DNA of 64,000 nucleotides, from positions 159,154,001 through 159,218,000 of the forward strand of contig OX597816.1 in the NCBI GenBank assembly GCA_951406725.2, in the 5' to 3' direction. Shown in pieces: positions 1 through 64,000 of this stretch (positions within the stretch are counted from its first letter, which is position 1; the number at the start of each line of letters is the position of its first letter). A program made the position numbers and the translations under genes. A model generated the notes under the pieces. It was not told where the DNA came from. It was given only the letters and a program-made list of their open reading frames with translations, and ran no database searches. Source of the stretch: Octopus vulgaris. Its lineage: Eukaryota.

Positions 1-831
1 CAAAAAGTCATGGCATAGATATGCAACCAGTAGATGAACGCGTAGAAACATTGCCATAATATCAGATTCTTTCGTCAAGAGTCAATCATCCCCTCCTAAC
101 GAAGGCAGCCGGTATTACAGTAATGTTTACATGCAATCATCTAGCGATTGCAATCCATTACTTTTTGCACACTCCATCTACTAATTATGAACATTACAAC
201 ACAATCTCCAACATCAACAATACAACCAGCATCACTACCAACAACAACAACATTTCAAACACAACAACACAAAACCCAACAACAACGACAGTACCAACAC
301 AGCAGACGCGTAACTCAGAGTCTTGCCACATTCTGTGTAACGCTGAATTTCCCTGAGAGCTACATAAAGTGATGCGTGTGTTTGTGGAGTTCTCAAGCAC
401 TTGCATCTTAATTTCTCAAGTAAGCTGTTCCGTAGATTGGATCAACTAGAATACTTGTCGTCGTCACCGACGGAGAACCTTTTAAAAGTAAAACCAACAT
501 AGCAGCATCTACAACTATATTATCGCTTCCACTACCAACAAACACTACTTATACTTCAAACAACAACACTTGTAGCTACCAAGTTTTGCTCAAAAACAAA
601 TTATTTTTAAAAAAGGAAGGATACATTGTACAATGTAGTCCCAGGTACACTGTAAAGAAACAAGGAGTGAAACAATTTTTGGTTATAAGTCTGGTAGGAG
701 GACTTAAGAGCGTGTACATGTCTACTCACCACTACAGAGTCAGCTAAAGGAATTAGCGAAAGCATGGTACGAGATATTCGATCATAGTCGCTTGCGAGTG
801 ACGGCTAAAGCGAAAGCTGTTTTTCATAAAC

Positions 832-1348
832 GTATGTGTGTGTGTGTGTCTGTGTGTGTGTGTGTGTCTGTGTGTGTGTGTGTGTCTGTGTGTGTGTGTG
901 TGTCTGTGTGTGTTTATATGTGAATGTGTCATAGTATGTTTATGTATGTATGTACGTATGTACGTATTTATGTGTGTGCGTATGTGAGTGTGCATGTGTA
1001 TATGTGTATGTTCGTGTGTGCATACGTGTGCGTGTGTGTATGTGTGTGTCATGCAACAATTTCTCGTAGTATAACAGGAATGCATCTTAAAGCTGACATC
1101 CACTAGAGTGTTCCATAAACCAAGTTTAGAGTTGTGTGTGTATGCGCGTGTATGTATGTGTGTGTGTGTGCGTGCGTGTGTATATGAGTGTTTGGGAGAG
1201 TGAGAGTGTTTGTGTGTGTAAGTGGAAGTGTGTATGTGTGTGGGGGTGAGGGTTGCGAGTATATATGTATGTGTCTTTGAGTGTGCCCATGTAAGTGTGC
1301 ATGCGTGTGTATGTGTTGGTGTGTGTGTGTGTGTGTGTGTATGTGTGC

Positions 1349-1381
<33 letters not shown>

Positions 1382-1495
1382 CGCACGCTTACGTGTATGT
1401 TTGCGTGTGTTTATGCGCAATTTCTGTTTAAGTACGTTCGCAAACACACAAGCACACACACACACACACATACACACACGCGCACACTCAGCAAT

Positions 1496-1532
<37 letters not shown>

Positions 1533-2345
1533 GCAACACTCGGCACAAGGCAACACGAAAACTAAATCCAGTTTCTGGTGAAGCAAGAAAAGGACAAAGG
1601 TCAGAACGAGAGGCTACAGAAGAAGAAACGATGGCAAATATAATGTAAAACTGTCTAACACACACACACACACACACACACATACACACACACGCACACA
1701 CACACACCAGCACACACGCACACGCACGCACACACGCTCACACACGCACACGCACGCACACACGCTCAAAACAAACACCACCACACATACACACTCACTC
1801 ACACACGCATACACTCACACACGAACGCACATACATACACATACACAGTCACACACACATACTCATAAACGTACACACACATACACACTCTCACACACAT
1901 ACATACACATACAGACACACATGCACACTCGCACACACAGTACATTCACACACGCGTGCACACACATGCACACACACATACGCACTCACGCACATACACT
2001 CACACATACAAACACACACGCTCACACACACACATACACACTCACACACATACATACACTAACATACGCACACATACATTCACACACACACATACATACT
2101 CACACTCATACACACACATACACACACATACACTCACACATACACACACATATATACACTCTCACACACACATACACTCACACACGCACACATGCATTCA
2201 CACACGCACATACATACACACGCGCATGTACACACATACACACACATACACAGTTACGCACATACATACACACTCACATACATACATACATATATACATA
2301 CACACACACACACACACACACACATACAGACACGCAAACACAAAA
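832..2345. repeat. Degenerate (TG)n blocks followed by degenerate (CA)n blocks
   Basis: Directly visible; TG-rich 832-1410, CA-rich 1440-2345, with a (CAA)n run near 1495-1535. Confidence 0.95.
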
Positions 2346-3119
2346 CAAGTGTAAAATAAGTGAAAAGAAATTGTTGTCATCTTTCCAAAATGGAGAGAAT
2401 TTTGTTTGTGAGCGTCTGTTTTACCTGACTCATCTATATTTAATGTCTGAGTATGTTGTTAGTGTCCTAAAATGTTCATTGTATGCATTTATTTGGATTC
2501 CACTGCTTCTCGTCGACCAAAAAATGTCGACATCTTTGACTTTGATTCCTATATTTTCTGCCCTAGGTGTTGCTTTCGTTGCTTACAGTAACAAACTTCG
2601 TATTTTTAGCGCTATCAACCTTGTTCTTTTTTCGTTTACTTTTTTGGCATCAAATTTCAAATGTCTGTATAGTTGTACGGTAATGTAGATAATCCCCGAG
2701 ATGATAACATATCAGACAATTTAAGATTGATAGCACGGTTGTTCCCGTCATGTTTACCGTTTCTGCCTTGTGTCAACAGGCAAGCCACTAACTCTCACAG
2801 AAACGGTTTACAACATTACAATGAATCTCTATATGAGGTTTATATGAATCTTCACGACTAGGAAGCTATGTGGGAATAGAAAATTATTCGTAATACCACA
2901 TTGGAGTTGTATTTTATTAATCTCGAAAAGATGGAAAGGTAAAGGCGACCACATCATGATTTCAGTCCAGAGTTCAAACGGCCGGAACTAATGCTATATG
3001 TAGTCGTTCGATTTGTAGGAAATAGCGACCAAATTTCTATCACCTAAAACCTAAAACAGAGAAAAACATATTAGATAATGTGGCTATAAATATTTCTAGG
3101 ACGGGAGGGCCATGGTTGG

Positions 3120-3302
3120 TTTGCTCAACAACAGACATCAAGAGGAATATAAAAGAAATGTCGCAAAAAATATGCTTCCTTGGCACAGCTAGAATCATTA
3201 GGAAAGTATTAGATGGTTGAAAACAACAAATAGCATGGTACTGTAGGCTGCAAGTAGAAAGCCCGCTACGCATGAATGACTCTAGGAGTTCCGACAAAAC
3301 CG
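3120..3302 (+). mobile_element. R4/Dong-like (RLE clade) non-LTR retrotransposon 3' end fragment
   Basis: Translates ..QKICFLGTARIIRKVLDG*, the conserved C-terminus of R4-type ORFs; the same 3' UTR occurs inverted at 51130-51234. Confidence 0.7.
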
Positions 3303-3311
3303 ATTACCATT

Positions 3312-3857
3312 ATTGAGTGAGAGGGTAGTGCATGCTATCAAAGTGACACAGGGGTAAGATATACGAAGCCCAGTATACCCATCATGACTACACGTCTGAT
3401 AAGAGTACACCAGACACATGCATCACAACCATATGTGCACGGCATAGTGATCTCATATCAAGATAAACAGCGCATGACCTTGCAGGTGGGGCCCAGTTAG
3501 AATTTTCTTCAGGTCGAGTAGCCCATCCTGCTCAAAAGGATTGTTTAAGGATGTTGAACAAAACACACATGTTTCCAAAGATTAATTATTCAAACCCCAA
3601 AGAATTCCTCTCAACACATGGCTATGATGCTCCCCAACTACTTCTGCTCGTGATCAGAGATGCACATATCGTCAGCCACTAAGGGACATGCTCAACTGTT
3701 TAACATCAAGCAAATGACAAGCAAATCTGTGGTATTGAACAGAATATTTGCTGTAGCCCATCTTTTATACCAAGACAAAACAATGTACATGATAGCACTT
3801 CCAATCAGTTGAGATCAGAAGCCATAAGAGCCACTGCCTGGTACGGCATCAGGGCAA
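3312..3857 (-). mobile_element. Non-coding ~550-bp interspersed repeat, probably a non-autonomous element
   Basis: No ORF; wedged between two R4-like 3' ends; resembles a common octopus repeat as recalled from memory; single copy here. Confidence 0.4.
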
Positions 3858-3861
3858 TGAA

Positions 3862-4088
3862 AAACTCACAGCTTATTTTGCAGGGTATGATGGAAAGTGT
3901 CAGCTGTCCACAGCCAGCACACTAAGGTGACACTTGTTTAATTGTTAAGGTTCAAGAACCCTGCGAAGAATTCTTGCAGTTCCAAGCAATGCCGATTTTT
4001 GTCGGTGATCTACCTTCACACTTGCACCAATCTTTTTTAGTCATGTTGGTAGTTGAGTGCTGATACTTCTGGAGTGTTGATACTGCTG
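3862..4088 (-). mobile_element. R4/Dong-like 3' end fragment
   Basis: Minus strand ..QKSALLGTARILRRVLEP*; 3' UTR motif (GTGTCAGCTGT..ACTAAGGT on +) is repeated at 50195-50230. Confidence 0.7.
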
Positions 4089-4089
4089 G

Positions 4090-5184
4090 ACAAGTCCCCC
4101 AACACACATTTTTTCAGGAACGGGGCACAAACCATCTTTTGTCCCCGCTACTTTTTCCCAATTAAAAAACAAAGTACCACCGTCAATCTAGGTGGTATTA
4201 TTGCATAGTGTCACGCTGGTGCAGAAGGAGCTAAAAATATGCGCAGTGAAGAAAAATTTCAGGGGCTGTTCAATACAGCAGTAAAAGTAATTTGTCAACT
4301 TGATATTTCTTCTTTGGAGCCACCCAGGCAACGAAAAGTTCCTAAAAGATACCAAGAAGGAAATGCGTTAAACGATTAACACTGCACTGTTTTGGATCAT
4401 TACAGAGTGCAGTATTTGCAGGTAGTGGGTACTGCAATGGCAAATTTGGAAGTTTATTTTTTTCACAGGATTTAGCGGATTATGAAAAACTGAGCAATAT
4501 ATGTACTCAATGAAAATTTTTGTGCTGAAGTGATTATGCAGTATCCAGAGCTTGATGAATTTTCTTTCAGGAACGAAATACATTTTTTATAGAAATCATC
4601 ATCGTGGATTATCTCTCTAGGATCATAATAAAATATTCGGTGAAATGCAACCAGAAGTCCATCGCATGTTTTCAAATGTTGAGCGATTGCTCAGGTTACT
4701 TTTAGTGTTTTCAACCGGTTCTTGTGAAGCTAAAAGATCTTTTAGCGCTCTGCAGAGGCTCAAAACTTGACTGCAATCGACCATGACTCAACAAATGTTG
4801 AATCATATTCTAATATGCCACGTTCGTAGAAACGTTTTGGAAAAGGTTAGTTGTGAAGAAGTTGCTAAATTATTTACTGACAGCAATGATGCGAGATATA
4901 ATATATTTGGAAAGTTCTAAAAGACAATTATTTTACTTTACATTTTTTTTATTCAAACATCTATGTTTTATTTTTTTGTTTATTTGGTATAATAAGTTCC
5001 TTTTAAGCTTACTTTTTTTTTATATCTGAACTTCATTTGAATATATAAAATTTAATTAGCGTAAAATTTTACCTATGTGATAGGGCCCGGGAAAGCCATC
5101 ATAAGCACTACTAACATGCCCTTTAAGAATCAACAAATGTTCGTTTATCCCCCACTCACATTTTTAAGGCAACTGAGGCCCCTG
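4090..5184 (+). mobile_element. hAT DNA transposon remnant (C-terminal dimerisation domain and right end)
   Basis: Broken frame ..MFSNVERLLRLLLVFSTGSCEAKRSFSALQRLKT*LQSTMTQQMLNH..RYNIFGKF* ending at 4920; hAT-type terminus ..GAGGCCCCTG at 5184. Confidence 0.85.
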
Positions 5185-5296
5185 GGGACAGCTAGGATAC
5201 TTGGGAAGGTTCTTGGCAGCTAAGGTTACTTGTTGTAGCCCGATGTTAGGAAGTTTTCTTTTCCAACAGTCTGATCTGTTGAGTGTATATGAATGT
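5185..5296 (+). mobile_element. R4/Dong-like 3' end fragment
   Basis: GTARILGKVLGS* followed by a short UTR and a trinucleotide tail. Confidence 0.6.
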
Positions 5297-5332
<36 letters not shown>

Positions 5333-5335
5333 CGA

Positions 5336-5369
<34 letters not shown>

Positions 5370-5436
5370 GGTGGTGGTGGTGGTGGTGGTGGTGATGATG
5401 GTGATGATGGTGATGATGATGATGATGATGATGATG

Positions 5437-5470
<34 letters not shown>
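5297..5470. repeat. Compound microsatellite (GAT)n(GGT)n(GAT)n(AAT)n
   Basis: Directly visible. Confidence 0.97.
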
Positions 5471-5471
<1 letters not shown>

Positions 5472-5584
5472 CAGTCTATTAACCAACATGAGAGCCTATA
5501 TTTTCCAACTCATGGATTTGTAAACAACGATACACAGACACACGCGTGCACACAAATATATACATATACATACACATACATACA

Positions 5585-5620
<36 letters not shown>

Positions 5621-5756
5621 AGAAAAACGGATTCGGAGTATCAAACGGAACTTACAATAAGAGTTCCTGCTGAGGATCCGGCTATAAGGTAGCACAACCA
5701 TTCAGATTTGATTTCTTTTTTTTTTCCTTTTTTTGTCTCTCACTTCTGGATTCAAA

Positions 5757-6016
5757 TACATACATACATACATACATACATACATACATACATACATACA
5801 TACATACATACATACATACGTACATACATACATACATACATACATACATACATACATACATACATACATACATGCATACATACATACATACATGCATATG
5901 CATATACATACATACATACATACATGCATACATACATACATACATACATACATACATACATACATACATACATACATACATACATACATACATACATACA
6001 TGCATACATACATACA

Positions 6017-6050
<34 letters not shown>

Positions 6051-6180
6051 CATACATACATACATGCATACATACATACATACATACATACATACATACA
6101 TACATACATACATACATACATACATACATACATGCATACATGCATGCATACATACATACATACATACATACATACATACA

Positions 6181-6216
<36 letters not shown>

Positions 6217-6242
6217 CATACATACATACATACATACATACA

Positions 6243-6276
<34 letters not shown>

Positions 6277-6660
6277 CATACATACATACATGCATGCATA
6301 CATACATACATACATACATACATACATACATACATACATGCATACATACATACATACATACATGCATACATGCATGCATACATACATACATACATACATA
6401 CATACATACATACATACATACATACATACATACATACATACATACATACATACATACATACATACATACATGCATGCATACATACATACATACATACATA
6501 CATACATACATACATACATACATACATACATGCATACATACATACATACATGCATACATACATACATACATACATACATACATGCATGCATGCATACATA
6601 CATACATACATACATACATACATACATACATACATACATACATACATACATACATACATA
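5757..6660. repeat. (TACA)n tetranucleotide array, ~900 bp, with TGCA/TATA variant units
   Basis: Directly visible; source of the spurious 300+ aa ORFs. Confidence 0.98.
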
Positions 6661-6837
6661 GCATATATGGCACAAAGGTTGTTGGAGTTGGAGATGGTAC
6701 CGTCAACTGAATTCACCTCAAAGAGAATGAAAAGTCCCAGCACCAACTCAGAACATTCATGGACGCAACAGAATACGGGGAAGTAATTGGTTCGTCCGTA
6801 AACACCCTACTGTTTCTGTCCATGTACCACCTTCACT

Positions 6838-7002
6838 GTGTGTGTGTGCTTGTGTGTGTGTGTGTGTGTGTGCTGTGTGTGTGTGTGTGTGTGTGTGTGC
6901 TTGTGTGTGTGTGTATGTGTGCGTGCTAGTGTGTGCTTGTGTATGTGTGTGTGCGTGTGTGCTTGTGTGTGTGTATATGGATGAGTGCGTGCTAGTGTGT
7001 GC

Positions 7003-7083
<81 letters not shown>

Positions 7084-7259
7084 GTGTGTGTGTGTATGTG
7101 TGTGCATGGATGAGTGTGTGCTTGTGTTTGCTGGTGTGTGTATGTGTGTGTGTGTCTATGTGTCAGCGTGTGTGTATATGTGTATGCTTGTGTGTGTGTA
7201 TGCTTGTGTGTGTGTGTGTGCTTGTGTGTGTGCGTGTGCTTGTGTGTGTGTGCGTGTGC

Positions 7260-7314
<55 letters not shown>

Positions 7315-7409
7315 TGCGTGTGTGCTTGTGTGTGTGTGTGCGTGTCTGTATGTGTGTGTGTGTGCTCGTGTGTGTGTGTGTGTGCGTGTCTGTATGTGTG
7401 TGTGTGTGC

Positions 7410-7454
<45 letters not shown>

Positions 7455-7500
7455 TGTGTGTATGTGTGTGTGCGTGTGTGTGTGTGTTTATGTGTGTGTG
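6838..7500. repeat. Degenerate (TG)n array
   Basis: Directly visible, punctuated by TGCT units. Confidence 0.97.
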
Positions 7501-9069
7501 TTTCGTTTTTATTGGCTGTCTTGTATGCCGAAATATGGCTGCTGCATGCTGTAAGTGAATGAAGTAGACAACACTCCCCAGATGACTACTTCCAGTTCGT
7601 ATCATGTTGCAATGGTGTTCATTTTCAAGGATTGACATACGCGAGCAGTTTATGTCCGACAGTATCTTTCTTACTCAATGAAACCACCTAAAATACCAAC
7701 GTTGATTTAAAACAGAGAAAAAAAACGTGAGATATGTCGTGCTGCTTTTGATAAAAAGAAACCCAATACAATATAGCAAAAAAAATATACAATAAATAAC
7801 TCATCTTTTTGCTACGATCTTTCGAAATCATGAATGATTTTGATGATTAAGAAAATAAATAAATAAATGAGACCGTAAATGAATAAATTAGATGAAGGTT
7901 TATGTGAATGATTCATACAGACTAAATCACGCTGTGAAGATGTAAAAATAGATAAGGTGAGGCATTTGTTACAGGATGTCTGAAGCTTGAAGCAAATAAA
8001 TGTTTCGCAGTAGCATCGTTAATCGTCAGCTTATCGTTGTTTGAGTAATGTCCTTCTCAATAAGAGGTGGCGGTCAGCCCAGGAAACCATTGAGTTATTG
8101 ATGAGTCACCGAAGACTTCCTGTTCGTGTTTGCTATCGTTGATGCTGTTGCCGCCGCTGTTGTTGTTGTTGTTGTTGTTTTATTCCAGTTCATCTCTGAT
8201 CGTGAAGGCTTATGGTCGAAGACAGTCCATAAGAAACATCCATTTTCGGTTTTATCATTTTTTGAATTTTTTTGAGACAATATCTCTAGGTCTATGTTAC
8301 TCATTGTATATTTTCATTTTTAAGGTACCAGGGTGTGATATGAGAGAGATTCTCTAATTCTCTACCTCTAATCCATTTCTTGTACAGACCAATTTAAAGA
8401 GAATTGTCTATGGTCCTTTAATTTTTCAGGATTCCCACCCCTTACCCGATACTGGTGGGAAGAAGAAAAGAACAAGCCGAAGATCTGGCCCTAAAACTTA
8501 CAACAGAGTGAACTCCGTTAAAGGAACTCGAGGACCAACAGGTGATGCTTGACTCGGTGACAGAGTCTACTACACTTAAATACTGGTTTCAATTTTTTGC
8601 ACAAGGCCAGCAATTTCGTAGGAGGGTCTAAGTCGATTACATCGAACCCAGTGCTCAACTGGCACTTATTTTATCGGCCTCGATAGGAACTCAATTTCTT
8701 TTATCTCTCCTATATTTATATGGCCATTGTTGGTGCAGAAGCCAAACCATTTGCTATTCTAAACAGTCTTCCCCTGTTAGTTTCCTTCTCGTATGTGTAC
8801 CCCTGACCAATGTATTAAAGTTGCTGACTCCTGTTCCCTCTTGTATTTTATGTCCGTTAACTGTTCAGGGGTCTGTTAGTTCTATGTTGGTTATCATTTA
8901 TAATAAACGGGTTTACCTTGTGATCCAACCGAGACAACTAAGCAGGTAACCAATACCATACGATTTCTCCACATCCCTGATACAAATAAACCTCACAACC
9001 CCTAAGCTGTCTAAAATACAGGTTTTGGTCCTTCATCCAAAACAAAAAAGAAATAAAGAAAATCCTACA

Positions 9070-9549
9070 TCGGCGCAAGTATAGTTGCATTGGCTAAGAA
9101 GTTTGCTTTGGAGCCATGTAGTTTCGTGTTCCATCCCGTTGTACGGCACCTTAGACAAATGTCTTTCACTATAGCTCTGGGCCAACTAAAGACTTGTAAA
9201 TGAATTTGAAAGCAACTGAGTGGAAGTCCGTCGTAAATATATCTTTATATATAAAACTGAAGTTGTGTGTGTGAGTGTCTGTCTACTTCGATTTAGATTC
9301 CTAACTACTCTCACATTTTGCGGTGCAGTTTAACCAAAACCGGGTATCTTATAGTCGTGATTCATATCGAGCCATTCTGGGTATTAGCGCGCGTCTACGA
9401 TGAGTCTACGATTTAAAAAAAAATTATCATCATTTTTTCGTTTTTTAATGCATTTTTAACTCGGTTTTATATAAGGGAAGTAACTCTCTAAAAATGCTTA
9501 TATAGTTATTTCCCTTACAAACCCGTGCAACGCCGGGCGATACTGCTAG

Positions 9550-9623
<74 letters not shown>

Positions 9624-9835
9624 AGTGTCTGTTTGCGTTTGTACACACTACCAATACTTGACAACCGGTGCTGGTTTGTTTACGTCCGCGTAACGTTGGT
9701 TCGACAAAGAGATCGGTAGAATAAGTGTCCCAGACTTAAAAATAAGTACAGGGAACGATTTTTCCCCACTAAACCCTTCAAGTTGGTGCCCCAGCATGGC
9801 CGCAATTCAATGGCTGAAACAAATAAAATATAAAA
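9070..9835 (+). mobile_element. tRNA-derived SINE family B (central microsatellite), interrupted by a Helitron
   Basis: Head GGCGCA..GCATTGGCTAAGAAGTTTGC..; tail ..CTTGACAACCGGTGCTGG..CCAGCATGGCCGCA; similar to copies at 30720-31068, 46250-46922 and 57447-57845. Confidence 0.8.
9242..9549 (+). mobile_element. Non-autonomous Helitron
   Basis: A|TC 5' end, CTAG|T 3' end, subterminal hairpin CCCGTGCAACGCCGGG, no TSD. Confidence 0.85.
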
Positions 9836-10014
9836 GAGCTTATATTAAGCGCAATCATCCTATCCGCCACTCATCAAACAAGATGACTCAGTAAATGGCA
9901 CTCCTGCTGATAAATCTATCACATTAGCTACCCATTTGGCATCTGACTCTACGTTGCAACACACACACACACACACACACACACATTCGCACGCATACTA
10001 CTACTACTAATTAT

Positions 10015-10546
10015 TATTCTTTCATTAGCCACAAGGGCTCACATACAATAACATTAAAGGCCATGCAACAACATAAAAACGGAGCGATACAATAGGTTTT
10101 CCGCGTGTGAACAATATAAATTAACAATTAAAATTGAACAAATTAAAACTCCCAATAGGGGAAGCGCTTTAACCCTTTAGTGTTCAGATTACTCGGTTAA
10201 ATGTAATACTTTTCCACTCAAATGTTTTGAATTAATCATGCATTATCTTATATCTTTGAGGTTTCAATGATGTGATTGTTTATATTTAGAATGACATTGT
10301 CGGGTAGGTGTGAGAGGCCAGATATTGCCAGTTTGAATATAAAACAAGTAGAATATCTGGGCCAGATATGGCCGGTTTAAACACTAAAGGGTTAAGGTAC
10401 TCGTGGAAAACCTAGAAAAGCCACGGGTGCCTGATCAACAGGGTAAGAGCCCGTCTCCTTTAATTCTCTTTTTATAGGTGCACGCTCAGAATTGGTTCTA
10501 TCACGCTGGCCATTCTTCCAACATTCACCCACCTTTCAACAAACTT
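10015..10546 (-). mobile_element. L1/Tx1-like LINE 3' end (ORF2 C-terminus + 3' UTR)
   Basis: Minus strand KFVERWVNVGRMASVIEPILSVHL* (10546-10472); UTR ends CCCTTGTGGCTAATGAAAGAA; UTR similar to 51250-51447. Confidence 0.6.
10173..10391. mobile_element. piggyBac-like MITE
   Basis: TTAA|CCCTTTAGTGTT ... AACACTAAAGGG|TTAA: 12-bp TIRs with TTAA TSD. Confidence 0.85.
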
Positions 10547-10809
10547 GCTATAATAATTGGTGCGTTGGGAACAGTAATCTGAGGAATAGACAGATGGCTG
10601 AAGGGGATTGAAACAGACTGCCTGGTAGAGCTCCTACAGAAAGTTTGCCTCTTAGGGGCAGCAAGGATTATCAGGAGGGTTCTAAGCACTTGAAAGACTA
10701 CTGGAAACGTGTGCATACCTAAGGTTACAGGTAGTAACCCGCAACCTCATAAATCCTACCAGGAATAAGACCAAACCTGAACTTTGTTTCTATAATAATG
10801 ATGATGATG

Positions 10810-10885
<76 letters not shown>
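10547..10885 (+). mobile_element. R4/Dong-like 3' fragment ending in (TAA)n
   Basis: IIIGALGTVI*GIDRWLKGIETDCLVELLQKVCLLGAARIIRRVLST*, then UTR and a long (TAA)n. Confidence 0.8.
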
Positions 10886-10886
<1 letters not shown>

Positions 10887-11253
10887 CCTTTCTACTATAG
10901 GTACAAGACTTGAAACTTTGGGGGAGGGGACCAGTCGATTAGATCAACCGCAGTACGCAACTGGTACTTAGTTTATTGGCCCCGAAAGGAATGAAAGGCA
11001 AAGTCAACTTCGGCGGAATTTGAACTCAGAACGTGAAGACGGACGAAATACCTATTTCTTTATTACCCACAAGGGGCTAAACACAGAGGACAAACAAGGA
11101 CAGACAAACGGAGTAATTCGATTATATCGACTCCAGTGCGTAACTGGTACTTAATTTATCGACCCCGAAAGGATAAAAGGCAAAGTCGACCTTGGCGGAA
11201 TATCCACCAAGCATTTCGCCCGGCATGCTAACGACTCTGCCATCTCGCCGCCT
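10886..11253 (-). mobile_element. tRNA-derived SINE family A, composite of two copies
   Basis: Head GGCGGCGAG..GGCAGA..CGTTAGCA; core GACTTTGCCTTT(C/T)AT(C/T)CTTTCGGGG present twice; junction at ~11051. Confidence 0.9.
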
Positions 11254-11717
11254 TAAGCTCAGCGATACATTAATCCTTTCTACCATAGGGACAAAAAAAA
11301 TCCCTGGAATTTTGTGGGAGGGAGTTGGTCGACTGCATTGATCCCAGTGCTCAACTAGTAGTTATTTTATCAACCCCGAAAGGTTGAAAAAGGTTGAGTC
11401 GATCTCGTCGCAATTTGAATTCACCTAGTCTTTCTTCCTTGGAACTGCAATGATTCTATAAATACAGGTTATAAAACCTTGTGTATTTATAGAATCTATC
11501 TCCAGATGAGCCATCTCATTTCACTTATTTTCGAGATCGTACGTGCGATATTTTGGGTGAGGCCAATAATTGATTAGTCTAGAGAAAGATAGGCTCGGGA
11601 ATACAGTCATAGATTTGCAAATACACTTTTAAGGTTTCATGAATAATTTTGTCGATAGATGACTGCACAGTCTGTGGAGCAACGGGCGGAATTCTTTGCG
11701 ATACTTAAGTTCTTTCA

Positions 11718-11920
11718 GAGGCGGGAGCTGACAGAATCGTTAGCAAAATGCTTAGCGGCATTTCGTCTGTCTTTACGTTTTGAGTTCAAATTCTGCCGAC
11801 GTTGACTTTGCCTTCCATACTTTCGAGATCGATAAAATAAATACCAGTTGAGCACTGGGGTTGGTGTAATCAACATACTCCCTCTCCTGAAACTTCTGGT
11901 CTTGTGCCCAAATTTGAAAC
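11718..11920 (+). mobile_element. SINE family A copy
   Basis: GGCGGGAGCTGACAGAATCGTTAGC..GAGTTCAAATTC..GACTTTGCCTTCCAT. Confidence 0.85.
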
Positions 11921-12309
11921 CGATTTTTTAAGTCTCTTTGAACTTTGAATTCAAAATCTAGCTTGAAGCTGCTTTTTCTCCTCCTGGGGTTCAATACTGA
12001 GGCTGACGTTTTAGCTAAGTATTTTTCTCTTCACATTTATGAGCTATGTGCCTTTAAATACATGATAAATCTGATAGGCCATCAATGGAAGCTGGAAACT
12101 TAAGAAATAATAAATAACCTTCTTTCGTCTTTATGCCAAAAAATATTATTTTGTCTTTAATGTCTCATGGAAAAACATTTCTGCGTTTTTCATTTCTCAC
12201 TGTCTTCTTTGAAGCTCACTTTCTCTTCTCTTCGTCTCTTATTTTCTTTTCCTCTAAGATTCATGCCAACTCCAATTAATCCCCCCCTTTCCTCTCCTTT
12301 TCTCCAAGA

Positions 12310-12448
12310 TGAGAGAGAGAGAGAGAAAGAGATAGAAAGGGAGAGAAAGAGAGAGAAAGGGAAAGAGAGAGGGACAGAGGGCAAACGAGTGAGAGAGAGC
12401 AAGCGAGTAAGAGAGAGAGCAAACAAGTGAAAGAAAGAGAGAGAGAGA

Positions 12449-12510
<62 letters not shown>

Positions 12511-12513
12511 GAG

Positions 12514-12573
<60 letters not shown>

Positions 12574-13112
12574 GGCAAGCAGTTTCCGCTACACTAAGTT
12601 TCGAATCCTAGTTGTAGAAAACCAGTACCAAACATCTGTGTAATGTAGAAAAAAAATACATATAAAGAAAACAACGGTCTCTCTCTCCCTCTATCCATCT
12701 TTTTTTCTCTCTCTCTCTCCCTTTTTTCTCTCTCTTCCTCTTTTTTCTCTCTCTCCCTCTTTCTCTCTCTCAACCTCTCTCCCTCTTTTTTCTCTCTATT
12801 CCTCTCTATCTCTATCTCTATCTCGTTTCTCTTTCTCTTTATCTCTCTGTTTGTCTGTCTCTGTCTCTCTGTCTCCCATAAGAAAAGCAAATTCAGTTTT
12901 TCTTCCCTTTTACTTGATCTGTTTTCTGTCTTCCCTTTTAAATCCTCCTCTCTCTCTCTCTCTTTCCTTCTAAAGCTTCCTTCTCCCTTTCTCTCTCACT
13001 TATTTCATTTACTTTATCATTTCTCACCTCACGTCTCCTTCTCCTCCTCTCTCTCTCTTTCTCTCTCTCACTCACTCACTCACTCTCTCTTTCTCTCTCT
13101 CTCTCTTTCCTT
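12310..13112. repeat. (GA)n block followed by degenerate (CT)n blocks
   Basis: Directly visible. Confidence 0.95.
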
Positions 13113-13685
13113 TTTTATTCTGTGGTAAAAAAAAATAAGAAAAAAACAGTCAAGAAAAACGACGACGCCAAAGCGGAAAGAAATGCCAGGTGCAGGTGTC
13201 TCCTTTTCTACCAGTGTCTGATGTCGCTGCAATGGCAATTTGCTATTGTTCAAAACGCGCATTTTGAGTTGCGTTGATCTGCTGTCGCTGCAGTTGCTTC
13301 TTGCTCTCTGCAGATATGGAACATGGAATTGTTTGCTACTATTGATTGAGAGAAGGTGGTGGCGGAGCGACAGAAACGATAGGCAGTCAGGTTTAAATGC
13401 CTCGCGGTACGTATTTACTGACGTTGCGAGTTCAATTCTCGCTGCAGCCAACTATTTTTGCATCTTAGGTTTCTGATGTCGTTAAAGCAAACAAAAACAA
13501 AAAAAAACTACTAGAAACAATTTGAATTACAGACTTCTCCCTACCTTACAAAATTTTACCTGTGTTAGAATTCGTAATAATTAACGGAAAAGAACCAGTA
13601 GAGTGGCAGAAACGGTAGAGCTATTGGTTCACAAAAGGTGTGCCGCCGCAAGAAAATATAGACACATCACGGATTTATAAAGATA

Positions 13686-14725
13686 CTTGCAGAGATACCC
13701 GGCGTTGCCCGGTTACATTCAATTGAAAAATTAGACTTTTCTGTTATATTTTCTGAATGAACTGGAATATCTATGTTTCGAATTTCATCAAAATTGCAGA
13801 TGAGGGTTATTTCCCTCTTTACACACCCTAAAAATTGTAATCGTGCCACATGGAAACCAAAAGACGAATGATCACAATAAGCAGTCAGTTACCCTACCCT
13901 TGTCGTTACCACTCCCAATGTAGGATTCCTCACCATCCAGGTGACAGGCACAGCCGTAAGATGCATTACGAATCTATAGCAATTGGAAGGGCGTGACCCA
14001 ACTGAAATCAACATTAACAATTGTGTGACGTGAGGGCTTAGGAGAAATTAAAGTGTCACCTCTGGAGTTTGCAAATGACCACTATACTGATACGTAACTG
14101 GACAGAATGAATTTAAAATCTATAAATGTCTTTGAATAACCAGTCACTCATCTGGGAAGGCCTTGTGATCAATGTTACCATCTGGGGACTATGTGTGACC
14201 GAGTGATAATAAAAAGACTGAAAGGAGGTCTGCAATCAAATAACTTTACTCAACACTTTGCAGCTGAATCAGTGGAGACAAAGATGCCTCTCATTTACTT
14301 AACAATTTATGCACCACATTGCAGAAATCACAATGTAAGTGTATGTCAAAGCAAACTGTTACACAGTTGTACCGTTGAATTAGAAATAATGCCCAACTTT
14401 TATGCTCGGGTAACCCTACAGCTTCCAAGAGCACAACTGTATTCGTTTTTGCTTAGATAAAATGACAAAATTGTGGGTGTTAAGTCCCCATGGAAGGGTC
14501 TTTCTAACTTTGTAAGAAGATGAAATTTCATAAATATTACTCCATTTGTGTCTAATAGCTATGGTTAAAATTTCATCAACTGCAAAAATATACGAATTGT
14601 CATGGTGGTTATGGCCCTTAAGCTTAGAATATAATTTCCAAATTTCCTAAAGATCCATTCAGTACTTTTGACCTAGTTCTGGATCATAAAAGAAATTACT
14701 AAAATTTGGGAGTTAAGGCTCCCAT
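13686..14725 (-). mobile_element. Degraded Helitron-like element
   Basis: Minus-strand 3' end CCGGGCAACGCCGGGTATCTCTGCAAG|T resembles the Helitron ends at 9549 and 43211; the far boundary is uncertain. Confidence 0.4.
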
Positions 14726-14794
<69 letters not shown>

Positions 14795-14801
<7 letters not shown>

Positions 14802-14925
14802 GGAATGGCCTTAATAGGCCATTCAACTCACTAAAACGAGCAGCTAAACTCAAACCGCTAAATAGTAGTAATTCAGCTGCTCTTTTTAGTGAGTTGAATG
14901 GCCTATTAAAGCCATTCCTTAATAT
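14795..14925. repeat. 51-bp inverted repeat (29-nt spacer) inside an insert between (TA)n runs
   Basis: Arms 14795-14845 and 14875-14925, 2 mismatches. Confidence 0.9.
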
Positions 14926-15031
14926 TATTGTTGAATATATATTATATAGTCTTTTGACTATTTTTTCTTTCTCACTAGACCGCTGGTGGCGAAAATAATT
15001 TCTATTGAATTTTTTGCTACCCTTATATTGA

Positions 15032-15157
<126 letters not shown>

Positions 15158-15425
15158 CACGCACACACACACACACACACAAAGATAAATTGATAGATAC
15201 AACTGAGTGGGCAAACAAAAATATGAGACACAGCCTAGTGCTTTTTTATGTTGATTAGTTTGTTCCTGTGAAACCAGTAAGTTTTGTGGATGTAAATAAA
15301 TGAACAGCAGTTGTGAAGCAGTGATGAGGGCGAAACACAGACACAAAGACACACACATACACTTACATATATGCATATATATACGATTGATTTGTTTCAG
15401 TTCCTGTCTACGAAATCCATATATA

Positions 15426-18160
15426 TTGTTGTTGGCATCCTTTTTGTCACGAGAGACAATGGAGTTGCGCATCAAATAATCTAGTCCGGCTTTTACATTT
15501 CATGTCCTAATACATCTCCTGCTGTGGATGTGTAGTCCTATCCAGTACAAACACTTCCTCTGGCAGGTGCCGCAAATGTAGCGAAGACTTTGCCTGGCTG
15601 GTTGTAATGTCATACTTTCTTATTGACGTCTTTTCTTGTCTTTCTATTTCTCCTCTCCCTCTATGTCACTCCTTTGTGTTCCCTCTTTTACGGTAGGTTG
15701 CCAATCTCTACGGTTGCTGGCAACTACTTCCCAGTTGGTAATATTGATGTTGCAGGCATTCATGTCCCTTTTGCAAACATCCTTGTATCGTAAGAACGGT
15801 CTTCCCACAGACCTAGAGCCCCTAGCAAGCTCTCCGTTGAGTATGTTGTTGGGGATTCTGCCATATTCCATACGGCTAACATGTCGAAGCCATCTCATAC
15901 GTCTTTCTGTGAGGAGTGTAAACATGCTTGGTATTCCTGCTTGCTTGAGGACATCTTTGTTGGGGACATGATTCTGCCATTTAATGCGAAGGATTTTCCG
16001 GAGGCAGCGCAGGTGAAAGATATTTAGGCGACGTATGGCGTCGTATGGCGTGTGTATGGCGTCCAAGTCTCACTTCCATACAGTAGATTGCTAAGTACAC
16101 ATGCTCGGAAAATCTTCAATTTTGTGGTCTTGGTCAGCTTATTGTTGTCCCATGCCCGTTTGGAGAGTTGGGCCATCACAGCAGCTGTCTTGCCAATGCG
16201 TATATTGAGCTCAGTATCAAGGGATAGGTTGTAGGTGACGGTAGAGCCAAGATAGGTAAACTTCTCCACCTCCTGTAGTCTGTGGTCTCCAATATGTATG
16301 TTTGGGATAGTCGATGTCACCTGGCCCATGATGTTGGTCTTCTCGAGGCTGATAAATAAGCCAAAGTTGCCACATGCTTGCTCAAAACAGTTGATTAGCC
16401 TTTGTAGGGCTTCTTCTGTGTGTGATACCAGAGCGGCATCATCAGCAAATAGCATCTCCTTGATGAGGACGCTTCTGATTTTGGTCTTGGCACGCAAACG
16501 CGAGAGATTGAACAGTTTCCCATCACTTCTACTGTGCAGAAACACTCCATCATCTGATGTCACAAAGGCATGTGACTGCAATGGCGAGAAGAAGATGCCA
16601 AATAATGTAGGAGCAAGGACACAACCTTGCTTTACCCCATTTTTTATTTGGAAGGCGGCTGATGTTGAACCATTGTGCTGTATGGTGCCTTGCATATCAT
16701 CATGGAAAGATGTGATGATCCTCAGCAGCTTTGGTGGACGTCCGATTTTTTGGAGCATGATGAAGAGGCCTTTTCTACTTACCAAGTCAACGGCCTTTGT
16801 CAGATCAATGAAGGCCATATATAATGGCATTTTCTGCTCTCTGAACTTCTCCTGAAGTTGGCGTATGGAGAATATCATGTCAATAGTTGATCTGCTTCTT
16901 CTAAAGCCACACTGCGATTCTGGATAAATTCGAGAAGCAAGCAGTTGCAGCCTGGACAGGATAATGCGAGCAGAGGTCTTTCCAACAGTGCTTAGAAGAG
17001 ATATTCCACGGTAATTGTTACAATCACCACGGTCACCTCTGTTTTTGTAAACCGTAATGATGTTAGCATCCCGCATATCTTGAAGGACTGTACCCTCCTC
17101 TCAACACTGACACAGAAGCTCATGAATGTGCCGAAGCAGGATGGTGTTTTTGCCGGTTTTGATGATCTCAAATGGGATGCCGTCTTTTTCCGGAGCCTTG
17201 TTACTTGCTAGGGAGTCAATAGCCTTGGTGAGCTCTGCTATAGATGGCAGACTGTCAAGTTCACACATGACTGGCAAGATCTTGACACCCTCGATTGCAG
17301 CCTCAGCTACCGTGGTCTCTCGTGAGTAGAGATGCTGGTAGTACTCCACCCATCTATCCATTTGCTTGCTTTGGTCCTTGATGAGATCCCCAGTAGTTGA
17401 TTTCAGAGAGGCTGACTTGGATGCGGATGGACCGAGGGCCTTCTTCAAACCGGCATACATCCCACGGGTGTCGCCACTGTCAGCAGCTGACTGGATACTC
17501 TGACAGATTTCCTGCCAATACCTATTTGCACAGCGTCTGGCAGTCAGTTGGGTTTTATTTCTTGCCTTTCTGAGTTCTTCGAGTGACTTTATAGAAGAAT
17601 CACTCTTGTATTACATCAGAGCTGCACGCTTTGTTTCGATAAGTGTTTCCAGCTCTGAGAGCCCAGCACTGAACAAAATCTGGGTTTTGCCTTTCTCTCA
17701 TGCTGAAAGTATCTATTGATGTGGTATACAAAGCTTCCCTGATATAATTCCACCTACTTTCAGCAGAGGGGTTTGGGCAGCTACTGAGGGCAACTTTGAT
17801 AGAAACAGCAAAACATTGTCGCAGTGTAGGGTCGGGGGTTCTGGCAGTGTTAATGCGTGGTCGGCCCATTTTCTTGGAGTGATGGACTTTTTAGGCAGAA
17901 TCCTCACCCTGCTTCTTATTAGTGAATGATCTGTGTCACAATCCGCGCTGTGGTAACTACGAGTCAGTTGAACAGAATTCAGAAAGGGTCTTCGTGTAAT
18001 GATGAGATCCAGCTGATGCCAGTGGTGAGATCTTGGATGTCTCCAAGATTCCTTATGGGATGTCTTGTTGGCAAAGAATGTGTTAGTGATGCACAGGTTA
18101 TGGTATGTGCAAAATTCAAGTAGTCTCTGGCCATTGTCATTCATGTTGCCAATACCAAAA
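15426..18160 (-). mobile_element. RTE-clade (BovB/RTE-1-like) LINE, 5'-truncated, frameshifted APE+RT ORF
   Basis: APE motifs (NDNGQRLLEFC, TNTFF, HQLDLII, DCDTDH); RT motifs (NYRGISLLS, QCGFR, FIDLTKA, GVKQGCVLAPTLF, LFADD, FTYLGS, LLYGSETW); C-terminus CLRKILRIKW..; 3' end GGATGCCAACAACAA. Confidence 0.96.
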
Positions 18161-18229
18161 CACGCATACACTTACATATATACATACATATATATACGAT
18201 CGATTTGTTTCAGTTCCTGTCTGCAGAAT

Positions 18230-18282
<53 letters not shown>

Positions 18283-18780
18283 TACACATACATACATACA
18301 TATATATTTGGAATTTACAAAAGAAACGAACAAAAGACGAAGACGGGTGTGTAAACAGCAAACAGGTTTATTAGTTTAACGCTCCGGACTTAGGAATATT
18401 TATATAGGGAGTACTACTAATTTTAAAATTAGATATAGGGGACACAAGAATTCATTTATTCACCCCTATATAAAAAATTACTGACATTTTAGTATGTTGT
18501 AAGCATAAATATTTAGCGTCTTATAATTTTCTTAAACTTTAAAATATAATTTTTTAGAATACGGTCCAATTCCAATTAGATCATTAGATCCAATGAACAC
18601 TTATGCACAAACCTGTAATCTTAAATTATTTTTTTTTTAGTAGTACATTGGAATATTCCAATTGGCTATTATTTGCATGATTAACTAAAGTTAACCTTTC
18701 AATGATTTTCATTTCTTATTTAAACGTGGTATTCCTCTTGAAATCGTCAGGACCTGATATAATGCTGTCACTTATTCATT

Positions 18781-20406
18781 TCGAAGTCGTGAGTTAAATT
18801 TTGTTACTGCGTTGCACGTTAGTTTTGTTGAGCGTTTTTTGTTGTGCGGTTACACGGTATTTGTCTGTCTGTGTCGAGACGGACAGGGACGGCCCCTCCC
18901 TGATGGGAGAGACGGCATGAGTGTTCGAGACCCTATCGGACTTGTCTGCGTCTGAGGAGGAGTTGGAGGAAGCGGTGGAAGGAATGGACCGGAAATTGGG
19001 TGATGCTTGTGCTGGAGTGGCCGGGGAGTCGGAGGAGAGAGAGTTGGACTTGGCCGGGCTGCCAAGTTGCCAGAAGTTTGTCAGGAAGGAGGGCGGTGAG
19101 GTGGAGTTGGCACCGCCACCAAGGCGTAGAGAATGGTACGAGGTGGGGACCATTGCATACAGGGTCTATGTGGGCGGAAGGAGAGGGGTCGAAGTGGTGA
19201 ATGTGGAATGGATGGAGGGGGCTCTGAGAAGAGCGGAGGAGGGGATAGCATTTCTGACAGGAGGTGTAAGCTGCGGTGCTATGGTGGTGCAGTTCGGGAG
19301 TGAAAATGTAGCAAGAAGGATGGCGGCGAGGGCAGTGAAGTCTGAGAGGGTGTTCCTGTTGCCCTCGTACCTAAACAGGAAGACCACTAGAATAGGGGTG
19401 GGTGGAGGGAGTGTCCCCAAGTGTCGAAGCTGAATGGATTGTGGCGGCTATGATTGGCGGTCGTGAGAAGGAGGTGGACATCCTCCACGCCACGGTGAAG
19501 ATCGAGGGCTGGAGGGGCGCAACGCTGGACTTGAATGTGCAAGCGGAGGATGAAGTGCTGGAGAACCTGACGGGGAATATCAGAGTGGGAGGCGTGATCA
19601 TGAGAGTGTGGGTCGAGGGCAGAGCTCCACGCTGTTACAAGTGTGGCCTGCGAGGGCACATAAGAGCTAACTGCCCTCCCCCAGAGAAAAATATGGATGC
19701 GGAACCACAAAGAGAGGCGGAAAAAGAGCAGAAACCAGAAGAGAAAGAGACAACAGAAGAAGAAGAGGCTTCAAAAGAATGGGAAGAAGCCAGGAAAAAG
19801 AGGAAGAGAAGAATAAGAGGAAAAGCAAACAGTACGGAACCCCAATCCACCCCAACACCACCCACACCCTCTGAGTCCCACCCTCTACCTGCAGACAGTG
19901 AACCCGCCCGCTCCCCTCCAACAAGAAAACAGAAAAGAAAAGACACACAAGATACAAAAAATGAACCCCGGCCCAACATTGTATGTATGACAGGAAAGGA
20001 AAAGATTAAAAAGACGATGGAAGAATATCAATGGTGTGACAGAGGACCGATCAGATATGCAGTAATTGGAAAAGAACGAATGGACGAGTTTATGGTAATG
20101 TGTGAAAGGGAGGATTGGGAAGTAAGTGAAGTGAGAATGGTCGAAAAAATCATGAGGGATTTGGAAGAGACGTTTGAGAGAAGAATGGAGATGGATGGAT
20201 TTTGTATAGGAACTGAACAAGGAGCATTTGTGTGGGATTAATAACTAAAGGACAGGTAAGTGATGCTAACGGATGGGGCCGTTAGCATCACTTTCATAAT
20301 ATCATTTTCAAAATTCATCTTTCATATCTATGTATCTGTGATGTTCTATGTCCCCAATGTCTTGTAGTGTCCCCTCTGTGTGGCCCCTAGTGGGCAATAA
20401 AGAAAA
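18781..20406 (+). mobile_element. ORF1/gag-only non-autonomous non-LTR retroelement (HAL1-like architecture)
   Basis: Flanked by TGCTGTCACTTATTCATT (18763-18780 / 20416-20433); single interrupted ORF with CX2CX4HX4C; no RT/EN; ends GTGGGCAATAAAGAAAA. Confidence 0.8.
18903..20241 (+). pseudogene. Disrupted L1/Tx1-type ORF1 (gag-like, CCHC zinc knuckle), ~444 aa when repaired
   Basis: ATG 18903 in frame with TGA 18918 and ORF 18921; 4-nt GGTG duplication near 19400 shifts into ORF 19402-20241; CYKCGLRGHIRANC at 19633-19674; basic RKKRKRR motif. Confidence 0.8.
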
Positions 20407-20653
20407 GTCAGTACCTGCTGTCACTTATTCATTGATACTCAAAAACTGAACTTTCACCAACTGAATACTCACCATGTAGTACCTTACTGCTTTTTGTTGG
20501 ATTTTACCTCGAGAAAGGAGGGCTGAATTTCGAATACTTCGTACAACCACTTTTCTGAAACGGCTGCAGGTTAGGGAAAAAATTTTAATCGCCTCTTTCA
20601 ATTTAGGTTTTTATTTTTCATGTTTATATTCGTATTTCATGGTTATGTTTATA

Positions 20654-21217
20654 TTGGGTTGTCTGGAAAGTTCGTGCCGATTTTTAAAGGAAAGTAAAGG
20701 TCACTAAATACTTGCCATTACATTTTTAATGAACCAAATCTGAACCATTTCGTTGCACAATACGTCTCCATCTTTCCTTAACCTTGAAAATACCCTCTTC
20801 CCAGAATTGGGGTGATTTCAAGGCAAAGAATTCGTCAAGGTATCTTTTTATGTCATCTAAGGAATTGAAATCTTTACCATTAAGACTTTTCTGCAGAGAC
20901 CTGAATAAGTGGAAATCCGAAGGAGTAATATCTGGGGGATAGGGAGGGGGGTAACACATCCCAGCCGAGCTGCAGCAATTTTTGTCTGGTTCCCAAAGCA
21001 TCAAGTGCCGAAAATGAACTTTCTTATCTTGCATTTTAAATGGGTTACAGAATTAACACAGGTTATAGGAACATAAACCTTCTTCCACGAAAAGATAGCT
21101 TAAACTGTGCTCTAAATGGATGTGTAGTCAAATCCTATTTTATGGACTCAAACATGTTCTAAAATAAGTCGAAAGATAAGCTACTATAAATCGGCACGAA
21201 CTTTCCGGACAACCCAA
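20654..21217 (-). mobile_element. Internally deleted mariner element
   Basis: TA|TTGGGTTGTCTGGAAAGTTCGTGCCGATTT ... AAATCGGCACGAACTTTCCGGACAACCCAA|TA; ORF fuses the N-terminus (HFRHLMLWE) to PPYPPDITPSDFHLFRSLQ. Confidence 0.93.
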
Positions 21218-21619
21218 TATTTCTATTTTTATCATGAAACTCTTAACATAAATATTTGTATATTCGTATGTGCTACATCTGAATTTTCTTGTCTGAATGT
21301 TTTAAGACAAATATCCGAAATTTTTATCGTATACCACATTTTATTAATACTTAGCTCATATACAGAGACAAAAATGTTGTACTATATACTGCAGGTTATC
21401 TCCATTAACTTTTTGCTGTAATATACGATTTTTGCTCTCGTGACTGGACTAAGGCTACGTTGTTTTACCATTATTAATAAATTGTATAATAACATTAAAT
21501 TATAACTTTATATGGTGCATTTAGGTTCGTTGTGTGACCACCCATTTTGGCCAAAAAAATTGCATACATATTACATGGTCTTAAACTAATTTTGCCGGTA
21601 AATTTGAAACGTTTATATT

Positions 21620-21784
21620 ACGTTCTGAGTTCAAATTCCGCCGAGGTCGACTTTGCCTTTCATCCTTTCGGGGTCGATAAATTAAGTACCAGTTACGCAC
21701 TGGGGTCGATGTGATCGACTTAATCCGTTTGTCTGTTCTTGTTTGTCCCCTCTATGTTTAGTACCTTGTGTGCAGTAAAGAAAT
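21620..21784 (+). mobile_element. SINE family A, 5'-truncated
   Basis: CGTTCTGAGTTCAAATTCCGCCGAGGTCGACTTTGCC..GTAAAGAAAT. Confidence 0.9.
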
Positions 21785-21971
21785 ATATATTAATTTAGCA
21801 TTAGAATTCTTCAAGTTGTATAAAAATTGTTTGCATCATTCGAAAGAGAAATAAGTTTTGCATAAGGTGTAAAAGATATAAATAATTTGTATGGTGTTAG
21901 TAACAAAATATTTTGTAAGAAATAGAACTTTTATCGTCGGTCTTAAATATATTTTCGTTGGTGTATATATC

Positions 21972-24555
21972 TCAGGTCATCCCATAAGTTCTGTCCGAAT
22001 TTTGGATAAAGAATCCAAGTGATTAAATGTTATATTTAATTGAAAGTAAATCATCAATGTACTTTCCCTGATTATCTATGACTTACTTCCATCTATTTAC
22101 AAGCTTTTTAATCTCATCAATGTAAAACTCTTTTGGTTTCAAAGCGAAGAACTCTGAAATGTCAGGTTCGACCTCCTCCTGGCTTGCGAAAGTTGTGTCC
22201 CCCTAATAATTCTGTAAACTATGAAACAAATGGTATCCTGAAGGAGTAAGGTCGGGAGAATAAATTGGATGAAGAAATTTTTCTAAATCGTCCTCTTCGA
22301 TCTTCTGTGATGTGATCTTTGCAGTGTGGGATTGCGCATTGTCCTGATGAAACATCACTTGTTTATGATTCACTAAAGCAGCTCTTTTTTCCTTCAAAGC
22401 TTGGTTCAAACGCTCTAATTGCTGACAGTAGACTTGAGCATTGATTGTTGCATTAGGTGGTAACGATATAAAGTGAATTACGCCTTTGCAATATCACCAG
22501 ATAGAGTAGAATCTTATTCCCATGAAGTTCCCTTCTCGGTTGTGGTTGAGCATTTTCCCTTTTACCAAGCCACTGTTTACGACGTTTAACATTTCGATAG
22601 AAAATCCATTTTTTGTCACAAGTCTATCGAAAAAGGGTGAAATGAGTTTGCGAGAATGGAGAGAAGAGCAGATGTCAACTTGGGATTTGCGGTTGCTTTC
22701 GGACAATACATGAGGCACCTATTTTCCAAGTTTAGGAATCTTTCCACGTTGTTGAAGATGACGATGAACTGTTGTATGGTTTGATATAAGCTTTATTGCC
22801 AATTCTTCAACTGATAATGACGGATTTTCTTCAAGTAATGCCTCAAGGAGCTTATCATCAAACTCAACTGGACGTCCCATTCGATCTCCATCTTCAATTT
22901 TGCAAACGATCTCCTGCAAGTTCTTTCATTCAAGCACTTTCCCATAAACTGAGTGTATGTTTCGAGTCACTTCGGCTGCAGAGTTACCTTTATTGTACTC
23001 ATAAAGAATTATATGTGCCTTAAATGCTCCTTGGATACTTCCATGTTGAAAGGGTTTTAATCAAAGCAGTTTTAGGGTGTCCACGAAGTCTGGGTACATG
23101 GAATAAAATCATAACATAAACAAATATAAGAAATAATAATTTTCCTTTTTTACTTTTGTTTAAATTAAATAAAAAAAATACTTTACTTTTCTAAATTTAT
23201 TTGTTATTTTTTCTACAGATGATCGAATGATGGCTCTGTCTAAAGAAGAAAGAATCCCAGTTCGAATGATGGATCTGTCTAAAGAAGAAAGAATCGAGTT
23301 AGTATTATTAAGTGGACGAGAGGGATGGTCTTATCGCAAAATTGCGGAAGAATTTAATCTTCGACACCCTTATAGGCAACCTATTTATTTTACTGCCGTC
23401 GGGAAATTGATCAAGAAATATAAAGAAAGAGGCAGTGTTTTGGATAAACCCCGTTCCGGGCGACCAAAGACTTCAGATGAAACTAAAGAGGCTGTCATGG
23501 CTAAAGTTTCTGCTAGCCTAAAGAAATCACTTCGTCGGACATCCACGGTGTTAGGTGTTCCAAAACCAACCATGCACAAAATGCTGGTTGAGGAAAAGTT
23601 TCATCGATACAACCTACAGATATTGCATCACTTAAATGAAGACGACCCTAATAGACGAATGTAGACGTGCGAATGGTTTTCAGATAAATTGGATGAAAAT
23701 ATCAATTTTACGAAAAACTTTGTGTTGTTCAGTGACAAAGCTACATTTTATGCAAATGGCGAGGTCAACAGACAGAATCTTCTATACTGGTCTCGAGGTA
23801 ATCCACACTGGATGAATCCGTCCAAACAGCAAGGCAGCAAAAAGGTGATGGTGTGGTATGGTTTGTGGAAAGCTCATGTTCTGGGACCCTTCTTCATTGA
23901 ACATGTAACGGATGAGACTTATGTAAACACATTGAGAGACAAATTAATATCTCAAATTGAGCGCTTAGGCGAGAGCTTTCCGAATTGGTTTCAGCAGGAT
24001 GGGACCCCTATTCATTTTTCCACAACTGTTAGAGATTGGCTTAATGACATTTTTCCTCACTGGATTGGAAGAAGAGCTCATATGGAAAGGTCCCCTCGTT
24101 CATCAGCTCTTTCTCCCCTTGATTTCTTTTTCTGGGGTATGTTGAAAGAGAAAGTTTATTCAATAAAGATTACAGATTTAAAACAAATGAGAGAACGCAT
24201 TACCAGTCAGTATGCTGAAATTGATGGCAATGTAGACTTATTTAATAAAGTTCACCTGAATTTTGCAAGACGCATCAAGTTATGCATTGAAAAATGATGG
24301 ATATCACTTTGAAAATATTATTTATTAACATTATAATTAAATAAAATTGTTTTGTTTTAAAAGTATGTGTTAATCCCCATGTACGCAGACTTGGTGGACA
24401 CCCTCTATTATTTTGTAAAACAATATTGAATTAGTTTAAACGTACACAAATGCATAAAAATAATTTTTAGTTGAATTAGACATTTGAAAATACTATTAAA
24501 TTTCATTCAAATCTAAAAAAAGGTAAAATTGGACAGAACTGATTGGATGACTTGA
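21972..24555 (-). mobile_element. Full-length degenerate mariner (DD34D) carrying a nested Tc1/mariner insertion
   Basis: TIRs TCAGGTCATCCCATAAGTTCTGTCC / GGACAGAACTGATTGGATGACTTGA; transposase pieces from ATG at 23044 (MEVSKEHLRH.., GRPVEFDD, HQDNA..YSPDLTPSGYHLF, 34-residue spacing). Confidence 0.92.
23074..24405 (+). mobile_element. Tc1/mariner element of rosa/VS type (DD40D), near full length, one in-frame stop
   Basis: TIRs AGGGTGTCCACGAAGTCTGGGTACATGG / CCATGTACGCAGACTTGGTGGACACCCT; transposase 23227-24297 with PRSGRPK, FSDKATF, WFQQDG..40 aa..PLDFFFWG; TAG at 23662. Confidence 0.93.
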
Positions 24556-25399
24556 TATATATAATCTATGATATTCTAGTGGGTTTCAAGTTTATAACAC
24601 CTTGATATTTCATGTTATCTCATTTTATATGCCTAAGACGTTTATTTTCTATTCTGGTTTTTATATATTTCTATACATTATATTTGTATCTATAATTTAT
24701 TTTAAGCCGAAACATAATACGATCCTTGTACAAACGAAAGAACAAGAATGTCCTCTGGAACTTTTATCTTCCACCGGTGTTTGTAATCGATGGTGACATG
24801 TACGATGATTTTGCGACTGTCTTATATTTTACAGAGAAATTGGAAGCCCCGAATGTAAGCCACCACTTTATGCATAATACAATATTTATAGTTCTCTATT
24901 TCTAACTCAAACTCTGTCCTCAATAATTATAGATCTCTATGTCTAAATGTAATTCTTTTTCGTCTCGTTTAGTTTATAACTATAACACGCGTTCTTGGTT
25001 GTCTCTTGACAAAGCTTTTTTTCTCCAGCGTTCACCACTTTACCTCGTTTGGGTTAAACAGCCCTTACCGAATGTTTTCACTGTCCTGTTTTTGTTAGCA
25101 GCTTTGACGTTCCACGTATCTCAAATTTTATTTAATTTGCTTTCGGGGAGCAATTGCTTTGACGAAGACGCATCTTGTTGCACTGCTCGCAATGCGGAGT
25201 AGGTAAATCTGCCAACAATTAAGGAAGGGTTGTTCTTTTATGCTGCCTTCGCGCTATAGTTCTCAATATATAATGGAACCCAACCCAACCCTATACAGTC
25301 GCCTCTACGTCGTCCACAGCGAGCTCTGGTCGCCGTAGCGTCGACTGTGGGTCGGTAGCTGTGTACAGTCGACCCACAGCCCATGGAGAACTAGCCCGT

Positions 25400-26066
25400 A
25401 GATATAGAAAATCTCTGAAGGAGACCGTCAGATCATAACTATGTAGGACGTACCCCTTTGAGAATACCATATGCACCAATGATAACTGCATGGTATGTAG
25501 GGTTAGCCCTGGCATTAACTGTAGAACTAGAAATGTAGTTTACAGCATAAGATGCATAGAAGGTGCTTGTAAAGACATGAACATGACGTACATAAGGGAG
25601 ACATCTAGGAGCATTGCGAAACGACTAAATGAACATCTGAGACAATATGACGACAATAAACAGTCCTCCATACTCTACCAACATGCCAAAGACCACCATG
25701 GAGGCAACTTGGGTCAACTTGGCATCCACATCTTATCCAAGCACCCAAAAGACCCAACACTCAGACAAATACCTATTTCTTTATTACCCACAAGGGGCTA
25801 AACATAGAGGGGACAAACAAGGACAGGCATAGGTATTAAGTCGATTACATCGATCCCAGTGCGTAACTGGTACTTAATTTATCGACCCCGAAAGGATGAA
25901 AGGCAAAGTCGACCTCGGCAGAATTTGAACTCGCAACGTAACGGCAGACGAAATACCAGTAAGCATTTCGCCCGGCGTGCTAACGTCTCTGCCAGCTCAC
26001 AGACAAATACCGGAGTGCGTCCTTATAAATGAAACTTCCCCAGTACTAAATAGGAAATATACATAG
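25400..26066 (+). mobile_element. Penelope-like element GIY-YIG endonuclease remnant, split by a SINE
   Basis: CMVC..NCRTRNVVYSIRC..C..TYIRETSRSIAKRLNEH..YQH..H; frame resumes after the SINE as RQIPECVLINETSPVLN. Confidence 0.8.
25774..25999 (-). mobile_element. SINE family A, near full length, 12-bp TSD
   Basis: TSD CAGACAAATACC at 25762-25773 and 26000-26011. Confidence 0.93.
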
Positions 26067-26684
26067 TAGATATCATACCTCCATACCCACAGTTTATACA
26101 GGCAGAGTAGAATAGTTAGTGGGCTGTTATGTAGATAGATGTACGTACGTGTGTGGGGGGAGGGTGTATGCACATGTATGTAAGCATGTGGATATGAAAA
26201 TAGACAGATCAACATACAAATGGATAGGTACATAGGTTATATGAACAGACAAGCACACATACGCAAATGGAGACTGAAACACATGACCATATATATACAC
26301 ACACACTTTACTCCACACAAGGACACATATGGAGACACGGGACTCACATACAGAGATGCACATCCATACATACAAACATGGTACATTGTTGCAAAACACA
26401 CACACACACACACACACAGACATGCACACACAAGGAGACAGGTGCATACATATACAAACACACGCTCACACACACATACATACATATATACATATGCATA
26501 CACACACATGTGTACATACACACACATACATACATACATACATATATACATACATACACGCATACATACATGCATGCATGCACAGGCACACACACACACT
26601 GACCTACACACATGCGCACAAACAAACAAAAAGGAACGCAGTGTAAATAACGGTCAGAGTCAAGACTATTGAAAAGGTTGCAAG

Positions 26685-26877
26685 ATGCAACGAAAATTTT
26701 AGGAAAATAAAAATAAGAAATAAGTGGAATTTTACCGGTGAGTATGTTAAATAATAAGGCACAGAACTGTTGTGTCTGGGGAGAGTCATTTTCTTTTTGT
26801 GCCTTATAATTTAACATACTCACCAGTAAAATTTCCACTTATTTCTTATTTTTATTTTCCTAAAATTTTCGTTGCAT
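26685..26877. repeat. ~79-bp inverted repeat with 34-nt spacer
   Basis: Arms 26685-26763 and 26798-26877, about 3 differences. Confidence 0.92.
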
Positions 26878-26888
26878 ATATATATATA

Positions 26889-26963
<75 letters not shown>

Positions 26964-27584
26964 CAGGGTGATAAAAATTTTAGAAATTTTTACTACTAGT
27001 GGCCTAGCGTGTAGAAAAATTACTATAGATGAAGTGTTACTCAACAAACGTGCAATTTTGAACGACTTTGTTAATTAAAAAAGATAATGTTATACCCACT
27101 TCCATATTATTTTCAGTACAATCCTCGTACTTGCAACAATTGTACAGACAATTGCTGTACTAACCAACAATAGAGAGAAATAGAAACATCACCAATTAAA
27201 GTAGAATCAGGCTCCTATGTGTACTACTACTTTTCATCTTCCAGAACGCATGCGAGCCACGGACTCTCAGCAGAGATACAGACATTGGAGATGAGATTCT
27301 AACATAACATCTTAGGGATCTCGTACTTGGAGTACATTAAAAATGAACGGGTTCTCGAAGCTATCCAGTATCACGGCTTTTGATCATAAGGCTTTTCAGT
27401 CAGGACGACCGTGGGCTAAACGATAGAAACAACAAAATGTTGTAAGCTAAAGAAATACATCCCCTTGACATTGCTTCTAGTGCAGGGTACGAACTGCCAA
27501 CGTCTCTGCCGTCTGTCTGCTGTGCTATCTCCTCGGTTATCTATTCTCTGGCTGTCTGTTGTCTATCTGTCTCTCTATTTGTTT

Positions 27585-27729
<145 letters not shown>

Positions 27730-28515
27730 CTTGTGTTCTCTAAGTTTCGGATTTATTCCCCTCACCCTCATTTCTTTACATCAATGATCTACTTGCTGTC
27801 ACCTCCAACAGATGTTACTGCTTTTGCTCCTGCTTAGCCTTCTGCATTCAGGGACAATCCACATGCAAACTAGACACCTTACACCAAATCCGTACTGAGC
27901 CCCATGAACAGGGACCGGAAAAATAAAACAAAACATTGTCCATTGAAAAAGGGAAGAGAAGAGAGAGTAGGATATGAGAATTTCCTTGAAACTTCTACAA
28001 ATAGCAATGAAATACGTTGGTTGATAGATGATGAATAGTTTCTAATTCTTGGCATTAAATTATTCAATCAAAATACTGATTGATAATATTTGTGGTGATA
28101 TTATTAAAGAATAAACATGTGAATCATTTTTTTATTAATTCAAGACTCTGGTTAATCATAATTAAGAAATATTTTTCACAACAGAACAAATAATTGAATT
28201 TTAATCTTCTTTAATTTTAATTGCAATCACATCTCGGATACTTAAAACGAATGTAAACTGGCACAAATACGGGAGCCGTACTTTATTTCATCGACCCAGA
28301 AGGGTAAACAGCAAAGATGACTTCGGTGAGATTTGAATTCAGAAAGTAAAAGCCGACTAAAAGTCGAGAAAAATATCAATCGATTGTAGGCAGTCTTCCT
28401 CCCTTTGGCAATCATGTACGCAAAATAACATTTGTACTTCTAGATGCAAACCTTAATATCACAGAAAATTTGTTAACTTTGTTATTATATTTGTAAAGAG
28501 CCGTTATTAATAAAG

Positions 28516-28817
28516 TGGAGGCGCAATAGCCCAGTGGTTAGGGGCTGCGGACTCGCGGGCATCGGATCGTGGTTTCGATTCCCAGACCGGGCGTATTGAA
28601 AACACCTGAAGCTCCACGAGACTCTGGCAGCGGGTGGTGGCGAATCCTGATGTATTCTTTCACCGCAACTTGCTCTCATTCTTTCTTCCTGTTTCTGTTG
28701 TACCTATATTTCAAAGGCGGACCAGCCTTGTCACGCTGAATCTCCCCGAGAACTACGTTAAGGGTACACAAGCAGACTGTATCGAATCTTCTTCGTCGTA
28801 ACCGACGGGGTGCCACG
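28516..28817 (+). mobile_element. tRNA-derived SINE family C, 10-bp TSD
   Basis: A box TAGCCCAGTGG, B box GTTTCGATTCC; tail GTCGTAACCGACGGGGTGCC; TSD ATTAATAAAG (28506, 28818); relatives at 310-478, 32941-33262 and 38425-38720. Confidence 0.88.
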
Positions 28818-29294
28818 ATTAATAAAGCTCGATTGTTGTTGTTTGCTTATATTTCACTTGATGTTTAAGTCCCTAACAAAAAAAACCAAGAATTTTAAAG
28901 AAATATACATTCATGGAAAAGAGAGAAAAAATAGATGTCAAACATAGACAAACAATAACAGACGAATGTGTTTATAATCCGTATTAATTATTATTATTCC
29001 CAAATATAAATACATTCTTTTTCATAATACACGGTTTCAAATCTAAATTCTTTTTGCTAACCAATAAAGATAGAGGGGAAATAACTCTAACTGCATACGT
29101 ATGTCTGTTTTTTTAACCGGAAAATATTAATTTGCTGCAGTATGACATTAATGTAATATTGCTGCTTTTTTGTTTCAAAAGAACTAACAAAGAGTATTTA
29201 ATAAATTTACCTTAATAAATATTAATATATATCTATATGTTTTTAGTTTTACTAAATACATTTTTATTTTCTTAAATTATTCACTGCTAATCAA

Positions 29295-29303
29295 CTTCCT
29301 TTT
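29295..29303 (+). promoter_or_regulatory. TCT/5'TOP-like polypyrimidine initiator of RSL24D1
   Basis: CTTCCTTTT ~40 nt upstream of the ATG; such pyrimidine initiators are typical of translation-machinery genes. Confidence 0.5.
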
Positions 29304-29339
29304 ATATGTTACTTGCGTCGAAGTCCGTCGTTTGTCACC

Positions 29340-29420
29340 ATGAGGGTCGAAAAATGTTATTTTTGTTCCTGTAATCTTTATCCTGGCCGTGGAACGATGT
29401 TCGTACGAAATGATTGCAAG
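29340..29420 (+). CDS. RSL24D1: RSL24D1 coding exon 1
   Basis: ACCATG start; [27 protein letters not shown]; donor AAG|GTTAGT. Confidence 0.96.
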
Positions 29421-32400
29421 GTTAGTGTTGATAAGAAATAATTTATTTTATTCAAAAGCCCATTATAAACATGTTCTTACAGCATTGTTACGCACGTGTT
29501 GGGTGTGATGTTTCCATATTCCCAGTTATATGATTTGGTGAGCTTTCGTAATTATTTTAATTAAATATTTTGTTGTAATTAATGTTAGAAAAATACTTCA
29601 GTTAACAAGACATGTTATTATATGAAATTCTACAAGGTTTTAGATGATGTGAGCAAAACATTTGGAAGATTTACTAAGCATTTGTTTAATTAACCAACGT
29701 CTTAATATGTCGCAATAAACCAATGGCCTACAATAATAATACGATCTGTTGACATAGCAAGGTGTTGGCATTGTTATACTGGTCTTATGTATACCATAGG
29801 TGTCATTTGTTTTAAATAATATAATTACAAATTTACTTGCTCTTTATAAATTGTTAATAATTAAATTTACACGTACTTGAATTTCTTAAAATCCCCGGGG
29901 GTGGGGATTGAATTAGCTATAGTAATGGCCTGTCCCCATCACCACTGATTTTTGTTTTCCACGTAACTTTTTTAAATTATTGTTTTTCAATAAAATTTTG
30001 CAGAGATGTGTTGTTGATGGTGTAGATTACGTCGAGAAAAGTTGTAATTTTTTTTATCCTGTGGATGATTTGTGGTTAGAAGGAATGACTGGACATTCTT
30101 GGATGTCACAGCAAGTAGATAATATACGGGAAAAGGGAATGTCGTAGAAATATAAACATTGACCTGTAAAGTTACCACTTAACATAAGCGACAGATGGAA
30201 CCCATAAATGAGATGTTTCAAAAGGCAATTCTCATGCTAAATATCACTAAAAAAAGCTTTGTTGATGTGTTGGGCAACAACATTTCTGTCATTGATGAGA
30301 GCCCACCAGTGGGAGACGTAAGAAAGCAGGCCTTCACTGAATCTGGCTCTAGGGAAAGAATCTGGTTTTAAATCTTGGGAAAATTTTTATTGGTAACTCA
30401 GGTTCTTGAGCGAAACATGTATTAAATGATACACTGTATGAAGACATGAAAAAAATATCACAGAGTGGTTGGCGTTAGGAAGGGCATCCAGCTGTAGAAA
30501 CACTGCCAGATCAGACTGGAGCCTGGTGCAGCCTCCTGGCTTCCCAGACCCCGGTCAAACTGTCCAACCCATTCTAGCACGGAAAACAGACGTTAAACGA
30601 TGATTATGATATTAGTTGATATGTAAGTACAGAAAATATGTAAACAAATTCGCATAATCTCTTATTAGATAATAAAGTATCTGGATGATATTTTCTCAGA
30701 GTCAATAGAAAAGGTACTTTTATTCATTTGACTGCGGCCATGCTGGAGCACTGCCTTAGTCGAACAAATCGACGCCAGGACTTATTCTTTGTAAGCCTAG
30801 TACTTATTTTATTTGTCCCTTTTACTGAATCGCCAAGTTACGAGGATTTAAATGCACCAACATCAGTTGTCAAACAATGGTGTAGACACAAGCAAATGTA
30901 TATATATGGCAGGCTTCTTTCAGTTTCCACCTACCAAATCCAGTGACAAGGCTTTGGTCAGCCCGAGGCTGTATTAGAAGACACTTGCCCAGGTACCACA
31001 CAGTGGAACAGAACCCGGAACCAAGTGGTTGGGAAGAAAGCTTCTTACTACACAGCCATGTTGCGCCTATGTACTGACTTAACATTGGTTTCAAATTTTA
31101 ACACAAGGCCAGCAATTTTGAGAGAAGTGGAAGTTGATTACATCAACCTCCCAACTCCAAAACGATGATAGGCAAAGTCAGACATAAAGACAGATGAAAC
31201 GTCCCTAGGCATTTTGCCTGGTGTGTTAATGGTTCTGCCAGCTTGCCACTTTATGTACTGGTCCTCATCCAAAATCTTTGGCTTTATGCTGATGTTAGAA
31301 ATCAATTTTTTGTGAGCACAAAATATAGTTTATAGGTTTTTATGATCAGTTCATTATCATCTTTGTATTGTTACTTTATAGGTTTTCCGCTTTTGCCGCT
31401 CCAAATGCCACAAAGCTTTCAAGAAGAAGAGAAATCCCAGAAAAGTACGTTGGACCAAAGCATTCCGCAAAGCCGCCGGTAAAGAGTTGGCTGTTGATCC
31501 AGTATTTGAATTTGAAAAGCGACGGAATGCTCCAGTTAAATACAGTCGAGAATTGTGGACACAAACAAGTAATTGATTATCTTTTATCTTGATTTATTTC
31601 TGTCATTGGACTGTGGCCATGCTAGGGCATCATCTTGAAGAGTTTAGATGAACAAATCAACTTCAGTATTTATTTTTTCTTGAGGATGGTACACTTTCTA
31701 TTGATCTTTTTTACCAAATTACTATGTTATGGGGATGTAAACAAACCAACACCTGTGTTGGTAGGGGACACAGATATATATAGGTAGATAGATACAACAG
31801 GCTTCTACACAGTTACTATCTACCGAATTCATTTATAAGGCAATGGTCAACCCAGAGCTAGAGTTGAAGACACCATAGATGTTGTACAATGGAACTGCAC
31901 CTGAAACCTCATGGTTGAGAAGTGAACTTCAGGCATGCAGTCAAGCATATGTAGGGATATTTTAAAAATAAATATCACTAGAAATGGCTAGTTAATGATG
32001 TTTTGAATCAACAGAGGCTACATAGAAAATATTTATTTCTTTATTGCCCTTAGAGGGGACAAACAAGGACAGACTAAGGAATTAAGTCAATTACATCGAC
32101 CCCAGTGCATAACTGGTACTTATTTTATCGACCCCGAAAGGATGAAAGGCAAAGTCAACCTTGGCTGAATATAACGGCAGATGAAATACTGCTAAGTATT
32201 TCGCCTGGCCTGCTAACATTCTGCCAGCTCACCACCCTAGGAAATATTAACAAGTCATGTATTTGGTAGTGAGAGGATTAGGTAAAATAGTTTGACAGCC
32301 AGCTGAGAATCAGTACTGTGTTACATCTATGACTATAACAGTTAATAATTCAAATGGTTCAGGTCACTCAGCTGTAAATACTGCAGGGAGGAACAACTTC

Positions 32401-35400
32401 CTAGACCAACAAGCACCAACACAGTTGATGTGATGAGTAATTAGGTTTCCTGTACTTAGTTTGAAAAAAAAAATCACTAGCCCTGGTAGATCAGAATCCT
32501 ATCCTAGTGAGAATTTTTCTCTCATCATCATATGGATCATTACGATTTGGAAAAGGACGGTATTTTTTATCTCCCATCACATTGTGTCTACTACTATAAG
32601 GCCTGAAACCAATAAACCAGGTCTTGTAATTAGTTGATGGGTAAGAGTTTTAGCTAAGACAGTCCCAGATTGTCAGATAGGGAGAATCCTTGTAAAGGGT
32701 TACCTTCGAGAAGTTGTTTTGGATTTCATTCAGATATATAATCACATTTCTAGTGAGACAACTCCAATAGTAGTTCTTAAATACGAATAAATCACACTAC
32801 AATTCTTGATCTAGAGAAGGTCTTTGAGTAGATTTGTTAATCCACAATGCCCTTTAGGTGCAGGAGCTATTAAGCTGTAACCAAAACTAAAAATTTCATG
32901 TATTTTCATCTGTTCACTATGTCTCATCCTCTTTCCCAGTGAAGGCACATGGCTTGTTGGTTAAGGTATTTAGCTCACTATCATAAGATCATGAGTTTGA
33001 TTTCCTGCAATGCACTGTGTCCTAGAGCAAGATAATTTATTTCACGTTACCCCTGTTAACTCAGCTGGTAGGAATGAGTAGCACCTGTATTTCAAAGGGC
33101 CAGCTTTGTCACATTTTGTTTCATGCTGAATCTTCCTGATATCTATGTTAAGGGTGTGCATGTCTGTGGAGTGCTCAGCCACTTGTACATTGATTTCACA
33201 AGCAGGCTGTTGTGTTGTTCGGATCAACTGGAACATTTTGTCCTTGTAACTGACGGAGTGTCAATCCTCACTCCCTTTTATTCATAATTTTTCAGGCAAT
33301 AGCACAAGTTTTCTTAGCTGGATGCCTCTCAGAATAATGAGTTGGCTCTTTCTTTGTAAGATCTGTAGAGTGATTTTGAATCCCAAAAGAATGGTCTGTC
33401 CAAAAGCCAAACAACTGGTTAGTAAAAAATGGCTTCCATGTTGATGGCATGTAAAAAGCACTATTTGAGCGTGATCATTACCAGCGTCGCCTTACTGGCA
33501 CTTGTGCTGGTAGCATGTGAAAAAGCATTCGAACAAGGTCATTCCCAGTGCCGCTGGACTGGCTCCTGTGCAGGTGGCACGTAAAAAACACCATTTGAGC
33601 ATGGCCGTTGCCAGTACCGCCTGACTAGCCCTCGTGCCGGTAGCACGTAAAAGCACCCACTATACTCTAGGAGTGGTTGGCGTTAGGAAGGGCATCCAGC
33701 TGTAGAAACTCTGCCAGATCAGATTGGAGCCTGGTGCAGCCATCTGGTTCGCCAGACCTCAGTCAAATCGTCCAACCCATGCTAGCATGGAAAGCGGACG
33801 TTAAATGATGATGATGATGATGTAGAAAACCCCAATGCCATCTGGGATTGTCTACATTCCAAGTTCTCTCTTATTCCTCTCTTCGATATCCAACAATCTA
33901 ACAAAGTCATTTCCCATTTATTTCTTATCTAAGAGAAAAGTAAGATCTTAAATACTCTGAATTCAGTATAAACAAAGAGCCATCATCCACTTTTCCATGT
34001 TTGCATGGATCAGACAGAATTCATTGATTTTTTTTTTGGTCACTTGACCTTGCTGAAAGCAACCTCACCTGTGTCCAAGCAAATTAATATTTCTTGATGG
34101 CCAAACAAGTTTTCATGGAAGATTGGAAATGAATGACACTGTTTGCATGATGGTGATAACTCTTTTACAATTATTGCAAAATATCATGAAAGCACTAATA
34201 CATGCATACTATCATCATTTAACATCTGTTTTCCATGCTGGCATGGATTAGGTTTTACAAGAGCTGGCAAGCCAGAGGGATGCAGCAAATTCCAGTCGCC
34301 TGTTTTGGCATGGTTTCTATGGCTAGATACCCTTCCTAATGTCAACCACTTTACAGTGTGTACTGGATGCTTCTCACCGTTTCCATTTCTCAAGACTTTG
34401 GCTGATCCTAGACTATAGTAGAAGACACTTGCCCAAGGTGCTATGCAGTGGGACTCAACTCAAAACCACAACTTAGATTGAACTTAACCTTGCAGCCATG
34501 CTTGTACCTACAGTATACCAGAGAATCATTTGAGCTGTCTGATAGACTGAGAAACAATGCTTCTGATAAAAATCTATGAGCTACTGTAGTTACAACATCG
34601 GATGATGTCTTTGAGTTACTCTTTGGTTGGACACCATTATCTTCTCTATCATTTCCTTTATTTATATTTGATCTTTTTTCTTATTACCCATAGTAACTGC
34701 CATGAAGAAAATTACAGAAATTCGACAAAGACGACATGATCAATTTATTCTAAACAGGTAACTGATTCACTTCATAATTATTTGTCTTTTGCATGACTAA
34801 ACATACCCCAGAGTTATTTATCATGGACTATATTTAACAATCATAACTTTAATAAGAATCTGTCCTCCAAATTTATAACTGTTTTATTAATCACATCAAA
34901 ATTACTTCAGTATATTTTATTGTTTTCAATGTTATCTTTTATAGATTACAGAAAGGCAAAGAGTTGCGGAAAGAAGCTGCTATCCGTGAGGTTAAGCAGT
35001 ATATCCACCTTGTCAAATCTCCTTGTGCAAGTAAGTGATGCATTTTATTATTTTCATTACTCAATATATCAGATTATGGGCTCCACTGATGTCAGGTTTT
35101 TTTTAATGTTGGCTGTAAAACAATGGTTTGAGAATTTGTTGGGTTCCCATGTTATGTTCTTAAAGAACTTCTGGCTATTATGTAGAACATGAAGAATGAA
35201 TGGGAGGAGGAGAGCCTGCCAAATGTTGACCCAGTAGAGGGACCAGCTATCTGAATAGACAGCACCCTGGTAGATAAAACAAGAGTATAATAAAGCCAGG
35301 AAAAGCCCCCAACACATCAGGAATCACTGCTGAGATGCTTAAAACATCTGGTGGTGTGGGCTATGGCCTAGTCATCCATATTGTAAACCAGGTAGTTCAT

Positions 35401-35874
35401 GATGGAGTCATACCCAATGACTGGAATAGCAGCACCATAGTCACATGCTACAAGAGTAAAGGTGCAGGCTTCTGCCTGGGTGGGTCTTGTCAAACCATGC
35501 CAACATGGTAGATGGACGTTAAACGATGATGATAGCGTTGGCTTTAAACTCCTGTGGTGGCTTTCTAACAGTTGCTTTGTTTCATGTTGATTTTTATATT
35601 GGACATATGTGACTATGGTGTGCTAACACTTTCGTCATTAGCTTAGAGAGATTCTGCTTTTAGAAGGTGGGGAAGAAGGCCTGTATTGGGTTATATAGTT
35701 ATATAGATGTGAAAGAAGTGCATTACCGACACCCCAATGTTTTCAAAAGAAATTTATTTACTAAAATCAATTCTAATGAATGAAATTGTTTTCTTTTCAG
35801 ACAAAGCGAGCAAAATGGAAAGAGAATTACTGGAAGAAGTCAAAGACAAAGAGGCACCAATGCAGGCAGAGTAA
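29340..35874 (+). CDS. RSL24D1: Probable ribosome biogenesis protein RLP24 (RPL24-like), 5 coding exons, 163 aa
   Basis: Manual splicing join(29340..29420,31382..31568,34694..34757,34945..35030,35801..35874) = 492 nt; all introns GT..AG with compatible phases (0,1,2,1). Translation [163 protein letters not shown] matches the RLP24 family (MRxEKCYFCS, [28 protein letters not shown]). Confidence 0.97.
30462..30610 (+). mobile_element. RTE-type 3' tail fragment (RSL24D1 intron 1)
   Basis: GAGTGGTTGGCGTTAGGAAGGGCATCCAGCTGTAG..GACGTTAAACGATGAT; same as 33670-33822. Confidence 0.8.
30720..31068 (-). mobile_element. SINE family B (RSL24D1 intron 1)
   Basis: Reverse complement of the 57447-57845 type. 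Confidence 0.85.
31382..31568 (+). CDS. RSL24D1: RSL24D1 coding exon 2
   Basis: Acceptor TTTATAG|; [30 protein letters not shown]...ELWTQT; donor A|GTAATT. Confidence 0.97.
31595..31945 (-). mobile_element. Old SINE family B copy (RSL24D1 intron 2)
   Basis: Diverged match (GACTGTGGCCATGCTAGGGCA.., GAAGACAC..). Confidence 0.7.
32034..32237 (-). mobile_element. SINE family A (RSL24D1 intron 2)
   Basis: ATCGACCCCGAAAGGATGAAAGGCAAAGTCAAC core; CTGCCAGCTC head on reverse strand. Confidence 0.88.
32941..33262 (+). mobile_element. SINE family C (RSL24D1 intron 2)
   Basis: tRNA-like head plus body GTATTTCAAAGGGCCAGC..GTGGAGTGCTCAGCCACTTG..GTAACTGACGGAGTG. Confidence 0.8.
33436..33822 (+). mobile_element. 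RTE-type 3' region with three ~60-nt tandem units and (GAT)n tail
   Basis: Repeated GGCA(T/C)GTAAAAA(G)CAC..CCAG.G.CGC..ACTGGC..GTGC units, then the tail shared with 30462-30610. Confidence 0.8.
34694..34757 (+). CDS. RSL24D1: RSL24D1 coding exon 3
   Basis: Pyrimidine tract + CATAG|; [22 protein letters not shown]; donor AG|GTAACT. Confidence 0.94.
34945..35030 (+). CDS. RSL24D1: RSL24D1 coding exon 4
   Basis: Acceptor TTTTATAG|; [28 protein letters not shown]; donor A|GTAAGT. Confidence 0.94.
35185..35535 (+). mobile_element. RTE LINE fragment (RT N-terminal piece joined to 3' tail) in RSL24D1 intron 4
   Basis: [37 protein letters not shown], then ..GGACGTTAAACGATGATGAT. Confidence 0.8.
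35801..35874 (+). CDS. RSL24D1: RSL24D1 coding exon 5 (to stop)
   Basis: Acceptor TTCTTTTCAG|; phase matches; [27 protein letters not shown] gives 163 aa total. Confidence 0.9.
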
Positions 35875-35901
35875 ACAATTATGTATTATTGTTTCCTTCA
35901 A

Positions 35902-35907
35902 AATAAA
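35902..35907 (+). terminator. Candidate polyadenylation signal of RSL24D1 (AATAAA; alternative ATTAAA at 36030-36035)
   Basis: AATAAA 27 nt after the stop, followed by T/GT-rich sequence. Confidence 0.55.
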
Positions 35908-37897
35908 GAATTTATGTATTATAATCCTGAGTGTTTATTATGGTCTATATGTGTGTATATTGCAGTCTTATATTAGTTATTATGGGCTTTTGTATTATTT
36001 TCTTTTTAGTTCTTTAGTTTGTTTGTCTCATTAAAGTTTCAAATTCACTCATCAATTTGGCTTTTTTTTTTTTACTTCATTTACATATGTTTTCTGTGTT
36101 CCTTATTGCTTCCATCATTATGTATTTGAGATGGAAAGTACAGCAAAATGCTAAAAGAAACACATCTCGGCACATGCGTGATTGTGTGATTAAGAAGGAA
36201 GCTTCTTAACCACACTTGGTTTCAAATTCAGTCCCTTTGCATGGCAAATTGATTAAATATCTTCTGTAGCTGTGTGCCAACTAAACCAAAATCTTGTGAA
36301 TAGATTTAATAGACAAACTGAAAGAAACGTGTGTGTATTCAAATTTATACTTCTCTGGAATTTGCTGGACTTCAAGAGGTGATTTAGTGTCGTTTCCCCT
36401 CCCAACAAATTATTTTCTGGTTTTGTACCTTCGGGGCCGTCTTAGGCTGGACGACTTGCTCAGTGCTTCAGTATTTTTCATCTAACTCATGGTAGCAATG
36501 AATAACTATATCAGTGACAAAAAAAAATCCCTGGTTGTTGAAATATAAATGTTTAACAGTCAAAACTTTAAATTGCGACAGTAACATCATCAGTCCCATT
36601 ACCCATTTCCTACAAATATAAAATAGTAACAACTCTGATCACTTTATCCAGGAAATTATACTAGGAATAAACTATATCGTTTTTGTATTTGGCTTGCAAG
36701 ATTGATGTGAACTTGTGTGCTGAAGCAGTTTTTTTTTCTTTTTGTTTTTTGCTTATAAGAATATATATATATGCCAATCATTTACGCGCGCAACTGTTCC
36801 TATATCCCTTTTATTGTTACTAGTTAATCATTTAACCAAAGTAACGAATAGAGTGTTTGATTAATAGTTTGGAATGTCAAGGATATTTATAGCGAATTTG
36901 GAAATTATACTATAAACAAACCTTGAAGAAAGTTGTTCCCCTTGCATATACTTTAATAATTTTTTGTTGACCGGTGGTTCTCAACTGAGGTCCATGTAAG
37001 ATTTTGTTAAAATTTGTATACAATAAATTGCTTATACAATACATAAAATATTCTAACGACTTTTTTATATACACAATTCCTAATAATATTTAATCATAAA
37101 AATACAATAGGATATTTTTTAAATATCGAATGATTCTGTGGATCCATCCTAGTAAAATAGGAATCGAAGAGATCCCAGCAATTTTGAGGTTATGGCATAA
37201 ACGGATAACAAACCAGCCCAGTATTTTACTGGTCCTTTATTCATCGAAAGTGTAGGGATGAAAAGTAAAGTTGAGCTCAGAATGGAAAGAGCTGGAACAA
37301 ATACTGCAAAGCAGTTTCTTTCCCCCCGACACTCTAACGATTCTGCTGACAACTCAGCTTTTTTATAAGATCTTTGTGAGTCAGCTCTTTTCGTAATGTT
37401 TCATGAAATATTTCCTGGAAATGAATGAAGGTAAGAATATACTATATCTCTTTTCCGTTTCTAAGTTTAGGTCACTTGTCTGATCAATCGCTTCTATTTT
37501 ACTCGTCTACAGAAGAGCAATATCCAGTCATTTGTTTAGGATAGACTTTCCTGGTAAGGGGAAGAAAGAAGTGAATTTAGTATGGGTAAAATTGGTTGAT
37601 TTGAATCATCCATTTAATGAGTTTCAGATTTGGCTCTGAATGAGAAAGATTAATATTTTTTTATGGAAGGCGCAGGTATAGCTGTGAAGTAAGTTTTCTT
37701 CCAGGTTGAATCCCACTGCTTGACAACTTTGGCTCACTCACCAACATAAATATTTCGTTTAAATTGACATCTTTTTTCTTATATCATAAAAATTAATCAG
37801 AGTTATCTACCTTGCACCGGTCTCGTTTTATTTATTATTTATTTACATCTACTGTGTCAATGCTACTTCTTGACCAGGATCCGCGAGTCTTAAATAT

Positions 37898-38119
37898 CTA
37901 TTTCTTTACTACCAACAATGGGCTAAACACAGAGGGGACAGACAGACGGATTAAGTCGATTATATCGACCCCAGTGCGTAACTGGTTTCTTCCAGGTCGA
38001 CCCCGAAAGGATGAAAGGCAAAGTCGACCTTGGCGGAATTTGAACTCAGAACGTAACGGCAGACGAAATACCGGTAAGCATTTCGCCTGGTGTGCTAACG
38101 TTTCTGCCAGCTCGCCGCC
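37898..38119 (-). mobile_element. SINE family A, full length
   Basis: Both head (CTGCCAGCTCGCCGCC on +) and tail (TATTTCTTTACTACC on +) present. Confidence 0.9.
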
Positions 38120-38424
38120 TTTTCACTATAGACCTTAATGGTCGTAAAGGCACTATATCTGTGGATAGACTAAAATAAGTCCATCATAGAGAAAACTGTT
38201 CCTGTTCCCACTGCAGACGAGACGGACACACGGCATTACAAACACGGTCCGCACACACACCTTCACATTTAATGTCCATTTTCTATACTGGCATAGGTTG
38301 GGCGGTTTGTCAGGATCTAGCAAACCACAAAAGTGCATCGAACTCCAGTGTCAGCCTTGGCATGGTTTATACGGCCGGATGCCTTTCCTGTTGCCAAACA
38401 CTTCATAGAGTGTACTGAGTGAAA

Positions 38425-38720
38425 GCTCGTGTCTTTGTGGTTAGAGTCTTTGGCTGACGATTGTAAGACCGTGATTTCGATCCCTGGCGGTACGTTGTGT
38501 CTTTGAGCAAGATACACGTTGCTCCAGACTGCTCGGCTTGCAAAAATGAGTTGTATTTCAAAGGGTCAGCCTAGTCACATTCTGTGTCGTCCTGAATCAT
38601 CCTGAGAAATATGTTAACAGTACTCGTATCTGTGGAGTACTCAGCCACTTGCACGTTAATTCCATGAGCTGGTTGTTCTGTTGACTGGAACATTCATCGC
38701 TGTAACCGACAGAGTGCCGG
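38425..38720 (+). mobile_element. SINE family C copy
   Basis: GTGGTTAGAG..GATTTCGATCCC..GTATTTCAAAGGGTCAGCC..GTAACCGACAGAGTGCC. Confidence 0.78.
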
Positions 38721-39169
38721 TTATTAGAGAATGGCAGGTGCTTCTTTTTTTTTTTTTTTTTTTTCCGTGCCACCGACACTTAAGCCTAAATAATCATTTC
38801 GACATGTTCGAGAGATATTTTATAGATAATTCACTTTTTAAACAAAAATTATCTGATTGTCTTTCATGAAACCGACTTACGTTATGAACAAGTTCCCGTA
38901 CGAGGAGTTTATTAGATCGTTTGCATATTTCTTGTTATCAATAAGGAAAATTAATTCTAACGTGAGTGAAGACTCACTTGAGACTGGCTTTGTGTCTGTT
39001 CTTTCAAAATTCAAAATACAAACCAAAGTTATGATACTCCCTGATGAAAAATATATCACATAGAGACATCTGTTTATAAATATACTTTCTACGGTACTAG
39101 GTTACTTTTCAAATTATTTTATACATATTTAGCATTGTAAATGTATTTTTTCAAAATTCTTACTATTTT

Positions 39170-40163
39170 AACAAGAGCACAAACCTCCGCCAAGCAATAC
39201 CAACGTCCTCTTAACGATTAGCCGGAAATTATTTTTAAAATGAGAATATCTGGAATAAACCCGATCGCTCTCAAAAATTAAGTTTTAAAAAAAAACGGAA
39301 AAATAATCCAGAATCCTTGTCCGGTACCTGATCGATAGACATGGAATGGTGCAAGTGGGTGTGCGGGTCGTGTTTGTAATGCCGTGTGTTCGTTTCGTCT
39401 ACAGTGGGAACAGAGACAGTTTTCTCTATGATGGCCTTTTTTAGTCTATCCACTGATATAGTGCCTTTATGACCATTAAGGTCTACAGTGAAAAATGTAT
39501 CCGTGCGTGAAAGAAAACGGAAAGGACCTGCATACGGTGCTGTTAACGGAGGTTTAACAACATCGCTGAGCACAAAAACCTGAGTCCAAGAAGTAAAGCT
39601 TCCTTCAAGGCAGAGCGAGAAATGCAATTGTCAAGTAGGTAAGAGGTTCTAATCAGGAGCGATATATTAAAAATTGGTAAAACTAAAAATTGTCGAGGAT
39701 AAATTAAATTTATTATTGTTACTGAATATGTGTTATTTAATTTCTGAATGGTTTTGCTGCCATTTGTTTATATAGTTTGATTTCTTTATCTATCAGTTTC
39801 TACTAAGATAGAGACACGAGTAAATTTAATAATAGAGAAATGAAAATAAAACTTTGGAAACAGCGAACCGCCATAATATTACGTGAAAACCATAAGCGTG
39901 CTTTCAAGGGAGATAATCGGAGAAACACTTGAAAGTCAACGTAAGATCGTAATACTTCATGTAAAATAAAGTAAATATAGCAAATAATCCAGAATACTTG
40001 TCCGGTACCAGATCGATCCCAAAATCTAATCAGTTCGTGCCAGTCACGAGGCCAAGCATCCCTGGAAGTTTCATCCGAATCCATCCAGCGGTTCTTGAGA
40101 TATCTTGTCTACGGACAAACACAACTGAAAATAGTGCCTCTGCCTTCGCTAAGGTGGAGGTAA
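39170..40163 (+). mobile_element. Helentron/HINE (DINE-1-like) non-autonomous element containing an internal insert
   Basis: Start AACAAGAGCACAAACCTCCGCC; end hairpin CCTCTGCCTT-CGCT-AAGGTGGAGG; subterminal CCTCCGCC/GGTGGAGG complementarity. Confidence 0.55.
39400..39627 (-). mobile_element. Ty3/Gypsy integrase C-terminal (GPY/F module) fragment
   Basis: VFV..D.VKPPLTAPYAGPFRFLSR..FTVDLNG..TISVDRLKKA. Confidence 0.8.
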
Positions 40164-42005
40164 TAATAAGAAAACCATATAATAATTAACATACACGCGT
40201 AGATCAGCCACCAAAGTAAATTTGTTCACGTAGACCACACGGAAAGTAGCACTAACACAAAATAAACTAAAAACCAACCTAAAGTAATCTCCCTTTAAAT
40301 TGTGGATCACACGGCAAAGTGACGCGTGTGAATTTAGAGCTGGTTTCTTGTAAAAATGTAACTGCCTTCTGGTTTCTTGTAAAAATGCAATTACCTTCGT
40401 CTCGTCGCTGATCACATTGTAAAAAATCTTTAGCCAACATCTTACAGGTTTTTAGAAATTGAAAAGTAAACTAAAAAGTAATCTCCCTTGTAGATCACAC
40501 GACAAAGTAGCACCCTTTTCACTATAGGCGCAAGGTCTGAAATTTTGCAGGTAGGGACTAGTCGACTGTATTGACTTCAGTGCTCGACTGATACTTATTT
40601 GATCGACCTCGTAAGGATGAAAGGCAAACTCTGATCGTAAACCCGGAAAAAATGCTGCCGAGCATTTTGTCCAACGTGCTAACGACTCTGCCAACACGTC
40701 GCCTTCATCTGTTTATAAATATAGCATGTCATTTAGCTTCGGATCAGCTCTGTTCAACTAGACGAATATTTAAAGGTATTTCTGTTGAGGAATAGGCCTT
40801 GGACCTTTTCTAAATAATACGCGAACTGAATGCCATGGTCTGCCATTGACCCATGAAAGCATGGAAAATGATGGTGGTGATGACGATGATGATGATGATG
40901 ATGATGATGATCAGTTGCTGTCTTTTGTTTTATCTATTGTTATCATTTTATAAATTTTCTTTTCTATTTTTATTTATTTATTTATTTTTGCTTACCTAAT
41001 ACGTTGATGGAAATGGTGGATACACGGGGAAACTTTTATATGTAGGATGTGCAATATACAGGCAGGCAGGGAATAAATGTGAAAAACAAAATCAAAAACT
41101 CAAAAGTGAGCCATTACAAAAAGAATTTGGCGATTATATTATTCAACGTGTTCTTCGTTTTATAAAAACAGTGCGTATGACTTGAGGAAATATTGACTGC
41201 TTTTTCTAGCAAGATGAGTTACTACATAGAGCAGGCGCATGGGTAACGTTTTTGCGAGAAACGGGCTGCATAAGACGTGGAGTAGAAAGTCCCGCAAGTT
41301 GGCCATGACTGACATAAAAGCACCTCCGTTGGTTTAAAATATAGTGTGTATCTAGATCCAATGAGGAAGAAGGTCAGATGGACAATACAGAGTCATTAGT
41401 AATTAGGAAATAAATTAACCATTCACCCAATAATTAATGTAAGGTAGACAACCTTCTACTATTATGTCAAGGTGACGAGAAAAAAAACTGTTTTGCGGTA
41501 TTTGTTGCGACTCTTTACGTTGTGATTTCAAACCCCGCCTAAGTTACTTTGCCGTTCATCCCTCCGGGGTCGGTATAGTAATATAAAGCACCAATCTAAG
41601 TACTAGTGTTGATGGTATCGACTAATCCCGCCCTTCAGAATTGCTAGCCTTGTGCCTAAATCAGAAACTATTAAAAGCTGCGAGTTGGCAGGATCGTTAG
41701 ATTGTCAGATGAAATACCGTGCAGCATTTTTCTTGTTTCTTCTTGTTTTGAGTTCAATTCTCACCGGAGTCAACTTTGCCTTTCATCCCACCGAGATCGA
41801 TGATATCAACTAACCCCGCTCTCCTCGGAATTAACGGCTTGTGTTTATATTTGAAATAATTTTTATAAAAAGCTCTCCACAACTTTCGTTCTTTTAAGGT
41901 GAAGGGATATGAAATTAATGGTGTAGCATAGCCACGGGTGAAATTCCTCTCACCCATTTATTATATATACGTGCATTCCAACGTAGCAAGAAACAGCTAG
42001 CCTTT

Positions 42006-42424
42006 TCTAAGGTGGCGAGCTGGCAGAATCGTTAATACGCCGGACGAAATGTTCAGCGGTATTTCGTCTGCCGTTATGTTCTGAGTTCAAATTCCGCCGA
42101 GGTCGACTTTGCCTTTCATCCTTTCGGGGTCGATTAAATAAGTACCAGTTACGCACTGGGGTCGATATAATCGACTTAATCCGTTTGTCTGTCCTTGCTT
42201 GTCCTCTCTGTGTTTAGCCCCTTGTGGGCAATAAAGAAATATGTATTTCGTCTGCCGCTACGTTCTGAGTTCAAATACTGCCGAGGTCGACTGTGACATT
42301 CATCCTTTCAGGGTCGATAAATTAAGTACCAATTATGCACTGGGGTCGATGTAATCGACTTAATCCCTTTGTCTGTCCTTGTTTGTCCCCTCTATGTTTA
42401 GCTCCTTGTGGGCAATAAAGAAAT
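42006..42424 (+). mobile_element. Dimeric SINE family A with 18-bp TSD
   Basis: TSD AAGAAACAGCTAGCCTTT (41988-42005 / 42425-42442); the 3' ~180 nt are present twice. Confidence 0.93.
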
Positions 42425-43210
42425 AAGAAACAGCTAGCCTTTGGCCGCTATTTGGATCACGTTGTGTCCACTATTCTGATTGGTTGGCATTGGCGCAATT
42501 TGTTCCCTACTCGGTTGTGCCAACTTGCTGCGGACAACTAGTCAGAGGCACTAATTAGGATCACGTGGAACAACCTGTTTACTACTCTGTTTTAACCTAG
42601 TTCCTTATAAAAACTCAGCTTTTCTTCGCTTCGGGTCTTTGTTTCTAGACATTATAGGTCTAGCCACCGAAGGCGAAGACACAGCCAGTTCCAGCGACAA
42701 CACTATTACCAAAGTAGCTACGTTGAGACTTACCAACTTCGTCACCATGATATTCAACAGTATTGCAGCAACCTCCTTCTTCGTCGCCACTATCATGTCC
42801 TTCTTAATGTCGTCAACATTATCTCTCTACGTACACAGCTTAGCAAGAAATTCACCCAGGTTCCAACAGTTCACTGTTCGTGAAGTATTTCACAGCGAAT
42901 ATACAACCTGCATTAACTGTACCAAGTGACCCAGGCAGCAGCATCACAGCCACTTCACGTACTACATGTACCTGTAACCGGCTCAGCATTATAGCCATGA
43001 CTCCTTGATACAGTATTTCAACTACCGTGTACGATTGATTACGAACTGGTATTATTATCTTTCTTGTGGCTATGAACTTACGTCTCACTTCGATGGCTCA
43101 TGGACACCTTCACTCTCTTCTTTTTATTGCCATCCTTATCTGTACTTAACACGCATACATCTATGCATACACACACACATACATTTTGTTCTTATCAATT
43201 TATCAATTTA

Positions 43211-43598
43211 CTGGCAGTATCGCCCGGCGTTGCTCGGGTTTGTTTCGACCCTTTAGAATTGTAATTTTTGAAAAGTAAAAATTTTGCATTATGTAGCTTG
43301 TTATTCTCTTTAAGTGAACATTTTTCTGGTTGAAATACACCGAAAAATGGCGACAGAGCAGTCAAAAAATCGTAAAAAATAGGGATTTTCATAGAAAAAA
43401 AAGCACCTTTTTTATGTAAATAATTTTTGGTGTTAACATGGTCCGATTTGAATTTTTTCTTCTACAGAAGGAAGAGCAAGCCTTCTTCTATCATACTCTC
43501 AATTTTGGTCAACTTGTGCCGCAGGGTCTCGGAAGAGATAATGTTAGTTGAAGGCTACCAAACCTGCCATACACAGACTTTAGCTTTATATAGAGAGA
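43211..43598 (-). mobile_element. Non-autonomous Helitron
   Basis: Minus strand starts TCTCTCTATATAAAGCT and ends CCCGAGCAACGCCGGGCGATACTGCCAG|T; termini match 9242-9549. Confidence 0.82.
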
Positions 43599-45290
43599 AA
43601 TTTTGTATACATGACACGCACACAGACACACGTTATCATATCAATAACTGTTATCTTAATCATTCTTACGCGGTTGTGTCTCTTTCCATCTAGCATTTAC
43701 TTGTTCTATTTAATTTCTCTTTTGTAACGGCTGTGTGATGTGGTACAAAAGAGCCATTCTCGTTATCTCATATCACATGGTCCTTACAATGGGTTTGCTT
43801 CTAATTCCAGGCTACCAAAAATGTAATTAGGATGCGTATTGTCCCAACAGCTTTAAATACACACCGATAACACTCTGTATACATATATATTCATTCACAG
43901 TTATTATTAATTCATTAACGACAATTCTTGTCACGGAAGACAAGGAAAAGAATTTAGGAATTTGAATTTATAAAATGAACACTGTGCCACTAGAACAAAC
44001 GATAAATAAAATAAGTACATGTGACCTGAATAAATCTAAGAACTGATGTTTAGAATAGAAGTCACTTTTCTTCATTAACATATTTTATGAATTTTTAATA
44101 AGTAGCGCAAATAGTAGTTGTTTCGTTTCAGATCAGTCCTGATCGCGAAGGTCTTTGATCAAAGCAGTTCGTGAAAGTCGAGCAACTTTGTAGAGGCTCA
44201 TTTGGACAGCGCAGTTCATGATATACAAAATACGAGATGATCACGGCTAAAGCATCTTTGAACATAAACAGCCCAGGATGGGGCAAAAAAATACAATAAT
44301 GTAATTCCCAGTATGTCATGTGTGCGAGTCGGGGTTTCATTTCCTAATCGAAGCTACCAACACTTACGTAGCGAAGACATAGAACATTTAGAAGCAACAA
44401 AAATACTTTGCACAGCAATAATAATCAAGAGGATGTTATCTGTTTTCCTATGGAACATTTAACATGCAGTCATTCAGCTTATCAGAAATGGCTTTGTAGT
44501 GAAGAAGTTCGTTTCGGGTTCAATTCCTTTGGACAGGTGTTTCTACATAGCTCGGAGCTGACCAATAAGTCATGAGTGAATTTGGTTGACAGAAACTGTA
44601 ACGAATTCCATGTGTTTGTATGTTCGTATTTTTCTTCGTCAATGAATGTGTTCGCTGATTGTAAACAAAGACCTATCTATTCAAACAGACGGTGACCTTT
44701 GCAAGAATTTCACCTCAAAAATATATCCGGGCTCTTTGACATATTGCGCAATCATTGTAAACAAAAGGCTCATTCAAACGGCATTAGCTGCAATTCTCTG
44801 CGTAGCGATACCTGGACTGTCCACTGTTTAACAGAAAGGAGTGAATTATTTAATTGTTTGAGAGTTGACATCAGGAGGGGCATCTGGCCGTAAAAGACTC
44901 TACTCCAGTGCATTCTTGTTTGACGCATGCAAACATGGAAAAGAGGTTGTTAAATCGATAAGGGTGACGTCTCTACCCCGACAAACGTATAAAGAAAAAT
45001 TGGATAGCAACGTCTTTACTATCATTTTTACCTTCAACGCAACAATCTCCCTTACCATCTCTATGGATCTTCCTCGCACCAACGTAAGGATTAACTTTGA
45101 CTCTTAACGAACCAACAAAAATTTATGTTGGAAACGTGAATAGTCTAATTGGTAAAGTACTCGGCTACTAACTGAAAGATCTGCAGTTCATTTCTTGTGA
45201 CTTTCACTGCATTGTCTTTCCTAAAGACATTTCATTTTCAACCGCCAAGTATTATTCAACAAGTAGTTTTTCAACAGCCGAGTATTATAT

Positions 45291-45355
45291 TAGGTTGTCC
45301 GGAAAGTTCGTGCCGATTTATAGTAGCTTACCTTTCGGCTTATTTTAGAACATAT
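45291..45355. mobile_element. Solo terminal fragment of the mariner at 20654-21217
   Basis: TAGGTTGTCCGGAAAGTTCGTGCCGATTTATAGTAGCTTA is the reverse complement of ~21177-21217. Confidence 0.85.
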
Positions 45356-45418
45356 TGTTTATTCTTGGTTTCTTATTATTATTTACTAAGACATCAATGA
45401 AACATGGCTTTATTATTA

Positions 45419-45941
45419 CCGTAAATCTGATTGGTTGGTATTGGCGCAATATGTCTCCTATTCGGTTGTGCCAACTTGCCGCGGACAACCGCATTTTCCC
45501 CAAAATTTAAAGGTCAAAATCCCTAGTGCGTTTTATACACGAGGTTAAATTGAAAATTATTTTCTAAGCAATGTTCGAGTCTCTATTTGCTGTCCGGCAA
45601 TGTTTATTCAGACGCATTTTGTGATGTCGGGCGCGAAAATACCTTAGATCATCCATAACTTGCAGTAAGCAACATTTATTAAGCGTTATTACTGTTATTT
45701 ATTTTCTGCAAACAAAATGCACAAAAATGCTACACGTTTGCATTATGTTATATATACAATAATAATAAAGTACGTTACCGTATACATTTTTTCAAATCAA
45801 GGACGTTATATAGACCTCCTTGACTCAAGTTAGAGAAGGGGTGCGTATTATACACAAGGTTTAGGTTTTTTCAGAGGTACAGCCCCCTAAAAATCCCCTG
45901 CGTATTATACTCAAGGGCAGACTATACTCGAGGATTTACGG
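45419..45941. mobile_element. pogo/Tc1-type MITE
   Basis: TA|CCGTAAATC ... GATTTACGG|TA; internal repeated GCGTATTATAC motifs. Confidence 0.7.
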
Positions 45942-46249
45942 TATTAAAATAGTAAGAATTTAAACAATATATTTACAATGCTAAGTTTGTACAAAAGAAT
46001 TTATAAAGAAATCTAGAAATTGAAAAGTAAACTAAAAAGTTATCTCAAGTAATCTCCCTTTAAATTGTAGATCACACGCCAAAGTAGCACCAATAGTTTT
46101 TCCTATTATAATTTTATTTTCTCTGGCAGAAATGGTCTAAAGAAGATAATCATACTCTTTCCATAAGTAGCACAGCTATGTAAGTGAAGCATATATGCCT
46201 TGACTATGCTTCAAAACCAGGTTGTGATTTCGACATTGTCAAGAGTCTT

Positions 46250-46922
<673 letters not shown>

Positions 46923-47246
46923 ATTTTTATATGTTAATGGCGCTCAACAAAAGGAGAGTAAAAGTCGTTCTTTTCCTTCCAGCTTCGATAATTTCTCCTA
47001 CTTGCAGCAAAGATGAAAGTTAATTTTTCAAATATCAGTGATTTTATCTTGAGATGAAAAAAATAGCTTTGATGATGCTTTTTTTCACTTTAAATAACAA
47101 GTTATTTCAGGATTCTCTTGGTAGTGAACCGTAAGAGATTAAACTGGTCTCTTGCTATTTTAGGTTAGATGAGAAAGAATATTAATGTTTTCGTTAATTA
47201 TAACATTTAAGATAAGACCTGTTTGTGTGTGAGAGAGGAAGGTGGG

Positions 47247-47293
<47 letters not shown>

Positions 47294-50200
47294 GTTTTAA
47301 CATCAGTCTTTATACATTATTCCACGGAAGATATGGACGTGTGGTCTGCTCTGATCATAAATAGCCACAAAAGCAGAGAATGACGATGAATTTATTAAAA
47401 AATCTCAGTGTAAGAGAACATTGGGATACCTGTTTATAAATGTAGCATGATTCAGTAAACCTAAGATAGCAGCCGGAGAGAGGGACAGAGAGGGAGAGAG
47501 AGAGAGAGAGAGAGAAAGAAAGAGAGTGAGAGAAAGAAAGAGAGAGAGAGTGAGAGAAAGAAAGAGAGAGTGAGAGAAAGAAAGAGAGAGAGAGTGTCTG
47601 TGTGTGTCTGTGTGTGTACTAAAACGTGATAGATTCTATAATTCACCTCAGTATCTACGGTCAGCTAAAATAGTTGATTCCTTCCGTTCGCAATATTGTC
47701 TTTATATTCTGACAGAAGAAGGCAATAACAAACAAACGTAAGGATACAGCCAAAGAAAACGGCAAATAAGTGTATATAAGTAAAAAAGTATACTGGGTTA
47801 TGTCCATGTTTAATAAACATATACTTCGTCTCACTGCCAAATTAGACCTCGTGTTTAAATCGCGAGGCTTTCAGCAGCTTGGAATGAATATCGAACTATC
47901 TAGTTTCATCTTTCTTAAAGCTCATCAGCGATCGCTTACCTTTGCTTTCCAAAATGCTGGCAGAAAGTGCCGATGAACTGGTTACTAAATATATAAACAA
48001 TATTATGAATTGCATGACTGATTTATATGGTGGTACTTTGATAACTAGAGTACCAAATACAGCGTGGGTTATGAATTCATATGAAGTCGTGTATTGATGT
48101 GGTTAATAAGTATGGTGTTCAATACCTGAATATAGGTATGTGGGTGAGCATCTCTTAAAGAACTGAGATTATTTCAAATTGAAGCAATTTCACATAATCC
48201 GTTCAAATAAACGTGAAAGGTATGAACGTCATAGCAGTGACTTCTTTTAACATCCCCATCCAATGAAACCAAAAGGGTTGTTGGTGATTTAGCAATAATA
48301 CAGCAGCTACACCTTGGCTCACGTCTTTTAACAGCACCAGATAATACAGCCACGCTTGAACACCAACCAAACTCATTATTAAATTGTAACAGGATGAAAG
48401 GTCTGTAACACTGGTGCATCCCTTACATTAAATTATTTGTCGAAGGAAAAGCACATGCGGGCTGAAGACCTCCAAAATGGCATCACTACAAAATATTTCC
48501 ATGTTCAGCCACTCAAAAACTGCACAAGGAAGAGAGGGATTTAAAATACAAGTTTTATGTTTTCTACTCCCACCATTTCCTTGACTCATTCCTTCTATCA
48601 AACGCTCGAAACATAATAGGGATAATCTAAAAGCTCATAAAGTTTCAGGGCCTAAAACATCTAATTGTGATGAGTATTTCTTAAGCATTCGGCCATGCCA
48701 CGAAATAGACTTCAACCGGAATCGGAAACGTTGTTACAGTCTCCGTTGTCCCGGTGAAAGGTGTCAAATACTTTGTATGGTACGAAACAGAAAACGGAAT
48801 GCTGTGATTTTCATGACTTTCCAAAATGCATTTTTAGCATATTTGATGTGAATTGAATTTATTTGTAATTCAAAACGGCATTGCAGTCGTGGTGATCAGA
48901 AGTTTAACCTTAAATCAGACATTGTCCTTAGCTAATAAAATATAACCAGTAACTCCGGTAACTGAGCAGTCCAATCTGAGCGATGCTTTTATAGCGACAG
49001 CACATTTGGGTTGTTTTATAAGCCTATATCTGGGTGGGGAGGGCAAGGGCAGGAGTGAGATAGGGGTTGAAACAAACCCATTGGCTGCCTCGGGTGGCAC
49101 ACACTATAGCAACACAACTGAATAAATCCCGAGGAAATTTCACCTCTTATAAATGTCCTTATATCAGGTATATGCAAATGAGGCGTTTGTTTCTTAAAAT
49201 AGCAATTTATGTATCATACTTAATGCATATACACAGTTGATAGACCAGTTACTGCAGTATTTGTCTTGAGATCTTATAGTGATGCAGCGTTAAAAAACAA
49301 TAAGTATAAGAGGAAGACGAAAATTTATCCCAGCATCGGTCAGGAAGAGAACCAGGTACACTTCAGCACTTTTGGACCTTTTCGAATTTTGTCTTCCTCT
49401 GACATTTACTGTATTTTTGACATAATACGTCCATACGGGATCTTACATCAGAGCAAATACTGAGGTAGCCGGCCTATCAGCGGTGTGTATACATTAAATA
49501 TGATACGTGGATGGCTTTCCTGTTTGTGGATGTTCACAGCATTGTATTATTATGATAAAAATTCCGATTATGTCTTTGATTTTCTTCCGTAGCAAAGATT
49601 GTTAAAATTGCAACACTTTTTTTTTCTGCTGAGGGAAGAGCGAATCCCATGCAAGCCCTCTCTGGGTCAATGAGCTTGATATTGTTAATGCTGTGTTTAA
49701 AATTTCAGGTCAACATCGACAAAAAAAAACATGAAAGAAAATTCCAAGGGGACGATTTCCTGGTGTTCTGTAAAAGGAGAATGAGCAAAAGTAATCGGTA
49801 CGATACAAAGGCTGGGGGTGTTGGACGGGACAAGGGTGACGAGAGATGGAAAGACGTGTGGGTCAGAAAACGTGAGCGGTGGAGATACGTGACCAGCCAG
49901 CTCTAAAGGAACAAAAGCCATTATAGCAGCGATAAAAAAATATTTAAAAAAAACAATGAAGACTTGTTTCACTGTGTAAAAAATTTCAATTTTGTCTCTA
50001 ATGTCATTTCATAGTTAAGTTTGCGTAACACTCGAACAAATGCAGTGACAGGCCGAATAATATCGTAGATGATTATTCATGTTGGCTCTTTAGGACAAAA
50101 TTGAACTGAAGGAAATTGATCCATATATTATTATTATTATTGTTGTTGTTGTTGTTGTCTTTGCACAGCTTCTAACGCTGGAGATGTACTACGGTGTCAG

Positions 50201-50297
50201 CTGTTCAGTACTAGTGAACTAAGGTAACACCCCTTATTATTATTATTATTAATATTATCATCATCATCATCATTTATTCACTTAAACCTCTCCCGAT

Positions 50298-50790
50298 TTA
50301 TCTATGTCTATATCTCATCTCAGCTCCATCCTGCAGCAACACTTTCCTCAACACATGAGTTGTTCCATATATTGCGGCCATCTGAACACTTCCTAAAAAG
50401 TTTGGTATTTGCTGCTTTTGATGCCAGAGTATTTCTCTCTTTGAGATGGTCCCAAATGCACCGATCACAACAGGTACCACATTCACTTTTGAGGCGCTAT
50501 AGATTCTTTTCACTTCCAATTCTAGGTCTTGGTGCTTCTCGACTTTTCCATCCTCTGTCATAACAGGTTTTTGGTCCGCATGTATAGCTACGTCGATGCA
50601 GGTCCATTCTGTGGACTCCTTCCGTAAGAGAGGATCGGTTATGTTGCAGCTTCTTGTCTTTGTATATTGGTATATCCCAAGTGAGTTTCACCTGATCATT
50701 CTCTGCTACTGGCGAAGGTTGGTGCTCATACCACTTTCTGGGACATTCCAGCCCATTCTCCTTGCACAATTCCCAGTGTTACTTTATCAT
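50298..50790 (-). mobile_element. R4/Dong-like restriction-like endonuclease region and 3' end
   Basis: KWYEHQP..ENDQVKLTWD..HNR..; EKHQDLELEVKR..VVPVVIGAFGTI..AIYGTTHVLRKVL. Confidence 0.88.
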
Positions 50791-50878
50791 GGCATTTTTT
50801 TTTTTTTACTCCAATTGGGTTAGTTTTGAGCAACAACTAATTATATGTTTGACTGTGATTATTATTATCAGTATTATC

Positions 50879-51092
50879 AAGGCGGCGAGCTGGCAGAAAC
50901 GTTAGCACTCCGGGCAAACTGCTTAGCGACATTTCCCCGTCTTTACATTCTGCGTTCAAATTCTGCTGAGGTCGACTTCGCCTTTCATACTGTCGGGGTC
51001 AATAAATTAAGTACCAATGGAACATTGGAGTTGATGTATTCGACTAGTCCTTTCCCAAAAAAATTTCAGGCTTTGTGCCTATAGTAGAAAAG
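50879..51092 (+). mobile_element. SINE family A (CCTATAGTAGAAA tail variant)
   Basis: GGCGGCGAGCTGGCAGAAACGTTAGCAC head; family A core; alternative tail. Confidence 0.88.
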
Positions 51093-51249
51093 ATGATTAT
51101 TGTTTTATTATAATTATTTCTCTTTATCACAGGTTTTGTTGGAGCTCCTGGAGTCTTGCATGAATAGAAGGGCTTGCTACCTGCAGCCTGCTGTACCATG
51201 CTATCCGTTCTTTTCAGCTATCTAATACTTTCCTATTATTACTATTATT

Positions 51250-51447
51250 TTTATGGGTTTTTCCACGAGTATCCTTTCAAAGCGCCTCCCCCTATTTGGA
51301 ATTTCAATTGTTATATTTTTGTTGTTATCTCTGGAATTTTTACACGGTTTTTTTGCAAACGGACAAAACCCTTTGTAACTTTCGTCCTGTGTTTTGTCCC
51401 TTTATGTTTTAATTAATTTTTGCCAGCCCTTGTGGCCAATAAACGAA
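51250..51447 (+). mobile_element. L1/Tx1-like LINE 3' UTR fragment
   Basis: TTTCCACGAGTA..AAGCGCCTCCCCCTATTTGG matches the reverse complement of 10150-10168 and 10397-10410; ends CCCTTGTGGCCAATAAA. Confidence 0.65.
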
Positions 51448-51936
51448 TTAATTATTATTGTTGTTGTTGGGTGGGGAGTTAGCAAAATTGTTAGCACGCC
51501 GGACAAAATGCTTAGCGGCATTTCGTCTGTCTACATTCTGAGTTCAATATCCGCCGAGGTCGACTTTGTCTTTCATCCTTGCGGGGTCGATTAAATAATT
51601 ACCAGTTGGGTAGCATTTGTGCCAAAATTTAAACCCATTAAGAAGTATTTGAACAACAACAACGTTCAACTCCACCTAAGAAAACTAAAAAGCGAAATAC
51701 AGACCCTGCTGGAGTTTGAACTTAGGATGCAAAAATGATACAACTAAACGCAGCACTGCCTATTGTTCGACAGTCTTGTGTTACTGACGACTACCAACAT
51801 TTACCACAACAGCTAAAATAGTAGAAAAAAAAGTGAAACATTTATTACAGATGTTCAGACGTCTTGTAATTTTAGTCTTATTTTAGATGACTTATTCCTA
51901 GAGTGATTACTAATTGATTAGACTTAAATAGAAACA

Positions 51937-51937
<1 letters not shown>

Positions 51938-52022
<85 letters not shown>

Positions 52023-52056
52023 ATGTATGTATGTATGTATGTATGTATGTATGTAT
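51938..52056. repeat. (TG)n(TATG)n microsatellite
   Basis: Directly visible. Confidence 0.97.
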
Positions 52057-52267
52057 CTGATGAAAACAAAGGAAGCGACTGACAAATAATAGTACTTTCT
52101 TTTTATGGCATGTCAACGCATTAAACAAGAATAGCTGTGCAGGTAAGGAAGCGATTAACTCAGAATAACAGGACACGTGACTATGTCGAATGGGTGAAAC
52201 CTTTTTAAAGAGTCGCTTGTAAATAAACTTCAACAGACTAACAACAAACAAGCTGACAGATACAAGC

Positions 52268-52328
52268 ATGGAGGTTTCGTGTATGAATTTGATTTTTGCT
52301 GCTATTGTCACATTATGCCTTCCACAAG
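52268..52328 (+). CDS. Candidate first coding exon (signal peptide) of an unidentified secreted/membrane protein
   Basis: AAGCATGG Kozak context; MEVSCMNLIFAAIVTLCLPQ+G then strong donor AAG|GTAAGC (phase 1); upstream CACGTG (52174) and TTTAAA (~52204). No downstream exon identified. Confidence 0.4.
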
Positions 52329-53879
52329 GTAAGCTTTAGAAATACAAGTTATTAGTTTCACTTCGCAGTTAACTATATTATTTAACCGGTACATATAGGG
52401 TCCGTGAGTGCTTTATTGTTTTATATAATTAGTGATTTGTTTGGGAGCCCATAGTTTTTGTTCTTTTGTTGTGCATTAATTACTTTAGCTTTTTTTTTTT
52501 TTTAACTTTTAATCGGGGTAAAGGCAGTGTCTATGACCCCTTATAGGGCCCACGAGACTAATATGCGATGGGAAAAGGTGTTCCTGAACCGGAGACCTTA
52601 GTCGGAATGTTAGCAATAGAATGAAATTCCCTGAAAGGACCCTAGAACCAGATAGGCCGTTAAACCAGGTGATTGATTAAGGCTACCAATCGAATAAAGC
52701 TGTGATAAGATTTGAACTCAGAACGCAAAGAACTAGGGCAGTTACCGCAAGATATCCGACCCGACGCTTTTATAGCTCTACCAATCCACCGTCCTCAATT
52801 GGTACTTTTCTTTTTGTTGCTTTTTTTTTATCGATCCCGAAAATGAAGAAGTTCATCCCGGCAGTATTAGGATCCAGAGCTCAGTGAATCGGAACAAATA
52901 ACGCAATACACTCGCTCTTTCCGACGCTCTAACAATTCTACCAATCCGTCGCATAAAAGATATCATTAAAAAGGAATAATTTAATTTACAAAATATTTGT
53001 AATTTCAAGTCCTAAGAGGTTGTTCCCCTTTGGGGCTGGGTATAAGCATTGTCTTCATTTTAAAGTCCTAACTAATAAATTGTTTTTAAAAATGATATTC
53101 AAGCTTCCGAACTTTTTAGTGAAGTTTTCTGCAAAGTTTATTTTAAATTGAAATCTGCATTTTAGTACTTGGAGTATTTTGTTTTTGTAAGATAACTGTC
53201 TTCCGATATTATATACCTTACAATTTACGTTAAGTTTATGTGTTTCGCAACGATATGACTAAAGTGAATTGTTTCCGACTGGAAATCGAACTCTTATTCT
53301 AAGGTCACTTACAACACTCTAGATTGGAAATATTGCGTGTATAATGATATTTAAGATTCTCCGAGATAAACTGATATCCTTATTGGTATCAAAATGAAAA
53401 GATCCTAGTTATTTTCCAGAGAACCAATGCAGCGTGAGTTATTAATGAATAAACGGGCACTTATTTATATGTGTTTAATCTCGTAATATTTGATTCCATA
53501 ACGGATTTTTAGGCAGCTTGGAATGTGAATCGAACCAACCAGTTTTATTGTCATTCACTTCTCCCTCCCAAACTACTGGCGATGGTAGCCGAAAGCAACT
53601 TACACAACTCATTTATAGAAAGGTTGACGACTCAGAAATAATTACTAGTTGTTATATAACTCTGGGGTCAACCCTGAATCAACAGACCTTATGATCAATG
53701 GTATTTTAGCCATAATCGACCCGTACCTTTTTTTGTTTTTTGTGGAGGGTATACAGAACTACATTATCTAATGCAGTTGTTCTCAACCGGGTTCCGTTTG
53801 GCTCTTGTGGAGTGAGGGTCCAAATAAGATTTTTGTTGTTAAAATTTATCCGTAATTTTTTTTTTTTTTTTTTTTCTAT

Positions 53880-54172
53880 CGAGGCATCATCCAGTCGGGC
53901 TGATTGCTCAGGCCAGCCTAACTATCTCTCTCCACCCCTCCCGATCTTCCATTAGTGTTTCTAGGTCTTCAACTTAGCATCCAACATCTTCTGCAAGCTG
54001 TTGTATATATGTCTTCCGTGGTCTTCCAGCCGCTATGGTACCATGATTTGGTGTCCACAGCAACACATTACTCACAAGTTCCTTACTTCTCCAGCAGTGA
54101 CCAGCAAACCTCAATCTCTGCTCTTGGATGGTTACTGCCGATAATCTCCAAGAGCGGAGATTATCTGCAATA
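53880..54172 (-). mobile_element. RTE-type LINE 3' fragment inside a hAT-like MITE (~53774-54352)
   Basis: RLRFAGHCWRSKE..LLWTP..GRPRKTYIQQL; host ends CAGTTGTTCTCAACC / GGTTGAGAAGAACCG. Confidence 0.7.
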
Positions 54173-55325
54173 AACATGTTATATTTCTACAAGTCACAAA
54201 ATGTTTCAACCCTTTTTTTAATACAATACTTTAATGCTTAATTATAAAAATGTGATTTTTTTTTAAACATGGAATGGCTAGGAGGGTCCATCGGAGTAAA
54301 ATAAGAACCAAAGGGATCCATGGGTTAAGAAAAAATGGTTGAGAAGAACCGATTTAATGTGTATTCTTTCCTTTTTGAGACTGCCGTATTTCTAAGGGAG
54401 ATTTGTTTGCTATTTCTAGCATATCAAAATAATACATCGTGTATTCTGAATAAATACACAGTCCTATCACATTGGGGAATATTATACTTACTTCACTCTT
54501 AAGTCAATAGAAAACTGAAGATTCTAACTCGTTTATCTGTGGATTCCAGCTAACCTTATGGTACACACCATTTGTCATTCAAACATTATTGAGTAAGTTA
54601 ATAAACGCTAGTTGCAGGCACAACCGAAAGTGAATGAACCTATATATACAAAACCTAGATAGGTATATCTTATTTGGTTGTCAGTTATATGATATAGTAA
54701 AATTTTAGTTTATAATTTTTTTTTTCTCGAAACTAATTTGCATATATGTTTTGACGATCGACTTTATGGGAAACACAAAAGTTCGATCGGTGTTAAGCTC
54801 ATTTCGGAATTCCTTGTTCCAGACTGTGTTGCCCAAATGATTCAAAGCCTTGCTTTATGTAAACGCCCTTCTCTCTCTCTTCCGCTCCTTTTTTTTTCTT
54901 CTTTTCTTATTTCCTGCATGAACACAATGTGGGTGACAAGACTAGGAGTGGTGAATGAGCTGAAAGTATCTTAGTAATGGTGTTACGAAAACAGCCAGCT
55001 CTCGGCATAGCAAGAGTGTACTGCCCGGAGCAACCCTTGAGTTTGCCGACACCAGGCTTATATAGCTGACCCCAAAATATTGCCTGAGGCGAACTCTCCC
55101 TCTCGCTCTGCCTAGCTACTCTACTATTGAGAGCAGAGGCTAGTGTGGTTAAAGTAGAAGAGATACAGGAAGGTGACAGCACGTATGAGCCTGGAGCATA
55201 AGGGCGAGTGACTTCATGCTAATCAGTTAAGGGATTTTCTTTCAGAGCAATTTTGTGTATGTGTATGCGCACACGTGTGCGTGGTAATAGCACCGCCCAA
55301 GATGTAGGAAGTACTGGTCTATTTC

Positions 55326-55701
55326 TATTTTATTACCCACAATGGGGCTAAACAGAGGGGACAAACAAGGACAGACAAAGGTATTAAGTCGATTACATCG
55401 ACCCCAGTGCGTAACTAGTACTTATTTAATCGACCCCGAAAGGATGAAAGGCAAAGTCGACCTCAGAACGTAGCGGCAGACGAAATATCTATTTCTTTAC
55501 TACCCACAAGGGGCTAAACATAGAGAGGACAAACAAGGACAGACACACAGATTAAGTCGATTATATCGACCCCAATGCGTAACTGGTACTTATTTCATCG
55601 ACCCCAAAAGGATGAAAGGTAAAGTCGACCTCGGCTGAATTTGAACCCAGAACCACAAAGCATTACGCCCGGCGTGCTAACGTTTCTGCCAGCTCGCCGC
55701 C
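55326..55701 (-). mobile_element. Dimeric SINE family A with 23-bp TSD
   Basis: TSD TGTAGGAAGTA(C/G)TGGTCTATTTC (55303-55325 / 55704-55726). Confidence 0.92.
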
Positions 55702-55896
55702 ATTGTAGGAAGTAGTGGTCTATTTCGGGTCTCTGAGCTCTGTAGAGAGTCTGCAATTATTGATGTTGTGTAAGTCCAGGTCGAATCTAACCAGGCAGGT
55801 TCTATAGTACGCAAGTAATCGGCCAACCGACGAGCGCGACTCCATAGGCTTGTAATGGTGAATCGAAACCGAATGCTTGGATATGCTATCAGATAT

Positions 55897-56076
55897 CACG
55901 TGCAAACTGCCATAGTTTCACGTGATTGGTTTCCTAACCGACCAATCAGCGTGAAGCGATGGCGTAGATAGGGTTTTCTCGAACATTTTAGAATTTTGCT
56001 TCCGGTCCCCTATAAAAACCGTTTGAAATAGTTTTACCAGCCAGACAACTCAGGAAGGTGGCTATGACAGATGGCG
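55897..56076 (+). promoter_or_regulatory. Promoter-like motif cluster (2 E-boxes, 2 opposed CCAAT boxes, ETS, TATA, YY1-like)
   Basis: CACGTG 55897 and 55919, ATTGG 55925, CCAAT 55942, CTTCCGG 55999, TATAAAA 56011, AGATGGCG 56069 in non-repetitive, CpG-richer sequence. Confidence 0.45.
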
Positions 56077-57446
56077 CATATAGATGACAAGAACTTTCGT
56101 TGCTACGAATATAGCACAAGTGTTTCCAGTTATACTGGGCAAGCCGCATATTGCCATACCAACAGCTTGCCGTAAACGCCAAGTATTATATTTCTCCTAT
56201 TATGTAATTATTGCTGTAGTTATCTGCAAAAGGCCAACACAGATTGTCTTTATGTGCGATAATAAAATCTGTTAAAGATTCGTAGTGTTGTTCAGTTAAT
56301 TCTTCACGCAATCCAAAATCTTATTTTCATTCGTTAACTCGACCATCTACCACAACAGCCAACAACAACACACACGACAGGCTTATATTCCCAGTTATAC
56401 CATATATTCTTTACAAGTTAACAACCATACTACAAACTGTAACATTCAGTGCTGAATCGTATGGTGCACTCTGGCAATCTGGACATATTGCACTCTTTCT
56501 ACTGCCGAATTTCTTTTTGTGTAACTCGCTAATTCAGGTAGTGACAACAGCAGAAGTAAGGAAGGTGGTCTCGGTCTCCATGCATCAGTTGCTTTTACTC
56601 TACCTTTATTGTTCGTAATGTGCAAACCAGCAATGAGATGCACATCACAAACAATAGCTTTAAGAGCTCTAGAGTGTTGAATATGTGTTTGAAGTGGGGT
56701 TTTCATGCGGTGCTAGGGACTGTGGGGTCTGATGCTTTGTGCAGCAACTAACTGCGCCCCTCGCATATCTAGGTTATCTTTCATGTACACCTAGACATGT
56801 ACAGCCTGTTGTAATATGTTGTGCGCTGTTTTGCGTTCTTTGTAGCTTGTTCTGGTTTGTTACAATGCGAGATTGGGAGCCCAGATCGGACTAGCGAAGT
56901 CTATGCTAGATCAAATGTGTCTTTAGTTGACCAATTTTGGTTCCCGTCATTGTGCGTTGCTTAGCTTTATTTAAAGTTTTCTGTATATGTTGTGAATGTT
57001 GGGAAAGAGTTGCATAAAACTTCTAATATTTTTGCCGTGTGAAAGTGTGATATACTTATAGTATTGAGTGTAACAGTTAACGGTATTTGATATTCTCTGG
57101 CGTTACTTTTCAGAAGGGAAACGATAGATTTGGTAGGTGTTATTTTAAGTCGGTTGTTTTGGGGTCACGTTTCTAAGTAATTTTTGTAACTTTGGAGCAG
57201 TTGTGCATTAATGCTTGGGGAATGGTGGGAAATTGCAAGAGTTATGTTGTCTGCGTATGAGGCTGTAATGTTTCGTAGAAATTTGTTAAGGTTGTGTAAG
57301 TCTAAAAAGTAGGTGAGAGAACAGATCCCTGCCGTACGTCATTTGGGAAATGCCATGTTTTGTATGCGTTGTTCTTGCACACCACATAAACTTGGCAGTC
57401 TGACACAATTTGCTGGCCAGCATTTTGTATTGAATATTTTTGTAGA

Positions 57447-57595
57447 CGTGATTGTGTGGTGAAAAGTTTGCTTCCCAACCACATGGTTCCGGGTTCAGTC
57501 CCACTACGTTGCACAGCCTCGGGCCGACCAAAGCCTTCTTAGTGGATTTAATAGGCGGAAATTGAAAGAAGCCTGTCGTACTATGCGCGCATGTT

Positions 57596-57645
<50 letters not shown>

Positions 57646-57845
57646 TGTTTCCCCCACCTCCGCTTGACAACCGATGCTGGTGTGTTTACGTCCCCGTAAT
57701 TTAGCGGTTCGGCAGAGGGATCAATAGAATAAGCACCAGGCTTGAGAAATAAGTACTGATTTCGATTCGTTCGACTAAAATCCTTCAAGACGGTGCCCCA
57801 GCATGGCCGCAGTACAATGATTTAATCAAATAAAGGATAAAAGAC
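57447..57845 (+). mobile_element. SINE family B
   Basis: GTGTGGT..CCCAACCACATGGTTCCGGGTTCAGTCCCAC head, central (TG)n, tail CCAGCATGGCCGCAG. Confidence 0.88.
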
Positions 57846-57993
57846 GAATGACAAATGGCAAATGAAATCAAAACCTCTGCTGCTGTCGATGGTGGTTAGA
57901 ATGGTATGTCTGGGATGGGGTTTTTTTTATGTGGAAAAAGTATGTATTTTTATGGTCTGAATCTGTATTAGGATTTGGTGAAGGGGATGCGTG

Positions 57994-58159
57994 CAGGGCC
58001 GGCATTATGGTTACTGACACCCCGGGAAAGCTAAACTTCGGCGTGTACAAGCTGACGGTCGTGGAAATTTCCTTGTCTTTGTCTCGCCGTCCTTGGCGTC
58101 CCCTAGCACATGGCGCCCCAGGCGATTGCTCGAGTTGCCGGTATCTTGAGCCAGCCCTG
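57994..58159. mobile_element. hAT-type MITE
   Basis: TIRs CAGGGCCGGC / GCCAGCCCTG; degenerate 8-bp TSD GATGCGTG / GTTGTGTG. Confidence 0.75.
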
Positions 58160-60464
58160 GTTGTGTGTGGATTTGTGATGTAAAGGATTAGCTTAGCCTT
58201 TACGGAATTTTCTAGAGTGTACGCAGGAAGCTAGTGTGTCTTACATGATGTTAGCTCATTTTGGATTTTATTGAACTTTAAAATTGCTTCAATTTTCTCC
58301 AGTTCCTGTTGCTATGAGTAGTTGTAGATGTTGATAAGTGCCGTGTTTTCTTCATAGGACCATCCTTGTGATGCAGTCTTTGTTTTATTGAGTATGTGTG
58401 TCCACTAGGAAAGAGCTTCCATGAATTTGACGCTTAACATTTGTAGCTACCTTCATGGTCTTAGTGGTGTACTGTCTAAATTTAACGGGATGGCTGAATG
58501 TGATTATTATTTTTTTAAAATCTACTTTTCGTTTCTCTATATTAATTGTCCATTTCATAGATCAGTGCATTCCATTAATATTTATCTTTACTCTCCAAGC
58601 ACTGAAAAATATATATTTCTATCAGTACCGCTTTGGGAATTATAAGCATTCGACAAGGAAATTATATTTTCTATAAATTGATTTCTTCTATAGGAATAAT
58701 GTTTCAGATTGTTAAGAAAATCTGAAATTTTGGATGCTCCAAAATATATTTTTATTTTATCTTATTTTTATTCTGTCATTAACTTTCTCGTGACTCAACT
58801 CTATGAAACGAGATTCTTTCAATTGGGTCGAAACCAATTCTATCCAAAAGGTGGTACTATTCTCAATGGTGCTCGTCTACTTTCCAGTTTCAGACAAAAT
58901 ATTTTACCATGAAAGCTAATTATAATCTTGTACCAAGAATATTGCCTAACGGATCTTAAATGGCAACGGAGAATTCATTTATAACAAATGAAGTTTCTTT
59001 TTATTCACAGAAATTAGTTGAACAGTTCATGCGTAATTGTATGCACATATTTCAAAGTTAAACATAGTGTATTTAGACAGTAACTTAGGTATTCGTCCTA
59101 CATTGCTTGCAAAGTATTGTTGTTCAATTCGCTTTTCTTTCATAGCATTTTAGCAATGCTTTTCTTTCCCTTCTTAATGTACAGAGCGGGTGGTGGATGG
59201 TGGAATCAGCGCGTCAGGAATGTTGCAGTATTAAAATCTCTTATTATGTTTGTGTTCAAATCCCATCATGATTAGGTTTGTCTCATTCAACCAGAGTCGA
59301 TAAGATAAATACCATTTAAACCCCGAAGTCGATTTAATTGACTATGTCCTCCTCCAAATTTAAGGCCTCTAGAAATCAATACCGTACAAAAAAGAGAAGG
59401 GAAATGTAGTTAAAGCATAATCAGCTGTGACCCAGAAGCTCCATCATTTTTTCATAAGCAACCGTGTGAAGAGAATCGGTTGCTGACATCGTCACCAAAC
59501 TTAAACATCCTATCGATATCGTAGAGTCATTAATACATTACTTTATCGACCCTAAAGACACCAAAACCGAAATTTTCATTGCAGGATTTCTTTTTTCTTT
59601 TTGTTTGTTTATTTATTTCCCCTTTTCATTATATTCATGTTCTCAAAGGCAAGCTAGCAGAGTTGTTAGCACACCGCGAAAAACGAGAAACAGCATTCCA
59701 TCTGTCTCTACGTTCTGCATTCAAATTCCTTCGAAGTCGGCTTTGCATTTCATCCTTTCGGAATCGATGAAATAAATACCTGTTTAGCATTGGGCCAATG
59801 TAATCGACCAACCTCGTCCTCATAAATTCCAGGACTTGTTCCTATGGTAGAAAGGATTATCTTTTTATGTTGCCTTGTAGAAGCGTTAACGTGTCGGACA
59901 GAATATTTAGTGACATTTCTTCTGATTCTTTACGTTTTGGGTTTCAGTTCTACCCACCGAAATCGACTTTGCCTTTCATCCTTTCGGAGTCGTGAGTACC
60001 AGTTGAACATTGGGGTCGATATAATCGACCTATTCTCCACCTTAAAGTTGCTGGACTTGTGCCAAAATTTGAAACTTATTTTCATGTTCCCTCCATCAAA
60101 TATGGTGACACATCTAAACATTTATAACATGAACGAGATTTTTAACTCGCAACCCCAAGACATATCTCGTACTCAGCGTACCAAAGTACGGTTCATTTAA
60201 TAATTTCTCTATCAGCCAAATATCATTCTTGAAGGCACTATGCTAACTACCAACAAACGAGCCTTTGTTGACCTGCTAGAAATAACTAACTAAATCTCCC
60301 TTAAAACACGTCCTACCTTCACTGTTCCGTCTAAACCGTGCGCTTGTGTACATGTACACGTTTTACAATTAAAGGAAAAAAATGTGCATACATAAAGTTT
60401 TTAAGATGAAATCAGATTTTTGGATAAGAAGAAATCTGAGCGCTGGTAACCCGTATGAATGTGT

Positions 60465-60797
60465 ATATGGAGGAGAAGACCTCTTCGGTCATGAATGACC
60501 ATTGGATTGCACCTAGAAAGTTACTCTCCCGGGCACAAGTCCGGGCAAGGTTGTTTGTGGAAGGCCAGCAGTCGCCCATGCATACCAGCCACACCACTGA
60601 TGTTATCCAAGGAAAAGGCAAGGGCCGATACAGCTTGGCACCAGTGATGTCGCAACTCATTTCTACAGCTGAGTTAACTGGAGCAACGTGAAATAAAGTG
60701 TCTTGCTCAAGAACACAACACGCACTCCGGTCCGGGAATCGAACTCACATCTCACGATCGTAAGCTCGTCGCTCCAACCACTAAGCCATGCGCCTTC
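60465..60797 (-). mobile_element. tRNA-derived SINE (family C-like head, different body)
   Basis: Minus strand GAAGGCGCATGGCTTAGTGG..GAGTTCGATTCCCGGACCGG..CTTGAGCAAGACAC. Confidence 0.82.
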
Positions 60798-61947
60798 AGA
60801 ATGTGTATATACTTAGTGGAAAACTTTGCTCACAATAGAAATTTCTGCTCAAAATGCAACAAAAATTAGTTTGAACCTTACATAACGCCTTAAATAAGGA
60901 AAATGACACATTGATTGTATAGTCGTTGAATAATCCTAAAAAATACACGATATCGTGATTGGATTACCGTTGATCATAGGTCTGCTCAGTCTTGGCTGAC
61001 CAAGGCTAAAAAATTATGAATCATAATCCCGCTGTTGGAATTATAAAAACGCAGACAAGAATGCATTGTTGCCCTGAAGCTAATCGGAGAATTTTAAAAA
61101 GAAGACTTTGCTAAATAGCGGATGTTACTAAAACAGAAAAGTCCCGCAAGTTATAAGAATATAACCGCCAAATAATTTTACTTATATTATCTTGTTCTGA
61201 AACTGTATCACTAAGATTAAAATCATTGATATTAATCAAAAATGCGCATTTGTATATGGGTTTTTTTCTTCCTTTTATTGTATAGCCTCTATAACCTTAG
61301 GCCAGCTTTGATCAACAAAGACATTTTCATCACGTTTTTGTTACGCTTTTTTTTGTTTACGTATAATGTATCCGAGACTATCTTTTATGCGGTAGGTGTG
61401 ATTTGAGGTAGATTTTCAGTAAACACGGCTTTAGGGTATTTTATAAGGTTGTATTTAAATATGACAAATTTATGAGAAATCTTACTGTCATGAGACTGGA
61501 TGTCTCCGCCTTCTTGTTTCATTATTATTATTATAAGGCATGAATAATTCATGCTACATGATTTTCTTGATACTTACTTAAAATACTTCGTTTTCCTATG
61601 CTTGTTTGTTTAAATTTATATAAACATCTGATATGTGTTAAGTAAATTAGTTTTTGATCAGGGTTGACCTTGGGCTAAACACTTCGATAGTCACAAAACT
61701 CTTCAAACAAGACATTGAATGGAAGTATTTTGCGGAAGACAAGATTTACCCCATTCGGTTTTAATGAACGGCATTTTAAACAAAAATACAGAGTAATATT
61801 TATTTTTCTACGTCATATAGACGTGGTCGTGTCGTAAGCTTTGCTTTTCAACCGTATGGTTCCGGGTTGGGTCGGCACGGTCCCAGGAATTTTTCGAAGG
61901 GAGGGCACAGGGTCAGAAGGGAATACAATTCCAGGAGAAAATGGGGC

Positions 61948-62524
61948 AAGACTTCCGCCCGTCCCCACACCCAAACCACCCTTTTTTTAAATGTTTCTTT
62001 TTTTCGACACAAATCCCACCTTTTCGGCTACGCGGAATACGAATCTGCAAAAGAATTGACAAATATCGGCATTTTTATATTAACCCATCCCCCCACCCCA
62101 TTTCCATCATCTTTTTACATTTTTCAGAATTTTTTTTTTTTTTTTAAATATGCGGAAAAATACGAAGATTATGATTCTGAAAAATATTTCCAAATATTTT
62201 TGTAAAATTTTTTTTTTAAGAATTATTTTTTTCTAAATATGCGGAAAAATACGGACATTATAATTCGGACAAAAATTTCAAAACATTTCTGTAGTTACGG
62301 TTAGGGTTTTAGGGTTAGGGTTATGGTTTTAGAATTAGGGTTAGTGTGGGGAGAAAAAGTCAAAATTGAAGAATTTGGGAGAGAAAGGGGTGGGGGGATT
62401 TAATGATGCCGATTTTTGTCAATTTTCTGGAACCTTCGTATTCGAAAACAGGGGGTTTGGGCAAGAAAAAATTTTAAAACAAACAAATTTGGGAGAAAAT
62501 GGGGCAGGGACAGGCGGAAGTCTT
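61948..62524. mobile_element. MITE with long imperfect TIRs and internal (TTAGGG)-like repeats
   Basis: AAGACTTCCGCCCGTCCC / GGGACAGGCGGAAGTCTT termini; inner inverted match AATTGACAAATATCGGCAT / ATGCCGATTTTTGTCAATT; TTAGGG units at 62300-62345. Confidence 0.7.
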
Positions 62525-62649
62525 TCTGAAAATGGTGTAAGTGAATGACTCAAGGGCCACAAGTTTTCTGCATTAGCACTTAACAAACTGGTTTCAAGTA
62601 AAGGGGATTACACTTACATTGACCAGTTAAATTCTCTGGATTGTTCTAG

Positions 62650-62895
62650 ACTCATCATTTTCATTTAACGCCCATTTCCATGCTGGCTTGGGTCGGACAT
62701 GTGATCAGAGCAAACAAGACCAGGAGCTGCACCAAGTTCCATAGTCTGTTTTGACATGGTTTCTACAGCTGGATGCCCTTCCTCATGCCAACCACTTTAC
62801 AGAGTGCACTAGGTGCTTTTTATTTGGTACCAGTACCAGAGTTTTTTTTATATGGAACTGGCACCAGTGCTTTTTATGATGCACCAGCACCAGTA
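62650..62895 (-). mobile_element. RTE-type 3' tail fragment
   Basis: CATTTAACG..CTACAGCTGGATGCCCTTCC..CCAACCACT on +; similar pieces at 34210-34375, 38270-38420 and 63508-63815. Confidence 0.75.
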
Positions 62896-63194
62896 CTTTT
62901 AATGTGATATCATCAAAAACTATTACAAGATCATGTGAATAATGTGTATCGTTTTCAATTCAATAATGAATATATAAGTAAGGAAACTTATGACTAATAG
63001 TATTGATTTATAACATTAGTAGATGGTTTACACGTTTTGGGATTGGCTTGTAATTGATTAAGTTACTCCCAGTATTTGGTTGGTATTTATCATTACATTG
63101 AATCACAGATGGATGACAAGCAAAATTACTTAACTACTTGTTTCTAAAATAGGTACAGGGTTTTTATGGAGGAAGGATAGCATTCACTTATATT

Positions 63195-63408
63195 AATTTC
63201 AAATTTTGGCACACAAGACCAGTAATTTCAAGGAAAGGATAACTCAATTACATTGACCCCAGTGCTCAACTGGTATTTTATTTTATCGACCCCAGAAGGA
63301 TGAAAGGCAAAGTCAACTGCAGCAGAATTTGAACTCAGAACATAAAGACAAAGTGCTGTTAAGCAATTTTACCTGGCATGTTAACAATTCTGCCAGCTTG
63401 TTGCCTAA
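63195..63408 (-). mobile_element. SINE family A copy
   Basis: ATCGACCCCAGAAGGATGAAAGGCAAAGTCAAC core; TTCTGCCAGCTTG head on reverse strand. Confidence 0.85.
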
Positions 63409-64000
63409 GCATTCACTTATATTGATTATTGTACTTGACTGGCACATCTGTCCTTGTTTATCAAGAGTGCTTGGTTCCAGAAACAACAACAAAACAAAAG
63501 ACTGTTAAATCATCATCATCATCGCTTAATGTCTGCCTGCATGAGTGGAACGGTTTGATAGGAGCCATCCAGGCAAAAGCCTGCACCAGACTTCTGTGAC
63601 TGTTTTGGCAGGACTTTTACAGCTGGATGCCCTTCGTAACACCAACCACTCAGCAAAGTGAACTTAGTGCTTTTTACATGGCACAAGCACAGGCAAGGTC
63701 AGTTTTGGCAAGGTTTTTGCAGCTGGATACCCTTCCAAATGCCAACCACTTTACAGTGTAGACTGAGTGCTTTTAAGTGACACCTGTACTGACAGGGTCA
63801 CCAAGTACTTGCAAGACAAAAACAATTACTTCTGAGAGGGGAGGGGGCATTGGAGGAAGTGATGGAGGAAATAGGTTTTGTTCCAAGGCTCCAAGTTGTC
63901 CCCATAACTTATCCAAATAACCCCTCAAAACAATATTAAGCACACATAATTATATGGTCTCACGTTTGGAAATTTACTTAGAGTAAAATTTAATAACAGG

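What the first reader, a model, noticed from the sequence alone, without database searches (positions are those of the whole stretch)
18781..20406. ORF1(gag)-only retroelement sharing its 3' end with a SINE and a LINE: a putative three-member mobilisation system
Seen: a complete 1.63-kb unit with an 18-bp perfect TSD (extending imperfectly to GTCAG.ACCTG), ~120-nt 5' UTR, one ORF of ~444 aa after repairing one stop and one 4-nt duplication, a CX2CX4HX4C knuckle, no EN/RT, and only ~165 nt of 3' UTR. Its terminus TGTCCCCTCTGTGTGGCCCCTAGTGGGCAATAAAGAAA closely matches the SINE A tail TGTCCCCTCTATGTTTAGCTCCTTGTGGGCAATAAAGAAA (42384-42423) and, more briefly, the LINE ends at 10015 and 51447. The element's end can form a GCCC-loop-GGGC mini-hairpin before AATAAA, as can several SINE and LINE ends. 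Established: SINEs borrow LINE 3' ends; ORF1-only elements exist (mammalian HAL1, Drosophila HeT-A). Inference: a HAL1-like family that supplies its own RNA-binding protein but uses a Tx1/L1-like RT, with stringent 3' recognition, which is atypical for L1-clade partners. I do not know of a description in cephalopods but cannot verify novelty.
Basis: partly seen in the sequence, partly recalled or inferred. Interest (0 to 1): 0.8.

Follow-up and report, generated by a model that had tools for sequence, protein, structure and literature searches.

The report
Octopus ORF1-only parasitic retroelement family
This is a repeated 1.6-kb octopus retroelement that encodes only a predicted RNA-binding protein and likely borrows the reverse transcriptase of a still unidentified LINE through a short hairpin tail that it shares with an abundant SINE; this copy also carries clustered A-to-G changes that may be a fossil of RNA editing.

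Summary
Unit 18781-20406 holds a broken 444-codon ORF1 (predicted tandem RRMs plus a CCHC knuckle) and no EN/RT. Contigs from four public runs show paralogues mostly 82-93% alike. They lack this copy's frameshift and cross the ORF-stop/3'UTR junction. A sister subfamily in O. vulgaris gene models joins the same UTR. A one-off deletion or a ZCCHC pseudogene is unlikely.

The tail shared with SINE A is real (0 of 2000 shuffles). The two LINE ends share only the terminal stem-loop, which covaries. The autonomous partner is therefore NOT identified, and its Tx1/L1 identity is inferred.

(1) a perfect 15-bp hairpin after the stop;
(2) the element sits in a Penelope-like repeat, and other copies start at the same site (target specificity or hitchhiking, unresolved);
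(3) 19 of 23 listed transitions are sense-strand A-to-G, mostly non-synonymous and in ADAR-like context. One amino-acid-only test did not support this.

ORF1-only LINEs are known (HAL1, HeT-A, Ag-Sponge). This is a new variant in cephalopods as far as my searches reach.

The parts
18383..18780 (+). Left part of the host repeat, likely the 3' region of a Penelope-like element (degenerate GIY-YIG peptide at 18383-18463)
   Evidence: Pfam GIY-YIG E=0.005, below cut-off; deep repeat coverage and empty-site joints 18743 to 20416-20434 in all four runs (tables 2 and 5)
18763..18780 (+). Left target-site copy (18 bp exact; imperfect extension back to 18746)
18781..18902 (+). 5' UTR, 122 nt, GT-rich; internal promoter inferred, untested
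   Evidence: sequence; paralogous contigs cover it (table 8, records 2, 17, 25, 26)
18903..20241 (+). ORF1, 444 codons; broken in this copy by a stop at 18918-18920 and a 4-nt duplication near 19398
   Evidence: paralogues crossing 19398 are 4 nt shorter (table 8)
19152..19370 (+). Predicted RRM 1 (by alignment to a folded relative)
   Evidence: alignment; model of P0056; Foldseek
19383..19620 (+). Predicted RRM 2
   Evidence: model of P0001, pLDDT 87-96 over residues 1-80; RRM-fold matches
19633..19674 (+). CX2CX4HX4C zinc knuckle
19969..20175 (+). Small C-terminal alpha/beta region shared with the sister subfamily; function unknown
   Evidence: pLDDT mostly 57-83
20258..20293 (+). Perfect 15-bp hairpin with a 6-nt loop, just after the stop; overlaps a GGTAAGT splice-donor-like site
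   Evidence: 3' UTR z = -3.07; the only non-simple perfect stem of 11 bp or more with a 3-10-nt loop in the window
20358..20405 (+). Tail shared with SINE A
   Evidence: (0 of 2000 shuffles)
20383..20401 (+). Terminal 4-bp stem with 5-nt loop (20383-20395) and AATAAA (20396-20401); predicted RT recognition signal
20407..20433 (+). Right target-site copy (9 nt imperfect plus 18 bp exact)
20434..20650 (+). Right part of the host repeat, ended by a mariner-like insertion at 20651
   Evidence: tables 5 and 7
42006..42424 (+). SINE A example (full unit plus a partial tandem unit) with an 18-bp TSD at 41988-42005 and 42425-42442
10012..10555 (-). 5'-truncated LINE-like end: about 26 C-terminal codons and a 3' UTR interrupted by a short insertion; same terminal loop
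51255..51448 (+). Second 5'-truncated end of the same LINE-like type, 3' UTR only

Best explanation
The unit is one dead copy of a multi-copy octopus family that encodes only an ORF1 protein (predicted RRM-RRM-CCHC) and is likely mobilised in trans by an unidentified, probably Tx1/L1-type LINE, whose reverse transcriptase would recognise the short terminal stem-loop and AATAAA tail that SINE A also carries. Steps: (1) Pol II transcription from the 5' UTR (inferred). (2) The element's own ORF1p is made and coats the RNA (inferred from frame conservation among paralogues). (3) The partner's ORF2p binds the 3' stem-loop, nicks the target and primes reverse transcription, giving long TSDs and frequent 5' truncation (TSD and 3'-rising coverage shown; mechanism from established LINE biology). 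(4) This subfamily likely prefers one site in a Penelope-like repeat, as some Tx1 elements prefer other transposons (about 50%). (5) The RNA that founded this copy or its immediate lineage was possibly A-to-I hyper-edited before it was copied (about 50%). The 15-bp hairpin after the stop is most likely a second RNA-level signal for packaging or 3' processing (untested).
For: Family: 5368, 5182, 2917 and 430 contigs were laid in four runs of four studies, mostly 90-95% alike (table 1). Junction: paralogue records cross the stop into the hairpin (X13 r13, r14; X2 r24; X8 r32; 7-15% substituted), and X13 r15 runs from the hairpin to AATAAAG (20275-20403, 11 differences). Mid-UTR depth at 20313 and 20327 equals or exceeds ORF C-terminal depth in X1, X2 and X8; in X13 it is lower. 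Sister subfamily: loose ends joining at 20247 in X2 and X13 encode the C-terminus found 18 times in 15 of the 128 proteins then held; 5 of them end exactly there, and 8 are named O. vulgaris models. No ORF2 link: 0 of 106 relatives scanned carry an EN or RT Pfam domain. Frame: 15 of 20 listed in-ORF paralogue records keep frame despite 7-19% substitution. Fold: tandem RRM, best Foldseek hit Sxl RRM1-2, E=1.1e-5; an Atlas look-alike cluster carries ZCCHC3 RBD1/RBD2 + CCHC (score 0.90). [quoted passage not shown] Shared machinery: SINE A TSDs of 18 bp and about 23 bp; stem covariation, 0 of 500 shuffles reach the score, while slid controls pair 23-50% against 93%. Rough depth ratio is about 5-8 at the 5' end and 20-36 at the ORF end in X1, X2 and X8 (the tool warns depth is not copy number).
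Against: No laid contig spans the whole unit, so full-length phasing comes from tiling; table 8 shows only 32 of 13,963 records and table 7 only 30 of 852 loose ends. Summed depth falls about 2- to 5-fold from the hairpin bin to the next bin in all four runs (table 2), so some hairpin-bearing copies could continue into another sequence, even ORF2. ORF1 and ORF2 are separate frames, so the lack of EN/RT in ORF1 proteins is weak evidence. The partner was not found. The LINE ends match only weakly. RRM+CCHC ORF1s also occur in CR1/L2 elements. The covariation rests on 4 pairs in related sequences and on a structure chosen from them. Records from different runs are partly the same loci, so they are not independent; 4 of the 5 frameshifted records look like one event.
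Confidence: 0.72

Rival explanations
1. Hitchhiking: one old insertion into an active Penelope-like element was amplified as cargo of that element, so the shared flank reflects duplication and not target choice.
For: Paralogue contigs carry the same left flank: X1 r2 (18662-18944), X2 r17 (18649-19055), X8 r25 and r26 (from 18767). Flank and body are similarly diverged. Penelope copying would also give a 3'-rising depth. Kojima 2015 had to exclude the same rival for SINEU-3 (PMC4494074, parts 2-3 read).
Against: The window's left and right target copies share GTCAG, while the r2/r17 paralogue and the empty-site contigs read otherwise there (tables 3 and 5c). That suggests the duplication was made at this locus, but it rests on 2 letters. 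Frame conservation implies the ORF was under its own selection. Sister gene models are joined to varied unrelated sequences.
Confidence: 0.12
2. The partner is not Tx1/L1 but a CR1/L2/Jockey-group LINE with an RRM+CCHC ORF1, for which stringent stem-loop recognition is ordinary.
For: All ORF1 types occur in CR1/L2 (PMC5203782). Ag-Sponge is a CR1-derived ORF1-only element (PMC5786205). No RT could be linked.
Against: TSDs of 18-23 bp or more, an AATAAA/A-rich end, the ZCCHC3-like look-alike and an F..RW-like C-terminus in the 10015 remnant fit Tx1/L1 better (the clade traits here are recalled, not tested).
Confidence: 0.2
3. Chimeric origin of the tail: an ORF1-bearing 5' half captured its last ~50 nt from a SINE A insertion instead of inheriting them from a common LINE. 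This is compatible with the family being real.
For: The tail is much closer to SINE A (score 52) than to either LINE end (22, 25), and the rest of the UTR matches neither.
Against: An unseen LINE could be the common donor; the sister subfamily shares the UTR start (table 7).
Confidence: 0.25
4. One-off internal deletion of a full LINE at this locus.
For: Loose ends behind the hairpin may be among the 822 rows not shown.
Against: Diverged paralogues share the stop-hairpin and hairpin-tail junctions (table 8).
Confidence: 0.04
5. Processed pseudogene of a host ZCCHC-type gene.
For: An Atlas look-alike cluster is ZCCHC3-like; the unit has a polyA signal and a TSD.
Against: Dozens of divergent relatives at about 25-52% identity; those named are Octopus hypothetical or uncharacterised models, several fused to unrelated transposon or host pieces. 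A SINE-shared structured tail is not expected for a host mRNA.
Confidence: 0.03
6. For the A-to-G skew only: it is ordinary subfamily divergence in a purine-rich coding region, not ADAR editing.
For: The amino-acid-only test gave P0002 2 A>G-type against 4 G>A-type changes, and P0001 3 against 0. The 25 rows inside the element were the tool's 'best supported', with 474 rows unseen. Whole-stretch tallies are raised in both directions (G>A 0.17, A>G 0.13 per base in X1).
Against: 19 of 23 listed transitions are window G / others A (P=1.5e-6 against base frequency). 5' U is enriched (6 of 19, P=0.004) and 5' G depleted (3 of 19, P=0.015). 15 of these 19 are non-synonymous against 1 of the 6 other rows (Fisher P=0.012). 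SINE A copies in the window are strand-symmetric (A>G 0.018, T>C 0.022, G>A 0.069, C>T 0.073). The codon-aware test gave 8 A>G of 12 transition-explained changes. RRM1-region G+R+V+A is 0.47 in the window and 0.49 in P0053, against 0.18-0.27 in seven relatives.
Confidence: 0.45

Closest known systems
HAL1 (half-L1), mammals
   Same: Non-autonomous, encodes ORF1p only, L1-clade derived (PMC5753468, passages; PMC5786205, passages).
   Different: Mammalian L1 ORF1p is Type II (coiled coil-RRM-CTD) and L1 recognises poly(A). This element has a predicted Type I tandem-RRM + CCHC ORF1, a structured tail shared with a SINE, and no long poly(A).
HeT-A (Jockey clade, Drosophila) and Ag-Sponge (CR1 clade, Anopheles recalled)
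   Same: ORF1-present bipartite non-autonomous LINEs whose protein is thought to multimerise with the partner's (PMC5786205).
   Different: Other clades and hosts. HeT-A is telomeric with a long UTR (recalled); this unit is interstitial and has a 165-nt UTR.
Tx1-clade elements that target other transposons (Xenopus Tx1 in Tx1D; crocodilian Tx1-Mar and SINEU in Mariner-N4_AMi)
   Same: Insertion at a fixed site of another repeat, with non-autonomous riders sharing the target (PMC4494074).
   Different: The targets reported there are DNA transposons, LTR elements, microsatellites and RNA genes, not a Penelope-like element. The riders are SINEs without an ORF, and no shared tail with the LINE was found for SINEU-1. 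Specificity here is suggested, not proven.
Stringent-type SINE/LINE pairs (L1-clade examples in maize/sorghum and Chlamydomonas; eel UnaL2)
   Same: Shared 3' end with a covarying stem-loop (PMC3747384).
   Different: Here an ORF1-only element shares the tail too, and the LINE is not identified.
Octopus tRNA-derived SINEs (OR1/OR2/OK, Ohshima and Okada 1994)
   Same: SINE A has A-box- and B-box-like motifs by eye and is abundant in the window (23 BLAST hits including the element's own tail). OR2 is cited as an Octopus CORE SINE (PMC4758252, passage).
   Different: Identity of SINE A with OR1 or OR2 was not tested; the 1994 paper was not seen.

Membership tests
ORF1-present non-autonomous LINE (HAL1-like kind) | Encodes an ORF1p-type protein | tested here: met
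   Predicted tandem RRM + CCHC
ORF1-present non-autonomous LINE (HAL1-like kind) | No EN/RT between ORF1 and the 3' end | tested here: met
   165-nt UTR; no domain found
ORF1-present non-autonomous LINE (HAL1-like kind) | Multiple copies share the short structure | tested here: met
   Paralogue contigs tile stop-hairpin-tail; phasing over the full length not shown
ORF1-present non-autonomous LINE (HAL1-like kind) | TPRT hallmarks (TSD, A-rich end, 5' truncation) | tested here: met
   TSD and AATAAAGAAAA; depth rises towards the 3' end (rough)
ORF1-present non-autonomous LINE (HAL1-like kind) | Copies inserted independently with distinct TSDs | tested here: inconclusive
   Several copies share the left flank; right junctions not seen
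HAL1 proper | Type II (Transposase_22) ORF1p from mammalian L1 | tested here: not met
   No Transposase_22 in the window pieces or 106 relatives; the predicted architecture is RRM-RRM-CCHC, i.e. Type I
Tx1 clade (partner) | RT phylogeny within Tx1 | not testable with these tools
   No ORF2 linked; no genome held
Tx1 clade (partner) | Type I ORF1 (RRM + CCHC) | tested here: met
   the feature is not exclusive to Tx1
Tx1 clade (partner) | Target-site preference | tested here: inconclusive
   At least 2 further loci start at the same host site; hitchhiking not excluded
Stringent-type LINE/SINE system | Shared 3' sequence with a covarying stem-loop | tested here: met
   (element-SINE strong; LINE ends weak by sequence)
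Stringent-type LINE/SINE system | Stem required for mobilisation | not testable with these tools
   needs an assay
Penelope-like element (host repeat) | GIY-YIG endonuclease downstream of a PLE-type RT | tested here: inconclusive
   GIY-YIG fragment E=0.005, under cut-off; the RT part is not in the flank; no similarity to the other GIY-YIG remnant in the window
Host ZCCHC3-type gene or pseudogene | Single conserved intron-bearing parent gene | tested here: inconclusive
   No genome held; relatives are many, divergent and unnamed or hypothetical

The most novel reading that the evidence does not exclude
Octopus carries a three-tier retroelement system (autonomous Tx1-like LINE, ORF1-only rider, tRNA SINE) keyed to one covarying 3' stem-loop. 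The rider targets a fixed site in Penelope-like elements, and ADAR-hyper-edited RNAs of it were reverse-transcribed and fixed in the germ line. That would leave a DNA fossil record of cephalopod RNA editing acting on, and disabling, a transposon. The editing part alone is about 0.5 likely and the targeting part alone about 0.5.
Probability: 0.22. Interest if true: 0.8.

Novelty: new variant of a known kind. Interest (0 to 1): 0.52.

Why it matters
ORF1-only LINE derivatives were listed from three clades in the review I read (HAL1, HeT-A, Ag-Sponge; PMC5786205). A Type I-ORF1 example in a mollusc that shares a structured tail with a major SINE gives a natural test of what a LINE RT recognises and of why a rider keeps ORF1. 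It also gives a sequence key for finding the LINE that drives a SINE; SINEs make up 11.7% of the O. vulgaris genome (PMC13282606). If the A-to-G clusters are ADAR footprints, cephalopod editing reaches germ-line transposon RNA and becomes heritable, which can be tested genome-wide with existing assemblies.

Tried and rejected
No own genome was held, so no genome-wide BLAST, dN/dS or TSD census could be run.
Expression: no RNA holder is on record. X13 is only guessed to be RNA and its window-identical contig has low depth, so it gives no evidence on expression.
ORF1-ORF2 fusions of 1092-3115 aa: none found, weak evidence. C-terminal peptide of the 10015 LINE end: no candidate.
Metagenome and viral scans for the hairpin or the protein were empty.
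Rfam: two sub-threshold chance hits only. ARAGORN: no tRNA. PDB sequence search gave knuckles and low-complexity hits only. The C-terminal region had no usable Atlas hit and was barely tested by the fold searches.
The first pair count used a mis-set structure string and was discarded (corrected).
Considered and dropped: that the short frame after the stop is an ORF2 start (no EN motif by eye); that two-copy gene models (P0007, P0009, P0127) prove tandem arrays (they may be distant exons); that the neighbouring RTE-like LINE (about 15400-18200, minus strand) is the partner (its 3' end gave no match to the element's UTR); an LTR/gag origin (no LTRs; the fold is RRM, not capsid).
The window's own left junction is not seen in X1 or X2 at 18744; the tool says holes prove nothing.
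Earlier scan findings: none in 4 look-ups.
Literature searches that found no cephalopod ORF1-only family, no Penelope-targeted Tx1 element and no ADAR-edited genomic retroelement copies in octopus: (judged from listings plus the passages read). Bao and Jurka 2010 was not held. Repbase, Dfam and the Zenodo consensus library of PMC13282606 could not be seen and may already contain this family under an L1-Tx1 or Unknown label.

Full report
Host and setting. The named protein relatives of the ORF are Octopus models (O. sinensis 52% identity, O. vulgaris, O. bimaculoides), apart from one plant protein (P0083, E=2e-5) that the RRM-region profile did not recover. The window is therefore very likely octopus DNA. 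No whole genome is held, so family evidence comes from public contigs laid on 18450-20750 (4 of the 24 runs listed) and from protein collections.

Check of the observation. The 18-bp exact repeat is at 18763-18780 and 20416-20433. Nine bases lie between the AATAAAGAAAA end and the right copy and resemble 18746-18756. The ORF starts at 18903, has a stop at 18918-18920, changes frame near 19398 and ends at 20241: 444 codons if 4 nt are discounted. The UTRs are 122 and 165 nt. The knuckle is present and there is no EN or RT. Contigs with 0-1 differences cover the frameshift in X1 and X2, so it is real. Paralogues crossing it are 4 nt shorter (X1 r5, r7; X2 r20; with other indels in X2 r21 and X8 r30), so it is private to this copy.

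It is a family. Thousands of contigs were laid, most 90-95% alike (table 1). Of the 32 records shown out of 13,963, four paralogous ones cross the stop into the UTR and one runs from the hairpin to AATAAAG. Depth in the unique mid-UTR equals or exceeds that at the ORF end in three runs and is lower in X13. Rough ratios to single-locus depth are 5-8 at the 5' end and 20-36 at the ORF end in X1, X2 and X8, as expected from 5' truncation; the tool warns that this is not copy number. Fifteen of 20 listed in-ORF records keep frame at 7-19% substitution. Four of the five exceptions look like one +2 event, and records from different runs are partly the same loci. A sister subfamily joins the same UTR at 20247 (table 7). 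Its C-terminus occurs 18 times in 15 of 128 proteins held, and five end exactly at the stop that overlaps the hairpin. None of the 106 relatives scanned has an EN or RT domain; I left out of that scan 16 hits judged to be unrelated knuckle proteins. Against this: no contig spans the unit, depth drops 2- to 5-fold after the hairpin bin, and most loose ends were not shown.

The protein. AlphaFold2 on a relative (P0056, unnamed, 47-row alignment, mean pLDDT 82.9) gives two RRM-like domains before the knuckle. The best Foldseek hits are tandem-RRM proteins (Sxl, E=1.1e-5). VIA-align gives La RRM at Z 8.7 (rmsd 2.7, 81 aligned) and S6/ACT-like folds near Z 8 for the second domain. The window's own residues 1-78 of P0001 model as an RRM-like fold, with weak E-values. 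The Atlas lists mostly arthropod CCHC clusters and a ZCCHC3 RBD1/RBD2 cluster at 0.90-0.92. This is a Type I ORF1p, consistent with but not exclusive to Tx1 (PMC5203782, passages).

The 3' end. The last ~50 nt match SINE A far beyond chance (0 of 2000 shuffles). The two LINE-like ends match only over 21-27 columns (91 and 12 of 2000). All 11 ends aligned share a 4-bp stem around a 5-nt loop before AATAAA or a close variant: 41 of 44 cells pair, three pairs show double-sided changes, and slid controls pair 23-50%. With four pairs and related sequences this is supportive, not proof. SINE A copies have TSDs of 18 and about 23 bp where one could be found, in line with the element's. The 10015 remnant keeps about 26 C-terminal codons with an F..RW-like motif that I recall from Tx1 ORF2; a search with it found nothing. 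The partner is thus unidentified.

(a) A perfect 15-bp hairpin at 20258-20293, the only such non-simple stem in the window. It overlaps a splice-donor-like site at which many sister gene models switch to unrelated sequence. (b) The flanks are two halves of one repeat: contigs in all four runs join 18743 to 20416-20434, and a GIY-YIG-like peptide lies about 350 nt upstream (E=0.005), so the host is likely Penelope-like. Paralogues 11-16% diverged begin at the same site (X1 r2, X2 r17, X8 r25, r26). Tx1 elements and their riders are known to target other transposons, and hitchhiking is the standing rival (PMC4494074, parts 2-3 read). The window's two target copies share letters that the paralogue and the empty sites lack, a slight argument for independent insertion. 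(c) Of 25 listed differences inside the element, 19 are window G against A in other copies; all 14 between 19002 and 19203 are of this kind. The statistics: P=1.5e-6 against base frequency, 5' U enriched and 5' G depleted (the ADAR signature in PMC2873906, passages), 15 of 19 non-synonymous against 1 of 6 other rows, and a strand-symmetric SINE control. One unnamed relative, P0053, shows the same amino-acid skew. Against: the rows were selected by the tool, whole-stretch tallies are raised in both purine directions, and an amino-acid-only test did not reproduce the excess for the 5' piece. I put editing at about even odds.

Mechanism. Most likely the element is transcribed, makes its own ORF1p, and presents the terminal stem-loop to a partner ORF2p for target-primed reverse transcription. 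The structure, copy sharing, TSD and covariation are shown. Transcription, ORF1p function, partner identity and stem requirement are inferred.

Comparison and novelty. ORF1-present non-autonomous LINEs are known: HeT-A, HAL1 and Ag-Sponge (PMC5786205, passages; PMC5753468, passages). Stringent L1-clade pairs are known too (PMC3747384, passages). The element works like HAL1 but is not HAL1 (different ORF1 type). The O. vulgaris repeat annotation (PMC13282606, parts 1-2 of 3 and the supplement read) counts 80 L1-Tx1 families and does not mention ORF1-only ones in what I read. Marino et al. (PMC8967140, passages) has no ORF1 mention. PMC4758252 and PMC11203168 (passages) added nothing on this. 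Repbase, Dfam and the Zenodo library were not visible. Verdict: real family, new variant of a known kind, interest 0.52, with editing and targeting as the open, more surprising leads.

Noticed in passing
window 15400-18200, minus strand: 5'-truncated RTE-like LINE with EN remnant and RT (RVT_1 E=1e-30), several breaks, ending in short CAA repeats; head-to-head with the element but unrelated at the 3' end. The RTE label is recalled.
   Followed up: partly
window 42239, 55492, 25776, 11055 (SINE A ends): SINE A tails often run on into the SINE's own internal GGTATTTCGTC-like sequence, giving tandem partial units; this suggests a tandem master or self-targeting.
   Followed up: no
window 10500-10800 (+), 50100-50800 (-), 51130-51235 (-), 3200-3300 (+): 3' ends of Dong/R4-like elements with TAA-type tails, recognised from a recalled C-terminal motif.
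   Followed up: no
window 20651-21220: Internally deleted mariner-like element with terminal inverted repeats, inserted in the same host repeat; another end lies near 45287-45356.
   Followed up: no
window 10180-10395: A ~210-nt insertion with terminal inverted repeats (16 bp exact) inside the 3' UTR of the 10015 LINE-like end.
   Followed up: no
window 25300-25800: A second GIY-YIG remnant (E=0.04), likely another Penelope-like family; no similarity to the host repeat of the element.
   Followed up: partly
protein P0053 (unnamed Logan contig): ORF1 relative with the same G/R/V/A excess and K/I/T/N loss as the window copy (10 A>G-type against 3 G>A-type changes); a candidate second hyper-edited copy.
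   Followed up: partly
proteins P0016, P0024, P0105, P0029: Public gene models fuse pieces of this ORF1 family to a Helitron helicase, CFAP65, an SNF2 protein and an HTH_psq protein; probably annotation artefacts from nested insertions.
   Followed up: no
window 19605-19681 and 19836-19912: Very high summed contig depth over the knuckle and the Pro-rich block, pointing to a much larger related family that shares only these blocks at 80% or more.
   Followed up: no
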